Shown: piece after piece, positions 1 to 64,000 of the stretch | Layout: the number at the start of each line of letters is the position of its first letter | Numbering within the stretch: position 1 is the first letter of the stretch | Assembly: GCA_965153455.1 (NCBI GenBank) | Contig: OZ234494.1 | Coordinates: 7,936,001 to 8,000,000 of the forward strand | Direction: 5' to 3' | Source: Sphagnum compactum | Taxonomy: Eukaryota | DNA length: 64,000 nucleotides | Notes under the pieces: model-generated | Databases searched by the model: none | What the model saw: only the letters and a program-made list of their open reading frames with translations | What the model was told of the DNA's origin: nothing | Translations under genes and position numbers: made by a program

Positions 1-399
1 TATTTAACATAAATAATGATGAATTATTGAAAACCATATGAAAACAATAAGAAAAAATAAAATAATTCATTGTCACTGGTAGTGCGCAGCAGTGTGGAGC
101 TCAAGTTGATAAATAGGTATAAGGCAGAAAACAAGCTGCCAAGGAGCCAGATAAAAGGCCAAAGCCAAGGTGGGCTTGATTCCAATAATGCCCCTGGCTG
201 AGTTAATTGTTTTTTGAGTGATGGGCCAATCAAATTGACGATTTAAATGATCACTGGTCTGACACTTCTGAGCTTTGGGGGGGGGGGGGGGGGGGGGATT
301 TCACCAAATGATGACTTTTTTTTCTTTTTTTTTTTTTCCAAAGTGGCAAAAGTTAAGTGTTTTTTGTTGCCAAAATTCTAATTTTTGTGGCCAGATTCT

Positions 400-1470
400 A
401 TACTAAGTTCCAGCAGGTAGGTAGCCCAAAATAAAGAAGGAATGCTAAGTGTTTTGTTATGTACTTTCATATTTTCTAATAGCCAAACATGGTTAAATCA
501 TCTTATGGAGGATCGCCATTTGGGCTACAGTACAAAATTGGAAAATAAAAAACCTGGGTCACCGTCACCGACTCCTCCCACTAACTGAACGTGCTATGAA
601 GAACATATTGAGGAACACAATGGGAACAGTTATGGGAACCCATTGGGAACACATTGGGAGCCAAGAAAAAATGAAAAAAAATGAGAAAAAAAATATTAAT
701 TAGGGAAGTTAGAGTAAAATTTACCGTCAGTGAGGAACGCCTCGTTAGGTACGCGTCGTCCCTGATTGTTTAGCGTGGTATCCAAGATCCTCAAAATGCC
801 GGCGCTAGACTCTACCCAACGCTGTTGCTTAATAAATGCCCAACTGCAGTTACTGTTGCATTCTCTAGACGTGTAGGCGCCAGTATTTTCGCCAAGAAAC
901 AATTCGCCACTTGGCGACCGAAGAAAATACAGGGCCTGCGATTTTCTGGAAAGGATTTTCTGGGGAAAAATCCTCCCAAATTCGCCAGATTTCTAGGAAA
1001 AACAACTGTTGAGATCGCCATATTTAGACGACTCTATATAGGTCCTTTTGCAAGTTGCCAGTATTCTACTTTTTTTTCTGACCTGTAGCCAGATTTTGGC
1101 TAAGTCCTCTTGTGGAGTATCGCCAGTTCACCTACCTCATGAAATTTGGGGAAAAAAAAACCCCCCTGAAACTTGGCGAACTTATTAGTGACGGTCAAGT
1201 GTTATTTTTGTCAATTTTGTATTATAGCCAAAGTGGCGATGATCAACAGGCAGATTTAATCAGATTTGGCTTCAAGCTAAATATGAAAGTAAAATTTTGA
1301 AACATCCTTCTATATTTCTGGCTACTCTACATGAAGCATATATAAAAATCTGGCAATTTTTCTTAAATTTTGGTAGAATTATGGCTATTGAAAATCTCGA
1401 CAACCACATGATTTTATCTCTTTTTAAAATTTTATTCTATCTTTTTGGCTATATAAAGCCAGCCAAAACA
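400..1470. repeat. Cluster of a short dispersed repeat family upstream of the TRM gene
   Basis: Motif TAGCCAAAGTGGCGATGATC...AGATTTGGCT...ATATGAAAGT at about 1224-1290, with an inverted copy at about 462-530. Related copies at about 12368, 32600, 38935-39000 and 60600. Confidence 0.65.
596..662 (+). repeat. Short degenerate tandem repeat (GGGAACxCATT-like unit, about 13-14 bp)
   Basis: gaacatattg aggaacacaatg ggaacagttatg ggaacccattg ggaacacattgggag. Confidence 0.6.
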
Positions 1471-1797
1471 GATCTGATCTTTCTTCTCCCATCCCTTCTT
1501 CTGTTGCATCTCCCCATGTGTCGCTTTGCTTCCTGATCCATCTCTCATCTCGATCTTTCCTCTCTTTGATGTTGTTGGAATTGGCTCGGCTTTGTTATTG
1601 GATATGAGCAGCGTCTACAAGTTTCGTGTGGAGGTTTCGCAGCTCAACTGCAGGCATTGCGGGATTTCTTTGATTATTGAAGCGCTTGAAAACCGAGCAG
1701 CATCTCGACGTAAAAGCAAAGAAACTGATTCTGTTGCATTGTGTTGTTGTGACGTTGCGGCACCAGTCGCGGGAAAAAGAAGAAGAAGAAGAAGATC

Positions 1798-1981
1798 ATG
1801 GCAGATGTCGATCAGGGCAGCAGATCTTCTTCTACTCCGGTAGCTAATTTCCACACCATGCAGCACGCTCCTCCGGTGGTGAGAGTTGGCAGTTGTGTGA
1901 ACGCGTTCTTGCAGCTGTTCGAACGGAATTCTTTAAGCAAGCGCTTCTCCTTAACTCCTTCCAATCACCGCCTCTCGAGAG
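1798..1981 (+). CDS. TRM (TON1-recruiting motif)/LONGIFOLIA-like DUF4378 protein, exon 1
   Basis: ATG at 1798. GSCVNAFLQLFE resembles the TRM N-terminal GCxxxFLQLFDW motif. Donor G|GTATGT at 1982 (phase 1). Confidence 0.7.
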
Positions 1982-2714
1982 GTATGTATATATCATTTGC
2001 AGCAAATGCACACCATTTTGTCATGCACTGATCATCGTCGGCATGGTTTCATGACGATCCCGTGCTTGACAAGTGATTACGACAAGGTTTTGTTTGGAAG
2101 TTCGCCTTGATGGCATCTAGAAGATTCATCGGCCTGTACGTTGTTTACTAGTGTAATGGCTACAGCATGCTGTCATTCATGTGTGCGTCACAACAGAACT
2201 GTGCCGCGCTAGCATCCTCAAAAGGTCGCTGCCCTGGAGCAGTTTCATCAGGATCCGTTTTGATCGATGCAAGTCATGCAAGTCCACTACATTTCCGGAC
2301 GAACAGGCATCTACCCTGTCAGATTATAGGTTTCATCAAGGCTCACAAGTTGCTGCAGATGAGCGCAAATTTGCTCTGGTTTCTTCAGGGACTTGTGGTA
2401 TTGATCTTGACGTGCAGGTGTAGCTAAAAAGCACTGTAGATTGGGGATGCAGCACTTGGGAAATTTGTGCTTTAGGCATGTACTGACGATGCTATTGGAT
2501 TCTCCTGCCTGATGATGTCAAAGAAGTTTCCTTTTTCCTTCAGAAAGCCCCAACTAGCTGCACTTCTTGGTACCCATGCTGTATACTGCACCAATTGGAC
2601 AAACTTGCAATCTGCAATACCAACAGGTTATGGCAGTCTGCAGACCCAATTCTATCTTTCGCCTTCATAATTTTCTGCTCTGTTTCTCTCATATTAATTC
2701 TATGCTGGGAACAG

Positions 2715-2785
2715 ATGGAAGCAGAAAAATCTCCAGGAGAAGTCTCAAGCTGGAGGATCACCCTGCACCAGCTTTGCATCTCCTG
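2715..2785 (+). CDS. TRM/DUF4378 protein, exon 2
   Basis: AACAG acceptor ending 2714 and CTG|GTGAAG donor at 2786. Phase 1 in and phase 0 out join exon 1 to exon 3 in frame (DGSRKISRRSLKLEDHPAPALHLL). Confidence 0.6.
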
Positions 2786-2980
2786 GTGAAGTTGCTCATC
2801 CTTCCACTCTTTTGGATTGGAGTGGGGTTGCTGTTTGTGCCTTAGGGCAACTCGTTCTTATGCTTTATTAGAGGATCCAATAATGGTCATTCTTGCACCT
2901 TCATCAATGTGCATTGATCATGTCTATTCTCTCCTGGCCATGTGTATGTCATCTGCTAAGAATTTGGAATTTGTGATCAG

Positions 2981-5842
2981 ACTTGTGAAGCTGAAATCAA
3001 AGAAGGATTTCCATTGCCCAAGACTGGGAGAACCGCTTCATCTATGATTATTGCCAACAACAAAGCGCCTGGGATGGTGGCTCAACCTACAGACTTGGAG
3101 TCTCTTCCCCATGGAATGTCTCACACCAGAACTATGGAGATGGAGACTGACTCTATTGATATCAGAATATCTCCCTTAGAAGAAAGTGATGTGAGATCGA
3201 AGTCCCCTGCAGTGCTTCAGGAGTTGCTAAGGTGTGAAATGAGGACCTCAGAAAAGGCACTGAAAGCTAAGTTGCCAGGGTTTGGAAGGGAGATTGTGGA
3301 TCAGCTGGAGAGAAGAGATACAGAGAAGGATGCAGGACAGAAATCACAGTTGTTTAGTCAAGAGAAGTCTCTAGCTCCACATGATTGTTCCGGGCCTCAG
3401 GACAGTGTGCAACAACAGCCTCTGCTGGAAAGGAAGGATGACAAGCAAACAATTGTGCCACACTGCATTTTACCCCCTTGCCCACTAGACCCTTCTTTGC
3501 TCTCTTCAAATTCACATAGCCAAATGTCATTGCCCCTAAAGAGTCCATTGGCTAACAAGGGCACGGCTTGTCTTCTGGAAGCTGCTGTGAAAATCTTGGA
3601 GCCTGACATGCAATCATGCGTTTGTGCTCAAGCTTCAAATGCCCAGCAACCACCAGCAAGTGTTCCATCTGTTCCTCATCCACACAATAGGAATGGCACA
3701 AGTTCTGGAGGTGAAGGAGTCTCACATCTAGTGGCTAGTGAGACTGCAAGGACAGTGAGAAGCAGTGGTTATAGCAGCGCCACCTTTTCCAATTTGAGTG
3801 CCAGCAAAGCACTCTGCGGCCAATCAATGAGTAGAATTTGGAATGGAACAGAAGATAGTGAATTGAGTAGTGCTGGGATAGATGAATCACAATACAATCA
3901 TGGCTCTGTTTCATTTCTTGACTCTTGCAGATATAACTGTGAATGTAGGGGATGTTTTGATAGTGCTCTAGGAACCCAGGCACGATGTCTCTCACCTCCT
4001 GGCAAAGCTTGCTCAAATAAAGCAGTAAACATCAAAAGTGGCAATTACCTGGAGGTAATTAGTGGATTGGCAACATCCAAGACCAATGAGGCTTCCATGC
4101 AAAAGTTCAAATCTGAAGTGAGAAACTACTCAGATCCATGGTCTGCCAGGGCATCAGAGAGGCTCACCACAACTTCCAGTTGTGCAGCCAATCCTGACTA
4201 TCAGAAAACATATGAGGTAAATGTGCAACACCAAGCAAGACCATTGCTGTCTTTCTCCTTTGGGAAGCCAGAGAGCATGGTAACAGACTGTCCAGATTTC
4301 AACAAGGTACCTGAACCTGTTAGTCCTCAGGTTCCAGTTCCATCTATACCTCCCATCTCACAAAAACACATGCTTTCTGGCATTGCAGTGAGTAGGAATG
4401 GAGGCTGTGGATACTGTGAGGCATTTGCTTCCACTATGCCAAATCCTGTGCTTGCAGCTAGTGAATTTGCCTCACAATCAACCACAAAGGAAGAGGTTCT
4501 CACAAGGGACCTGCAACCACAAGGTCCAACATTGTCACAGGCTCCTGCACAAAAGCAAATTACTGGTACTACTGACATGCCATGTGACAGGAGACCATCT
4601 TCAAATGGTGGAATGCGGGCAGTCAGGGCACTTTGGGGGACTGTTGCAAAACCAGACAAGGAAGAGATTTTGCTGAGACAACAGGCCTTCCCAACAGAGA
4701 GCACAGTGAGATTGGACTTGTCCCATGGAGGTCTACAAGGTCAGCGTGTGCCAGAGTGTTTGTCATCAGCAACTCAGGAAGAAAATGTGTTTCATAAACT
4801 AGCAGAGATGACAAGGATTAGCTACAATAAACTGTTTGGTGTTCGAAGGGATGGAAACAGATCTGCCTGTCAGAAAGCTGTGGTGGTACCAAAAGGATGT
4901 GAAACAGTCCAGTCAGTTCTTCAGCAACAATCTGTCCCTTATACTGTTCCTCCAAGATGCATTACAAAATCAATTGTTGATATCATGGACATTGTCAATC
5001 CAAAGGTGTTTAGCACAAAGAGTTGTACACCAGAGATCCATCAGTTCAAGACCACTCTAGATCAAAGAGTAGCAGCAGTGGTTCAAAATACATCAGTGGA
5101 ATTCAGTGGAGGGTGTTTCAGAGAATGCCCAACAGACAAAAATGCAGTAAGGGTTAGGGAAGAAATATTTGACTCAGCAACCTGTGTTAAGCTTGAGAGT
5201 AAGCAGTTTGAATGTAGGGTCACTCCATTGCACAGTAGGGCAAGAAGCATTGATGAGGTATTTCCTGAGCTTCCCTTGGACTCAGATCTAACAGCATCAA
5301 AATCCCACACATCTGAAAATGGAGTATTTTGCGAATTCGATGTGTTTAAGCTGAATCACCAGGATCTTGAAGCACTAGGTCAGAAGCCAGGTCAATGTAT
5401 GTTTGATAAGGGCCTAGCCTCATATATGGCTCCCTTCATCAATAGAAGTGCAATTACAGCACCATGTGATGAGTGGGAAACCGATGGTCATAAGAAAGGG
5501 GTGCTACCAAACAAAGGTGCTTCAGCTGACTGTAATCAGGAAACTTGTCCAGTGGTGCACACTTTGGCTGGTGATGTTGGTGTTTTGTTTCCACGTAAAG
5601 AATCAAATTTGAAGTTGTTTGCAAAAGTTTTAGAGGATCTACATGCACAGAATGAGATTGAAAAGTGGAGGAGAAGTCTTTCACTGATGGGGTTAGTCTC
5701 AGAGAACCAGGCTTGTAACAGCACAGTGGATTCTCCACATGATTTGTTAAATATAGGGGACACATTTAATGCTGAGACTGGTGGTGCCTGGAGTCCTACT
5801 GCAGCTGAGGATTCTGCAGATGGCACAGCTGAAATGTCAGAG
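2981..5842 (+). CDS. TRM/DUF4378 protein, large exon 3
   Basis: ATCAG acceptor ending 2980, in frame with the 944-aa ORF. KAPGMVAQPTDLESLP resembles a degenerate VARLMGL motif, LLEAAVKILEP is present, and the donor GAG|GTATAA lies at 5843. Confidence 0.85.
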
Positions 5843-5903
5843 GTATAATGTGAATGCCTTGTGAGACCAGTCTTCTCCACTTGCCATTTTTCTTCGTTTG
5901 CAG

Positions 5904-6180
5904 ACATGGTACATTGACAAGTTTGTTTTATTATTGGAGCCAAGTGAACCAACTGGTTTTCTTATGTTGTCTGTGTCTGGTGAAATGCAGCATGATCTAG
6001 GGTCCTCAAATCCTGGGACTGGTGAAGGATGCCTGTCACTGATTCTAATGAATTGGTTTGTGGAGAGGAGTGATGATTTTTCAACAGGTGTTGAAGAGGG
6101 TCAGCAACTAAACCCTGTTTCAGTCTTGGACTCCCCTTTGCATGATGAAGTTTCCACCACTTCTGAACCAAGCCTTGCAG
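5904..6180 (+). CDS. TRM/DUF4378 protein, exon 4 (5' boundary uncertain: 5904 or 6066)
   Basis: Encodes QQLNPVSVLDSP (TRM M3 SPVSVL-type motif). The donor CAG|GTCATG at 6181 is phase 1 and matches the next acceptor. Confidence 0.6.
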
Positions 6181-6311
6181 GTCATGTTATGGTCCTTCTC
6201 TTAGTCCATGCAACACATTTGATTCGGCCTAGTTTGGCACTTGCTGGGACCCCTCTATATGTCATTCATGAGTTTTAACCAAACATGGTGCGCTTATACT
6301 TGTGATTGCAG

Positions 6312-7120
6312 AGTCAGAGCAACAACTGGATAAAGTGCTTGAGCTTCACAACACACATGTGGGTATTCAACCTTCTTCACATGACGTCAAAAAAGCATGT
6401 GACTCTTTGCAGGAAAGTAAGCGCAGCAGCAGTCCTGTGGCTGAAATAAAAAGCATCAGGGAAAATGAGAAAAGTTGCCAAGCTATCTTAGAAATCTCTG
6501 AGTTTCAAAATGTGGACCTACATGGCAGATTATTGAAGGCACATCTTCTTGTCCAAGAAAAGGAACAGAGCTTTGTCCAGGGAGTTCTTAGAGCTGCACA
6601 ACTTCTGTCAGAGAGTGAGAGTGCACTCAAGTGCTTTTTACCTGGCTTACCTATGGACCCAACACTTTTCGATAGACTAGAAAGTGATGATGCGGAACAA
6701 AAAAATCTTGGAGGTGCAAGTGTCAGCTTGTCCCGGACAAGCTCTCATTACCAATATGGAGCCTTATTGCAATGTGACCACAAGCTTCTCTTTGACAGCA
6801 TGAATGAAGCTTTGGTTGCAGAAATTGACTCTTGTGGAGAGTTGAAGCCATGGGTGAACAGCATTCCAATGGTTTCAGATTTTGCACTTGGGCCAGGTGG
6901 ATGCAAACTAGTGGACAAAGTGTATGGAACAACTTGCAAGTGGAGGGAGCTGGCCTCAAATGCCATAGATAGCTTGATAGATAGAGACATGGCTTGTGGA
7001 TTATACAGGTGGAGCTACTATGAGCAGGAAATTGGAGACATAGCTTTAGAAATTGGAAGCACACTTTTTAGTCAGATGGTTGAGGAGGTTGTAAATGACT
7101 TAGCTGCTGTATTCAGTTAG
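6312..7120 (+). CDS. TRM/DUF4378 protein, last exon (DUF4378 domain, M2 motif)
   Basis: TTGCAG acceptor ending 6311 (phase 1). Contains DHKLLFDSMNEAL and the terminal EIGDIALEIGSTLFSQMVEEVVNDL, typical of DUF4378/TRM C-termini. TAG stop at 7118-7120. Confidence 0.88.
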
Positions 7121-10100
7121 AAATTTGCAGGGTCTACTCCTAGTCTGAGATCATTAATCATGGAGCTGCAAATTGTATACTGGGGGTTTGCCAAGGTTTT
7201 TGTGGGTGATGGATTGCCTGCACTGCAAAGTGGTCACACAAAGAATGGGAGTGCAGTGAGAATTTCTGACTGGTTTCGAAGGGCACCATATGGTTCTGTT
7301 CAGGTTGCAATTATGAAGTTACCTAAGAAGGTACATCATCCAAGCTTGCAATTTGTCTGTAGGTACATGTTAGCCATCTAATGGTGAAAGCTTGCTAAAT
7401 TTTTGTTCCAATACAGGGTGATTAGGAAGTTCAAATCTGAGAAGCTTTGTATAGATGGTGTTCTCATTGCAGATGTGAACAGCCAGCATCTGTGTTGTAG
7501 ATATGTGTTCTATGTCAGCAGTGACAGCTGCTCTTGCAGCAATCTTTTGCATACAACTGTGGACATTGGCTCTTTGGGTGCGATTGTCTTCAACCAGACT
7601 CTTCTTGTACAATTGGAGTCTGAGCTTTTCCTGCAGTTGTCTGGGTTCAAGATACAAGTCTAATAGGTGGGCTTGCATTGAGAATGGTACTGGGAAGGGT
7701 CGTGTGGTACTTCCAAGTTAAACTTCCATATAGTACTCAAAGGTGAAGTGTTAGCATCCGATCCATTGCTTCTGGTTACTGCTTTGTGTGCTCAAGGAAC
7801 ACTTTCACTTGTCAATCTGAGAACATGTTCCTCAGTTTATGGGTTTTAAGATGGTTCTTGAATTGGGTAGATCTGGATTATTGCAAGCTTATATACATTG
7901 TGCCTGGGGCTTATGGGAAGGAAAGAAGATATTATTGAGTCCAAAAATCATTTACTCAAGTAGAGGCTGTCACCCATTTTATTATTTTAAACGACCTTCA
8001 AATCAAGCTGAAAGACTTATGTGTGAATAAGTCTTTGCAAATTTTCAGAGCATTTGCCCCAGGTTTTTGGTCTAAAATGGATGCGCCACTATGTTACAAG
8101 TCTTGAATTGGTATTTGATTTTGTTAATAACTGTTGTTGGTTCCTGGTTTTAAATCTGTCTATCAAGAATGGTTGCTTGTTTGTTTTGTTTTGTTTTGTT
8201 TATCATGTAGAGATTTCACAACCACACTGCCTCTTGCTGCACTCTTGGTTCTGTTGGAAAACCCTTGATGATGAGTAGGGAGTGCACTGGACTGAGTCAG
8301 TTTCATAATGTTTTGATTCACAGTGGAGAAGTTATTTGAATATTGAACAAAATTTGCAATGAAGATTCATTTAAATCAAAACTAAAAAAATAAAGGGGAA
8401 ATTAAGCATGCTCTTGATATCATTGGAAAGCCCTAGTTAGTAGGATGTAATGAAGGTGGGGGAGATATTGAAAAGATATGATCTAATTCCAAAGCTAAGA
8501 ATGTTTTTTGAATAATTTTTCGTGCATGGTATTAACTTTTAAGTTGTTAATGGTACTCTTTTAAATGATAATATTTATATAGTAGGGCAAACTTGTTACT
8601 ATTATAGAAAATCTTGTGGTGCGTGTACTAACATAATTTGACACTTGTCATAATTTTCACATGTTTAAGGTGGAGTCTATGTTTATTACTTTACATGTTA
8701 TTTTAATCTCTTAACATGGACTTGTGCCAAAATAGTCATAAATTGATTTTTTTAACATGCAAACAAATATATATGAAGGAAATAATTATACCTATGAAAT
8801 GTTACTATGCCTTTAAAACATTGTTAGAGATGTTAGCATTCGATGAGATGTTACAATTTACACTCCACCAAAAGCTTTAGTATAAATGGTATGTGGAAGT
8901 GAATGATCGTATTAAAAATTGGGCTTTGGTTGGAATGCATAACCATCTAGCTTTGGTTCGCATTGGGCTTACAATACAACCTTAAAATGATGAAAATGAT
9001 TTCATGTGAGAGTGTCAAAGATAACCAATCTTCTAAACAATCAATCACTACCATAATCAAAACTTGCATATTGAAATAACAATAACAATAGCCAAACAAA
9101 AGGTAGTCCTTGGGTAGCACAATGCACGTTGCCTTCCTTGCAACTATCAAATTTTACCAAATGGAGAAGAATACATGAACAAATTCAACAACAAATAGAA
9201 CAAAACAAGATTGCACACTTTTCAATTTTTATAATGTTTTCAAGTTATGCTCGTTGCATGGGAACCCTTGCCATGGTTGGTTTCACTTCAATGCCTCTTT
9301 GTTAATGTTACAATCATCCCCCTTTTTTAGTTGGGTGTTTTTATTTAACACCTTAAAAAATTGAAGTTTTTTTGCCACAATCTTTTCATGAAACTTACAT
9401 TGAACATATAATGATAGATGATTTTTTGCATGACACGTTACAATGTAGCATATATTTTATTGCAAAATTTTCAAGCTTGTAATGAAAATTTTGGACCAAC
9501 ATATATATCATAATAATTGAAATAAATAATAAATATTGAATATATATGTTATACACCTAAATAAAGTTACAAAAACATGGTTGAAATAAATTTGTTATGA
9601 GATAGTTGTACAATGCACACCTAGTTGATGTCGCCTTTGATGTTGTGAACGTTTCCAAATGTGCCCATCTGTAACAAATTTGTTGTAACAATGTTTATTA
9701 TAGGTTTTGATTTAAAGTGTAAAGTATCTGAAAAGTAACTGCTCTTTCAACATATGAACTCAAAAAATTCATCACTAATTCAAAATGAAAATCATTAACA
9801 AATTGTAATTGTATCTATTTTATAATATAAGTAAAACCAATTAAAATCATTTGGACACAAAGATAGTAATTACCACTAAACTCAAATGTGAATTTTTTTG
9901 TCGATAATTTTATGTAAGATTTTCAGCAAAAAAAATTTAAGCTAACAACATCTACATCATAACAAGTTACCATAAGATTATAAATATGTTCAACTTTAAA
10001 ATGTTGTATGACTTTCAATGCAAAGATAAGTTGCTATAATTTTTCAACACCTTGAACACTTACTTCGAGTATGAGAACAATCATTTTCTAAATCATTCAT

Positions 10101-11539
10101 GAATCATATTGTCACTATGAATGTGTTAACTACTTGACAACAATGCCCATTTCTCAGTGGCAAGAACTAAGAATACATGAAAACCAATACCGACCCAAAA
10201 AGAAAAACTATACCAACCAAGGACACTTTTGTACTTCTAGACTCTATGTCTTTCCTAGGGTTCATAACATGTTGAAGAGCAATCACTTTCCAGATTCCTT
10301 ACACATCCAACCAAAAACCCATAAATAAACAACGTGCATTTGTGTGTGTACTGTAGAACCATGCAAAAATGAAGTTTTTCTAACAAGCTTTTGAAAAAGG
10401 AAAAAGAAAAAAAAGATGTCAGCAAATTGTAAGTGGAAAGGATATGGAAGAAAGAGCATCTTGGAAGAAGACATGGAAGAAAGGGGACTCAGTCTTTGTG
10501 AACCCTGTGGGCTGGCTAGGGATACAATCATAAGGAGCTGACTACAAATCACATGCAGGCTGCAACTGAGTTTCAATCATATGAAACCTCCATAGCTGCT
10601 GCAGCCTTGATATAGCTGATGAAAAAGTGCAGCAGACTAGAGCTAGAGCACTGGATTTCCTAAATGCTCATAGACTCACCGGGACCTGGGAAAAAGGGCA
10701 GACTATGTAAAAGGCTGGATGGAAGGTTTCAACTTTCAACAGTCTCAGAACTCTTGGCACAAAATTATTAACAAAAAGTTTAACTGGGCCAAAAATCACG
10801 GCTTTGAAGCCAAAAACAATTGAACCCAATTGCATCATATTGTATAAATTTGTATCGAATGAAGATGAAGATACCTATTCGTCACCCTTGACCTTACATG
10901 GTGTCGTCACGATCTGATAGAGTATTGGTGACAATGTAGCCATTTGGCAATTGTTTCTCTCAGCTTGTTCACATATTTTTGTTTAAAAAGAAGCAAACAA
11001 AAGCCTGATCCTGTATTTTGAGATCACAAACTCTGGAGCAATATCGAGGCTGCACCACTAGATCTTAGGCCACATACCGCATTGGTAATTGTGCTGCACC
11101 TGCATCTGGTCAAGCATGTTCGAGGTGAAGTTTTTTGGGCCACAAGTTGTTGTATCTCACAACTTGGAACAAGTGGTTGCCATTTGGGAGTTTTGCTTAA
11201 AAATTGATTATCTTTTATTCTGTAACTTCGAAGGTTCTTATGAAAGCCAGCCAGATTATCCCAAAAAGGATCTCTCTCTCTCTCTCTCTCTCTAGCTAAG
11301 CTTTTTTGCTTTCTCCAAGACCTTGGACAGAATCAGAATGAGTACACACTACACACACACAAGTACCATTCTATACTTAAAAAAGTCTGCAGCATTTTTC
11401 TGTAATTTAAGGTCTTAAAAAGTTGGACATGACATGTGGAAAAGTGGAATTTTCTGTAATTTAAGGTCTTGAAATATCTGCCATTCAAGTCGTAAGTAAA
11501 CTAAGCATTTGTGCTCAACATGGCGTCGGCTAGATCAGC

Positions 11540-11716
11540 ATGGGATACGTTTCACCACTAATATGCATATATATATATATATATATATGTCTTTCAGACT
11601 TCACCGCTGCTACTCACTACTACAACTACTAGTCATATGGGATAGGTTTCACCGCTAATATCTTTCAGACTTCACCGCCGCTACTCACTACTACGAACTA
11701 CTACAACTACTAGTCG
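11540..11716 (+). repeat. Local tandem duplication (about 80-97 bp, two copies; the first contains an (AT)n expansion)
   Basis: ATGGGATA-GTTTCACC-CTAATAT...TCTTTCAGACTTCACCGC-GCTACTCACTACTAC...ACAACTACTAGTC occurs twice. Confidence 0.75.
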
Positions 11717-12631
11717 CATGTAAATAATTTTTCATTGGTTTTTGGGTCATGTTGTTGTTGCCCACACTACTACTATTACTACATTGTGATCCATAGAACA
11801 CTCTTCCCCTGTCCCCCACCCATTGCTTGTCTTGCACGGCACAAAAGGTGACAACAACAGGGTCAGTCAGGGCTGGCCCCAGGGGGAAGGGAAACAAGGC
11901 TAGGTAGTAGGCTCACCGAAAATCAAGTCGGTGAACCTAATATGCTGACAACAACATAGAAAAATCAAATCGTAGATTTTTACACTGAATCGAGCGAGAG
12001 ACATATCTTGATATGCTTTTCCAGAGGTTAAAACATTTGGGTACACATGATTCATTCATTGTGGCTAAATGACTACCAAGATTATTTATTGGTACTCCGG
12101 AGGAGTACCGTATAGGGTTTTGATTCAATCTCAAAAAAATTTGTAAGAGAAATATGTTCTCTGCAAACTAGGTACATAAGAAAGAGATTTTTTTCATTAC
12201 TGACAAAATTGGGGATAATTGGTAACTATTTATTTGGTTGATGACCATAAGAAGTTTGCTTCAAAACACTTCATAAACCATTAATTCCAATTTCTTATTA
12301 TGTGCATAAAGCCTTTGAAGAGGGGTTTCTTTTTTTTCTTTTCTTTTTTTTGATAATTTAATTTGTGATGTAGCCAAACTGGCAATCATTCACAAGAGAA
12401 GAAATGTGGAAAATTCACCACCAAAAAAAAACACTGTTCTTGAATCTTGTCCTGGCAATTTCCTGGCTAGCTTTCCCCCAGTTGGTCCCTGAAGTTTGCA
12501 GATGGTAAGGGCTGCCCCCATTGAGGGCAAAGCTTGCAACCATTGATAATGGCCTCAATGAGGAGCCTTACAACCCCGTGCAAAAACTAAAAACCACTTG
12601 AAACTAATGAAAACGGTAAAGTCCAGCTGTT

Positions 12632-13005
12632 AAGGGGCCTTATGAATTTTAATGGCCGTCCATTGGTCATGCTAAAACCGAGAAAAATTCTGCTGCAAGA
12701 AGAAATGCAAAACAACAGCAGATTTTTAGGACTCCATTAAGGGCCTGCTTGTTGTCAAGGGGCCTTATGAATTTAATGGGTAGTGCTCAAAACCGAGAAA
12801 AAATTTCTGCTGAACTGCTGCAATAAAGAAATGCAAAACAACACCAGATTTTTAGGACTCCATGAAGGGCCTGCTTGTTGTCAAGGGGCCTTATGAATTT
12901 AATGGGTAGTGCTCAAAACCCAGAAAAATTCTGCTGAACAATTGCTGCAAGAAAGAAATGCAAACCAACAAGAGATTTTTAGGACCCCATTAAGGGCCTG
13001 CTTGT
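12632..13005 (+). repeat. Tandem repeat, about 125-bp unit, 3 copies
   Basis: AAGGGGCCTTATGAATTT recurs at about 12632, 12757 and 12883. Each copy continues AAAACC.AGAAAAA..TTCTGCTG...GAAATGCAAA..AACA..AGATTTTTAGGAC.CCAT.AAGGGCCTGCTTGT. Confidence 0.9.
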
Positions 13006-14242
13006 ATTGGAAGGCCACTAAACCTTCAGCCACACTTCAACATTAGAGATGCAGAAATATTTGGAACTTGACAGGTTGGGGTTTGTGAATCATATTTGCA
13101 TGATGATTGGTGTACCTAAACCTCTTAAGGCTGAGCTTAAATGGTCAAAAGCCTCAATCACAAAAATTCACTAAGTAAATTTAAGTACTAAAATACATTT
13201 TGAACTGGTTAAGTGCTGTCTCAAAGTATCTTCAAAATGGATTCACCTAAACCCTAAACCCTCAAATTCTGCCACTTTTCAGGCATCTTAGGTTGCAAAA
13301 TTTGGCCCTTGTTGAAGGAAATTCTAATTGTGAGCGATGTGCCATTTTGTCCAAATAATTGAAGTGCTAATAACAACAGAATCTGCCTTAAACAGCCGTT
13401 AGGTCAAGGAAAGTGCCCCCTAGGGCACATTCTGCCCCCTAGTGTGCCTTTTGGGCTCAACCTACCAGCCTCACTCTAAAGGTTTAACCTAGGGCCCAGA
13501 ACATGGCCTACGAGGTGCCTTCTCTAGTACAAAAAAATTTCTCCAACTTCCACACCAACTTTTGGTTCTATCTCCTCTTTCACACGTCTTCCCCCTCAAT
13601 TGTATCATATTGGTGAGGGCATCATTTGCATCTTTGTCTCAACTCCTTAATAGATTCATTTGATCTCTCTTGGGTCTTGCAATTTATATTTGTCTTTGCT
13701 TTTTGTCTTGCAATGTCATTGTTTTGTTTGTGTCTAAATGCTTTGCATTTGTTTTGCAATTTCTTGCAATGTGTTTGTTTTGTGCATCGCATTGTATTAC
13801 AATGCCTTCGTTTCATAGCACCATTGCTTTTTAGTGCCTTCATTTTACAACTCATTTTCACTTCACATTCATTTTTGTTTGCATCTTGTAATGTGTTTGT
13901 TTTGTGCAGTGTCACATTTTCTTGCAATGCATTTGTTTTGAATAACCATTGTCTTTCGAAACCTTCATTTTGCAATGTTTCTTTCTTAAACAACATCATT
14001 GTCTTGTAGCACCTTGTGTTTCACATCATTGATCTTTTGCATCATTCCATAAAACAACACACATATTTTCTTTCACAACTTTTGCAAATTTCAATATCAT
14101 AAATTCATCACAAACATATTAAACAACACAAATTTGTGTTTGTTTTTGGTTTCTTTTTTTTTTCTTCTTTTCATTTTGCATTGTTCTGTTGTTGCAACCC
14201 TAGCCTTGGGATCACGACCAAAATTAAAACATGAGAAAATAA

Positions 14243-14884
14243 TGTTAAGAATGAAGATTAAATTTATTGTAACTATTGTAGCAATAAGTAATTAAAATAA
14301 TTATTTAGGTTTAAGGTTGATTTTGCTTACCTACCTCACTTGTATTTAGGAAGGATTGTGTTACGAACATGGAAATTACAAAAGCAAAGGGATTTCCAAG
14401 GTACACAAAAACCAAAACAAACTATGACAATAATAGGCCTAAATCTAATTCCAAACACAAAATGTAAAAATCAAAATAAGATCATGAAAATATGCAAATC
14501 AATAATTTAAACAAAATTTTATTTCATAACTTATGAAAACATGAACATGAAATGAAATAAACAAGGTTATAATGTAATATCATACCTTAAATTAGTGTTG
14601 AACATATTAAAGGTAATGAGGGGTCCTAATTCTAATTACACCCCTTTGGGACCTAATTCAAAAAAACTCCATGAAAGCTTCCATATGCCTACTATCTAAG
14701 GAATCTTCTTGAAAACCATCTTAAAGTATAAGTTTATTATTAATCAATTATAAGGTTGTTTAAAATGATGTCACACGTCCATTTTGCATATGTTGTCACA
14801 TCAACGATTGTATAGACATGTTGGTTTCATCCATTAAGTCAAACACGAACAATTTTTTTTCCACTGGATCCTGCACACTTAACA
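14243..14884. mobile_element. Probable solo LTR (642 bp)
   Basis: Termini TGTTAAG...CTTAACA form a 7-bp perfect inverted repeat (TG..CA). Flanks AATAA/AATGA are a 5-bp TSD with 1 mismatch. Confidence 0.6.
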
Positions 14885-15489
14885 AATGAAAACAAATTTG
14901 ATCATCATAGTTTGGTAACTAAATTGGTTTTCACAATTTTCATGACTTAAACTATTTTTATTACCAAAGGTTCAACAAATGATACCCATTCAATTTGCGG
15001 TGACCAAAATAGATTTCAATCATTTGATCGACAATGGATCGATCTATACCATTGATTCAACAACTAAATTTGGGCCCTTTTCTGGTTGTCGCACGAGCAA
15101 GTTTTTTTTATAGTTGATAATTGATTTTAGGCATCCATTGGCGATTAAAATTAATCTAAATCATAGTTGGAAAAAATGGCAACTTTTCCCAAAAAAATAA
15201 CCTACCCACTTTGCTTATGTTGAGTAACAAAAAGTGGAGCGTGAATTTTAAATTAATTTCTTCTTTGAAATGTGTGGGTTTTATGTTACTTAACAAGCAA
15301 TCATTGCTATATACCTTGGGAGAGAGGGGCAAAACTTTATGGGTGTATGAATTTCAAATCATCATATTGCATTTACTATTGGTGTTAAATTTCATTGTAT
15401 ACTTTTAAAAGTGAAACCAAACCTTATTATTATGTATTAATTTTTCTAATCAATTTTTTTTTGTGTTTTTTAATCGAGGATAGGCGAAA

Positions 15490-18130
15490 CATGTGGGAAC
15501 CATGGTACTTGATAACTCTAGACAACTTGGGTAAGATGGAATGTAAGTTTTGGAACAATGTCATTTCATATCGCAAGGATTAATGCCTTTCCATTTGGGC
15601 TATTGACATGATGGTAGTGGAAAAGTTGGTATTGCAATGGGTTCAAAGGCATGGACACAAATCAAAGCATTATTTGCCATGCGGGGGAATTGTCTTTCAA
15701 CCATTAAATGACATGGTTGTACTAGTGCATGATGGGACAATAGAAAATGTGACCATTGAAATGCCAAACCCTTCAAAGGAGGGAGAATCTACTTCGGCCT
15801 TCAAATGGAAAGGGCTTGAATTTACACCCCACCTACAAAATAACATAGAGGGTCATAATAAATAATAATGCCCAAACTTTTTACTAAGTCTCATTACAAG
15901 AGGGATTAAACTAAAAAAAATAGGAGTTGGATAATAAGTGGGCGAATTTCTTTTATGAAGTGAATATCCTTTTCAACATTGCACGACATTCAATGTTCAT
16001 AGAAGTTGTGAAAACAACCTCAAAGTCCCAAACCTACTATACACCCCCATCATACCATGGACTGTGCAAAAAATTGCAAAAGCAATCCAATGTCGATGCG
16101 TCCAAACTTATTGTTGAAAGGATACAAAATTCCATTCACAAGTATGGAACCATCATTTGTTTTGATGGTTGGGACAATGTTGCAAAATGTTGATTGTTGA
16201 ATGTGATGTTTGCTTGTCCTAATGGAAATGTATTCTTAGGTGCCATTGACACAATAGGGGAACATAAGGATGCCTGAGTGCTACATATTAATGCTTTGGT
16301 TGGATACATTGAAACCATTGGAGTGGACAACATTATACAAATTTGTACAAACAATATTTCCAACATGCAAAATGTAGCTAACCTTCTAATTTGTCATTTT
16401 TCAAACCTTTACTTTCAAGGTTGTGCAACTCATTGTTTGGACATTACTAAAAGATTGAAGGGAAAAAACATGGGTGAAGCGAATTGTGAAAAGGGTGAAA
16501 ATTATTATTTCTTTCATATGGTAACACCATGCACCACTTGCAATCTTCCGTCATTACGAAACCAACTTAATGCCTCAAAACCCCATTGAGACACAATTTG
16601 CAACCAATTTCTTAATGATTGAGTGATTGTTGAGAGTGAAACCTATTGTTCAACAAACTATTGAGTGTTGGCATGGTGGGGTGGACCAATTTTGGCATCA
16701 TGGGGTGCTTCTTATGCATTGTGGGTGTGATTACAAATGTTATATCTTACTACATATGTTGGGTTTGGTAAATAGGGACTCATTTTCAAATAATATACTT
16801 TAATATTTACACGGTGCAATTTTTTGTAATGCAAAAAACATAAAATCCCAAGAGCTATGGACTTTTGAAATTGAAAAACTAGGGTGCCACGCCAACTACA
16901 ATTAAAATAATGGATTTTAATTTGGTTCAATGATGGATCTAGAACTTGTTTAGGGAATTGGTTTCAAGGTGAAATGTATAAATTAAAATAATGCAAAAGA
17001 GTTTTGCATCATATGAATTGAAGGTATTGCACTATGAACTTTTGAATGTTCAAAAAACACGCCCTATTTTTAAAAGTCCATAGCATTTAAAAACAAAGGT
17101 GTTTTGAGTTTTAATTTTTTTTAATATTCATATAAATCACTAGCCTCTATAATGCACAAATCACATATGGAAAAAAAATTGTTAGGAATGGATAGATATC
17201 ATCTTGTCATCATTTTATGTCAACACTTTGCACATGGTTAAAGCTTGCAAAATGGATTTTGGGCCAGGTTTTTTTTGCCGGGTTTTAGTCCACCCAACCA
17301 TGCCAAGAACCTATCATCAATCCTAAATGGACAACTTTTGTCAACATGTTGTGTAACCGCCATCAACACAAGTCCCTCACCAAGTTGAAATATGTTTGAG
17401 CCAACATAAGGAAAGATGGATTTTGCAATAGTTGTGCCAACTTTGTGCACATGGTGGAACCAATTCTAATGGAATTGAAAGCATACAATGGTAAACAACC
17501 TTGCATGGGGAAACCGTTTGACATTCATTTGTCATGAAGACATTGGAACAATATATTTATCATTATAAGATCAACCTTTTCATTACCAGTGAACCTTGCA
17601 AATGTGATCAAACATCATTTTTACCATCGGTGGAGGATGTTGATGACCGACTTACATTATGCAGGAGCCTTTTTCAATCCATATTTATTTGAGTTTAATG
17701 TGTCTCAAACAAATTATACACCTCGATGATGATGTAGATGCCAAGGAAACATTCAACTATGTGTTACGAAAAAACATTGGTAACTCGACAACCTATGCCC
17801 AAGAATTAAAGGACTTTGTTGAAAGTCAAAGGTCTTTTTTTGACACCCCCCAAGTTGACGACCTCAAATTGTTCCCATATGAATGGTGGGATTTAATTGG
17901 AATTGGTGGATGCACACTTACACCCATTGTTTGCCACATCTTGTCACAAGTGTGTCCTTTGTCATTGTGCAAACGGAATTGAAGTTCTACTCATTTTCCA
18001 CAGCAAAATGTGACATTGTTTCACATTGAATTGAATTGAGGACTTGGTGTACACTTACAATAATAATAAGCTCCTACAAAAACAACCTAGTGCTAACCCC
18101 ATTACATTGTATGAGAAAAATATGTTGTTT
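15490..18130 (+). mobile_element. Degenerate hAT-superfamily transposase (BED-finger-like, DUF659, hAT C-terminal dimerisation) relic
   Basis: Collinear fragments KMECKFWNN; KWANFFYEVNILFNIARH..YTPPSYHGL; GTIICFDGWDNV; IETIGVDNIIQICTNN; FQGCATHCLD; FVHMVEPILMELKAYNGKQPCMGK; PYEWWDLIG..ILSQVCPLSLCKRN. Many stops and frameshifts. Confidence 0.85.
16662..17310. mobile_element. Non-autonomous TIR element (MITE-like, about 650 bp) nested in the hAT relic
   Basis: TTGGCATGGTGGGGTGGACCA (16668-16688) is the near-perfect reverse complement of TAGTCCACCCAACCATGCCAA (17286-17306). CTAT is duplicated at 16658-16661 and 17311-17314. Excision restores QQTIINPKWTTFVN. Confidence 0.75.
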
Positions 18131-19504
18131 AAAAACTCTATGTTCAATATCAATGAAAGTTTATACAAAGGAGACACATTAGAGGAGAATCCTTTAATGT
18201 CAAATGAGGATGAAGACTAGTATTACCCCTTTGAATTCCTAGTTGATGACCCATCAAAAGACCTTCCATTTTCAAGATTGTTGTCTAATGTTAACATTTG
18301 GAAATAACTACAATTTGATAATGGGAATACAAACATGGCATGCCACCCAATGTGGCTTCACAATAAGTGGAATTCCCCACCTTAAATTCATTCATTAAAC
18401 ATCAAGTTGAAGCCCCTCATGCATCCACCATGGTTGTACATGCTCTGATGTCGATAATGAAATCACACACTTGCATTCAATAAGTTCCATCAATCTTGTA
18501 TTCTCACATAACATGAACACACCATCATCGATAATGGATTTAACAATGGGCCTAGGGATCAACATTACACATATGGTAACCTAAAACACATTAATTGACA
18601 CACCGAACACACAAGTGGGTCAACACACAAGTGGGTCTTTTGGTCAATCCTACAAATCCTAAGTCAAAACCATGGTAGTAAATGACATTGGATCTACGAG
18701 TGGGCCTAGATACCACCATTTACAAAATTGAACCCCAAGCCATTCATCAACACATGCCCATTCATGAAATTGAAATTGCATTGGCACAACATGATTCAAA
18801 TTATGACCACGCATGAATCTTCGATTATTTATGACATCAAACACGTCTTCAACCCTAGGTGGGATCAAGTCTAGTTGTGCCGGTTGTTTCCATGAATCAT
18901 CCTCATCTACCTATTTAGAATTCATTCACACAATATATCACTTGAAAAAAAAGGTTAGCTGATAAACAACAATGTTTTTGTAGGAAAACATGATTATGAT
19001 TAATTACATATGGATGGCATCATGGATATTGATGGACATCATCCCACCAAATGAATTGTGACAAAACAAATGGGGCAAAATATCATCACAACCTTGCATG
19101 GGACATACATTTTAGAAGTGGAAGAGTGATGCAATGATGATGATGATGACACATGCATTAATAATGATGGTGGTGATGCACCAAATGACAATGAATATCA
19201 TGAACCTCGACCCCAAGATATATACCACTCCCATAATTGGTTGTGCTTCCACATCTATAGTCACTAGGGCATCCCAATCTCACATTGTTTGAAAGGGTTA
19301 ACCATTAGGGAATACACAAAAATTGGTTAATTTTCCCATCCACAAGAAGGTTTACATAACTTGTTTAAATTGTATGCTTTTGTGTAAATAAATTTGTTAC
19401 CATTTTATTTTGAACCCTACTTGGTGTTTATCAAAATTTGCCAAATATTTGAACTATTCATTCTATCAATGTAATTAATATTTAGAAAGGTGAAAATCTT
19501 TTAA

Positions 19505-19740
19505 GGTGTACCACATAGAATAAAAAGGACCTAGTCCATATTGTAGTCCTTTTTTACTCTTTTGATCCCCATAAAGAATAATGAGTTAAAAGTTGTCAAA
19601 TTTTTTGAAAGGACCATATTTTAAACTGTTAAAATTCGAAATTCCATCACAATCATCCATAAATGTGTCTTTACATGGAAAAAATGGACTAAGTAAAAAA
19701 GACATAAAAGGGTGACGTTGTGACAAGATTTTGGTACACC
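19505..19740. mobile_element. MITE (236 bp) with TTAA flanks
   Basis: TTAA-GGTGTACCA (19501-19513) ... TGGTACACC-TTAA (19732-19744), a perfect inverted repeat. Confidence 0.75.
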
Positions 19741-21399
19741 TTAAAGAATTTGGACCTAGAAATTAAATTTTGATTCAACCCAAAGTTAAGTGTTGAACAT
19801 ATTCAAACATGTAATAAAGATGTATTTGGTGTGCAATTATGGTTTTTTTTATCACACTACAATCTAAAAGCTCTAAGCAAGTGGAAAGTTTTGTTTCTTA
19901 TTTATTACGTGCAAGTTATCACAACCATTACATCAATTGGGGAAATTTTTTGTTTGCCCATTTTACACCATTTATAAATATGACAATGGACATGTACATA
20001 ATTTTGTTTCAAGGTGGGAAAAGTGATGTACATATGATGTGCCTAATATGTATGTTAAATCCTCCTTGCCCTAAACTTAGGAATCTATTGGTTTTCTACT
20101 ATTACCTTCCCCAAATATTGGTTTGAAAAGTTGGTTGAGATTGTTGGTAGTTGCACTAATGGGTGTTGGTTTGCTTGAGTGTCTCGAAAATATTGTCCTT
20201 CGCAATTTTTTGGTTAGTTTTTGGTATAAAATACCACCTAAAGCAATGTTAAATGTGTGATAATAAAAATGTAAAATTACAATTTTGTAATATTGAATAA
20301 ACAAATCACAAAAATGTGAAAATATTTCCATGGATATGAATATAAATGGTATTTTGGTGGTATAATATTTGTCATGTAAAGCAAATACCTCTTACGCATG
20401 TAAAATTATTATAATATAACCATTTGTATAAGAAAAAATAATTGTAAATTGATATGTATATATGAAATGCATCTTTTGAATACCTTATTGGCCTAATTAC
20501 ATATGTTGATGAACCCCTATAATGTTAGGAGTGTGCTGAAAATTGGCAATTTGTTGTCCACATAACAAAATACTTTGATTTTTGTGTGAATGGATGAAAA
20601 TCATCTTTTAGTGTATTTATCATAATCTATTCTAGTGCCTTATCTATTTTTATATTTAAAATTAATCCTTTTAAAGTTGTAGTCATATGGTTTACAAGTG
20701 GGTCCCAGACTTTCAAAATACCCAAAAAATACGAATTTTTTTCACCAAATACCAAAATTGTCTATAGATTTGACCGCAAAGTGGGTAGAAATTTGTCACA
20801 AGTCATGTGATTTGAATGTTTTAAGATCCTGACACATAGAAATTCTGTAATTTGTATGTATAGGTGGGAAGGTTGGTGGAAATGTCTTACAATGTTGTGG
20901 TATTTTAAAATATCAAAAAACTACAATACCTTTATCATTTTTGAAACATTCAAGCAAATCGTGACCCTAATGGACCTTATTGCCCAATGTTCACCCCATG
21001 CAAAATCAAATTCAACCCAAGAAGATTTTTTATCTCATTGACTATGGTGATTGTGTGTGACGATACTTCAGTTAAAGAATGCAAATGTGGCTTCATCCTT
21101 CAAACATTGGGAATCATTAATGTCCTTGATTAAATGGTCATGTACTACTTTTCCCAAGAGATCATGTAGACTACACACTTGCTAGACCTTATCACTAGTG
21201 GAATTGTACCAAATTCCACATGGGTTTAAACCAAATTCAAATTTATTGGTCCTTGGGTTAAACCACCATCCAAAATTTGGTAAAACCATTCACTTTTCAC
21301 ATTAGTGGGTATAAAATAAAAGGCCTCACATGCTTTTTGAATTTGGGATTCATCCAATTACCATTTGTCCTATTGACTCCCAAATGTAATAAATGACAT

Positions 21400-22920
21400 G
21401 CCTACTTGCCAAATCCATTGCATGTTTGCACCTCATGCTTGAAGTCGATTAGGTGTGTTATATTGATTATATTCCCAATGTTTTGCCATGACAATTTGAG
21501 CAACCTGTTGCAGATCAAATTCAGGAAGATATTGAAGTCCTTGAGGTTCCATGTGGAGATGGAGTTTGGCCTATAAAGATATGCCCCCCTACATCGCATG
21601 TTCAATGTTCAAAGTTGCAAAAATTCACCAAACATTCTTGTGCTACAAGGATAATTATCAAGTTGATTTCTATTGGTGTCCCTGCCCTGACTTACTCAGG
21701 GTTGTGGACTTAGTTCCTTGGTGCACCCTTAAAGCTGCACAAGTTCTGGTTCTGTGCAGATGATATGAATCATTACGTTGGTGTTACAAAACGCAAGTAT
21801 GCATTGGATAGGGTGTTTTGAAAATTTGGCCCGTTCAAGTTGAAACCAATCTCACCCAAGATGAAATCAAATCTTTTGAAGAAGTGGGATTTATACTAAA
21901 TAGACGACATCTAATCTTTCCTTAAAACCTATTCAGAGGGGAAAACTCCATTCCTATAAATAGACCAGTTGATGAAATGTCGTGGCCAACATCATGTAAT
22001 GGTAAGGCTGTTTGTCGTATAGTGTCATTCAAGATGTCAAATCTACATCACAATCGATGGGAGGCTAGTCGATTTCTTGAAGCAATTGTAAACCCACCAT
22101 TGGAAATTCCCCCTCCTAGATATGGATGAAGATAAAAGATTTTATTTGGCCAAAATCCAAACAAAAAACAATATGAAGTTACAATAGGGAACTTTCCAAC
22201 TTGCACTTGTTTGGATTTTGTAGCAATGATTTTAGTTCGTTAGGTCGACAAGGGAAGTGGGTGCCCTGTAAACACATTGTCACATACACCACCATCATTC
22301 GTTGCTTGCATCAACATAGTCACATGCATCATCATTTGCATCATCGTTAACTCCCAGTTCATTTTTAGTTAAGTCCTAGTTAATTCTTAATTAAATCCCA
22401 GTTAAGTTCGAATTAACCCTTAGTTAAATTTTAGTTGACTTTTAGTTCATGAATTAAGAAGCTTCTCAAGAAGCTTCCTTGCTCTGTGCACACATGGAAG
22501 CCTCTATGGAAGCTTCTTTGAGCTAGGTCTTCAATGGGGTATAAATAAGGGTAGAACCTCCCATTACTTTCAATCTGTTCAACACCAATTTTGGGTATGT
22601 TTTCTTGTCATAACCTTTGCTTTCATACATTATTAGAATAAAGTTTTGTTTGAATCATCTTCTAACATATATCGTGTTCTTGCCTTGTGTTTTTTTGTTT
22701 TTAGTCTTGAATTAAACTTAAGTTTGCATTTTTTGTGATTTGTTTTCCTTGTTATGTGTTCGGCTTAGTTCTTGTTCTTGTAATTTTCCGTGCCCATGAC
22801 ACATATAAACTATGTTTTACAACATGTCATGTTTTGTGGGTAGTTTGAAAATTTCATTCATTTTCCAACTTGGAGTTGTGATGAAATTCATTACTTGTTG
22901 GATCGCAATGTAACTTTGGT
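21400..22920 (+). mobile_element. Degenerate SWIM zinc-finger-containing coding relic (probably TE-derived, MULE-like)
   Basis: YEVTIGNFPTCTCLDFVAM...GRQGKWVPCKH (about 22172-22276) fits CxC-xn-CxH. The frame continues INYVLQHVMFCG after the nested LTR. The 5' boundary is approximate. Confidence 0.6.
22278..22801 (+). mobile_element. Solo LTR (524 bp) nested in the SWIM relic
   Basis: TGTCA...TGACA termini. TSD CACAT/CATAT. Internal TATAAATA at about 22540 and AATAAA at about 22638. Confidence 0.8.
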
Positions 22921-25208
22921 GCAGGTAGGAATATTATTTTGAATTGTCAATTATAGCGCTCAACTTGATGTTATGTGTTTGGCTCTTAAACTATAACTTG
23001 CAAAGGATGTTATTGCTCTGGTTTTATAAACGGTTTGATAATTGTTCATTTAACATTTTGTTTAGCATGAATGATCAAACATTGTTAAATAGAAATTAGT
23101 TATCAACTAATTTAAATCTCCACTAATAATTTAAAATTTTATCTTACAAGATTATCAGAAATAATTTCTAAATTTCAATTATAGACAACTACAACAAAAG
23201 TTATGATATCCTTGTCATTAATAACATATTTTGTCTACTTGGATGACTATTATGTGTCATAAAAAGAATATTCTTGCCACATCAGTAGAATATTTTGTCC
23301 ATGTTGATGGAATATTCTTATCTACGTGGAGACTATTTGGCCTTATGTGGCAAAAATATTCTTCAAAGATTCAATGTTGTTCACAGAATTTCAATTCACC
23401 GCTCACACTTACATGCTCACATAATAGTTGTGTTGGTTTTTCCAAAACAACACACCTTCCTTCCATCACATGAAAATATTATGTTACATACATCACTTTG
23501 TGCAAAAAATTAAACCATGGATAGGTAACACTTATGTGCATCTTTTGATATGTGTATTGGCCCAATAAAACCAACAATAACTCATGTTTACAACTTGATT
23601 AAATTGAAAACAATTGTCCACCCTTTAAAATACCATTTTTTTGTCTATGATATAATATATGTCACTTGTCTATTTTTCTATATTCAAAATGATTAGTTCT
23701 AAAGCCCTATAAAGTTTTCAAGTGAAAACTTTAATGATGAAGTGGCATAATGCCCAATTTGTTGACTTTTGTGTGGTATTTGATTTATTCTTCAACAAAT
23801 ATTGTGAAATACATGTTGGACATAATAAGAGGCACCATGTGTCTAATGTTTTGAATTGCATGTGTAGTTTTCCTTCAATTGATGAATATATAAAATCCAA
23901 GTTATGTGGACCCACTAAGGTGTCTTCATTCCCAATTATGGCCTCCATTTTGCAACTAACCCATGGCCATTCTAGAATACAAAAACCACTAATTTTTTTT
24001 TATTGTTTTGTGCCACCCTAAAACACCAACACCCTAAAAAGGATTTGAATCATAAAATTTTTACAATTGTTAAATTCATTAAATTGGCTCCCTCTTGGAA
24101 ACGAATGTAACACCACATATCACATTACTCGACAAATTCTTCTCCTCAATCAAAGCACAAGTCAAAAAGAACCTTCACAAGATTATGGGGAATCCAATAA
24201 GCTTAGTATGAGTCTATGCTATCTTTATTCATTTCCGAAACAAACATATTATTTGTATCATCTTCAAATCATATATTCCAATAACCCCATGACACAATTA
24301 AAACATTCAAATGAAAAAACCCTCTCTCTATCTTCAAATCCCTTCTTTCAATAAGTTTACATGATGATCAATGATTTCAAAATTGTGAGATGTTATGTGT
24401 AAATTGCATCAAAAGACTATTGATCTAAAATATTGGAACTAAAATGGAACTTTTAAGAGCAATTCCGCCCATACCCAATTGGGGCCTCCAACAATATTTC
24501 TCACATTCAAAGATGGCTTCATTAGTTCCCAAACCTCACTATACATATGAAAATTATGATAATAAATTGTGAGAGATTATTAATAGCTGGCCACCCAAGA
24601 ACCAATCATTTTGTATGCCCAATCAAAAGTAATTATGATTGTGCAACGCCTTTTGTAGGCACAACATCTTGTGCACCAATATTAACTCAAAACCGTTTTC
24701 CTACCCCCAACTGACATAAACTTTAATATTCTTCATCTAAAACATATTGTGCAATGGGTCATGGGGATGATCTAAGTCCTTTAAACTAACTTTAGTTGCT
24801 AAAAATACACCATTTTAAAAGTTGTTAACTTGAACATTTCACACACATGAAAAGTCACCATCTATCGATAGCTTGAAACCAAATGCATGAATACACAGGG
24901 CTTTCCATACCTTATAATTGATCATGATGATGTAAAAAGATATTTAAAACAAGTACACAAAATCCATTAAATAATGCCATCCATTAATTAATCCAAACAA
25001 ACAACAAATTTGGATTGATTAACACAATTACTCAAGTTGTAAAATCAATAAGTAAATGTGTCATTTGGATGCAGGATTTATAGTTTTCTCTTCATGAGGT
25101 CTTATCATCATTCATGATGTTAGCTCCATTAGCATCTCTTATCACCTATCTTATATTATCAACAAATACCAAGGTAATGTTTTGTATCATTATGCAATAG
25201 TAGAAAAC

Positions 25209-25468
25209 TTGGGATTCGCGTTGCTACTAGTGATGATCAATTAACACAAGGTTAAAATATTAGTAGATTTAAATTTATTTAAATAAATTATTTAAGAGAT
25301 AATTGGCTACTCAAAAATTGGTAGTCCAAGATCATATAAATTGCCCATGAATTTTTTAAAATTTTCATTAACTTGGGCTTCACGTTGCTTTGCACTACCA
25401 CTGATGATCAATTGACACAAGTCAAAATATTAATAGATTTGAATGTATTTAAATATATTATTTAAGAA
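25209..25468 (+). repeat. Degenerate tandem duplication (about 165-bp spacing)
   Basis: CTTGGG.TTC.CGTTGCT...TGATGATCAATT.ACACAAG...AAAATATTA.TAGATTT.AAT.TATTTAAATA.ATTATTTAAGA occurs twice. Confidence 0.7.
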
Positions 25469-28400
25469 AATTATCATGTTCAACTTAACACCCTTGGTGT
25501 TTCCAACGTGCCTTTTCAACAACCCTATTATTTTTTTGGTCATTTTGTTGTTCCTCATCAACATTCCTATCTTTTTGTTCTTTTCCATTTTTTGTCATAT
25601 GTGGTGTTGTTTAGGTGTGATTTATGTGTTGACAAAATTTAAGTCATTCTCAAACCAAAACATTGTACCGATTTGAATTTTAACTAATTAGGATGTTTAA
25701 ATTTGAAAATATTTGTTAAGTTGACATCCTATCTTGGGACCTTTCAAAAACTTGGCCTAACAACAATCATAATGGTTTAAAAACTCAAAAAACTTTGAAA
25801 TTATGGGTGAAATCTTCATTAATTCTAAATGTGATCAAAGATGAAAGGGGCAATATATTCAATTGATGTGAAAAGAGAAAATAATTAGAAGGGGAAAAAA
25901 ATGTTTACCCACCTTAATGAAAGGGTGGTTTAAAGGTCCAACCACCAAGTCTTGTGTAGAGGTGATATTAAAAGATTGTCAAATGCCACTTCCCACTAAA
26001 TATTAATGAATTTGATGTTTAGGATGAGTTTATTAAATCTAACTAATTTCATAAACATGACATTGATTTTTAAAAAAATGTAAACTTGTCAACTTTGATA
26101 TTTTTTTTGATGGATATATCATTTTCAATGTTGAATTGAGTATATTTTATTTTTGATTAAAAGGTGTCCATTAAAATATTACAAAAAAGTTGAAATTTAA
26201 TGTTTTTATGATTTCATATGTGATTTAATTAATACAAATGATTAATGTAAAGTTACTATATTATAAAATAATTTTGATTTAAATATTTATTAAATTTAAA
26301 ATGCCAAGAATTAGTTATTAAAAATTCTTGATAAATCAGTTTTTTAAATTATAATTATAATGAAAATTTGTTTTGATTTATTTGTAAATTTGATTTTCAA
26401 TACAAACCAAAAACTACCAACATGTATTCATTATTACCACTCGTTGGAATTATGAACATTATGAAAATTAATCAATATCAAATCCAATAAAAAAATTTAT
26501 GGATGTAAAATATGGTTGAGTGGTTTGAATACACCAAGACATGTTATTCTTTTCATCTGAAACAAAATGTAAAATTAAAAACATTAAAAACAATTTGCAA
26601 TCATGATGTATAGGTTGAAAACTTTAATCATAATTTAATATTCATCTTTCAAACAAAAGTAATGTAATATTTAATAGGGTTTAGGGTAACCTTAAACTTA
26701 AAAATGTAATTGTTGAATGAAAAGATGAAACAAAAATGCACTTGAATGTGAACCATGAATTTTTAAATAACAACATGCAAAAAAGAATTTCAAGTTTTCA
26801 AAACCTTCATGTGATACATAATGATAGTAAGTTGATAAACATGTGATTTATGATTAACATGCAATTGATTTAACCAAAATATTAAATCTTTGAGTAATGT
26901 AGAATTTGAAATCAAGAGTTAGATTTTGAACACATTCAAACTACATAAGAACATGGGAAATTTTTATGATTAATTTTTTTTAAAAAATCAATGTTTATGG
27001 TTTTTCAAGTTTTGCCCATTTCAATTTGCACCAAATTTGCAAATATTGATGATTTGCCCACAAACTAGATCACTTCTTTAAATATTCTTAATTTTTTTCG
27101 ATGATTTTTTTGTTTTCTTTCCTTCTTGTAAAGCTTGTATGCCAACAAGTCATTCATCCTCCCATGCATTTAATTCACTTAATAACACACATCAAGAGAA
27201 AATTATAACCTCCACAACTTATTCATGGGAGGTAAAAAGCACACATGATTTGATAGATTCATGATATTTTCAAGATTATTTAACTACTTTTGATTACTAT
27301 AGTATAAATGAAAATTCAACACATGTTTGTAGAATAACTAAAGAATTAAAAAAAATTCATGTCAAAAATAAATGTTTTTGAATATTACAAAAAATATGTA
27401 TTTTCTTTCACAAAAAAAATTTCTTTGAAAAATCAAGTTTGAAAATTATTTTTTTTGCAAATAATGTAATTAGTGTCAAAGATGCAAAGTATTACCTTAA
27501 TAAATAAATTGTAAATATAAAAATGACATCCATTTACAATAAATTATGCAATAAACAAGATGATTTTATTTTTTTGAGAAGGTCATAATTGCAAAAGGGA
27601 CAAGGATCATCAAATAAAATTTTAAAAACATACAAACCATTTATCTCATGAAATCATGGTTGTTTTATAACAACATTTTAATCTTTTGTCCTATTTTGCA
27701 ATGTCAATAGTATTTTTAAAAGTTTTTGTTAGTTTCAAAAATATTTTTAATTCATATAATAAGATATCATTAATTTTTATATTCTAATTTTATTTAATAT
27801 TTATCATCAAGTAATGACATTTGTAATGATTGTACTGTTGGTCATCTACCCATATGATTAATGCTATGAAAATTGAAATTTTAATTAATAATTTTTAAAA
27901 AAACTAATGAAAGGATCACTATTGATAACTTAATTGAAGCAAATTTAATTGATCATGAATATGTAGAAAAATATTTTTTATTCAATAAAAAATTCATGCA
28001 AAAATATTTCTATATATTTATTATATAGGAAAATTTGGATAGTGAAACATATCATTATCTCAGTACATTGTTAATCACCATTAATTTTGTCACAGACATG
28101 CATAAATATATTTTAGTTTATTTATTCATATTATATATGCAATCATGTAACAATGATAAAATGACATTTTACATGTAAATTTTGTCTTGTAAACCTTCAT
28201 AAATCCTTATTCAATTTTTCAAAAAATTGGTTTTAGGAAATAAAAAATGTCAAATGTGAATTTCAAAGATAACATTATTCACAAATATACCTCTTCAACC
28301 ATTATTTAATCAACTTCTTTTGTATAATTTCATTTTTAAATGATTTTATCTTTCGCTTCATCTTGGTTAAATAATTTCACAAATACGTAGGTTTTAAATG

Positions 28401-31400
28401 CTTAGGTTTTTTTTTTCTTTTGAAAGATGAATATTCATGCCATTGAACACATTCTCGTAAAGATATAAATGGGTTGATATCATAGAGTATGCATTTATAA
28501 TAATGATGTGATGCATTTAATCAAATTATCAAAACATAATATATCAAAATAATTTTGTAACCAAAAAATTTTATACATAGGAAAAACATTGAGAAAAATA
28601 GTATATCTTTCCTTTTTTGGTCCATTAATTTGTTCGACTGTTTCATTTCACATAATGCATACATAATGAGGTGAACATCACTTGGTGTTTAACACTTTAA
28701 ATAAGTGCAAATCATAATGAAGGAGAAAAAATATGTTCATGCCCAAACATAGAAAATTCATTTCATGTTCATATGTCAATGACATGAAATGTTGAAATAA
28801 CCTTGAGAAAGATGAATTTCAGCTAAAGAGTAATGATGATATGATGTGATGTGTAACATGCAATAAATCCTCTTTATTTGCACCAAGACTAAAAACATTG
28901 GAAAACAAGAAACAACAAATATAATTGTGGAGCAAATTTTTAAAAAAAGTGTTGTTGAAGTGAAAGACACTAATTCCTTCCTATATTAAATTGAAATCCA
29001 TTCAATGTATTTGAATTCAATCTAGAAATTTGAATTCAATTTGATTAAATCTAAATTCAATTCCAATTCAACAATTTTATTAAGATCCAATTGAATTGAA
29101 TTACAATTCAATTAAAGACAATTGGTATGCAAATTGGTGGAAAATGTATTACTATCTTCTTATGAATATGTTGTTGGAAAAAAAATTTAATACACAAATT
29201 TGAAAAGACACCTTTCCACACCTCTTCATTTGGGAATGAGCCAATGTACAACGACTTGAGGAACCTAAAGTTGTCCTACCTAAACCAACTGCAATGAATC
29301 ATCATCACTAGAATTTTATGAGAGATTTTACACACACTATGAGATGTAAAAGTTCAAGAATATATCCCAAGCTATGAGCTTCTTCTTGAGATATTCATTA
29401 TTATGAATCAAAACTCTGAACACCACTATATTTAAGCCTCAAGTGCACCTTCCCTCTCAGGATTTAGGATGCAAGATCTAATGTTTCCAAAACATCAATC
29501 ATCTTCATGAAATGACATTGTTGTTGAAAAGCCTACTTGTATGAACTTTCACAAACACTAGAATGGTTTATTCTTCACAAAAATTGACAAACAATTACAC
29601 TCAAATTATTGCAATCCCTAAAAACTCCAAATGTTTTGGTACTTGTGCCATTGTTGATCCCACATCCTTAATCCAAAACCACAAGACCCAAAATCACTTG
29701 CATGATCTCCATTTTGCAATCCACAAAAATCCATTCCTATTCTTGTCAATTATCATGGTCTCCCTTAAAATTCTCATTGGATTCATGCATGCCCTTGTAG
29801 TTAAACAAATCAATAAAAAGATTTGCAACTTGCATTAAGGGCAAAAATCAAACTTCTTTTTTCTTTACATGGTCTTTAAATAGGGCACAAATGATCAACC
29901 ATATTTCAATCACTCTTTTTCAAGAGTTTGTGCCATGCTTGTTTGCAAACATCAAAAAACATCTATTGTTTTGAACACCTTGAAGACAAGTCTTGATGTC
30001 AAGCCTTTTAAACAAAAGAGTTGGAAGGCGAAGGACATAATTTTGCAACAACACCTTGAAGAAAGGTTTTATGAAAAGTGGTGGAAACAAAGATCACTAC
30101 ATCATTATCTATTATTATTGAACCTTGTTGATACATTTGCTTGCATTGACAAAGCTCAATTGTCTATTGTTAATCCTTGTTCACAAATTTATCTATGTTA
30201 AAGGATCCTTGTTCATGAAAGATTTACTTGTGTGCCATTCCTTGTTGATAAATTTGTTTGTGGATTTTTTTCAATGACTATTTTTTTGTAACAAAAAGGG
30301 CAGAAGTGTAATTTGGTTCTTTTTTGTATGACGTTGTAAGGTGTTATTTGAAATTGCAAGGAAACATAAAAAATACTAAGGATATTATATTGGAGGCATT
30401 TGACTGCTATATCACACAATAATACTATTATATATTATTGTGGGAGATAATATTCAAATGCTTCCAATTAATCTCTTCAATTTTTCTTATGTTTCCATGT
30501 AACTTCTAGTAACACCTTTATCCCACATTATTTACCCAACATTTTAATCTCTTAATGGATATAATATGGATATGCAAAATCGATGTAGTTTTAAAAGAAC
30601 ACAATTTTTGAAATTTGTTCAATGGTTGTTAAATGAGAAGAAATTTAGGGGTATAATGTCAACTTTTGGCATGGTTTGTTGATGATGAAAGATAAGCTTG
30701 GAGATGTTTGGAAGTTGTGATATGGAGAAACTTCTGACATTGTTTATTGATGATGTTAAATAAGCTTTTGGAAACTTTTAGAAATCATGCCATGAAACAA
30801 CTTTCTATGGATGAATCATTTTGGTGGATTGAATATACATATTTTGGTGTTTGGAAATAACAAAAAAGTGAATGTGTGTTAATTGGCATTTTTGTTCTTG
30901 ACCTAAAAATGGTAAAATTTTGTTAGAAGAAGTTGGCAAGGTTTTGGATGCTTGATGGCGCTTGTTTGTTTCTAGATTATGGCAAGCTCTTGAAGTGATT
31001 ATGATGGTATTGGAATGTAGTGGAGTTTGAAGATAAATGGATTGCATAGTATGGTGATGATCATTGAGTTGCAAGGGGAAAATTCCATCTATTTTGTTTT
31101 TCATAACTAGTACCTTGCTTAGTTTTGTTGTTTTAGACTTCCGCTACACAATAACTATCAAGCAATGACTTCATAAATAAAGAAGATTGAATGATGGGTG
31201 TGACAACAAAAATAGGTTAAATTCCACAATCTTAATGAAGATGGGATTGGCGAGGATTTCAAGGCATTGATGGGAATTTAAAAGTGAGGTGGCATTTAGG
31301 TTTTAGGTTGTCTATTTGTGGTGTGATTTAATTGTTGTTATCATGGGTTGTTTGTATGTTGATCATGTGTTATTTGAAGTCCAAGGTGGATTTTGAATGG

Positions 31401-33747
31401 GAATTTAGTTGTTGTGGGATTGTGGCAAGCACAAGATACTAGGTATACAATTACAATGTTTGAATTGATGGAATTTATGCTACAATTTTTGCTTATCGAA
31501 GTTTCATGTAATAACATTGTGTATATTATGTCTCAATGTTTTGGGTAAGCAATGCACTAGTTACAAAAAACTTCTTGTTTGAGGATGGGTTATGTGTTTT
31601 TGTTGTCTCTTTCACATCAATGGAAGGGGAGCTTATGTGTGAGGCTTGTATAGACTAGCACATCCTATAAATGGGTGGGAGGAATGACATGAATAAGAGA
31701 AGTGAATACAAGATAGAGTTTGACCCATGCACTCTTTCTTTCTTTTTTTTAGTTTTGTGGTATCAATTGTTATACTATTGTGTCAATAGTAGTGACAATC
31801 AATGTTTAGAGAATGATTTCATGGTTCATTGATAGGTTTATTGATAATTTTAGTTGGTAGAAATTCAAGCATAAACAAATGTCAGGACATTAAAGTTCCA
31901 ATTAATTTGTAACGGTTTCCTCTCCTCTTTTGGCATTGGAACTCTAGAATAGTGAGGTTATATCTCTAGTGAGGATTTTAAAAATGAAACAAAAGGAACA
32001 GAGAGAACATCTCCACCTTGTTCCTTTTGTTCAATTCAGTCTGAGTGTAGGTGAAGTGAGGGAGGGTAGGCTTTTCTCTTGCCCTCACTATAACCCATAC
32101 ATGGGTGGAAAAAGGGAGAGAGGTTGGTAAATGAGCTTGGGGCAAACATGGGGTTTGCAATTATGGAGTCTTTGAAAGATGTTTATTTTGTGGATACTGA
32201 TTAGTTTTGAATGATATGAGTTTCTTTGCAGAGTAAGGTATTGAAGCTTTGAATGATGTCTACATTGCCAATCCCATTGAAAGGGATGATTATTATGTCC
32301 AAAAGGATTTTCTGCGACACTTGATGAATAGGTATTATGCCTTGTCTGCAGCAGAAAATGATTGGGCTCGCTTGGAAACATCAAGCAGCTATTATAACTC
32401 ACTGCATATGGGTAGGAAGCAAACAATTTTCAGATAAAATTGGTGCAGAATTCAAAGACAATTGAGATTTATGAGGCAAATGTATCAAGTCAAATCTGGG
32501 CAATCAAGCACAACACAGCAAACTTGTCACCACAAGCAACAAGTTCATACAAAGAATCCAAAATCAAAGTCAAACCAGAGTATTTTTTGCCAATTTTGTG
32601 ATGTAGCCGAATCTGGCTAATTTGGGCCATTTCTTCCATGAAAAATCCTTTGGATGTGTCAAAACCATATTTTTCAGGTCAATATGTGGCTGACTTCAAC
32701 CCACCCATTGGCTATATGTTCCAGGGTAATTCACATATTCAGAATGAAGACTTTCAGGAATTGTAGCAAAGTGTTAAACAGGCCAGAGGGTCTTAATGCA
32801 GCAAGGACCAGCCTGCTTAGTCAGCTCACCTTCAACCCTACCATTGTCATTCACCTCCACCTGCCACAGTCGTAATGGCCCCCAACTCATAACTGCCACA
32901 TCATCAGGTTATTACTACCCAGCAAATGGCACTCGTGCAGCTAGGTTCTTAGTAGACACCAGTCAAAGCTAGACCTAACATATCTATCTTCAAGATTGCA
33001 GACATGCATCCACAACAATGCTTTGAAGGTTCCCAACAATGAGTGCAGTCATAAGCTTATGAGATTTGCTCATCTGAGTATCACACCGTCACCTTCATCA
33101 CAATGAATAGCAGTGACAAGTTGCCATGATGAACCACTGACATCATCAGCTCCTGACAGTGGCTGTAGATGAATATAACAATCAGCCCAAAATTTCCAGC
33201 AAACCATTATAAAAACATCTGCATCCTGAGTTTCTGTCATGTTTCCAAACTCAGTCATGATGTTGGCTAAGAGACATGACTAACATGTCATGTATAGGTC
33301 TGTATACAAGCCATCAGCCATGGTAATTGATCAACTGGTTCCAAGTTTTGTCCATGCCTATTACAGGGTGGGACAGTTCTCAACTCCATGACCACTGACA
33401 TGCCTACAAGATTGTGTGCAGCCAAAACTTTAAACTGCAAATGGTATTTGGCAGGTGTAGTACTGCATGTTGCTGCCACTGATTAGCAGCAACAAGCAAC
33501 ATGGATCCACTAACCATGTCATGGTAAAATGTGCAAAACATGGAAACACAAACCCCAGCACAAGAAAGTGAAAGAACGATTGTCGCCCCTTCAGCTGGAC
33601 CATATATTTTCTCATGCATCTTAATGCAAAAGAGTAAATTGGTATTCAAGCCTTTGGCTATGAAATGAATCTAGAGCTAGAGTAGCAAATATAAACATTG
33701 TCTAGAGCAAACTCCTGGACTTTGGTGATTCCAGAAGCCCTTCATTG

Positions 33748-33937
33748 TTACAAAGAACTCAACTCTCTATGCTGGTTGTCCCTTCCTTCTGGAAGCTTCC
33801 ACTTTTCATACCAGTGAATGGAGACTCTGAGCCATAGTGGGAACTCAAACTCATCATCAGAAGGTTCATCAGCTGGCCCATCCATTGTCAGTGGTAACCA
33901 AACATATCTTGAGTCTCTAAGATCTGCTGGCCGCCAC
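33748..33937 (-). CDS. GH43 hydrolase, exon 4 (last)
   Basis: AAGCAG acceptor completes the R codon. RWRPADLRDSRYVWLPL..FEFPLWLRVSIHWYEKWKLP. Stop TAA. Confidence 0.9.
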
Positions 33938-34076
33938 CTGCTTGGCATGACAGAGAGGCTGGTCAGAGTTTGCAAATCATGGACAAAATGTCCTATTGAC
34001 CTGTAGGGCTGCCAAAGAACACGTGAGACACAAAGAAATGGATGTACAGTATAACTCAATCCCTCAAGCTACAAAC

Positions 34077-34389
34077 CTGTCTGCCATGAAGATGAAGGTG
34101 TTCTCCAGACCAGGCAGGGGCAACACAAATGTGCCCTGTGAGAAAAAGGTGAATGATCGAAATTCTTCCTCTCCCCCAACACAAGGATCTCCAAGCGTCA
34201 CCCATGGTCCCAACATTGATTCAGCTGCATGCACTAGAGCACCATTGGGAGCCCAACCAGTGCATCCAGATGTCACCATGTAGTACATTCCATGGTGCTT
34301 GAAGACCACAGGAGCCTCTCGACGTTCCTTCACCAATACCTTCTGAGAACCTCTCTCCACAACATCCATGTAATCCTCGGTCAACGGTC
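34077..34389 (-). CDS. GH43 hydrolase, exon 3
   Basis: CTGCAG acceptor. GPLTEDY..REAPVVFKHHGMYYMVTSGCTGWAPN..TFFSQGTFVLP..FIFMAD. Donor AG|GTTTG, phase 2. Confidence 0.93.
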
Positions 34390-34569
34390 CTGCAGGCATG
34401 ATCATATTAGATCAAAAGGCTGATTTGACTAGAAGAAAACACTTTGTGCAAAAACCAATGACAGAAGGTCTTTCTACAGATTCTAGAGCAATAATGAACC
34501 TCAATGCTTATTGAGACATTGCCACATCACTGGTCAAGCAAATGTGGGAACTCGCAGTCTGCAACATAC

Positions 34570-34939
34570 CAATATGCAATTCACTGTTGCCTAAAGATGA
34601 GTAGATGAGGTAGGCCTCTCCATCATCATCTTGAAAAATGGTCATGTCACGACTGTCACACCCATGCGGTCTCTTACTCCCTACATACTCGAAAGGGCCT
34701 TCTGGATTGGGGCTTACTGCAACACCAACTGCAGCTTTGGAATAGTTTGCATTGTCAATATGCATCCACATTATGTACTGCTTTGTGCGATCATTGTAAA
34801 TGACCTTAGGTCGCTCAACTACATTTGTGAAATACAGATCACTGCTCTTGTCTCTTCTCTCTGCTTTGAGGGCCAGCCCCAAATAATGCCAAGTCCAGAG
34901 GTCCTTGGATGAGTAACAGCTTATTCCCAGCACATCTAC
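34570..34939 (-). CDS. GH43 hydrolase, exon 2
   Basis: TTGCAG acceptor. VDVLGISCYSSKDLWTW..VVERPKVIYN..MWMHID..SRDMTIFQDDDGEAYLIYSS..ELHI. Donor G|GTATG, phase 1. Confidence 0.93.
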
Positions 34940-36339
34940 CTGCAAGTCACACAAATTCAAGAACCCTAAGACTTTTCCAAAACACAGTCAAGGAGAATGA
35001 AAAGATAGCCTCTCATACTGGAAAATTGTGACAATCAACTCCCTCAAAGCTTTTCTTTGCCAAAATGGACATGCTGCACCAATATGTCCAGCAATTCACT
35101 TTAGTACAAACCACCTGCACATCATTGAACTTTCACCAATTCATTGTACTTCTGAGGATGGCTTATTGCACTTCACGCTCTAACAAAGTGTCTCCAACTT
35201 CACAACTTCCTTCGGTCTAAATGCATAATACATAGGCACAAGAATCTTTCAGAAAAAACTGGTTTAGTGCAGGACAGCCCAGTTGTGCCAACAGAAATCA
35301 CAAAACAAACACCTCTGGCTTGTTCATGCATATTTTACTTGATTGATGAAAAGTTTACAGTTGCTGGCAGAGACTAACAATGTTGGCAGAGTGAATCCAA
35401 ACTGATTTTACAGTTGGAAATGGAAGTTGACAACAAGGAAAGATGACTGTGAGGCATCTGAATCTGCTAGTGTTTGAACACTAGCACTACAATGACCAAT
35501 GAAATGAACTTTTTAGTTTAGGGAGTCACAAAAGCTTCATTAGCTTGAGAGGGAGAACAGTACAAACACAGAAGCTAGATACATAAGTCCCTGTAAAACC
35601 CCAGGAGATTAATGGGCACATTGAGTTCTCACTAGGAAAAGAATAACCAAATGTCTACTAACAAATGACTGTCTTGGTGCCTCCTTGTTCAAGGTGACAC
35701 TCATCAACAATTATAATTGGGTTTAAGTGGATACCTAAGCCTTTTGCAAACTCAGAAATCACTAGGATCCCATGTGTTGGATCAGTGACCTTAACAGCTG
35801 GGTTGGTTGTTGTGGATGAGATCTAACAAATCTACATGTAGATTTGAAAATGGTATCACAGGCAATGTGCTAACAGCCCATAACCACTAGGCTATGTGTC
35901 AGATGCTTTTCCGAACTTCAAGATTGTCCTTTACAAACATTGGCTGTTCTGGCTGTTCTGATAATATTGTTCATACTGTTGACTTGTGGTCAGTACATCC
36001 CTGATGCTTGTCAAGAGGGTACTGATGTGAAATGCTCCGAAATCAATAAATGCATATTCCTTTTTCTTCCACAGTGGGGTTTTGGATTGGTCCTTCTCTA
36101 TCTGCAGTTTCTTCAGTTCCCCCTTAACCCTTGAAATGGTTTTTTCAGAGTGTTCAAACACTATTCCTTCCTCTTTCTCAAGGTTCAGACACTTTGCAAA
36201 ACCCTGGTCTGCCAAAGGGCTAAAAGAGAAAAAGCAAGTTTCAATACAATCTGGTGAACAAAGCCCTATTGTCAGGGCAATCAAACCCACCATAACAGGG
36301 ACAGAAATAGGAAGAGAAATGGAACTTGAAAGAACTTAC

Positions 36340-36969
36340 TCGAGCTGTTCCTTGCTTGGGAGAATATTTTGTTGCACCATCCTTGTTCTCACCATACCAG
36401 TAATAGGTATGAGTTTCTGCCACATGCATCACTCCCCCACCATGGGCTTGGATGGGCCTGCCCGCTGAGTCAAGCCACTCCTGACCTGGGTAGAAGTACC
36501 CATACTCACTGCCATTCACTTTTGATGGGTCTATTGCTGAGCTCTTATCAGGAAACAGCAGTGCCAGCTTTCTACGTGCCAGAGCCTCTTTAGATTCCTC
36601 TGGAGCCTTTGCAGTTGTCATAGGCTTGGCTAGTGCAGCAGCACCAAAGGTTTCTTCCAAATCCACATTCTCTTCAAGTTTATTCCAATTTCGCACCTTC
36701 TCCACTTCCATCTGTGCAATTCCATCCACCATCTCTATCATCTCCACCTCCATTTTCTGTGCTGATTGCTTGTCAGCATCATGGTATATCAAGGGGGAGG
36801 TCATTTGCCATTGTGATTGAGGTTCAGGAAGTCGAGAAGGGACTCGCAGGAGAGATGTATATGCATGGAGAAGAAGAACCCAAGCAGCTAGTGACCAGAG
36901 TAACACTGGCACACAGCACTTGCTTCCAATGTGGAAAGTCTTCAAGAGTTGACAGACCATTGGACTCAT
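36340..36969 (-). CDS. Glycoside hydrolase family 43 (GH43_24-like, putative beta-1,3-galactosidase/galactanase), exon 1
   Basis: N-terminal hydrophobic anchor VPVLLWSLAAWVLLLH, then YFYPGQEWLDSAGRPIQAHGGG..YYWYGENKDG..GTAR. Donor CGA|GTAAG, phase 0. Confidence 0.9.
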
Positions 36970-38929
36970 GTGATCTCTACTGCCTCGCCTGCTTCCTGCT
37001 TCCTTCCTCCTGTGTCTTGGGAACTGCCATACAAAGTTTCACCCTAATCAGGTAAATTATTATACACTGATTCAATCATATCTGTTCAGCTTCTCAAGAC
37101 CCCTTCCTTGCCAAATGTCCAACTCTTGCTCTCTTAATGCTCCTGCAACACAAAAGAAGAGATATTCAGTTGTTGAGAACAAAGGCTGTAAGGAGAGCCA
37201 AGGAACAGAATGACTTCAAATCAAAACAGGTAGTAGACTGTGCATGCAATCATTTCAAGAGGATTCCCTTCACAGTACTATGATATGCAACAAGGATGCA
37301 AAATCACAGGTTTGGAGGACACTTTCTGTGGAGAACAATGATGGAGGAAGTTTCAATTGCATTGGTCGATCCTAACCCTATGTTTGATTTTACAAGATTC
37401 CATGCCTTCATGACCACCACCACCATACTCAGAGGTCAGTATGTAGACACCTAATCGCTCACAATGCTCTCACTGTATTGACAACAAATCATAGTATCAT
37501 GATCCCTGTAGAATATTGCAAAGAATTGGCATAAATTGTCTGTGACTAACAACTTCAGACACTGCAAGAAAGAACACTTACTCCATGCAATTGGTGCTGT
37601 ACATGGGAACAATAATGCTCTCCATTCACCACCTTTCACAAACAATACGCAGTATGTTGCAGTGAGAAATGGAAATGGCAGTCTCTTGATGAGATCTAGA
37701 AAGAAGTCTGATGGGTAATAATTTGTATGCAAAATGATCAGGATTGTACTCTACCTGAATAAGCAGATGATGAATTACAAGAAGAAAGTCATAAAAATTG
37801 CTGACAAGAAAAAGAACTGCAGATCTGTTCCAAAAGCTCCAAAAAAAAGGAGATGAGCATACTCTCTGTAAAGAAGTAGAAACAATTCCTAAACTGTCTT
37901 CAAATCCTGCCAGCAGCAGCTCCATATCCGATGGCTGAGCTTGGCAGCTGCTTCAATCGACACGCCAAAAGAGGGGAGCATGACAACGGTACCAGAAACC
38001 TAATAGATATATGCAACCCCAAATTTCGAAACAAAGTTCAAGACTTGGACAAACCTGGAACCTCGGGCAGAAAAAAACAACCCCTTCCGCCGTTTCTACC
38101 TGATTCCATCGGTCTCAATAGACCAACTTCCCTGCAATATCTTCTGGCAGAAGGAAGCCAAAAAACATACACACAACACACACACACACACAGATCAAAC
38201 CAATTCTTGATATACGATTTCCAACATACTAGCAAGCGAGTGTGCAAAACGGAGAACTCACAGTCGAAGCAAACTTTTACACATCAAAGCCGAGAAGAAA
38301 TTATTATCATCATCGAGGAAGCCAATCGCCAGAGGAAGCAACCGACAAGAAAGAAAACGAACAACGAACCTCAGAACACCAATCATCACTGACACGGCAA
38401 AGAGACAATCCCATCGCCTCACCAGTAAATAGAGACCTGGAAAGCGGTCGCCCAAAAAAAACAAAAAAAAAGAGGTGGGGGCTGGGATCAAAACAATTAC
38501 CTGAAAATGACAAAGAAATTTTCGTTCCAATCTCAACGCTAAAATGAAGCAGGTATTAGACCAAAAAAAGGGGAAAAATAAACCTGGGAGCAACGGGGAG
38601 GCGAGCGGACGTGTAACAACACACTCTCCACGCTTTCGCAACAACGCCGCTACGCAGATAGAGTTCCAATGCCCCTCTGCAACAAGAGAGACGGTAACCG
38701 GCTGAGGCAGTTGGTCATGACCGATTCCCGCCGGTGGTAAGTGAGGTCCTCTAATTTTTTTAGTTAATTTTTTTTATTGGCTCTGCCCGACAGACATTTT
38801 TGTGCTGCACCCAGAAACGGGCACCCAGAAATTTTGGTACCTATACTTATATTCTAGTAGGGTGAAGTTCACTGAAGAAACATTTACCTGTTGGCATAGC
38901 TAAAGCAGAGCCTTTTTTTTTTTTAAATA

Positions 38930-39400
38930 AAAATTAATGGCAATCATCCATAAGATGATTTAGCCAGATTTGGCTACATACTGGATATGAAAGTCGAAAA
39001 AAAACCAGAATCTTTAGATATCCTGGCTACCTACTAGAACTTATTTTATTTTGAAATTTTGATTTTTTGGGTGTAAATTTATTTTTTTGAATTTTAGGCA
39101 AAATTTTATATAAATTTTAAAAAAATCAACAACAGCCTGAAATTGCCTAAAATACATGCAATAGTATGCATATTAAAACCCTAAAACTACCTTGTGTTTT
39201 TTTTTTTCAAATTCCTCAAGTAGGTGCACTGGCTATAGGACCCTCAGCAATAATTAGCAATAAATGGCGACTGTCCTGGTGGACTACTAGATCATTTTTG
39301 GAATCCTGCCTACTTCTGGCGACCTACAGGAACACACTGTCTAAATCTGGCGACTTCTAAGTTTTTTAGGTCAAGATATGGCGAATGTTTTTTTATTTCG
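38930..39400. repeat. Dispersed repeat family copies upstream of the GH43 gene
   Basis: TGGCAATCATCCATAAGATGATTTAGCCAGATTTGGCTACATACTGGATATGAAAGT resembles the copies at 462-530 (inverted) and 1224-1290. Confidence 0.65.
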
Positions 39401-40539
39401 TTATAATTTTTATTTTTCCTTTATTTTCTTCAAATTCAATCGAGGTGCCATCATCATCTGGTAGGTACCAGGCTCTTTTGTTAGGTGGGTCAAGACTCAA
39501 GTCACACCCTCCCCCCCCCCCCCCCACAACCCCACCCAGGTGCCGACTTGTCAATTGCGGACGTTGACTGTATTATTATCCACCAATTGACACCTTGACC
39601 TGCACTTTGCCCTAGTTCATTTCCTTTCGGTAACTAATTTTACTCCATTGGCTCCAGTAACTTGTTTTTTTACCGCCCAACACAACAACTCCGGCATTCG
39701 TAACGTTTAGGTGGGTTAAAAACATTTACTCTTGTACTAGGAAAGTCCGGTTCGTTTCTCCCCTGGTTACATTATTGGCCCAATGGATATGAAGAGTTTA
39801 TATATATATATATAAACTTTTAAATTTAAATTTAAACCTTTTTTTACTTAAAAAATAAATTGGGATGGTTTTCTTTAATTTTTTATTGGTTTTTTTTTTC
39901 TCAAGTAGACTAGGTAACTGATGAGCCATGGAGCACCTAACTTATGGATAGGTGCTCTAAGTTTTTTTTAAAAATTCCTTTTATTATTAATACAAGAATT
40001 TTTTGGGATTTTCTTTAATTAATTTTTTTAAAAAAATTCATACCAAGTTGATATTTGTTTATAACACCTTTTTTCAATAGATTTAAAATGGTGACTCATG
40101 GTGGCATTATTTATCATGTTAATGTCATCCATGACACACCTACCTCAATTGTTGAGCATCCCATTGGCCAGCACAAAGGCCTCCCCAACCTAACTCAGAA
40201 AAAAAAAAAAAGTCCAACCCAAAAATAAAAAAATAAAAAAAAAGTTGTCAGATGATGGGGGTGGTCACCAACCAACTCATGTGCACCACCATCCCCACCC
40301 CCAACCCCCCTAATTAATAAGAAAAAAAATAATAATAATAAGGGGACCAGTTTGGGATGGGGAAAGTAAAGTAAATTGTTTTTGGATAATTAGGAAAAAT
40401 TAGGCAGATTAGGGTTTTGCGTCATTTGCCTAATTCTCTAGAAATGATATTTTTACAATTTTTGTGAAAATGAAATAAGTATTTTTTAGTATACTTGAGA
40501 AGTGATAACTGGGTCAGCCACCAATGTAGGTGGTTGTGT

Positions 40540-41350
40540 TCTAGCACATGGATGCCATTGATAAATTGGATGAATTTCATGACGTGGATGAGACTGTCAA
40601 CATGGATGAAATTGACCACATGTGAAGAAGTCGAATGATAATATTGTAAACAGCAAAAATTGAACAATATCATGAATGAAACTTTCACCACATTGATGGA
40701 CATTCGACCATTGTGGATGAGAATGATGATTTTGATAGCATTGACATGCATGAAAGTTTTCACATGGGTGAAATCCAATGGAGTGATATGACTATATGAA
40801 TGAAATTCAACATGGAAGTCAATTTGGTCCATGGATGAAAACAAGACCATGTGGTTGAACTTGACGACATGAGTGAAATTGACCACAAGGATGGATTTTG
40901 GACCATATTGTATGAACTTCATCACATGCATCATATTGGAACATGAATCAAATTAAATTATATGGATGAAAATTATTTTAATTATTAACATGGATGATGA
41001 TGATTTCATCCATGTTGGGATGTAATTTGTCCATATGTTCATTATAATTCTTTTTCATCCATATGCATTTTCATCTAGTTGCCAAATTGCATCCTTATGG
41101 TGAATTTCATACATGGATTTCATCCATGTGGTACAAAAACTTATCAATTTGATCTAAATGGTCAAATTCTCCATGCCATAGATTTAATCAACATGTGTTA
41201 GTTTCATGCTTAATTTCACTATTGAGGATCACTTTCATCAATGTCAAATATCATGAATTGCATATGTGCTGTTAATTTGTTTTATCATTATTTTTTTTTC
41301 ATTTAAATTTTTTTATGGCCAATCATGGGTGTTCATCCATGAACATAATT
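40540..41350. repeat. Foldback-like degenerate repeat array
   Basis: (C)ATGGATGAA-type motifs recur from 40547 to 41000, then the complementary TTCATCCAT motifs recur from 41005 to 41340. The centre reads CATGGATGATGATGATTTCATCCATG. Confidence 0.6.
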
Positions 41351-44300
41351 TTATCCAAGCAAGGTAAACCTCATGTTAGAATTAGAATCTCATTCCAAAA
41401 AGTAAGTTAATCAATATGGTACATATACTTATTTTTCCCCATTTTTCATATGGAAACTATCCATAATAAAATGGAATTGAAAATGGTTATCATCAATAAC
41501 AAGATGGAGGAAAATTTGGCATTCATCTACTCTAACAATTCAAAGAACCCTCCATGTATTGGACTATTTATGAAGAAAACGTGAAAATTTCCATTGCAAA
41601 ATTTTGCACCCAAAAAAAAATCACTAGGCACATATAATCCATATGCAAGGGACAAATGCATATTTGTAATCAATTTCATCCATGAATTTGTTTTCAACAA
41701 TTTGGAATGTACTTGATTGGTGAAATTGTCTTATGTCTCATCATGTTTTCAAATCTCATAATCAACATTCTTTTCATTTTATTTTTACTTCCCTTTTCCT
41801 TCTTCCTATCAACCCTATTCCCTTTTTTTTTCCATTCTCCCTTCTTCCCAATTCTTTTGACATTACACATGCTAAGATCGCTTATAAATGTGTGATGGAT
41901 TGAATATGTTATTGGGGCCTCGCCTTCTTTCAAAATAGGATGTGGCTCCATTGCACTAAACAATAATCACAAAAAATAAATGAACTAAACATGATTGAAA
42001 GTTTTTTCAACCATAGGGGTAGTTCCATGAACTTGACCATGCATTCGTTATCTATTAACAACATAAGTTGATGATAAAAGACACCTCTTAGAATTCAAAG
42101 AATTTTGGGACCTTTTAGCAAAAGCTTATCTCATTCAAATGCAAAAAATGAAGATAGAATTCTAACTCACGAATCTTCAATCAATGTGGAGGTGATAACT
42201 TTACATGTGACCACTAAAAATAGACAACTAGAGACATAAATATATTCCTAAAGATGTTATTATAAAACAATATATTAACATTTTTTTAATGTTGGATGTA
42301 ACCCAAGATCCCTTTAAACATTAAGTAATTAATGTGTTTATGTTTATCATTATTTTTTCTAGACTTTCAAGTTTTCAATTGAATTTTGAGATAGTTTTTA
42401 ATTCACAATCTTGAATTTCATGGAATTGAACTATATTTATTATTATTTACATTATCAATGAAGGTGTGATGGTTTTTGTGTCCTCTAAGTCATGGAAATG
42501 ATGAAGGATAATTGGGAATCATGTTGTAGTTTTGGTTTTGTAAACGTATTTTTAGTGATTCCACTAGAAATCACTTACTATCATTAAATATAACATTCAT
42601 TTAAGAAATAGTTGGTTGCATCTCCCCCACCCATAAACAATATAATTTGGATTCAATTTTCTTTCATTAACAATGAAAATGACACATCGACTAATCATGG
42701 TGGTCAGCCAATCAATAACAATCAATTTGTTGATAATTGTGAATAACCACCAAAAACTTTAATTTCTTTTTTTCACGGGTCAAAAAGATAGGATTTTGGA
42801 GGAGGAATATTTTTTTCATGCCACATTGGCAAAGGGCTCATCCAAAAAATGATATTCGAAGTTTTTCGTAACAATTATTAGAAATGTTCTAAGGGTTAAG
42901 GTTAACATTATTATTATTTGTACCTTTTTTTTATTCCTTACAACTAAATATTAAAAGGGCTCTTTCTTTTGATGGCTTAACTATAAAATCATGTGATTTT
43001 AAAAATCAATATTATAGCAAGAGAAGGGAGATCAAGTATAATAAAAATTGTGAATAAATTTATAATTTTGCCGACAACATCCATTATGTTTGTAATGTAT
43101 TAAGCATTGTTGTTAGTATTGAAAATACGACATTTCCATTTCTTTTGATATTATTTCATTAATCTTGCATATCCAACTACCTAACAACAATTTTTTCTTG
43201 AGCTTTGAAGTGTAGGTTTCATGCTTGAAATTATTATTATTATTATTTAGTTCAAGTAATATTTGTTACTCTAAAATAAGTTCTCACACTTCTTATCACA
43301 TCTATTCTTGGAATTAGCAAGAACTATAACAATAATTGACATTCCCATGTTGACCAAAAATTCATGATTTTGGTGAATAAAAACATGTCATAAAGTTAGT
43401 GCAAATTGTTTTTCCTCACAGAAAAGCTTGTTGTTTATAAAGAATCATGCACAAGGGTTGATTTCTTTTCCAAATTCTCCTATTTGTGAAGAAGTTTTTT
43501 TTCCACACTTGTTTTGAAATCTACATTCAATTTGTGTCATAACATTTGAATTGGCACTACAATTAATTCATGACTTGCCCAAATGTCACAACGTCTACAA
43601 CAATTGTTGTTCTAAAAATACATTTTTGATTTTCGTCATCTGATTGGAAATTTTAATTGTTAACCCACAATTCACATTTACAAATGGCAAAACTTTTGTT
43701 AACATTGAGGCTTCTAGATGCTTCCAACTTATTCTTATAATTTATTAAATATGCTTGCTCTTGTTGGTGCATAATTTTAGTTGTTGATTAGAACATTGGT
43801 TGTTAATTTGCAAATGAATGTTGGAATACAATTAAACATTCAAGGATTAATTTTAAGGGGTGTGTATGCATGTAACCTTTCACTTCAAAATTTTAAATCC
43901 TAATTCACTCTTGTAAGATTGAATGATTGAAGAGTTTTCCATATGTGCAAGTCTTCATAAGTGTGTATTTAAAGAAATTATAATTCACAATCTTGATCAA
44001 CACCAACAAATGTTGTTGATCTAAAGCCATGTAAGATAAATTTTGAAATGGGCCTCCACATCCATAATGTTGGAAAAGTTTCGGGTGATAAAGGTTGTAC
44101 AAATCAATAATTTGGATGTTGATGTGAGTTTATTGCGTTTTCTTGTTATTGAAGATCTTAATATCTCAAGTTGAATTTCATATTACATTCTTGATTAGGC
44201 TAACATGTGAGGATTATTTTGGGATGTTTGCAACACAACTTCAACTTTTATTGCAATAGAAAAAAAATTCTTGAAACTTTTCTTCATGTACAAAAAAAAA

Positions 44301-47300
44301 CATCAAAACTTCACATAGGGCCATGTTAAATAACATTGTTTTTTTCCAATTCCTAAGTTATCATATTGAATATTGTATTTAAAATTTCTTTGGTTTTTTT
44401 TGTTATTTCATGCTTAAGTTTGCTTAACATATCAAATGTAAAAATTGATAGTTATCATATTTGGAGAACATTTTACTAGGGCAAAAAAAAGGAGTTAGGA
44501 GACTTGAAGATAATTTTCTCCAAGTTATGGATGAAAGATAAAATGACATTTTTGAAATTTTGAATTGAATGTTAGTGTTAGATGAACCCAATTCGTGGCT
44601 TCTTCACCAAAACTCATTTGACACACTACATATGACATTCCGACATACTTGTATTATACTAATGAAAACCAAAAAAAAATCTAAAATTGAAGTGAATGCA
44701 ATAAATAAGATACAAAAACCATTTTCAAGAAAAGGAGGATGTGTGCTAAGGGGGGAAGGGGGCACTATGTATTAGTAGAGGTCTTAATGATACATATTCC
44801 ACATTTATGGTTTGATACTTTGGTAAAAATCATTAGACGTTAGCATTAGGTATGTCCAAACCTTGTAAATTACCTTAAAAGCTAATGCAAAAATTGAACT
44901 TTGCATATATATGTTTAGTTTGTTTCATGGTATTCAAAGGAAATTTGTCTTACTTTTATTAATGGTGCATCCAGATATTTGCATTTGGTACATGGGCCAA
45001 GTGTTAAACAACTAGCATGTTAAAGGTGGCTTGTTAAGCAAAATGGGTGGTGTGCATTGACACAACTGTGTTAACCTCATGAAGCTAACGTCATTACCAT
45101 TCAGGCTTTGCTTTTAACACAAAAAGATTTAATTAGTTTGGTGTGTATTTCAAGTTTGATTCTTTGACCAATTCATGTTGAACATTTTATGATATACTAG
45201 ATTATCGAATTATGTTTGAAACTTGAACATAATACATTCAATTCATTCAACCACTTTATGTCTCTAGCATAATAGTTCAATCACAACCAATGTGGTAGGC
45301 ACTACATAATGTGTATGAAATCAATGTAAGTAGTCATGTAGATGGGTCAAGGATGGATTTCAAACCAAAGTGTAAATGAACATCTTCTTATAGAAAATAT
45401 TTGTTTGTGGATGGTGATAATAACAATTGTCCAAGATTACATCTTGGTAAGACTATTGTTCAAAAAAAATCTTCTATTTGAATAGAAAAAAAAGCTTAAG
45501 CAAAAAAGTTGTTTTAGAAGTGGGAATTCCAACTAATTAAAATTGATATGCATTTAGTGGGACAGTTTGAATTAATTTTTGTTTAGGTTTTTCTTCCTCC
45601 ATATTTGGATCTTCATTATAAATCCATTGCATTCCTAGAACTTGGTTGTAAGTCTTAGGTCCTTGAGATGTTGCATACATGATTGATTTACTGATTTAGT
45701 AATTTGGGTTTTTTTTTTAACACACTTTCTAAAAACATAAGAAATAAAAAACCTTTCAAATAGTCACAATAGGATAATTTGATCAAAGTCTTAAAAGACC
45801 TAGTGACCTTTAAATGTTTGTTCTTTTGGATAAAATTTTTGTTATTAAATTAGGGGTAATCCAAGTCTCATTCAATGTATGTGAGATCCAATAATTTGTC
45901 CAATGGCCTTTTGAATGACAAGCAAATTTGTCATATCTATTTTTCATTTTTTTGGGGCATGATAAGCCATATGTGTTGGATATTATTGCATTGTATATAT
46001 GTTTTTTGGTTTATTTTAAAGTTTTATAAATCCTTCCTTACTCTTTTTTCCATAGGATCTATCATTTTTTAGGTTTGTGGTGCTTATCAATTTGGAAGAA
46101 AGTCAATTACATATGCTTTTGATATTAATGTTGTTGATTAAAAACATGACTTTAAAACTATAATCAAAGATCCAAATAAAAGCATGTATGCATCGTTGTT
46201 TGTTTACTTCATTATCAAATTGAATTAAAGTCCCTTTTCTTTTGTAGGAGTCACTTCTATTATAACCAATACTTGAATACATAGGTAATATGGCTTCAAA
46301 ATTGATGCATTGATAGAAATTTGTAAATTCTTTGCATTTACATATCCATTATGTAATAAATAATAAAATCCTTCAAATAAAAGATTATGACACCAAAAAA
46401 TGCAAAAGCACAAGAATGTTTCTATTCCATAATACTTTTACCATTTTGGCATAAATTAAATTATTTTTCGTTTTGCTGAACTTTTGAAAAATGATTCATT
46501 ATTTGTGCCGAAATTTTAATAAACTTAAAAGTTTAACTGTCAAGATTTGAACCATAGGCCTTCCATGACAATGACTTAAAATTGAAGCAGTCTAGACACA
46601 CTAGATTGCTCCATAACATTGACAAAACCATGTTTATTATTTTTATAATCATTACATGCTGATAATTTTAGAATTAAAAAACCAAGTGCCAAAGTTAAGA
46701 TTTCAAATTTAAATAATTTTTTGACAATTTTTTGTTGAAATCATAAAGGTAATACGGTAACAAATGTTTGTGATGCTTAAATGACTCTTAAAAATATAAG
46801 ATTGCTTTAAAACACATTACAAAATGAAACATATTTTTGAGTCATAATCATTTTAAAAAAATTATGGAGACTTATAAACCATGACTATAAAAATATTTTC
46901 CTTAAATGATCATTCATGTTATGTCATGTCAACTTTGAATATTTAATCCACTATTTCTAAGGATTCACCCAAATGGGCAATTTTGGTTCTTAATATAGAG
47001 AAACACCCATTATGTATAATCTTATGCATGTTTGCACGACTTTGATTATTAAATAAGCATGTGGAATTACAAGGATGCCAATAAAATCAAAGTTCAAAAA
47101 AAACATTCATGTGTTCAAAGATACATAAGAAAATATTAGTTGGCCTTCATAATACCATGTCAATCCATTTTTCCATCATGATATCAAAGGTATTTTTCAT
47201 TTTTTTTCATGTGTTTTAATTTGTTTATTGTTGATTTTTAAAGTTCATTGCATCATAAATTTTTTGTTGCCACACACCCAAAAACCTTTTTTTTTATTCA

Positions 47301-48013
47301 CCTTTTCCAGAAGCTCATTCACATTACTTTGAAAATGTGTTTATTCCCAAGAACAGGCCTAGATTGTGCATTCATTTGAAGTATAACAAATTCATGTATA
47401 GTTTACATGTTTAAAATACATTATGTTTTATCACCTTTCTTTTGGATTTTTTTAATAAAAACGACATGGCAATAAAATAATTTAAAAACTTTCTTCTTTC
47501 AACATGGGTTACAACCTTTTAGTCATAAGGGTGAGCAAATTTGTTAAACCTTAATGATGTGGTGGTCTTACTATACAATTTGAATGTCATAATTCATTTC
47601 ATTTCTTGAAACTAAATTTGGGCTAACAAGATCACTTACAAGTTTTGGGCTGACCAATTATAAATCATGCAACTATAATTTGGTAAAGGGTATGTTTCAT
47701 ATCATTTTCAAATCCACTATTGCTAATCATAAGTTTTATAAATTAAAAAATACAATTGCAATACCATTTTGAAAAATGTTGGAAATTGAATCTAAATACA
47801 TAATGTCTTTTGTTGAAATGGAAGTAAACATCATGAATGAATATAGATACTGAAATTTTATTATTGAATTTGAACAATATGAATGAAATTAATTGAAAAG
47901 GTTATTATCAAAGTTGAATAATCACAAACAAATGTAGTTGTTGTTAATTGTAGTTTAAATGTTGTTTAACATGAATGACACATTGTTGGAGTTGGAAATT
48001 GAATAATTTCATA

Positions 48014-48902
48014 TGTCACAACCTTAGCTTTGGGTTCACAACCAAGGTTGGGGCATAAGAAAGGATACAAGTCAAAAAATGCCTTAAGGCTCCAACATTC
48101 CCACAAGTGTGAGAAAGTGAGTTGCAACACATTAAAGTGCATTTGCATTTTGGGAATTGAAGTTTTATGAGAGTTTCAAATGTTTGAGGCAAAAATCAAA
48201 TGGGAAACAATGTTCAAATTGGGTTTTCAATATACCATTGGAAAGCCATTGAAGTGTAAATATTCAAAATGTGCTTGTTTTTTTCATTTGTAGTTATGAG
48301 TTAGGAGTTATGGTCAAAAGAAAGGGTCGAGAGTCAACATAAAAATTTGGGAAACAAGGGTCAAATGACCTCCAATGAGGGCATGCAACATGATGTTAAA
48401 AAAATTTCAACAAGAACCATAAAATGGAATGGTTGCATGCCCAAATTAAACATGTTTGAAACAAAAAGCCATATGAGGCTCCAAAGATTAGGGACAATAA
48501 AAGTTCTAGTTTTAGGACTCCCACTTGGGAGTCTTGAAAGAAAATGTCATTTGGATGCAACCCCATGGAAAGGCACAAAATATACTAGAGGGAGGAGGGT
48601 GGTGGCCTCCTTTCAAGTTTGATAATGTGAGTTTAGTGAGTCCAAAACAAGTCTATGACCCAAAGTTGGTTCCATTTGCATTAACCACTTGCATTGTCTA
48701 GCATATGCATGTGACTTGTCCACGAGGTGTTCATGATTTTTTCATGTCATCCTACTACCCATCTCAAAGTTCCCGCATGCCTTTCTAACCTGTAAATGTG
48801 TGAAGCTAGGGAATGTGCCTTGGGTTGTATTTTGTTACAATTTCAAAAATCAACAAGGTACTATTTACCCCGATACCATTTGATAAGCCCAAGGGTGTGT
48901 CA
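48014..48902. mobile_element. Probable solo LTR (889 bp)
   Basis: Begins TGTCACAACCTTAGCTTTGGG and ends GGTGTGTCA. Flanks TCATA/ACATA are a 5-bp TSD with 1 mismatch. A related 5' terminus TGTTGCAACCCTAGCCTTGGGATCACGACCAA occurs at about 14190. Confidence 0.7.
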
Positions 48903-49479
48903 ACATATCACCCAAGTTAACCTTAGTGTTTTGGGGGAAAAAAAAACTTACAATGGGCCCATCTCATAATGTGCATTTTGCAAGTTTGTGGATCGTGTTT
49001 TGCCATGATCATCAACTTGGAAGATCTAATGCCTTTGCATGTTAAAACCATGTTCTTTTGAGTTGTTTTGTTTGTGGATTGATGCGAAGAGATGGACAAT
49101 TTTTCACTAATTCTTATGGTTTTTCATAGGTCAAAAAAAGGTTATGGAAAGATAGTGGCAAAGTTTCTTTTAAATCCTTTGTAATGGTGTGATCATAGGT
49201 TGAAGAAGGTGAAATTATAAATGATGATGATGTTTTGATTTAGGGTTTAGGATTGGCTTGCAACAAGTTGCCTAAAATGCATGGTTGATTAGTTGAGAAC
49301 ATAGGTGAATGCAAGGTATCCCAATTTCAAACATAAAGGAAACAAAAGGTATTGCAACTCAACAACAATTTGATCCTTCCATGGGTGGAAATCAAGTTGG
49401 TTGCCATGGCACTAAGGACTATATAATTGAACAATTTTTCTTGCAACACAAGACTTGTAAGAAGTAGAAAATTTGAATA

Positions 49480-51045
49480 ATACAAAAAACAATGGAGCTC
49501 TTTCAACAAATGCAATAAAAAGGCATGATTCCAAATAAATTCACATTTGTTTGAGTGTTCATTGCATGTGCTAGTTTGCCAACACTTGATATGGCAAACC
49601 ATCCATATGCAAATCCTTCAAAGTTGCTACATGAATCAAATGTCTATGTAATTAATAACTTGATTGACATGTATAACAAATGTGGGAGCATAGTAGATGC
49701 ATGGAAAATGTTTAATACGATGCTACCTATGTGAGATGCCATTGCTTCAAATTCCACGATACTAGGACTTGTGAAATGTGGGCAAGGGTAGAAGGTGTTA
49801 TCATTGTCTAGAGAAATGCAATAAGAAGGGATGGAGTTAAACATTATCAATTTTGTGGGGATTTTGAATGAGTTTGCTAGTGTCATGGCACTTGAAAAGG
49901 GCATGTGTGTTCATGAACAAATTGTTCAAAGTGGTTTTGATTCAAATGTGTTTGTGAGTAACAACCTTATCGATATGTATGCCAAATGTGGAAACATTAA
50001 GGATGCTTGGAGAGTGTTCAACATGATGCCCACATGTAATATGGTAATTTTGAGTGCCATAATTTTGGGACATGTGAAATGTGGTCAAAGGCAACATGCA
50101 TTAACATTGTATCAAAAAATATAATTGGAAGGGGTGGAGCCAAGCCTTGCCACTTTTGTGGGAGTTTTGCACATGCATTTGCCAACAATATGGCATGTGA
50201 AGAGGGCAGGCATGTGCATGAGCAGATCATCCAAAGAGGTTACAAGTCTAATGTCTTTGTGGGTAATTGTTTGATTGACATGTATGCCAAATGTGGGAGT
50301 ATAGAGGATGCTCAGAGATTGTTCAACATGTTGCCTATGCATGATGTCATTGCTTGGAGTGCCATGATTCTAGGACATGTGAAATGTGGACAAGGGCACA
50401 AGGCTTTGGAGTTATCTCAACATATGCAATTTGAAGGAATGGAGCTAAACCCTGGCATCTTTGTGGCCTTGTTAAATGCATGTGTTAGTTTAGTGGCACT
50501 TGAAGACGATAGGCAAGTTGAGATACAAATTTCTTAGAATAATTTTCACTCTAATATTTTTGTGGATAATAGCTTTATTGACATGTACACCACATGAAGG
50601 AATATTGAAGATGATTGGAGTGTATTTGACAAAATGTTCACACACAATGTTGTCTTTTGGAATACCATGGTTATGGGACACATGAAATAGGCAAGGTCAG
50701 TAGGCATTAACTTTGTTTCGACAAATGCATTAGGAAGGGGTGAATCTAGACCCTATCATTTTTTTGGGGGTCTTGAAAGCATGTGCCAATGTTGCTGTAC
50801 TTGAACAAGGCTTGAGCAAGGTAGGCATGTTGGGAGAAAGATCGGTCAAAATGGTTTTGAGTTTGATATTTTTGTGGGTAATAGCTTCATTAACAAGTAT
50901 GCCAAATGTGGGAATACAGGGGATGTTTGGAGAATATTCAATAGTCTACCCATTCGTGATATAGTTTCATGGACTGCCATGCATGCGCATGCCATTGAAG
51001 CTCTTCGACATTTTGACCAGATGTGTGAAGGTGTTGAGCCCGACA
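49480..51045 (+). pseudogene. PLS-class PPR pseudogene, 5' part
   Basis: Repeated P-L-S triplets (NVFVGNCLIDMYAKCGSIEDA; DVIAWSAMILGHVKCGQGHKALEL; FVALLNAC..ALE) broken by many in-frame stops and frameshifts. Ends EGVEPD. Confidence 0.9.
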
Positions 51046-54000
51046 CAGTAGTGATTGTGCCACTCAAGCTTTTAGTGAAATTAAGATTTGGTTTTGGCAT
51101 AATGCCTTAGCTAGGGACCCTTAAGTAGTTTTTTATATTTATCCTTTTGATTCGTTTAATCTTCTGTGGTTAATTTTGTAGATTTAGGATTGCCCTATAG
51201 TAGTAGGTAGTTTTTTAATAGGTGGGGCATGTGTTCCTATTAGGCCTCCTTCTTCATGGGCACCAAACGTCCCATGTCTCCTAATTCATCATGTCCCATT
51301 GAATTTCGTCCTTCCCATCGCCCATTTGCTTTATCACGTGCCACCACAGACCTAGTTTCCACCCCATCTCCCATGCAAACCATGCACCTCCCATTAGTTC
51401 CCCTTCCCATTTTAACAAACCACACACCAGCCACTAGTTCCTCTTACTGGCCCCCAGCCCTTCGTGTGAATATGGGGCCCCAACCCTACATTTTCCCAAA
51501 CCCCCTTGGTCATGCACATGTAGGACCTTTTCACCTTTCCACTCTACCAACATTTATAGTTACAAATGATCAGACCCCCCAACTTACCTTCATCTTTTCA
51601 ACACATTTGCAACCTCCACCTAAAGTCTTTTGCCCTACTTGTTGGCACCAATTTACCAATCGAAGGTTAGCTCATCATCAATGTTCCTGTTAAGCACCCA
51701 ATTCATTTAATCCAAACCCGCATGACCTTCCCGATTCAATACCTTCCCTTGTTCCCACCTTGCTTACATAAACCTAGACTTGGGTTTCGTCTTTGGATGT
51801 CTTCGGGTCCTATCATTTAGGCTTTCATCGTCTTCGATTATATAATTGCATCCTTGTTGCTTTACGACGTGATGTACAAATGGCGTTTCATTTTCTTTTG
51901 GATAAATTAACGTAATACCCCTATGATGTGGCAGCTTGGCACTTGCTCCTTTTATTACCCCAATGGTGTTTCACTTTGCCCCCTCATGGTGGGGCAATAG
52001 GGCATAGGGAAATGCGGATTTGACTCAAACGCTTTTTAGTAGGTGATTGGGAAAACTTGTAGGAGGATTTTTCTTTGCAAGCCCAAGTTTTGGTAGCAAG
52101 TTCAAATTCAATGCCTATTTGCCCAACATGATCCCATAGCTCATAAATGCTTTTTTCGCAATCTAATGTTTGGACGTGTAGGGGAATATTCTAGAGCAAT
52201 TTGTGCCTTGGCACCATTTTCCCCTACGCCCACGTCCTTTAACACCACTTTAATTTTTATCGCAATACACCACCATCAGATGGCTACTTTCCATTTTTCT
52301 TAAAAGTTTATAAATGAGACTAAGACCTTGAACTTTCTTTTGATTATTTCAAACTGGCATTCCAACGCATGCCCCATTTGTCGGCAAATGGTCCTTCTGG
52401 GATGGTTTTTAAACACCTTCAGGCTTGCTTTCACCTAGAAGATTCAATGAGTGGATTCTTTCAATTATTTCAGCTTTGTTCTCATATCGTTGAAAATCAC
52501 ATTCCACCTCGAATTGTACATGTCCTTGGCGCAGCCTGCCTCTTAGCCATCACCAAGCCTTCAGGTAGAATTCATTCTAGTGGGGGAAGCAATGTATTGA
52601 TTCCTAAGTGGTGCTTTATGCCTTCAATTTCACGACATCTTTACAACACATTTCTCCCCATACCAATTTGGAGTTGCAACTGAAGGCGGTTGTGAAATAA
52701 TAATCCATGGCATTAGGTGCACACTAGAATTTTACCTCGATTGGCTTGTTTTCCAACTATACGTGGCAAATGCCTTCAATTTGGTGTCAAGAGGGGTCAT
52801 ATTTCAAGAACTTCATGTAGCCGATGGAAATATCATGCAATTCATCCCCTTTGTTTGTGCATTATATGCATTTGAGTCTCCCATGTTTTATAACCATCAT
52901 AATTGTGTAGGCAATGTCTTAATCATCACCTCTACCATGGGAACCCGTTGAGGTGATCTTTTGGGAGGGGCACTATTTGCATTAGCCCACTTTAGGGCTT
53001 TGCATTCTATAACTAGTCATTTCTCTTCTTGTCTATTTCCATCCATTACAAATGACATTCACATCATAGGTCCCCCTTCTATTGTATCATTTGCATATGA
53101 ACATTTTCAAATCGAACTTTGTGCGATAATTCTTTCATTCCAACCTCATAAATGTGTAGCATGGTCACCCTCTTATTTATTGCCTAATTTTAACGCCCCA
53201 TTTTAATTTACCGCCCCATTAAAATGAAATAGAGTTTTGGGAGTTCCATTGGGCACTTCATCATTCACATAATCCTTCATCAAAGATGCCTTACTAAAGG
53301 ATGTTTGACATGTGGATCTTTTCCTTACAATGGATGATGTTCAGGTAACCTTTTGAATGTTAATTCACCATTTCGTGCAATGACCTTCATATATCTTATG
53401 ATGTACATTTCCCTTTTCCATCTTCATAGAATCCTTCACTTCTTTTGACTCCTCTTTCCTTCAAGCGTTTGGGCACCTCTTGGATCCAAGATCTTTTGAC
53501 AACCCAAAAGGACCTTTGGCCCATAAACAAGCCTGTCTCCCAATAACTTTCAGTGGCATTAGGTTCATACCGATAGCCACCATTGTCCCAACAACCTATT
53601 TAGGGAGTTGGGCTCTTGTAGCTTCAATTATAGTTGTTAGGTTTATGATTGATCAAAATCCTTTCGTTCTTGAAGTTTTAGCACGAGTCAACAATAACAC
53701 CTTCCCTTTCTAGCAACATTTCAAGGCGGCATGTGATCTCCTACCACCCCCAGTTCACGCATGTCTTCCTTCATTTGAACAATTCATCGGACAACAAATG
53801 GTTCGACTTCAAGCTTCCATCTTGGAGCGTTTGCACCATCATACCTTTTCCAACATGTTTTCCAACGCGATATTTGAAGCCCATCATGCCTGAATTCCAT
53901 CATGTTCTGGCCCAAGGGCGGGTGTTTGGTTTTCATTTCGACCAATCTTTCTAATCTTTCGATTAACTTCCCCGATCTTTTCCATAACGTTTCGAATACG

Positions 54001-54854
54001 ACTTGGATTACCCCATCCATCAATTGTAAGTATCCTTTGATGTGTGTGCACACATTCCATCGACACTATGGGTATCCACTTTTTATGTTGTGTTCATGGC
54101 AATAAACACACAGGAACCCATGATGTAATTTGCAACACCTTTGTTGCCATTGCGTGAGATGTTGGTTTCCACGTGGGGCGAGAACAACTACATGTGCTTC
54201 CTTCAAACATGTTCAACTCTTCTTGTGGATAAATCAACATTGTGTTCACCCAAAATGGCATTCGCACCTTAGTCAATGTATTGTCAACCTAACACACTTA
54301 GATTTCTTTCTTCCATCTTGCACTACCCAAGGATTTGTTGCTTCTGATGCGGCTCAAGCCAAAGAATGGAGCTATCACGATCAACACCCTGTTGATCAAT
54401 TCTTCCCCTTAACAGTGGAAGTATTTGGATGTTTACATAAGTAAGTTAATGTGTTTTTATACAATTGTGCCAATGCCATTTGGATTTTGAAAGGACCAAA
54501 GGGCCTTCTTTTTTCTATCTTGGTTTTTTTTTTTTGGCGAAAACATTCACATTACAAGGCCTGCAAACATCCTCCATTTTAAGTTGGGTGGTAACCATAT
54601 GCTTAACTACTTCCTGACTTCCACCCCTTCAGGACACATCTCCCATCTCCACGACCGACTTATTGCAAGCAGCCAATTTTTGATATGGAAAAATATGATT
54701 GACAAGCGGTCGATTTTTGACATGGATAGGTTTTGACATCTAGTTTGAGCTTACTTGACGTCCTGTAAATTCTCCTTTTTCTTTTTTCTTATCCATTTGT
54801 ACATTTTCTTAATCTACAATGTGTCTATCAATAAAGTTTTGTAGGGTTGCATCA
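51046..54854 (+). mobile_element. Degenerate non-LTR retrotransposon, CRE-like (Zn finger, RT, CCHC knuckle, restriction-like endonuclease)
   Basis: FCPTCWHQFTNRRLAHHQC; SANGPSGMVFKHL; LAITKPSG; HFSPYQFGVATEGGCE; VANAFNLVSR; GTR*GDLLGGALFAL; ITNDIHIIG; VLGVPLG; RIRLGLP..CVC..GIHFLCC..GTHDVI; AAQAKEWSY..FFPLTVEVFG. AATAAA at about 54830. Flanked on both sides by PPR sequence. Confidence 0.85.
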
Positions 54855-55020
54855 ATATAATCACTTTTGTCTCTCTTTTGTCAACTTGTAATCATGAATA
54901 ATGGGGGGAAGGTTTGCACTACTTTGAATCCATGGGCTTAGTTCATGGCATCTTTGAACAATGACTAACCCTTTGCAAATCAAAGCTTGAAGTTGCATGT
55001 CAACGCTACTTTCAAAATGA
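54855..55020 (+). pseudogene. PLS-class PPR pseudogene, 3' continuation after the retrotransposon
   Basis: IITFVSLLSTCNHE*WGEGLHYFESMGLVHGI continues EGVEPD as in the consensus PDxITFxxLLxACSHxGLVxEG..YFxSM. Confidence 0.8.
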
Positions 55021-56280
55021 GCACATCAATATAAAAAAAACCTTGATTTAATTCATATAAATCCCTAGCTCATGGATGAAGTTTCTTTACAATTGTTCAT
55101 TTTTCATCCATAATGATAAAAATTCATCCATCACCATACATGTGTCATTCAATGATGAATCCATTCACTTCATCTTTCATCTATTAAGGGATGAACTTCA
55201 TTCATCATATCCAATTTCCATCTATTGTTTTATGTTTATGTCCCGTGTGTTTCAATTTACGAGTTTTTTTTCAATTGTGATATTGGAAGGACTTGTTGGG
55301 GGGAATCAAATCAATTTTTGAGAGCATGGTGAAGGCTATTGATTACATATTTTAGAAACATTATTCATTTATTGGAAAGTAAAATTTGTAGCCACAAAGG
55401 AAACAAAAATTCAGAAAACCACACACACACCAAACCAATGAAAGAAAAAAATGATGAAATTGATTGCCAACAAAGGTGGCAACCAATTGATCCATATATA
55501 TGTATACTATTGTACCTTGGCAGCAGAAGAAACTATATTACCTTTTAAAATGCTGAAATTTTCAAAAATTACTTCTCTCAAAAACCCAATTTTTGTGAAG
55601 TACAAATACCTGAAACAACTTCAACCATTAAGAAAACATCCAGCAGATAGCACCACCTTCATCTCTACCCACACCACTACAGGATTTGCAGCATGACCTC
55701 CATTCTATATACATAAATCTGAAGATAGTGTGGATCAGTATATGAAAAATTACTCCCCTAGTTTTTAACCACAGCTCAACTGTGACACAATCCCTGTAGA
55801 ATGCAGAAGAGATACTTGGTCAAGTTTGATCAACAGATTTCCTTCCCTTGGGGACTCTTGTCCTTTGCTGAAGTCCAACTCACTCTGGCAGTTGGGCTGT
55901 GTTGGTACTCAGGGATCCAATGCAGCTGGGTCACCACACAGGCAATTGCAAAATCTATCCAGACCAGGAAGACTGTTTGTGTCCTTTACTGTCTTGTCCC
56001 AAAACATTAGTGAGGTCTGCCACTAATTCCATGTCTTGTACCCTACTTTCCTTGCAGTCCTCCTGTTTGGGGCTCTAATGTACAAATGAATGTCCCTGCC
56101 ATGAAGGGATGACTGTTTGATTGCTAAACAATGGGCCTTATGACAAAATTGAGCAGCAGTAGAGTCTTCTTCCACTTTTGTGAGCTTTCATGAACTCTAC
56201 TGTGCAGCAACATGAATATTTTCATTTACTCTACAATCTCTTCAGTGACCTAGAGTTTCAACAATAAATTCTCCACTGAC

Positions 56281-57812
56281 CTACAATTTCCTTAACAGTT
56301 TGGGTGTCCATCTCACACCTCTCTCCTTGCGGGAAAGGTGAATGCGGTTCTCGGTTGTGTACTTGAGGCCTGCTTGCTGGAGTGCTGCTCGTGTAATTTT
56401 TTCTGGAGAGAAACCAGCTCTTGTCATTTGGTCATAAACTGACTCTGCATCTGCCAGTTGGTTTGCTTTACAATATGTTTGTATCATAGTGTTGTAAGAA
56501 ACAGCATCAGGGGTGACTCCTTGTGCAATCATTTTACGAAACAAAATGGCAGCTTGAACAGAGTGGCCTTCCCGCCCATAAGCACCGAGGAGGATGTTGT
56601 AGAGAGTAATATCTGGCTGACAACCAGTAGCCAGCATTTCATTGTAGTATTTCCCCACTTCCTGTAGCATGCTGAGTCGGCCATAGGCTTGTATGACTGA
56701 GCTCCATGCCACCACATTAGGTTTGAAGCCATTTGCTTGCATTTGCCTAAACATGTGTGCAGCTTCTTCGACTAGTCCTGCCTTTCCATAGACAGAGATC
56801 ATGAGGCTGTAAATGGTTGAATCTGGACAGCACCCTGACTGCTTCATTTCGAGAAAAGTATCAATTGCTTCCTGATGCTTGTATGTACGACTATAGAGCT
56901 GAATCAACCCAGCAAAGGTGACCACATTTGGCTCAAGCCCTGCTGCTCTGAGGCTAGCGTACACCTCCAAACCCTCATTGTACTTGCCTGTTTGTGCATG
57001 CATGGTCAGCAAGGTATTATATGTCACAAGGTTGGGTGTGGCATCAGTTGAACACATTTCCTGAATCAAGGTTGAAGCTCTCTCTGCATGCCCTGCCTTG
57101 CTTAGAACAGAGAGGAATGTGTTGTAGGACTGGGCACTGGGTAGGAGACCTTTATGCTTCATGCTTAGGAAGAGTTTCTCAGCCTTTTCAATGGGGAGGC
57201 CAGCCCTTCCAACAGCATTCAAGAGAGTGTTGAAAGTGATTTCATCTGCATGGATCCCCCTAGTCACCATATCCTCATACAGTCTCCATGCCTTCTTGAA
57301 ATTCCCATTCCTTCCATAAGCCCCTATCATTGCATTGTAGGAGTACACCAATACTGGGATGTCTGAGGACAACATGGAATCAAAAACCTCGCGGGCTCTG
57401 CTTACCATGCCTACACGTCCCAACACCCCAATAATTGAACTGTAAGTGTGTCCATTTGGTTTCAGTCGACGTTTTTGCTGTTGCATCCAACTAAACACTT
57501 CAAAAGCAAGTGCTCCTTCATGGTGACATCCAAGCTCCTTTATAACATTGCACAGATCTACTCTTGTGATCTTTCCCACCCATGTATCAAGCAGATTTGT
57601 GACAGCCCAAGATCCCGAATCCTCACGTTGGGCTCCCAGAAGTTCATTTATAATTGTCTCAACTCTCTGTCTGCAATCCTCCTCTGACCATGGTGGCTGT
57701 GGAGGCACTCTTCGCACCCTAATTGGTCCTCGCCAGATCCTCTTGGTCTTCCTCTGAGTTTCAACAACCACTGTATCCTCCATCTCCAACAAGGGACCCT
57801 CTTTCTCCTCCT
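56281..57812 (-). CDS. P-class pentatricopeptide repeat protein, last exon (10 PPR motifs)
   Basis: Open frame with about 35-aa repeats: HTYSSII, YSYNAMI, ITFNTLL, QSYNTFL, VTYNTLL, VTFAGLI, TIYSLMI, VAWSSVI, TLYNILL, VSYNTMI. Phase-1 acceptor TGAAG| ahead of 57812. Confidence 0.9.
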
Positions 57813-58206
57813 CTTCACAAGAACAATACTAACTCAAATCAGCAACAGATGATTTTCCTCTGGCACTATCTCCATCCATATGCAAACAACACTTTGACTC
57901 TTCCACACAAAACAACATGAGATTAGAGGACTAGACACATGGCCAAGAATTGCTGACCTTGAAAGCCTGGCATTTAGGGTTTCCCTTAGAACTAAGAGGG
58001 TTGTCACAACAATGCTACGGCAGGAGAGAAGAGGACAAGAGCCTCTTCTGCAAACACAGGACTGAAGCAGTATACAAATAACCACTGCAATAACCCTACT
58101 GTTTTCTTAGAGATCCCTTACACTAAAGCTTAGTGCAAAATCTGGAGACAGTTTGCTCTTACTGAGAATCAGTTACAATGACACAAATCAGGAAGAGAAA
58201 CACTAC

Positions 58207-58426
58207 CTTCAGCAGGGATGCAAGTGACTGTCATGGGAGAGAAAGAAGAAAAGTCTTCAATGGAGCCCAAGTGCAGCAGAGAGGAGGAGCCACCAGCACC
58301 AGCACCATTGCATGCGTCAAGAGAGACTTGATTGGAATCCACACTCGCCCTCCTCGCCTTCTCAAACTCCTCCCAGTCTGCAGAATTCTTTTTTGATAAC
58401 CCATGGCATCTTAGCTCTAGCAAAAG
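58207..58426 (-). CDS. PPR protein, probable exon 2 (5' boundary uncertain)
   Basis: Open frame ..DWEEFEKARRASVDS..CIPAE. The donor GAAG|GTAGTG is phase 1 and matches the last-exon acceptor. Confidence 0.5.
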
Positions 58427-58703
58427 CTTGGAAAAATTGCAGCAGGAGAAGAACAAAATTGGCACAAAAAGTTGATTAACATTCTTTCATCATCAGATGC
58501 CATAGACTTGGTTTGTGAAGAAGATTTTTTTTGCAAGAATTCAGATCTCACAAAGGAATTCTGTTCAACACTCTCGTTGCAGATGCATCTCTATCCTCTT
58601 GTTGCTTGCTTTTGTGTCTACAGCTTCTACAAGCAGCAGCCGATGACATTCCAGAGCATCGTGAGAAGAGAATGCAGAGAGAGGCAGAGCAAAAGGTTCA
58701 TAC

Positions 58704-59204
58704 CCAATGAATCCTGCCAGGATCGATGACTTCGACAACAGCCGCTGCCGCGGCGTCGTGCTGCGGCTGCTGCTGCTCCACGTTCACATCCGCGGTCACA
58801 CAAACACCAACTTCCGCTCCCTCGTTCCGCTCTCCTCGAACAACGACCAGCAGCCTCTCTCTCTGCTTCCTACACGGCGGCCGACGCTTTCTCCTGGTGG
58901 CGTAATAGCATGACCTGAAAAGCCGATTTCCAGTATCGGACACACAGAAGAGACGAGAACCGGAGATGGAGGAGGAGGAGGAGGGCAAGAGGGAGACGAC
59001 AAGGCGAGAAGAAGAAGAAGAAGCAGACTGGTTGCTGCTGGTGGTGGAAGGAGCAGAAGAAGAAGAAGAAGAAGAAAAGTCACCACAATCAAAAGGAGGC
59101 AACGAAGGAAGAACAAGTCTGGTGCCAGAAACGACAGAAACACGAGGAGAAACAACAACGCCAAAGCTACTGCTGCTGCTACGAGCTTCCCACATGGTAA
59201 GCAT
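58704..59204 (-). CDS. PPR protein, probable exon 1 (Ser/Arg-rich organelle transit-peptide-like)
   Basis: MLTMWEARSSSSSFGVVVSPRVSVVS..poly-Ser..RRKRR. GC-rich. Donor TGG|GTATGA. Start at 59204 or 59195. Confidence 0.55.
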
Positions 59205-59269
59205 GTGGGCAAGAAGAATGCTTTGTGCGTGCGGAGGATATGTGCATAACAAAAACACAGAGACACACA

Positions 59270-59470
59270 AACACACACACACACACACACAAGAAAGAAA
59301 GAAAGAAGGAAGAAGAAGAAGAAGAAGAAGCAAACCACAAACTATCACATTTGCTTGTGCACAATAATAACACACACAATAAAATTCTGGAATGCAAAAA
59401 CAACAACAAAGATCAAACACAAAAAAGCAAATTACTCACTCACACACACTCACATACTCACTCACTTTAG
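59270..59470. repeat. Microsatellite cluster (CA)n, (GAAA)n, (GAA)n in the PPR 5' region
   Basis: Directly visible repeats. Confidence 0.85.
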
Positions 59471-61074
59471 CTTCTCATGAAAAAAAAACATCAATCTACA
59501 ACACAGAAGAAAGAAGAACCTCACACATTTTATCAATATGATTAAGATTATGATTATTATTATTCTAGATGATGCAAAAGAGATTTAAGTCCATCAAAAT
59601 GCAAATTCCTCCAAACCTTTTTTCCTTAGAGAACTCACAACACAGAAACCCACACATTACAACAACAACAATAATTTTTTAAATTTATTTTTAAAATTTA
59701 ATTAGTGAATTAATTAATTAATTTTGGGGGTGCAAAAACCAAAAGCTCTTTCACATATTATTATTATTATTAAGCTACCAAAATTGAATATGAAAAACCC
59801 AAAGAGAAGATGAGGAGGAGGTGTGGTGGGCATGGGCATGGCATCCACCCACAAGCATCATCATCAGCACCCACCCATAGTGGTGCCCAGTGGTGGGTTT
59901 TAAAAAATATATTAAAAAAACAATAATTATTATTTTGGGGAAAATTTTCGCATCCTGGTGAACCCAAAAAAATAAAAATAAAAACACCAGTGCAACAAAT
60001 ACAAGGTTTTTTTTTAAAAAAAATTTTTGGGGGGGAGGAGGGGCAAAAAAAGGCCTAAAGTCGCCACTCTATGAGGAAAAAGAAAAACTTGGAATCGCCA
60101 TATTTAGACAATAGGTTTTAGCATATCACAAAAATATAGCACCATTCCTAAATTTTTAAAGACTTTTTCTCTTGACCATTGATTATTATTGTTATTATTA
60201 TTTTTCAAATTTTTCTGATCCTGCAACTTGTGTCATTGGCTATAGCATCTATTTAAAGATGGATTTAGCATTAAATGGCGACAAGTTCTTAAAACTTATC
60301 TAAATATATAGGAAAAAACTAGTTAAAAAAATATGCTACCAAACTCAAATCAGAGTTCAAATGTGACGAAAGTTTTTTCAAAAAAATTTCATAATCTAAT
60401 CTGGCGATTTCTTATCAGAAAAAAAGAAGGAATAATCGCTTTTTATTTGTATTTTTTCCAATTTGGCGAAATGTCACCCCCAGAAAAAAAAAAGAAAAAA
60501 GAAAAAAGAAAAAGCTGCTACTGACCTGTAGCCAAAGGTCACTAAGTCCTCTTTGTGGACAATCACCAGGTTCCAGTGAATTTGTTTTCCAAATTTCAGA
60601 TGTTGCAATACTGGCTAGCATCCCAAGAGGGATTTAGCCATTAAATGACAAAACGTTTTTTGAATCTCTCTAAACAGTAAAAAAACAAAAAAACTCGTTA
60701 AAAAAATGCTACGTACTAAAATAAAAAAGCAGAGTCCAAAGGTGGTGAAAAAGATTTCAAAAATTCTTTTTTCTCGAAATTTGGCAATTCTTTTTTCAGA
60801 TAACCGAGAATATTGCGACAGAATACTTGCGCTTGAATTGAAAGGTTTTTTTTTTCGCATTTTGGCGATCATCATCATCATCCTCTTCGCGTCTTATATT
60901 GCTGTCCACAGCTTCTCTATCTCTAATTCTTCAACCTCCACTCACTTTCTTTCGCCCAAAAAATATAAAATTAAAAAAATATAAAATCCAAAAAGAATTT
61001 TTTTTCTCATAACTACTACTGTGGGGGATGTTTCAGAAGAGATTCCAACTTGGAGCCTATTGGAATCTTTGAAA

Positions 61075-61800
61075 TTCAGAGATTCTAAAAATTCTTGTTG
61101 TGTTCTTCAGAGATTATTCTCTTGGATGATTTCTTCGAGTCTGCAAGGGCAGAGATTCTCTCTCCCCGTAGTGTTTATTTATTGAGTCTGTAATTTGGGA
61201 GAATTTTCTCTTGTTGCATTCTTGTCGAGTCTGCCAATTTTTTTTTTAATTTTTTTTTTTCAGAGATTCTTAAATTCTTGAGTCTGCCAGTGCAGAGATT
61301 CTCTCGAATTATTTGAGTCTGAAATTTCGAGATCCTCTGAATAAAATTCTTGAGTCCCACAATTCAGAGATTCATTGCGTATTCTTGAGAGTCTGCAATT
61401 TTTTTAGAGATTCTCAAATTCTTTGAGTGCCCATTTTTCTCATTTGAATTCTTGAGTCTACAATTCAGAGATTCTCTTGGATTCTTGAGTCTGCAATTCA
61501 GAGATTCTAGAATATTCTTGAGTCTGCAATTTAGAGTTTCTTGAATTCTTGAGTGCACAATTCAAAGATTGTCACATTCTTGTGTGCATTTCAGAGATTC
61601 TGGAGTCCACAATTCAGCAATTTGTGAATTCTTCTGTGCCCGTTTCAGAGACTCTCCAATTCTTTGAAAGTCTGCAATTCTTCAGAGACCTACCTATTCT
61701 CGAATGATTGAGTGCACATTTTCTGAAAATTCAGAATTCTCGAGTCCAAAAACTCAGAGATTCTCAAATTCTTCTGGAGTGTGCATTTTAGAGATTCAGA
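61075..61800. repeat. Degenerate minisatellite, about 30-bp unit (TTCTTGAGTCTGCAATTCAGAGATTCT...)
   Basis: Unit recurs many times and is best conserved at 61449-61560. The minus strand reads as a repeating ESLNCRLKN peptide. Confidence 0.85.
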
Positions 61801-62286
61801 GGTCCAGGATCTTTTTTCCAACACAATAATTTTACAAGGGGAAATTTGACTCGTCATCATCATCATCATCTTCTTCTTCTAGACCCATTATTCAGCATCA
61901 GATATTTCTCCATTCAGAGACATTCTCCAACTATTCTTAACCAAGACATTTTCTCTCCCAAATTGATGTTGCAACTGGGAAGGCAGCAGATGGCTTCTTC
62001 TGAGAACACAATACCAAAGAAAACCATACCAATTGCACAATGCAAGTTCTTGGTGAGATTCTGGAGTTTCCTAGAGTCAAGATTACTACTATGGTAATCT
62101 TTTTCATTCAATCATGTGTGCAAGATGTCAAGTCTTGCACAGGGAAACATCTCAAATGTGTATAAATTAGATGCAATTGTTTTGCCCTGAGAGAAAGATG
62201 TAGGCATAGGTGTGATTCATGGAGTGAAGATCAGTTCAGCAGCTTATCAAGGACGATGGACCTGATCACAGCTTATCACAGACTCC

Positions 62287-62655
62287 ATGATCAACTCAAT
62301 GACTCCCAAGGAATGTGCAGATTTGGAGCTTCTTGCCAAGTCTCCTTCAAGAAGGAGATGTGTTGCACTTGGATCTGGAAGAACCCAAGAGCAGGTAAAT
62401 GTTCTAAACTGTAGTGTCACAGATTTTTCAGATGCTTATGCGGATGAAGAATCTGGCAAATGTGATGCAAGAGGCAGTTCAATCCCTGGCTTGGAATTAG
62501 GCTCGGAGGACCCACATAGTGGACAATCAAAGGCAAAACCAGGCACAGCGAAAAGGAAGAAGAGCAGCTGGGGATTTCAATCCTGGTTCATCAGCTCAGG
62601 AGCAGAGGAAGTGCTGTTCCAAAAGGATTTGGTGCCAAAAAATGAACAAAGAGAG
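62287..62655 (+). CDS. Possible exon of unknown function
   Basis: 127-aa ORF with coding-like composition and a possible donor GAG|GTGAT at 62656. No recognisable motif, and no in-frame join to the SHIPPO segment was found. Confidence 0.3.
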
Positions 62656-63683
62656 GTGATGTCCTTCTAACCCACATCTTCCATTTCTATTCCACATATT
62701 TCCAATGTTGTCAACTCAAGCAAGAGTTCAAGAGGGAGAAGGGCTGCAATGATATTTGATGATAGTATAATAAGGAAAATGTTTCCATTTTCAAAGGGTC
62801 ATGACTGTTGAGTATGAACTAGCACACCACCAAACCCCTATCTCCTCCAACTGTTGGATAACCTTCCTTTTCAGTGACCATCCCCATGCTTACACCTTTC
62901 CTCTTGAACCTGGGCTGGCTGAGCAAATCACAACCTAGGAAGAAGAGGTTGAACACAAATTGATTACCTAGCGCATTATTGCACCTTATGTAGGAAAGTA
63001 TAAAACCTTGCGATGTGCCCAGCAGAATCTACATACCAACATACTTGGAAGAGAAAAATAACATGCTAGAGTGAACATAACATTAGATAAAAATGTGGAG
63101 GAAGAAGATATAATGGCAGTGTCAAGCATTATATGCACATAATTTTCTCTTCTCAACATTATCTAAATTTTGCTTTCAAAACTCAAGCTCATGACTTGTA
63201 TTATTGCACCATGGTTCAAAACTGAAGCACCTTATGAGATCATCCCAATTCAACTACTGTTGTGAACTTTGTGTGTATCGCAGATCTTGTAAGAATGTGT
63301 GTGAATTGAGTCTTTTTCGCAGCAACACTACCCAACTTGACTCAATGCTAATATACTGCAGACCTCTCAAATGCATCATGTTGTAATCTGCCAGCCTAAT
63401 AGTGAACTATATATATATATAAATATATCCATTGTTGCTGATTGTAATATATAACAGTGGGAATGGCACGAAAGTGATGGAAATTAGATATAAACCTTTT
63501 GATGAGCTTTGAAGATTATGACCTAGCATCAACTAGTGATGATGAACTCAGGGCCTCTTTCTTAGCCAGCTCATCTAAGATGATTGCTTCTGTATCCAAT
63601 TTCTGCTGAAACTATGCTGGACCAGTGTTGTACAGGTCGAGAGATCACACTTTTGGTGTTAAGTTGGTTCAAGCCATGTAAAC

Positions 63684-64000
63684 ATGGAAGACTCTAGTCA
63701 AGAAGACAACCCAGGGCCAGGAGCATATAGTCCAGTTGACAAACTCACTGCCCCAACAGCACCAGCTTACTCATTGCCTGCACGATTGAACACACATCAA
63801 CCCAATTCCAATCCTGGACCTGGAACATACAATCTAAGAGAACGCTTCAAGGAAGGACCGGCATACTCTATTGCAGGAAGGAGAAGTACACACCAAAAAG
63901 ACTCTACTCCTGGCCCAGGTACATACCATGACAATGTGGACTTCGCCAAAAGTTCTCCTCCTAGCTACAGCCTTGCTGATAGATTAAACACACACCAAGA
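63684..64000 (+). CDS. SHIPPO-repeat (ODF3-like, sperm-tail PG-rich) protein, partial; runs off the window end
   Basis: My translation from ATG 63684: MEDSSQEDNPGPGAYSPVDKLTAPTAPAYSLPARLNTHQPNSNPGPGTYNLRERFKEGPAYSIAGRRSTHQKDSTPGPGTYHDNVDFAKSSPPSYSLADRLNTHQ. Three PGPGxY...PxYS[LI]xxR repeats. Confidence 0.85.
   Translation, partial: MEDSSQEDNPGPGAYSPVDKLTAPTAPAYSLPARLNTHQPNSNPGPGTYNLRERFKEGPAYSIAGRRSTHQKDSTPGPGTYHDNVDFAKSSPPSYSLADRLNTHQ

Follow-up and report, generated by a model that had tools for sequence, protein, structure and literature searches.

Fossil copy of a probable RLE-type non-LTR retrotransposon family in the peat moss Sphagnum compactum

Identification and state of the element

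A decayed non-LTR retrotransposon occupies positions 51045–54856 (plus strand) of a 64,000-nucleotide stretch of Sphagnum compactum DNA (contig OZ234494.1; hereafter the window), and is, with a probability of about 90%, a fossil member of a moss LINE (non-LTR retrotransposon) family equipped with a restriction-enzyme-like nuclease (RLE). A first-pass annotation of the window had recognized a single-frame non-LTR retrotransposon with RT, CCHC knuckle and RLE in a land-plant genome; the genome is that of a moss, and every feature listed there was recovered at or near its proposed position. The window copy has a single reading frame from an ATG at 51256 to approximately 54650, in which a Pro-rich start is followed by a C2H2/C2HC-like finger, the RT, the CCHC knuckle and a PD-(D/E)XK RLE (Table 1). 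This frame contains some 32 in-frame stops and is shifted at least twice, and catalytic residues are mutated in both the RT and the RLE. In a polyA RNA run of organism A, of which about 12% was read, no reads fell on 51005–54220 at 85% or greater likeness, and very few fell on 54221–54823. The window copy is dead and without present function.

The earlier description of the element as near-full-length is appropriate for the coding region and fails for the 5′ part, where longer copies reach ~0.8–1.6 kb further. Likewise, the start given at 51046 is right for the window copy, and marks a 5′ truncation point rather than the 5′ end of the family. No second copy of the element was found within the 64-kb window, where only PPR self-similarity was seen.

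Pfam searches with eight decayed pieces of the window copy gave no RVT_1 match, so relatives were used for domain assignment. The intact 1096-residue relative P0116 matches 52553–54205 in one frame (tblastn, E 3e-67), so the resemblance greatly exceeds chance expectation, and full-length relatives align across 51268–54495. The long relatives first found are 24–34% identical to the window in the main RT-to-RLE tblastn alignments, and the working architecture outlined below is predicted from these algal proteins together with the decayed copies.

Table 1. Features of the window copy and its target, in window coordinates
Feature	Position	Strand	Evidence or remark
PPR pseudogene, PLS-type, upstream target part	49555..51044	+	ends ...EALRHFDQMCEGVEPD
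5′ junction	51032..51049	+	likeliest break after 51044; alignment of 17 loci
5′ UTR remnant	51045..51255	+	longer copies reach ~830–1580 bp further upstream
Probable start codon, MGTKRPMSPNSS...	51256..51258	+	opening common to L030, L044, L022, L069
C2H2/C2HC-like zinc finger CPTCWHQFTNRRLAHHQCSC	51631..51690	+	conserved across copies
RT N-terminal extension, frame 1 with stops	51883..52599	+	tblastn of P0116
RT fingers and palm, frame 2	52553..53300	+	tblastn; relatives carry RVT_1
Thumb and alpha-helical linker	53300..53990	+	unbroken tblastn alignment to P0116 residues 594–840
CCHC knuckle and H-D of helix 1, RIRLGLPHP...CVCTHSIDTMGIHFLCCVHGNKHTGTHD	53993..54124	+	kept across loci
RLE core	54218..54429	+	Asp strands, Lys helix, strand 4; motif aligns to R2
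C-terminal helical ORF tail	54430..54660	+	P0116 runs ~90 aa further; model helix 1030–1064
AATAAA, 3′ UTR	54830..54835	+	~22 nt before element end
3′ end GTTTTGTAGGGTTGCATCAAT, without poly(A)	54836..54856	+	comparison of copy 3′ ends
Downstream target part, PPR repeat resumes as IITFVSLLSTCNHE, then decays	54857..55000	+	

Domain organization and conserved motifs

The opening of the reading frame is conserved among copies as 'MGTK.PMSPNSS', and the four loci named in Table 1 follow the pattern 'M(G/A)(T/S)K.P(M/I)S.NS'. The Cys/His finger-like motif noticed earlier at about 51630–51690 proved to lie at 51631–51690. Among the 33 distinct copies with data, its first Cys is kept in 25, the Phe in 32 and the His in 31, and weak Pfam C2H2 matches occur at the equivalent site in two relatives (P0183, E 3e-5; P0100, E 0.03).

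The RT N-terminal extension contains the motifs AAWHLLLLLPQW...FLVGDWENL, SANGPSGMVFKHL and LLAITKPSGRIH; the R2-aligned range of the P0116 model begins at residue 113–116. The previously listed RT motifs (QFGV..., ANAFN.VSR, G.RxGD.LG..LF and VLGVPLG) were all located between 52664 and 53254, as QFGVATEGGCE from 52664, ANAFNLVSR from 52766, GTR*GDLLGGALF at ~52940–52978 and VLGVPLG at 53234–53254; SITNDIH, a decayed YxDD box, lies at ~53042–53062. Catalytic Asp residues of the RT have been lost at both relevant sites, where the window reads LYVANAFN against LDVANAFN in other copies, and SITNDIH against SIVDDTH in P0236. The region equivalent to the linker is helical in the P0116 model.

The CCHC knuckle, also annotated before, begins with RIRLGLPHP at 53993 and continues as CVC...H...C...HD at 54041–54124, with CVC..H...C spanning 54041–54091. 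Its residues are conserved across loci (C 57/60, C 52/56, H 55/59, C 47/61, H 53/55 and D 56/58). In the RLE core, the first and second Asp strands are represented by *INIVF (from 54233) and LVNVLS (from 54269), which read VDIVL and LVDVLL in other copies, so that both Asp positions are Asn in the window copy. The catalytic-Lys helix, AQAKEWSY (from 54352), and strand 4, FFPLTVEVFG (54400–54429), make up the C-terminal A..K..Y..F.P..VE.FG block of the first-pass annotation. A frameshift near 54300 lies inside the core, and a premature stop (54433–54435) follows 'FGCLHK'; the family frame runs on, with H as the commonest residue at the equivalent codon (29 of 61 loci) and Q in others. In the 3′ UTR, the AATAAA signal that had been noted is present, and 23 of 29 distinct copies have it at the equivalent position. 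The terminal 6–9 nt differ by subfamily (TGATGAT, TAATAAT, CATCATCAT and ACACACT).

The RLE domain and the absence of an AP-endonuclease

Eleven long relatives, 10 of them 550–1373 aa in length, were scanned with Pfam, and a further 10 relatives in a second scan. RVT_1 was matched in all 11, in 10 above the gathering cut-off and in P0148 below it (22.9 bits). No endonuclease, Myb or RNase H family was detected by Pfam in the 11 + 10 relatives, the extra matches being weak or unrelated (C2H2-type fingers, Rua1_C and DUF6088). For Myb, no match was obtained in 10 relatives at E up to 0.5, and residues 1–64 of the P0116 model, ahead of the RT extension, are disordered. Neither Exo_endo_phos nor RNase H was matched by the intact relatives of 931–1399 aa. 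The earlier remark that no APE domain is visible was thus borne out, with no Exo_endo_phos match in the 11 + 10 relatives or among the 45 ORF pieces taken from the upstream parts of longer copies. An AP-endonuclease is absent from the window copy, the longer copies (where Pfam is weak on decayed pieces) and the intact algal relatives. The first-pass annotation would have been overturned by an N-terminal APE and a missing PD-(D/E)XK nuclease, or by an RT grouping with L1/RTE or LTR elements; neither outcome was observed, the RLE being present and the APE absent.

A family profile was built from 43 relatives and run against PDB sequences. The top match was R2Tg (E 1.1e-43, profile positions 237–941, RT through RLE), and RLE-only stretches of the profile gave E-values of 1.4e-6 (9nl2) and 4e-4 (8gh6), whereas L1 ORF2p matched over the RT only (E 8e-19). 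In the HMM alignment, the family motif pairs with the R2 motif 'KPDLIF...VVDVTV'. The AlphaFold model of P0116 has a pLDDT of 86.5 and that of the C-terminal domain 85.3; the top seven Foldseek matches of each are all R2 (E 5e-5 to 7e-3 for the C-terminal domain). Searched against 48,161 chains, the C-terminal domain was most similar to R2Tg residues 1182–1390 (Z 14.1, 188 aligned, rmsd 3.3) and R2Bm (Z 12.6), followed at a clear distance by PA endonuclease, Prp8 and Hjc (Z 8.0–6.6), no other PD-(D/E)XK nuclease scoring above Z 8. The topology of the domain model also fits this assignment. For the whole-protein model, VIA-align scores of R2 (Z 18.7) and L1 ORF2p (Z 17.9) are tied; it is the sequence profile, Foldseek and the search with the C-terminal domain that separate R2 from L1.

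Residues C23, C25, H36 and C40 of the knuckle, H50, and D89, D104 and K134 of the RLE are invariant in 14 relatives. They fit the motifs described for R2Bm (CCHC, RH, PD, D/E and K..KY; PMC4838377). These sequence comparisons and predicted models place the family among the RLE-type non-LTR retrotransposons (the R2 group in the broad sense).

Copies of the family

At least 582 family matches were found in moss-associated metagenome contigs. The best 80 of these were fetched, and the 80 loci represent 52 distinct copies. The window copy is 71–81% identical to other copies at the DNA level; the family is large and old. The search for intact copies that had been recommended came back empty for the best 80 of the at least 582 matches, as no ORF in these 80 loci exceeds 240 aa; since only the best matches were fetched, younger copies may exist beyond them.

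Copies have a common 3′ end and staggered 5′ ends. Homology by blastn begins at 51022–51054 in 16 of the 48 distinct copies with a contig-internal 5′ end, and 3′ ends fall at the window equivalent of 54836–54863 in 29 of the 46 distinct copies with a contig-internal 3′ end. Copy 3′ ends have no A-run or GTT-run. The window copy represents 3.8 kb of a family element of ~5.1 kb or more and lacks ~1–1.6 kb of 5′ UTR. In the extra upstream DNA of the longer copies, no long or conserved ORF was found, and Pfam gave no match with 45 upstream ORF pieces from 10 of them. The upstream ~1–1.6 kb is judged to be non-coding from decayed copies, and because Pfam also fails on decayed RT pieces, an upstream ORF could conceivably have been lost.

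The 3′ flanks of distinct copies are diverse and unrelated. A comparison of flanks, which the first-pass annotation had advised as a way to find a target motif, revealed no common target or shared flank motif among the distinct copies. The longest shared flank word averaged 6.0 across 38 copies versus 5.73 in mismatched pairs, a near-null signal; words of at least 8 nt were shared in 3 of the 38 copies versus ~2% expected from mismatched pairs, these three being L021 (10 nt), L059 (9 nt) and L011 (8 nt).

Algal relatives

The family is part of a wider RLE group that occurs in algae (green, red and others); of its named members, the nearest is from the streptophyte alga Closterium sp. NIES-67 (CLOP_g14003, P0151). 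Relatives of P0116 include proteins from Cymbomonas, Porphyridium ('Retrotransposable element'), Symbiodinium and the euglenozoan Diplonema. The algal elements share the architecture and conserved motifs of the moss family, and are intact predicted proteins of 900–1400 aa whereas all moss copies are decayed. In a tree of trimmed RT-to-CCHC stretches, where the moss rows differ from the rest in letter make-up, the moss clade (support 100) falls inside a 17-row clade (support 99) with the Closterium NIES-67 protein; the nearest rows are P0116, P0036, P0100, P0064 and P0059, and Diplonema lies in the other half. Being unrooted and without named-clade references, this tree places the family in no LINE clade.

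Only unnamed RT clusters were matched in the protein atlas; one small cluster is labelled Streptophyta (phylum known for two members), which is no more than a lead.

Comparison with named LINE systems

Insect and bird R2 elements cut DNA with a restriction-enzyme-like nuclease. R2 (R2Bm, R2Tg and turtle R2; PDB codes 8gh6, 9dou, 9nl3 and 9nl2) and the moss family have a single ORF with the same domain order, share the motif 'R.D(I/L)..(n)..VDVTV', and are both without a poly(A) tail. The family differs from R2 in its identity of only ~15–20% in structural alignments, and in having an AATAAA in the 3′ UTR and a 5′ UTR of more than 1 kb. It may also lack the Myb domain that accompanies the N-terminal finger(s) of strict R2, none being detected by Pfam in 10 relatives. 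Unlike strict R2, it is not at the 28S rDNA site, residing here in a PPR pseudogene and elsewhere in diverse flanks. HERO, an animal clade, is likened to the family by description, being RLE-type with dispersed insertions.

A finger, RT, CCHC and RLE without Myb, protease, RNase H or APE is the layout of the CRE group, which contains CRE1/2, SLACS and CZAR of trypanosomatids and fungal and algal families filed there by Repbase. The fit of this layout, in which an RLE is combined with zinc finger(s) ahead of the RT and Myb, protease and RNase H are all lacking, and the Diplonema protein among the relatives of P0116 make membership of the CRE clade proper possible, at odds well below even. The Diplonema protein is, however, separate from the moss clade in a tree that contains no CRE references, and CRE elements sit in spliced-leader genes whereas the moss family is dispersed. 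Rather than the fixed multicopy target of CRE, the family has unrelated 3′ flanks, and the window copy lies in a PPR repeat; CRE, R2, R4 and NeSL are described as mostly target-specific, and HERO and other RLE elements as having no strict target (PMC4640811). Every known element of CRE and R4 is said to produce target-site duplications (PMC3636483).

It is very improbable that the family is a Dualen/RandI-like or APE-type LINE with its APE in the missing 5′ part. The window copy is indeed 5′-truncated, with longer copies adding ~0.8–1.6 kb, and Dualen/RandI, which carries both APE and RLE plus RNase H, occurs in a green alga. Speaking against this reading, the ORF start is conserved at 51256, the additional upstream DNA has neither long nor shared ORFs nor any Pfam match (0 of 45 pieces), the RLE is present but neither the relatives nor the upstream parts of longer copies give an APE or RNase H match, and the P0116 model is disordered at its N-terminus. 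Less credible still, to the point of being negligible, is a domesticated retroelement, with the stretch forming part of an RT-derived host gene. Conservation of the insertion across organism labels would agree with such a gene, but the stops, frameshifts and lost catalytic residues, the existence of hundreds of copies that are diverged, truncated and unrelated in their flanks, and the lack of RNA reads on 51005–54220 in the ~12% of the organism A polyA run that was read all argue against it. A decayed RLE-type retrotransposon remains the preferred reading.

Place among land-plant LINEs

A 2022 review of land-plant transposons names only L1 (seven subclades) and RTE as LINEs; these plant elements have an N-terminal AP-endonuclease, and their 3′ tails are (A)n or (GTT)n (PMC9033089). 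The moss family resembles these elements as a 5′-truncated non-LTR retrotransposon in a plant genome, and differs in its C-terminal RLE, lack of APE and lack of an A-tail. Literature searches brought up no description of such elements (RLE, CRE or non-LTR) from mosses or other land plants, and the Repbase overview lists clades without plant distribution; a record of a plant RLE family may already exist in Repbase or Dfam. We tentatively suggest, at slightly less than even odds, that the family may be the first documented RLE-LINE lineage of land plants, dispersed and without a fixed target, passed down by vertical descent from streptophyte algae, with a past period of high activity in the ancestors of peat mosses. 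If so, some bryophyte may still have intact copies, which could offer a plant-native R2-like system. A large, old RLE-type moss family would add to the LINE types known from plants and connect them with the elements of the algae most closely related to plants. Since RLE elements are being studied for use in gene insertion (PMC10499050), their natural relatives in plants could have practical value.

Insertion site and proposed life history

The element is flanked on both sides by a PLS-type PPR pseudogene, in agreement with the earlier view that it was inserted in protein-coding sequence rather than in a tandem target. Upstream, Pfam PPR_2/PPR matches cover 50040–50537 (E 1e-11) and 50805–51110, with the pieces in different frames and containing stops. 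Downstream, GVEPD, three residues and FVSLL repeat the pattern of the gene's other repeats (GVNLD-PII-FLGVL and GMELN-PGI-FVALL). At the 5′ junction, 'ggtgttgagcccgac' in the target is similar to 'catgttgaacccaac' in the element, and this microhomology makes the exact junction position ambiguous. Neither a target-site duplication nor target loss is visible at the window copy. One organism B contig spans the 5′ junction (50375–51233, 22 differences) and another the 3′ junction (54822–55563), which is also spanned by an organism C contig (54782–56000). The insertion is common to at least two organism labels and is older than their split.

A working element would be ~5.1 kb or longer, with a long non-coding 5′ UTR, one ORF of ~1,100 codons (Pro-rich N-terminus, finger, RT with N-terminal extension, thumb/linker, CCHC and PD-(D/E)XK nuclease), and a 3′ UTR with AATAAA ~22 nt before an end without A-tail. 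By analogy with R2, the protein would bind its own RNA, the RLE would nick one target strand, and the freed 3′ OH would prime reverse transcription from the RNA 3′ end (target-primed reverse transcription). Incomplete copying may have produced the staggered 5′ truncations among copies. In the window copy, copying probably halted within the 5′ UTR, and the 5′ end would have joined the target via the short microhomology, inside one PPR repeat; the stops, frameshifts and loss of catalytic Asp from RT and RLE would have accumulated afterwards. The sole local effect of the insertion is the splitting of the PPR gene, now a pseudogene.

Reading frame and decay of the window copy

The window copy is a decayed non-LTR retrotransposon at 51045–54856 on the forward strand. 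A three-frame translation of 51040–54900 served for both the motif check and the frame path; every feature listed in the first-pass annotation was present in it, and the reading frame, reconstructed across frameshifts as had been proposed there, runs from frame 1 to frame 2 and back to frame 1. The copy's roughly 1,100 codons include about 32 stops and are broken by two or more frameshifts; the CpG observed/expected ratio of the element is 0.47. Asn occupies both Asp positions of the restriction-like endonuclease (RLE). In the reverse transcriptase (RT) boxes, LYVANAFN replaces the LDVANAFN, and SITNDIH the SIVDDTH, retained by other copies. A Pfam search of eight decayed pieces of the copy returned no RVT_1 match; its flanking pieces match PPR families.

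Differences between the window copy and contigs aligned to 51045–54856 are mostly transitions (in one sequencing run, X1, C>T 233, G>A 218, T>C 249 and A>G 144, with each transversion at 11–35), and the motifs show numerous Cys-to-Tyr and Asp-to-Asn changes. Decay through deamination of methylated cytosines would fit both observations.

Reading-frame segments of the element and the two halves of its target
Feature	Position	Strand	Detail
ORF part 1, frame 1	ATG 51256 to ~52576	+	12 stops
ORF part 2, frame 2	52577 to ~54301	+	16 stops
ORF part 3, frame 1	from 54304	+	4 stops up to 54660
Upstream target half, PLS-type PPR pseudogene	to 51044	+	ends ...EALRHFDQMCEGVEPD, Asp codon
Downstream target half, same PPR repeat	from 54857	+	resumes as IITFVSLLSTCNHE

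Relatives and conserved motifs

With a 116-aa piece (52601–52951) as query, a full HMMER search of 1.84 billion representatives gave 635 matches at E ≤0.001 and 112 at E ≤1e-10, including intact proteins of 931–1373 aa with RVT_1, whose Pfam matches include neither an endonuclease nor a Myb or RNase H family. The alignment of these intact relatives to the window spans 51268–54495, and one of them, P0116 (1096 aa), aligns over 52553–54205 in a single frame with an E-value of 3e-67; the identification as a retrotransposon therefore stands, the agreement being far greater than chance would produce. Ten relatives searched against Pfam gave no Myb (at E ≤0.5), APE or RNase H match, in agreement with the APE domain reported missing in the first-pass annotation. 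Four predicted proteins of 4213–5900 aa (P0012, P0013, P0020 and P0032) each contain two stretches 39–40% identical to the RT piece of the window, and may be giant ORF fusions or gene models that run across several elements.

A 43-relative alignment shows conserved blocks in the RT part (GPSG..EH, GGVRPIAIGE, Q.GVG..GG.E, D..NAFN, QGDPLGP.LF and YLDD) and in the later part (RLGL, C.CG...H...C, RH, R.D, DV.V, K...Y and F.P.A.E..G). Searched against all PDB sequences, its profile placed R2 on top (9nl3, E 1.1e-43; 9dou, E 5.1e-43), with alignments over profile positions 237–941 of 990, covering the RT through to the nuclease end; R2Bm matched with an E-value of 3.6e-28. Human L1 ORF2p matched in the RT only (E 8e-19, positions 237–563). 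In the profile alignment, the family's 'rraDilv...lvvDVtvv' pairs with 'KPDLIFVKD..ALVVDVTVR' of R2, and 'yefvPlalesyGrlg' with 'FVGFPLGARGKW'; stretches of the profile restricted to the RLE gave E-values of 1.4e-6 (9nl2) and 4e-4 (8gh6). The moss copies read CVCTHPID.MGIHLLHC.HGNE..THD in the CCHC region, (Q/R)VDIVLTKDGI.TL.(D/N)VL at the Asp strands, AQAKE.SY at the Lys helix and FLPL.IEVFGCLHK in the strand 4 region. An N-terminal finger, CPTCG.QFT..R.L..H...(C/Y), is found in 33 copies, and relatives give weak C2H2 matches in Pfam at the same position.

Structure of the C-terminal domain

A confident AlphaFold model of P0116, built from the 43-relative alignment (pLDDT 86.5, pTM 0.87), ends in a helix, three strands, a helix, a strand and a helix. 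In a Foldseek search with this model, R2 chains took the first seven places (E 5e-21 to 1e-17), with L1 ORF2p and Prp8 next. By VIA-align, the whole model covers R2 to the last residues, and R2 (Z 18.7) and L1 ORF2p (Z 17.9) are tied. Because of this tie, the C-terminal 233 residues were modelled alone, from an alignment of 14 stretches with invariant positions C23, C25, H36, C40, H50, D89, D104 and K134 (pLDDT 85.3). In Foldseek the top seven places again went to R2 chains (E 5e-5 to 7e-3), ahead of PA and bunyavirus endonucleases, Prp8, EndoMS and Hje. Exhaustive structural alignment against 48,161 chains gave Z 14.1 for R2Tg 1182–1390 (188 residues, rmsd 3.3) and Z 12.6 for R2Bm 902–1107, whereas other PD-(D/E)XK nucleases scored 8.0 or below (Hjc 6.6). 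The family motifs fit the biochemically defined set of R2Bm (PMC4838377): CCHC, RH (helix 1), PD, D/E (strand 3), K..KY with its catalytic K (helix 2) and RG.W following strand 4.

Clade placement

The unrooted tree (57 rows × 530 columns, LG+G4, SH-aLRT) comprises only relatives (50) and moss copies read through with X (seven), every assembled row being kept, and bears on the relationships among these rows. The moss copies, whose rows are odd in letter make-up, form one clade with support of 100. They lie with P0116, P0064, P0059, P0100 and P0036 in a 12-row clade (support 96), which is enclosed by a 17-row clade (support 99) that includes Closterium sp. NIES-67 CLOP_g14003. With midpoint rooting, Cymbomonas falls within the group sister to the 17-row clade and shares its half of the tree, opposite Porphyridium, Symbiodinium, Diplonema and a tardigrade protein. 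The topology of these sequences fits descent within streptophytes, but is not proof of it.

Copies, ends and targets of the family

Scanning of metagenome contigs with a 13-fragment alignment identified at least 582 confirmed relatives among at least 600 pattern matches. Copy statistics are from the best 80 of these relatives, corresponding to 52 distinct copies after merging at ≥93% identity. DNA identity to the window copy is 71–81% (median 74.5%), and none of the 80 loci is intact or has an open frame longer than 240 aa.

Among 46 copies with a contig-internal 3′ end, 29 stop at window-equivalent positions 54836–54863. The 5′ ends are staggered: of 48 internal ones, 16 reach 51054 or beyond, 14 start at 51055–51300 and 18 start later. 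LINEs typically show such a common 3′ end with staggered 5′ ends. Where copies extend as far as the 5′ end of the window copy, they carry on into further, mutually homologous upstream sequence, by about 830–970 bp (loci L047/L071 and L055/L056/L033) or about 1300–1580 bp (L030, L044, L002, L022 and L069), so that the window copy, annotated as near full length in the first pass, is 5′-truncated; the longest elements are about 5.1–5.3 kb. ORFs in the extension are short and unshared among copies, none of 45 ORF pieces matches Pfam, and the opening M(G/A)(T/S)K.P(M/I)S.NS, which corresponds to the window ATG at 51256, is conserved. From its sequence, the missing upstream part seems to be non-coding.

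Of 29 distinct copies, 23 have an AATAAA at one shared position in the 3′ UTR, some 22 nt ahead of the element's terminus, and the 3′ ends have no A-run; the last 6–9 nt vary by subfamily (GCATCAAT, TGATGAT, TAATAAT, CATCATCAT or ACACACT). A search for target-site duplications was near null (mean longest shared word 6.0, versus 5.73 for mismatched pairs), and a flank word of at least 8 nt is shared in three of 38 copies; in the best case, L021, CTTCAATCCT occurs at each junction. Distinct copies have flanks unrelated to each other; the family, proposed initially to be of the CRE clade, thus lacks the fixed multicopy target of CRE elements, and the rDNA target of R2 in the strict sense is also not found.

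At L076:4833–4882, the 5′ flank of a truncated copy (ATAGGTCATGAAG) resembles the family 3′ terminus (ATAGGTCTTTGATGAA; own 3′ end at 7128–7142), which may reflect a head-to-tail pair or insertion beside an older 3′ end. L048, L051, L031 and L034 share a 3′ flank (aaaagggacctcttgggttgcaccctgtatcacc) although they come from two clusters (<93% identity); this could go back to insertion into a different repeat or to an old duplication of the segment.

RLE elements and their mechanism are well known. A full-text literature search, in which subscription journals were thinly covered and Repbase and Dfam were outside the scope, found no description of RLE- or CRE-type non-LTR elements in mosses or land plants, and a 2022 review (PMC9033089) gives only the L1 and RTE superfamilies as land-plant LINEs. 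The presence, abundance and dispersed habit of an RLE-type element in a land plant may be new.

Insertion site, age and neighbourhood

The flanks bear out the protein-coding insertion site proposed in the first-pass annotation, which is a PLS-type PPR pseudogene. The two halves join without visible duplication or loss, as judged by the pattern of the gene's other repeats, G..(L/P)(N/D) followed by three residues and F(V/L)..L. Microhomology makes the exact 5′ junction ambiguous: the target reads 'ggtgttgagcccgac', and longer element copies have 'catgttgaacccaac' at the same point. The target (49555–51044 and 54857–55000) is a decayed multi-repeat gene in its own right: its pieces fall in different frames, and stops occur on either side of the insertion.

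Contigs labelled organism A reproduce the 5′ junction exactly (50375–51233, 0 differences). For organism B, one contig spans the same junction with 22 differences and another spans the 3′ junction (54822–55563; 14 differences, 7 gaps); an organism C contig spans the 3′ junction (54782–56000, 52 differences), and only 16 nt of the element are covered by its 5′ piece. The insertion is thus older than the split of at least two labels. In polyA RNA of organism A (about 12% of the run read), no read matched 51005–54220 at ≥85% likeness.

Many RNA reads over 50000–50600 continue into unlike sequence (share 0.92), and hence probably derive from paralogues. The opposite strand carries an open P-type PPR frame of 515 aa at 56281–57828 (PPR_2, E 2e-91), some 1.4 kb beyond the downstream end of the element, and RNA reads with the first mate on the forward strand are seen from 55628 onward. 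Upstream of the pseudogene, 46000–48000 is strongly AT-rich (GC 0.25–0.27). Elsewhere in the window, an open frame of 962 aa without any Pfam match (2960–5848, forward strand) lies just upstream of a 282-aa frame with DUF4378 (6272–7120, forward strand; E 2e-22).
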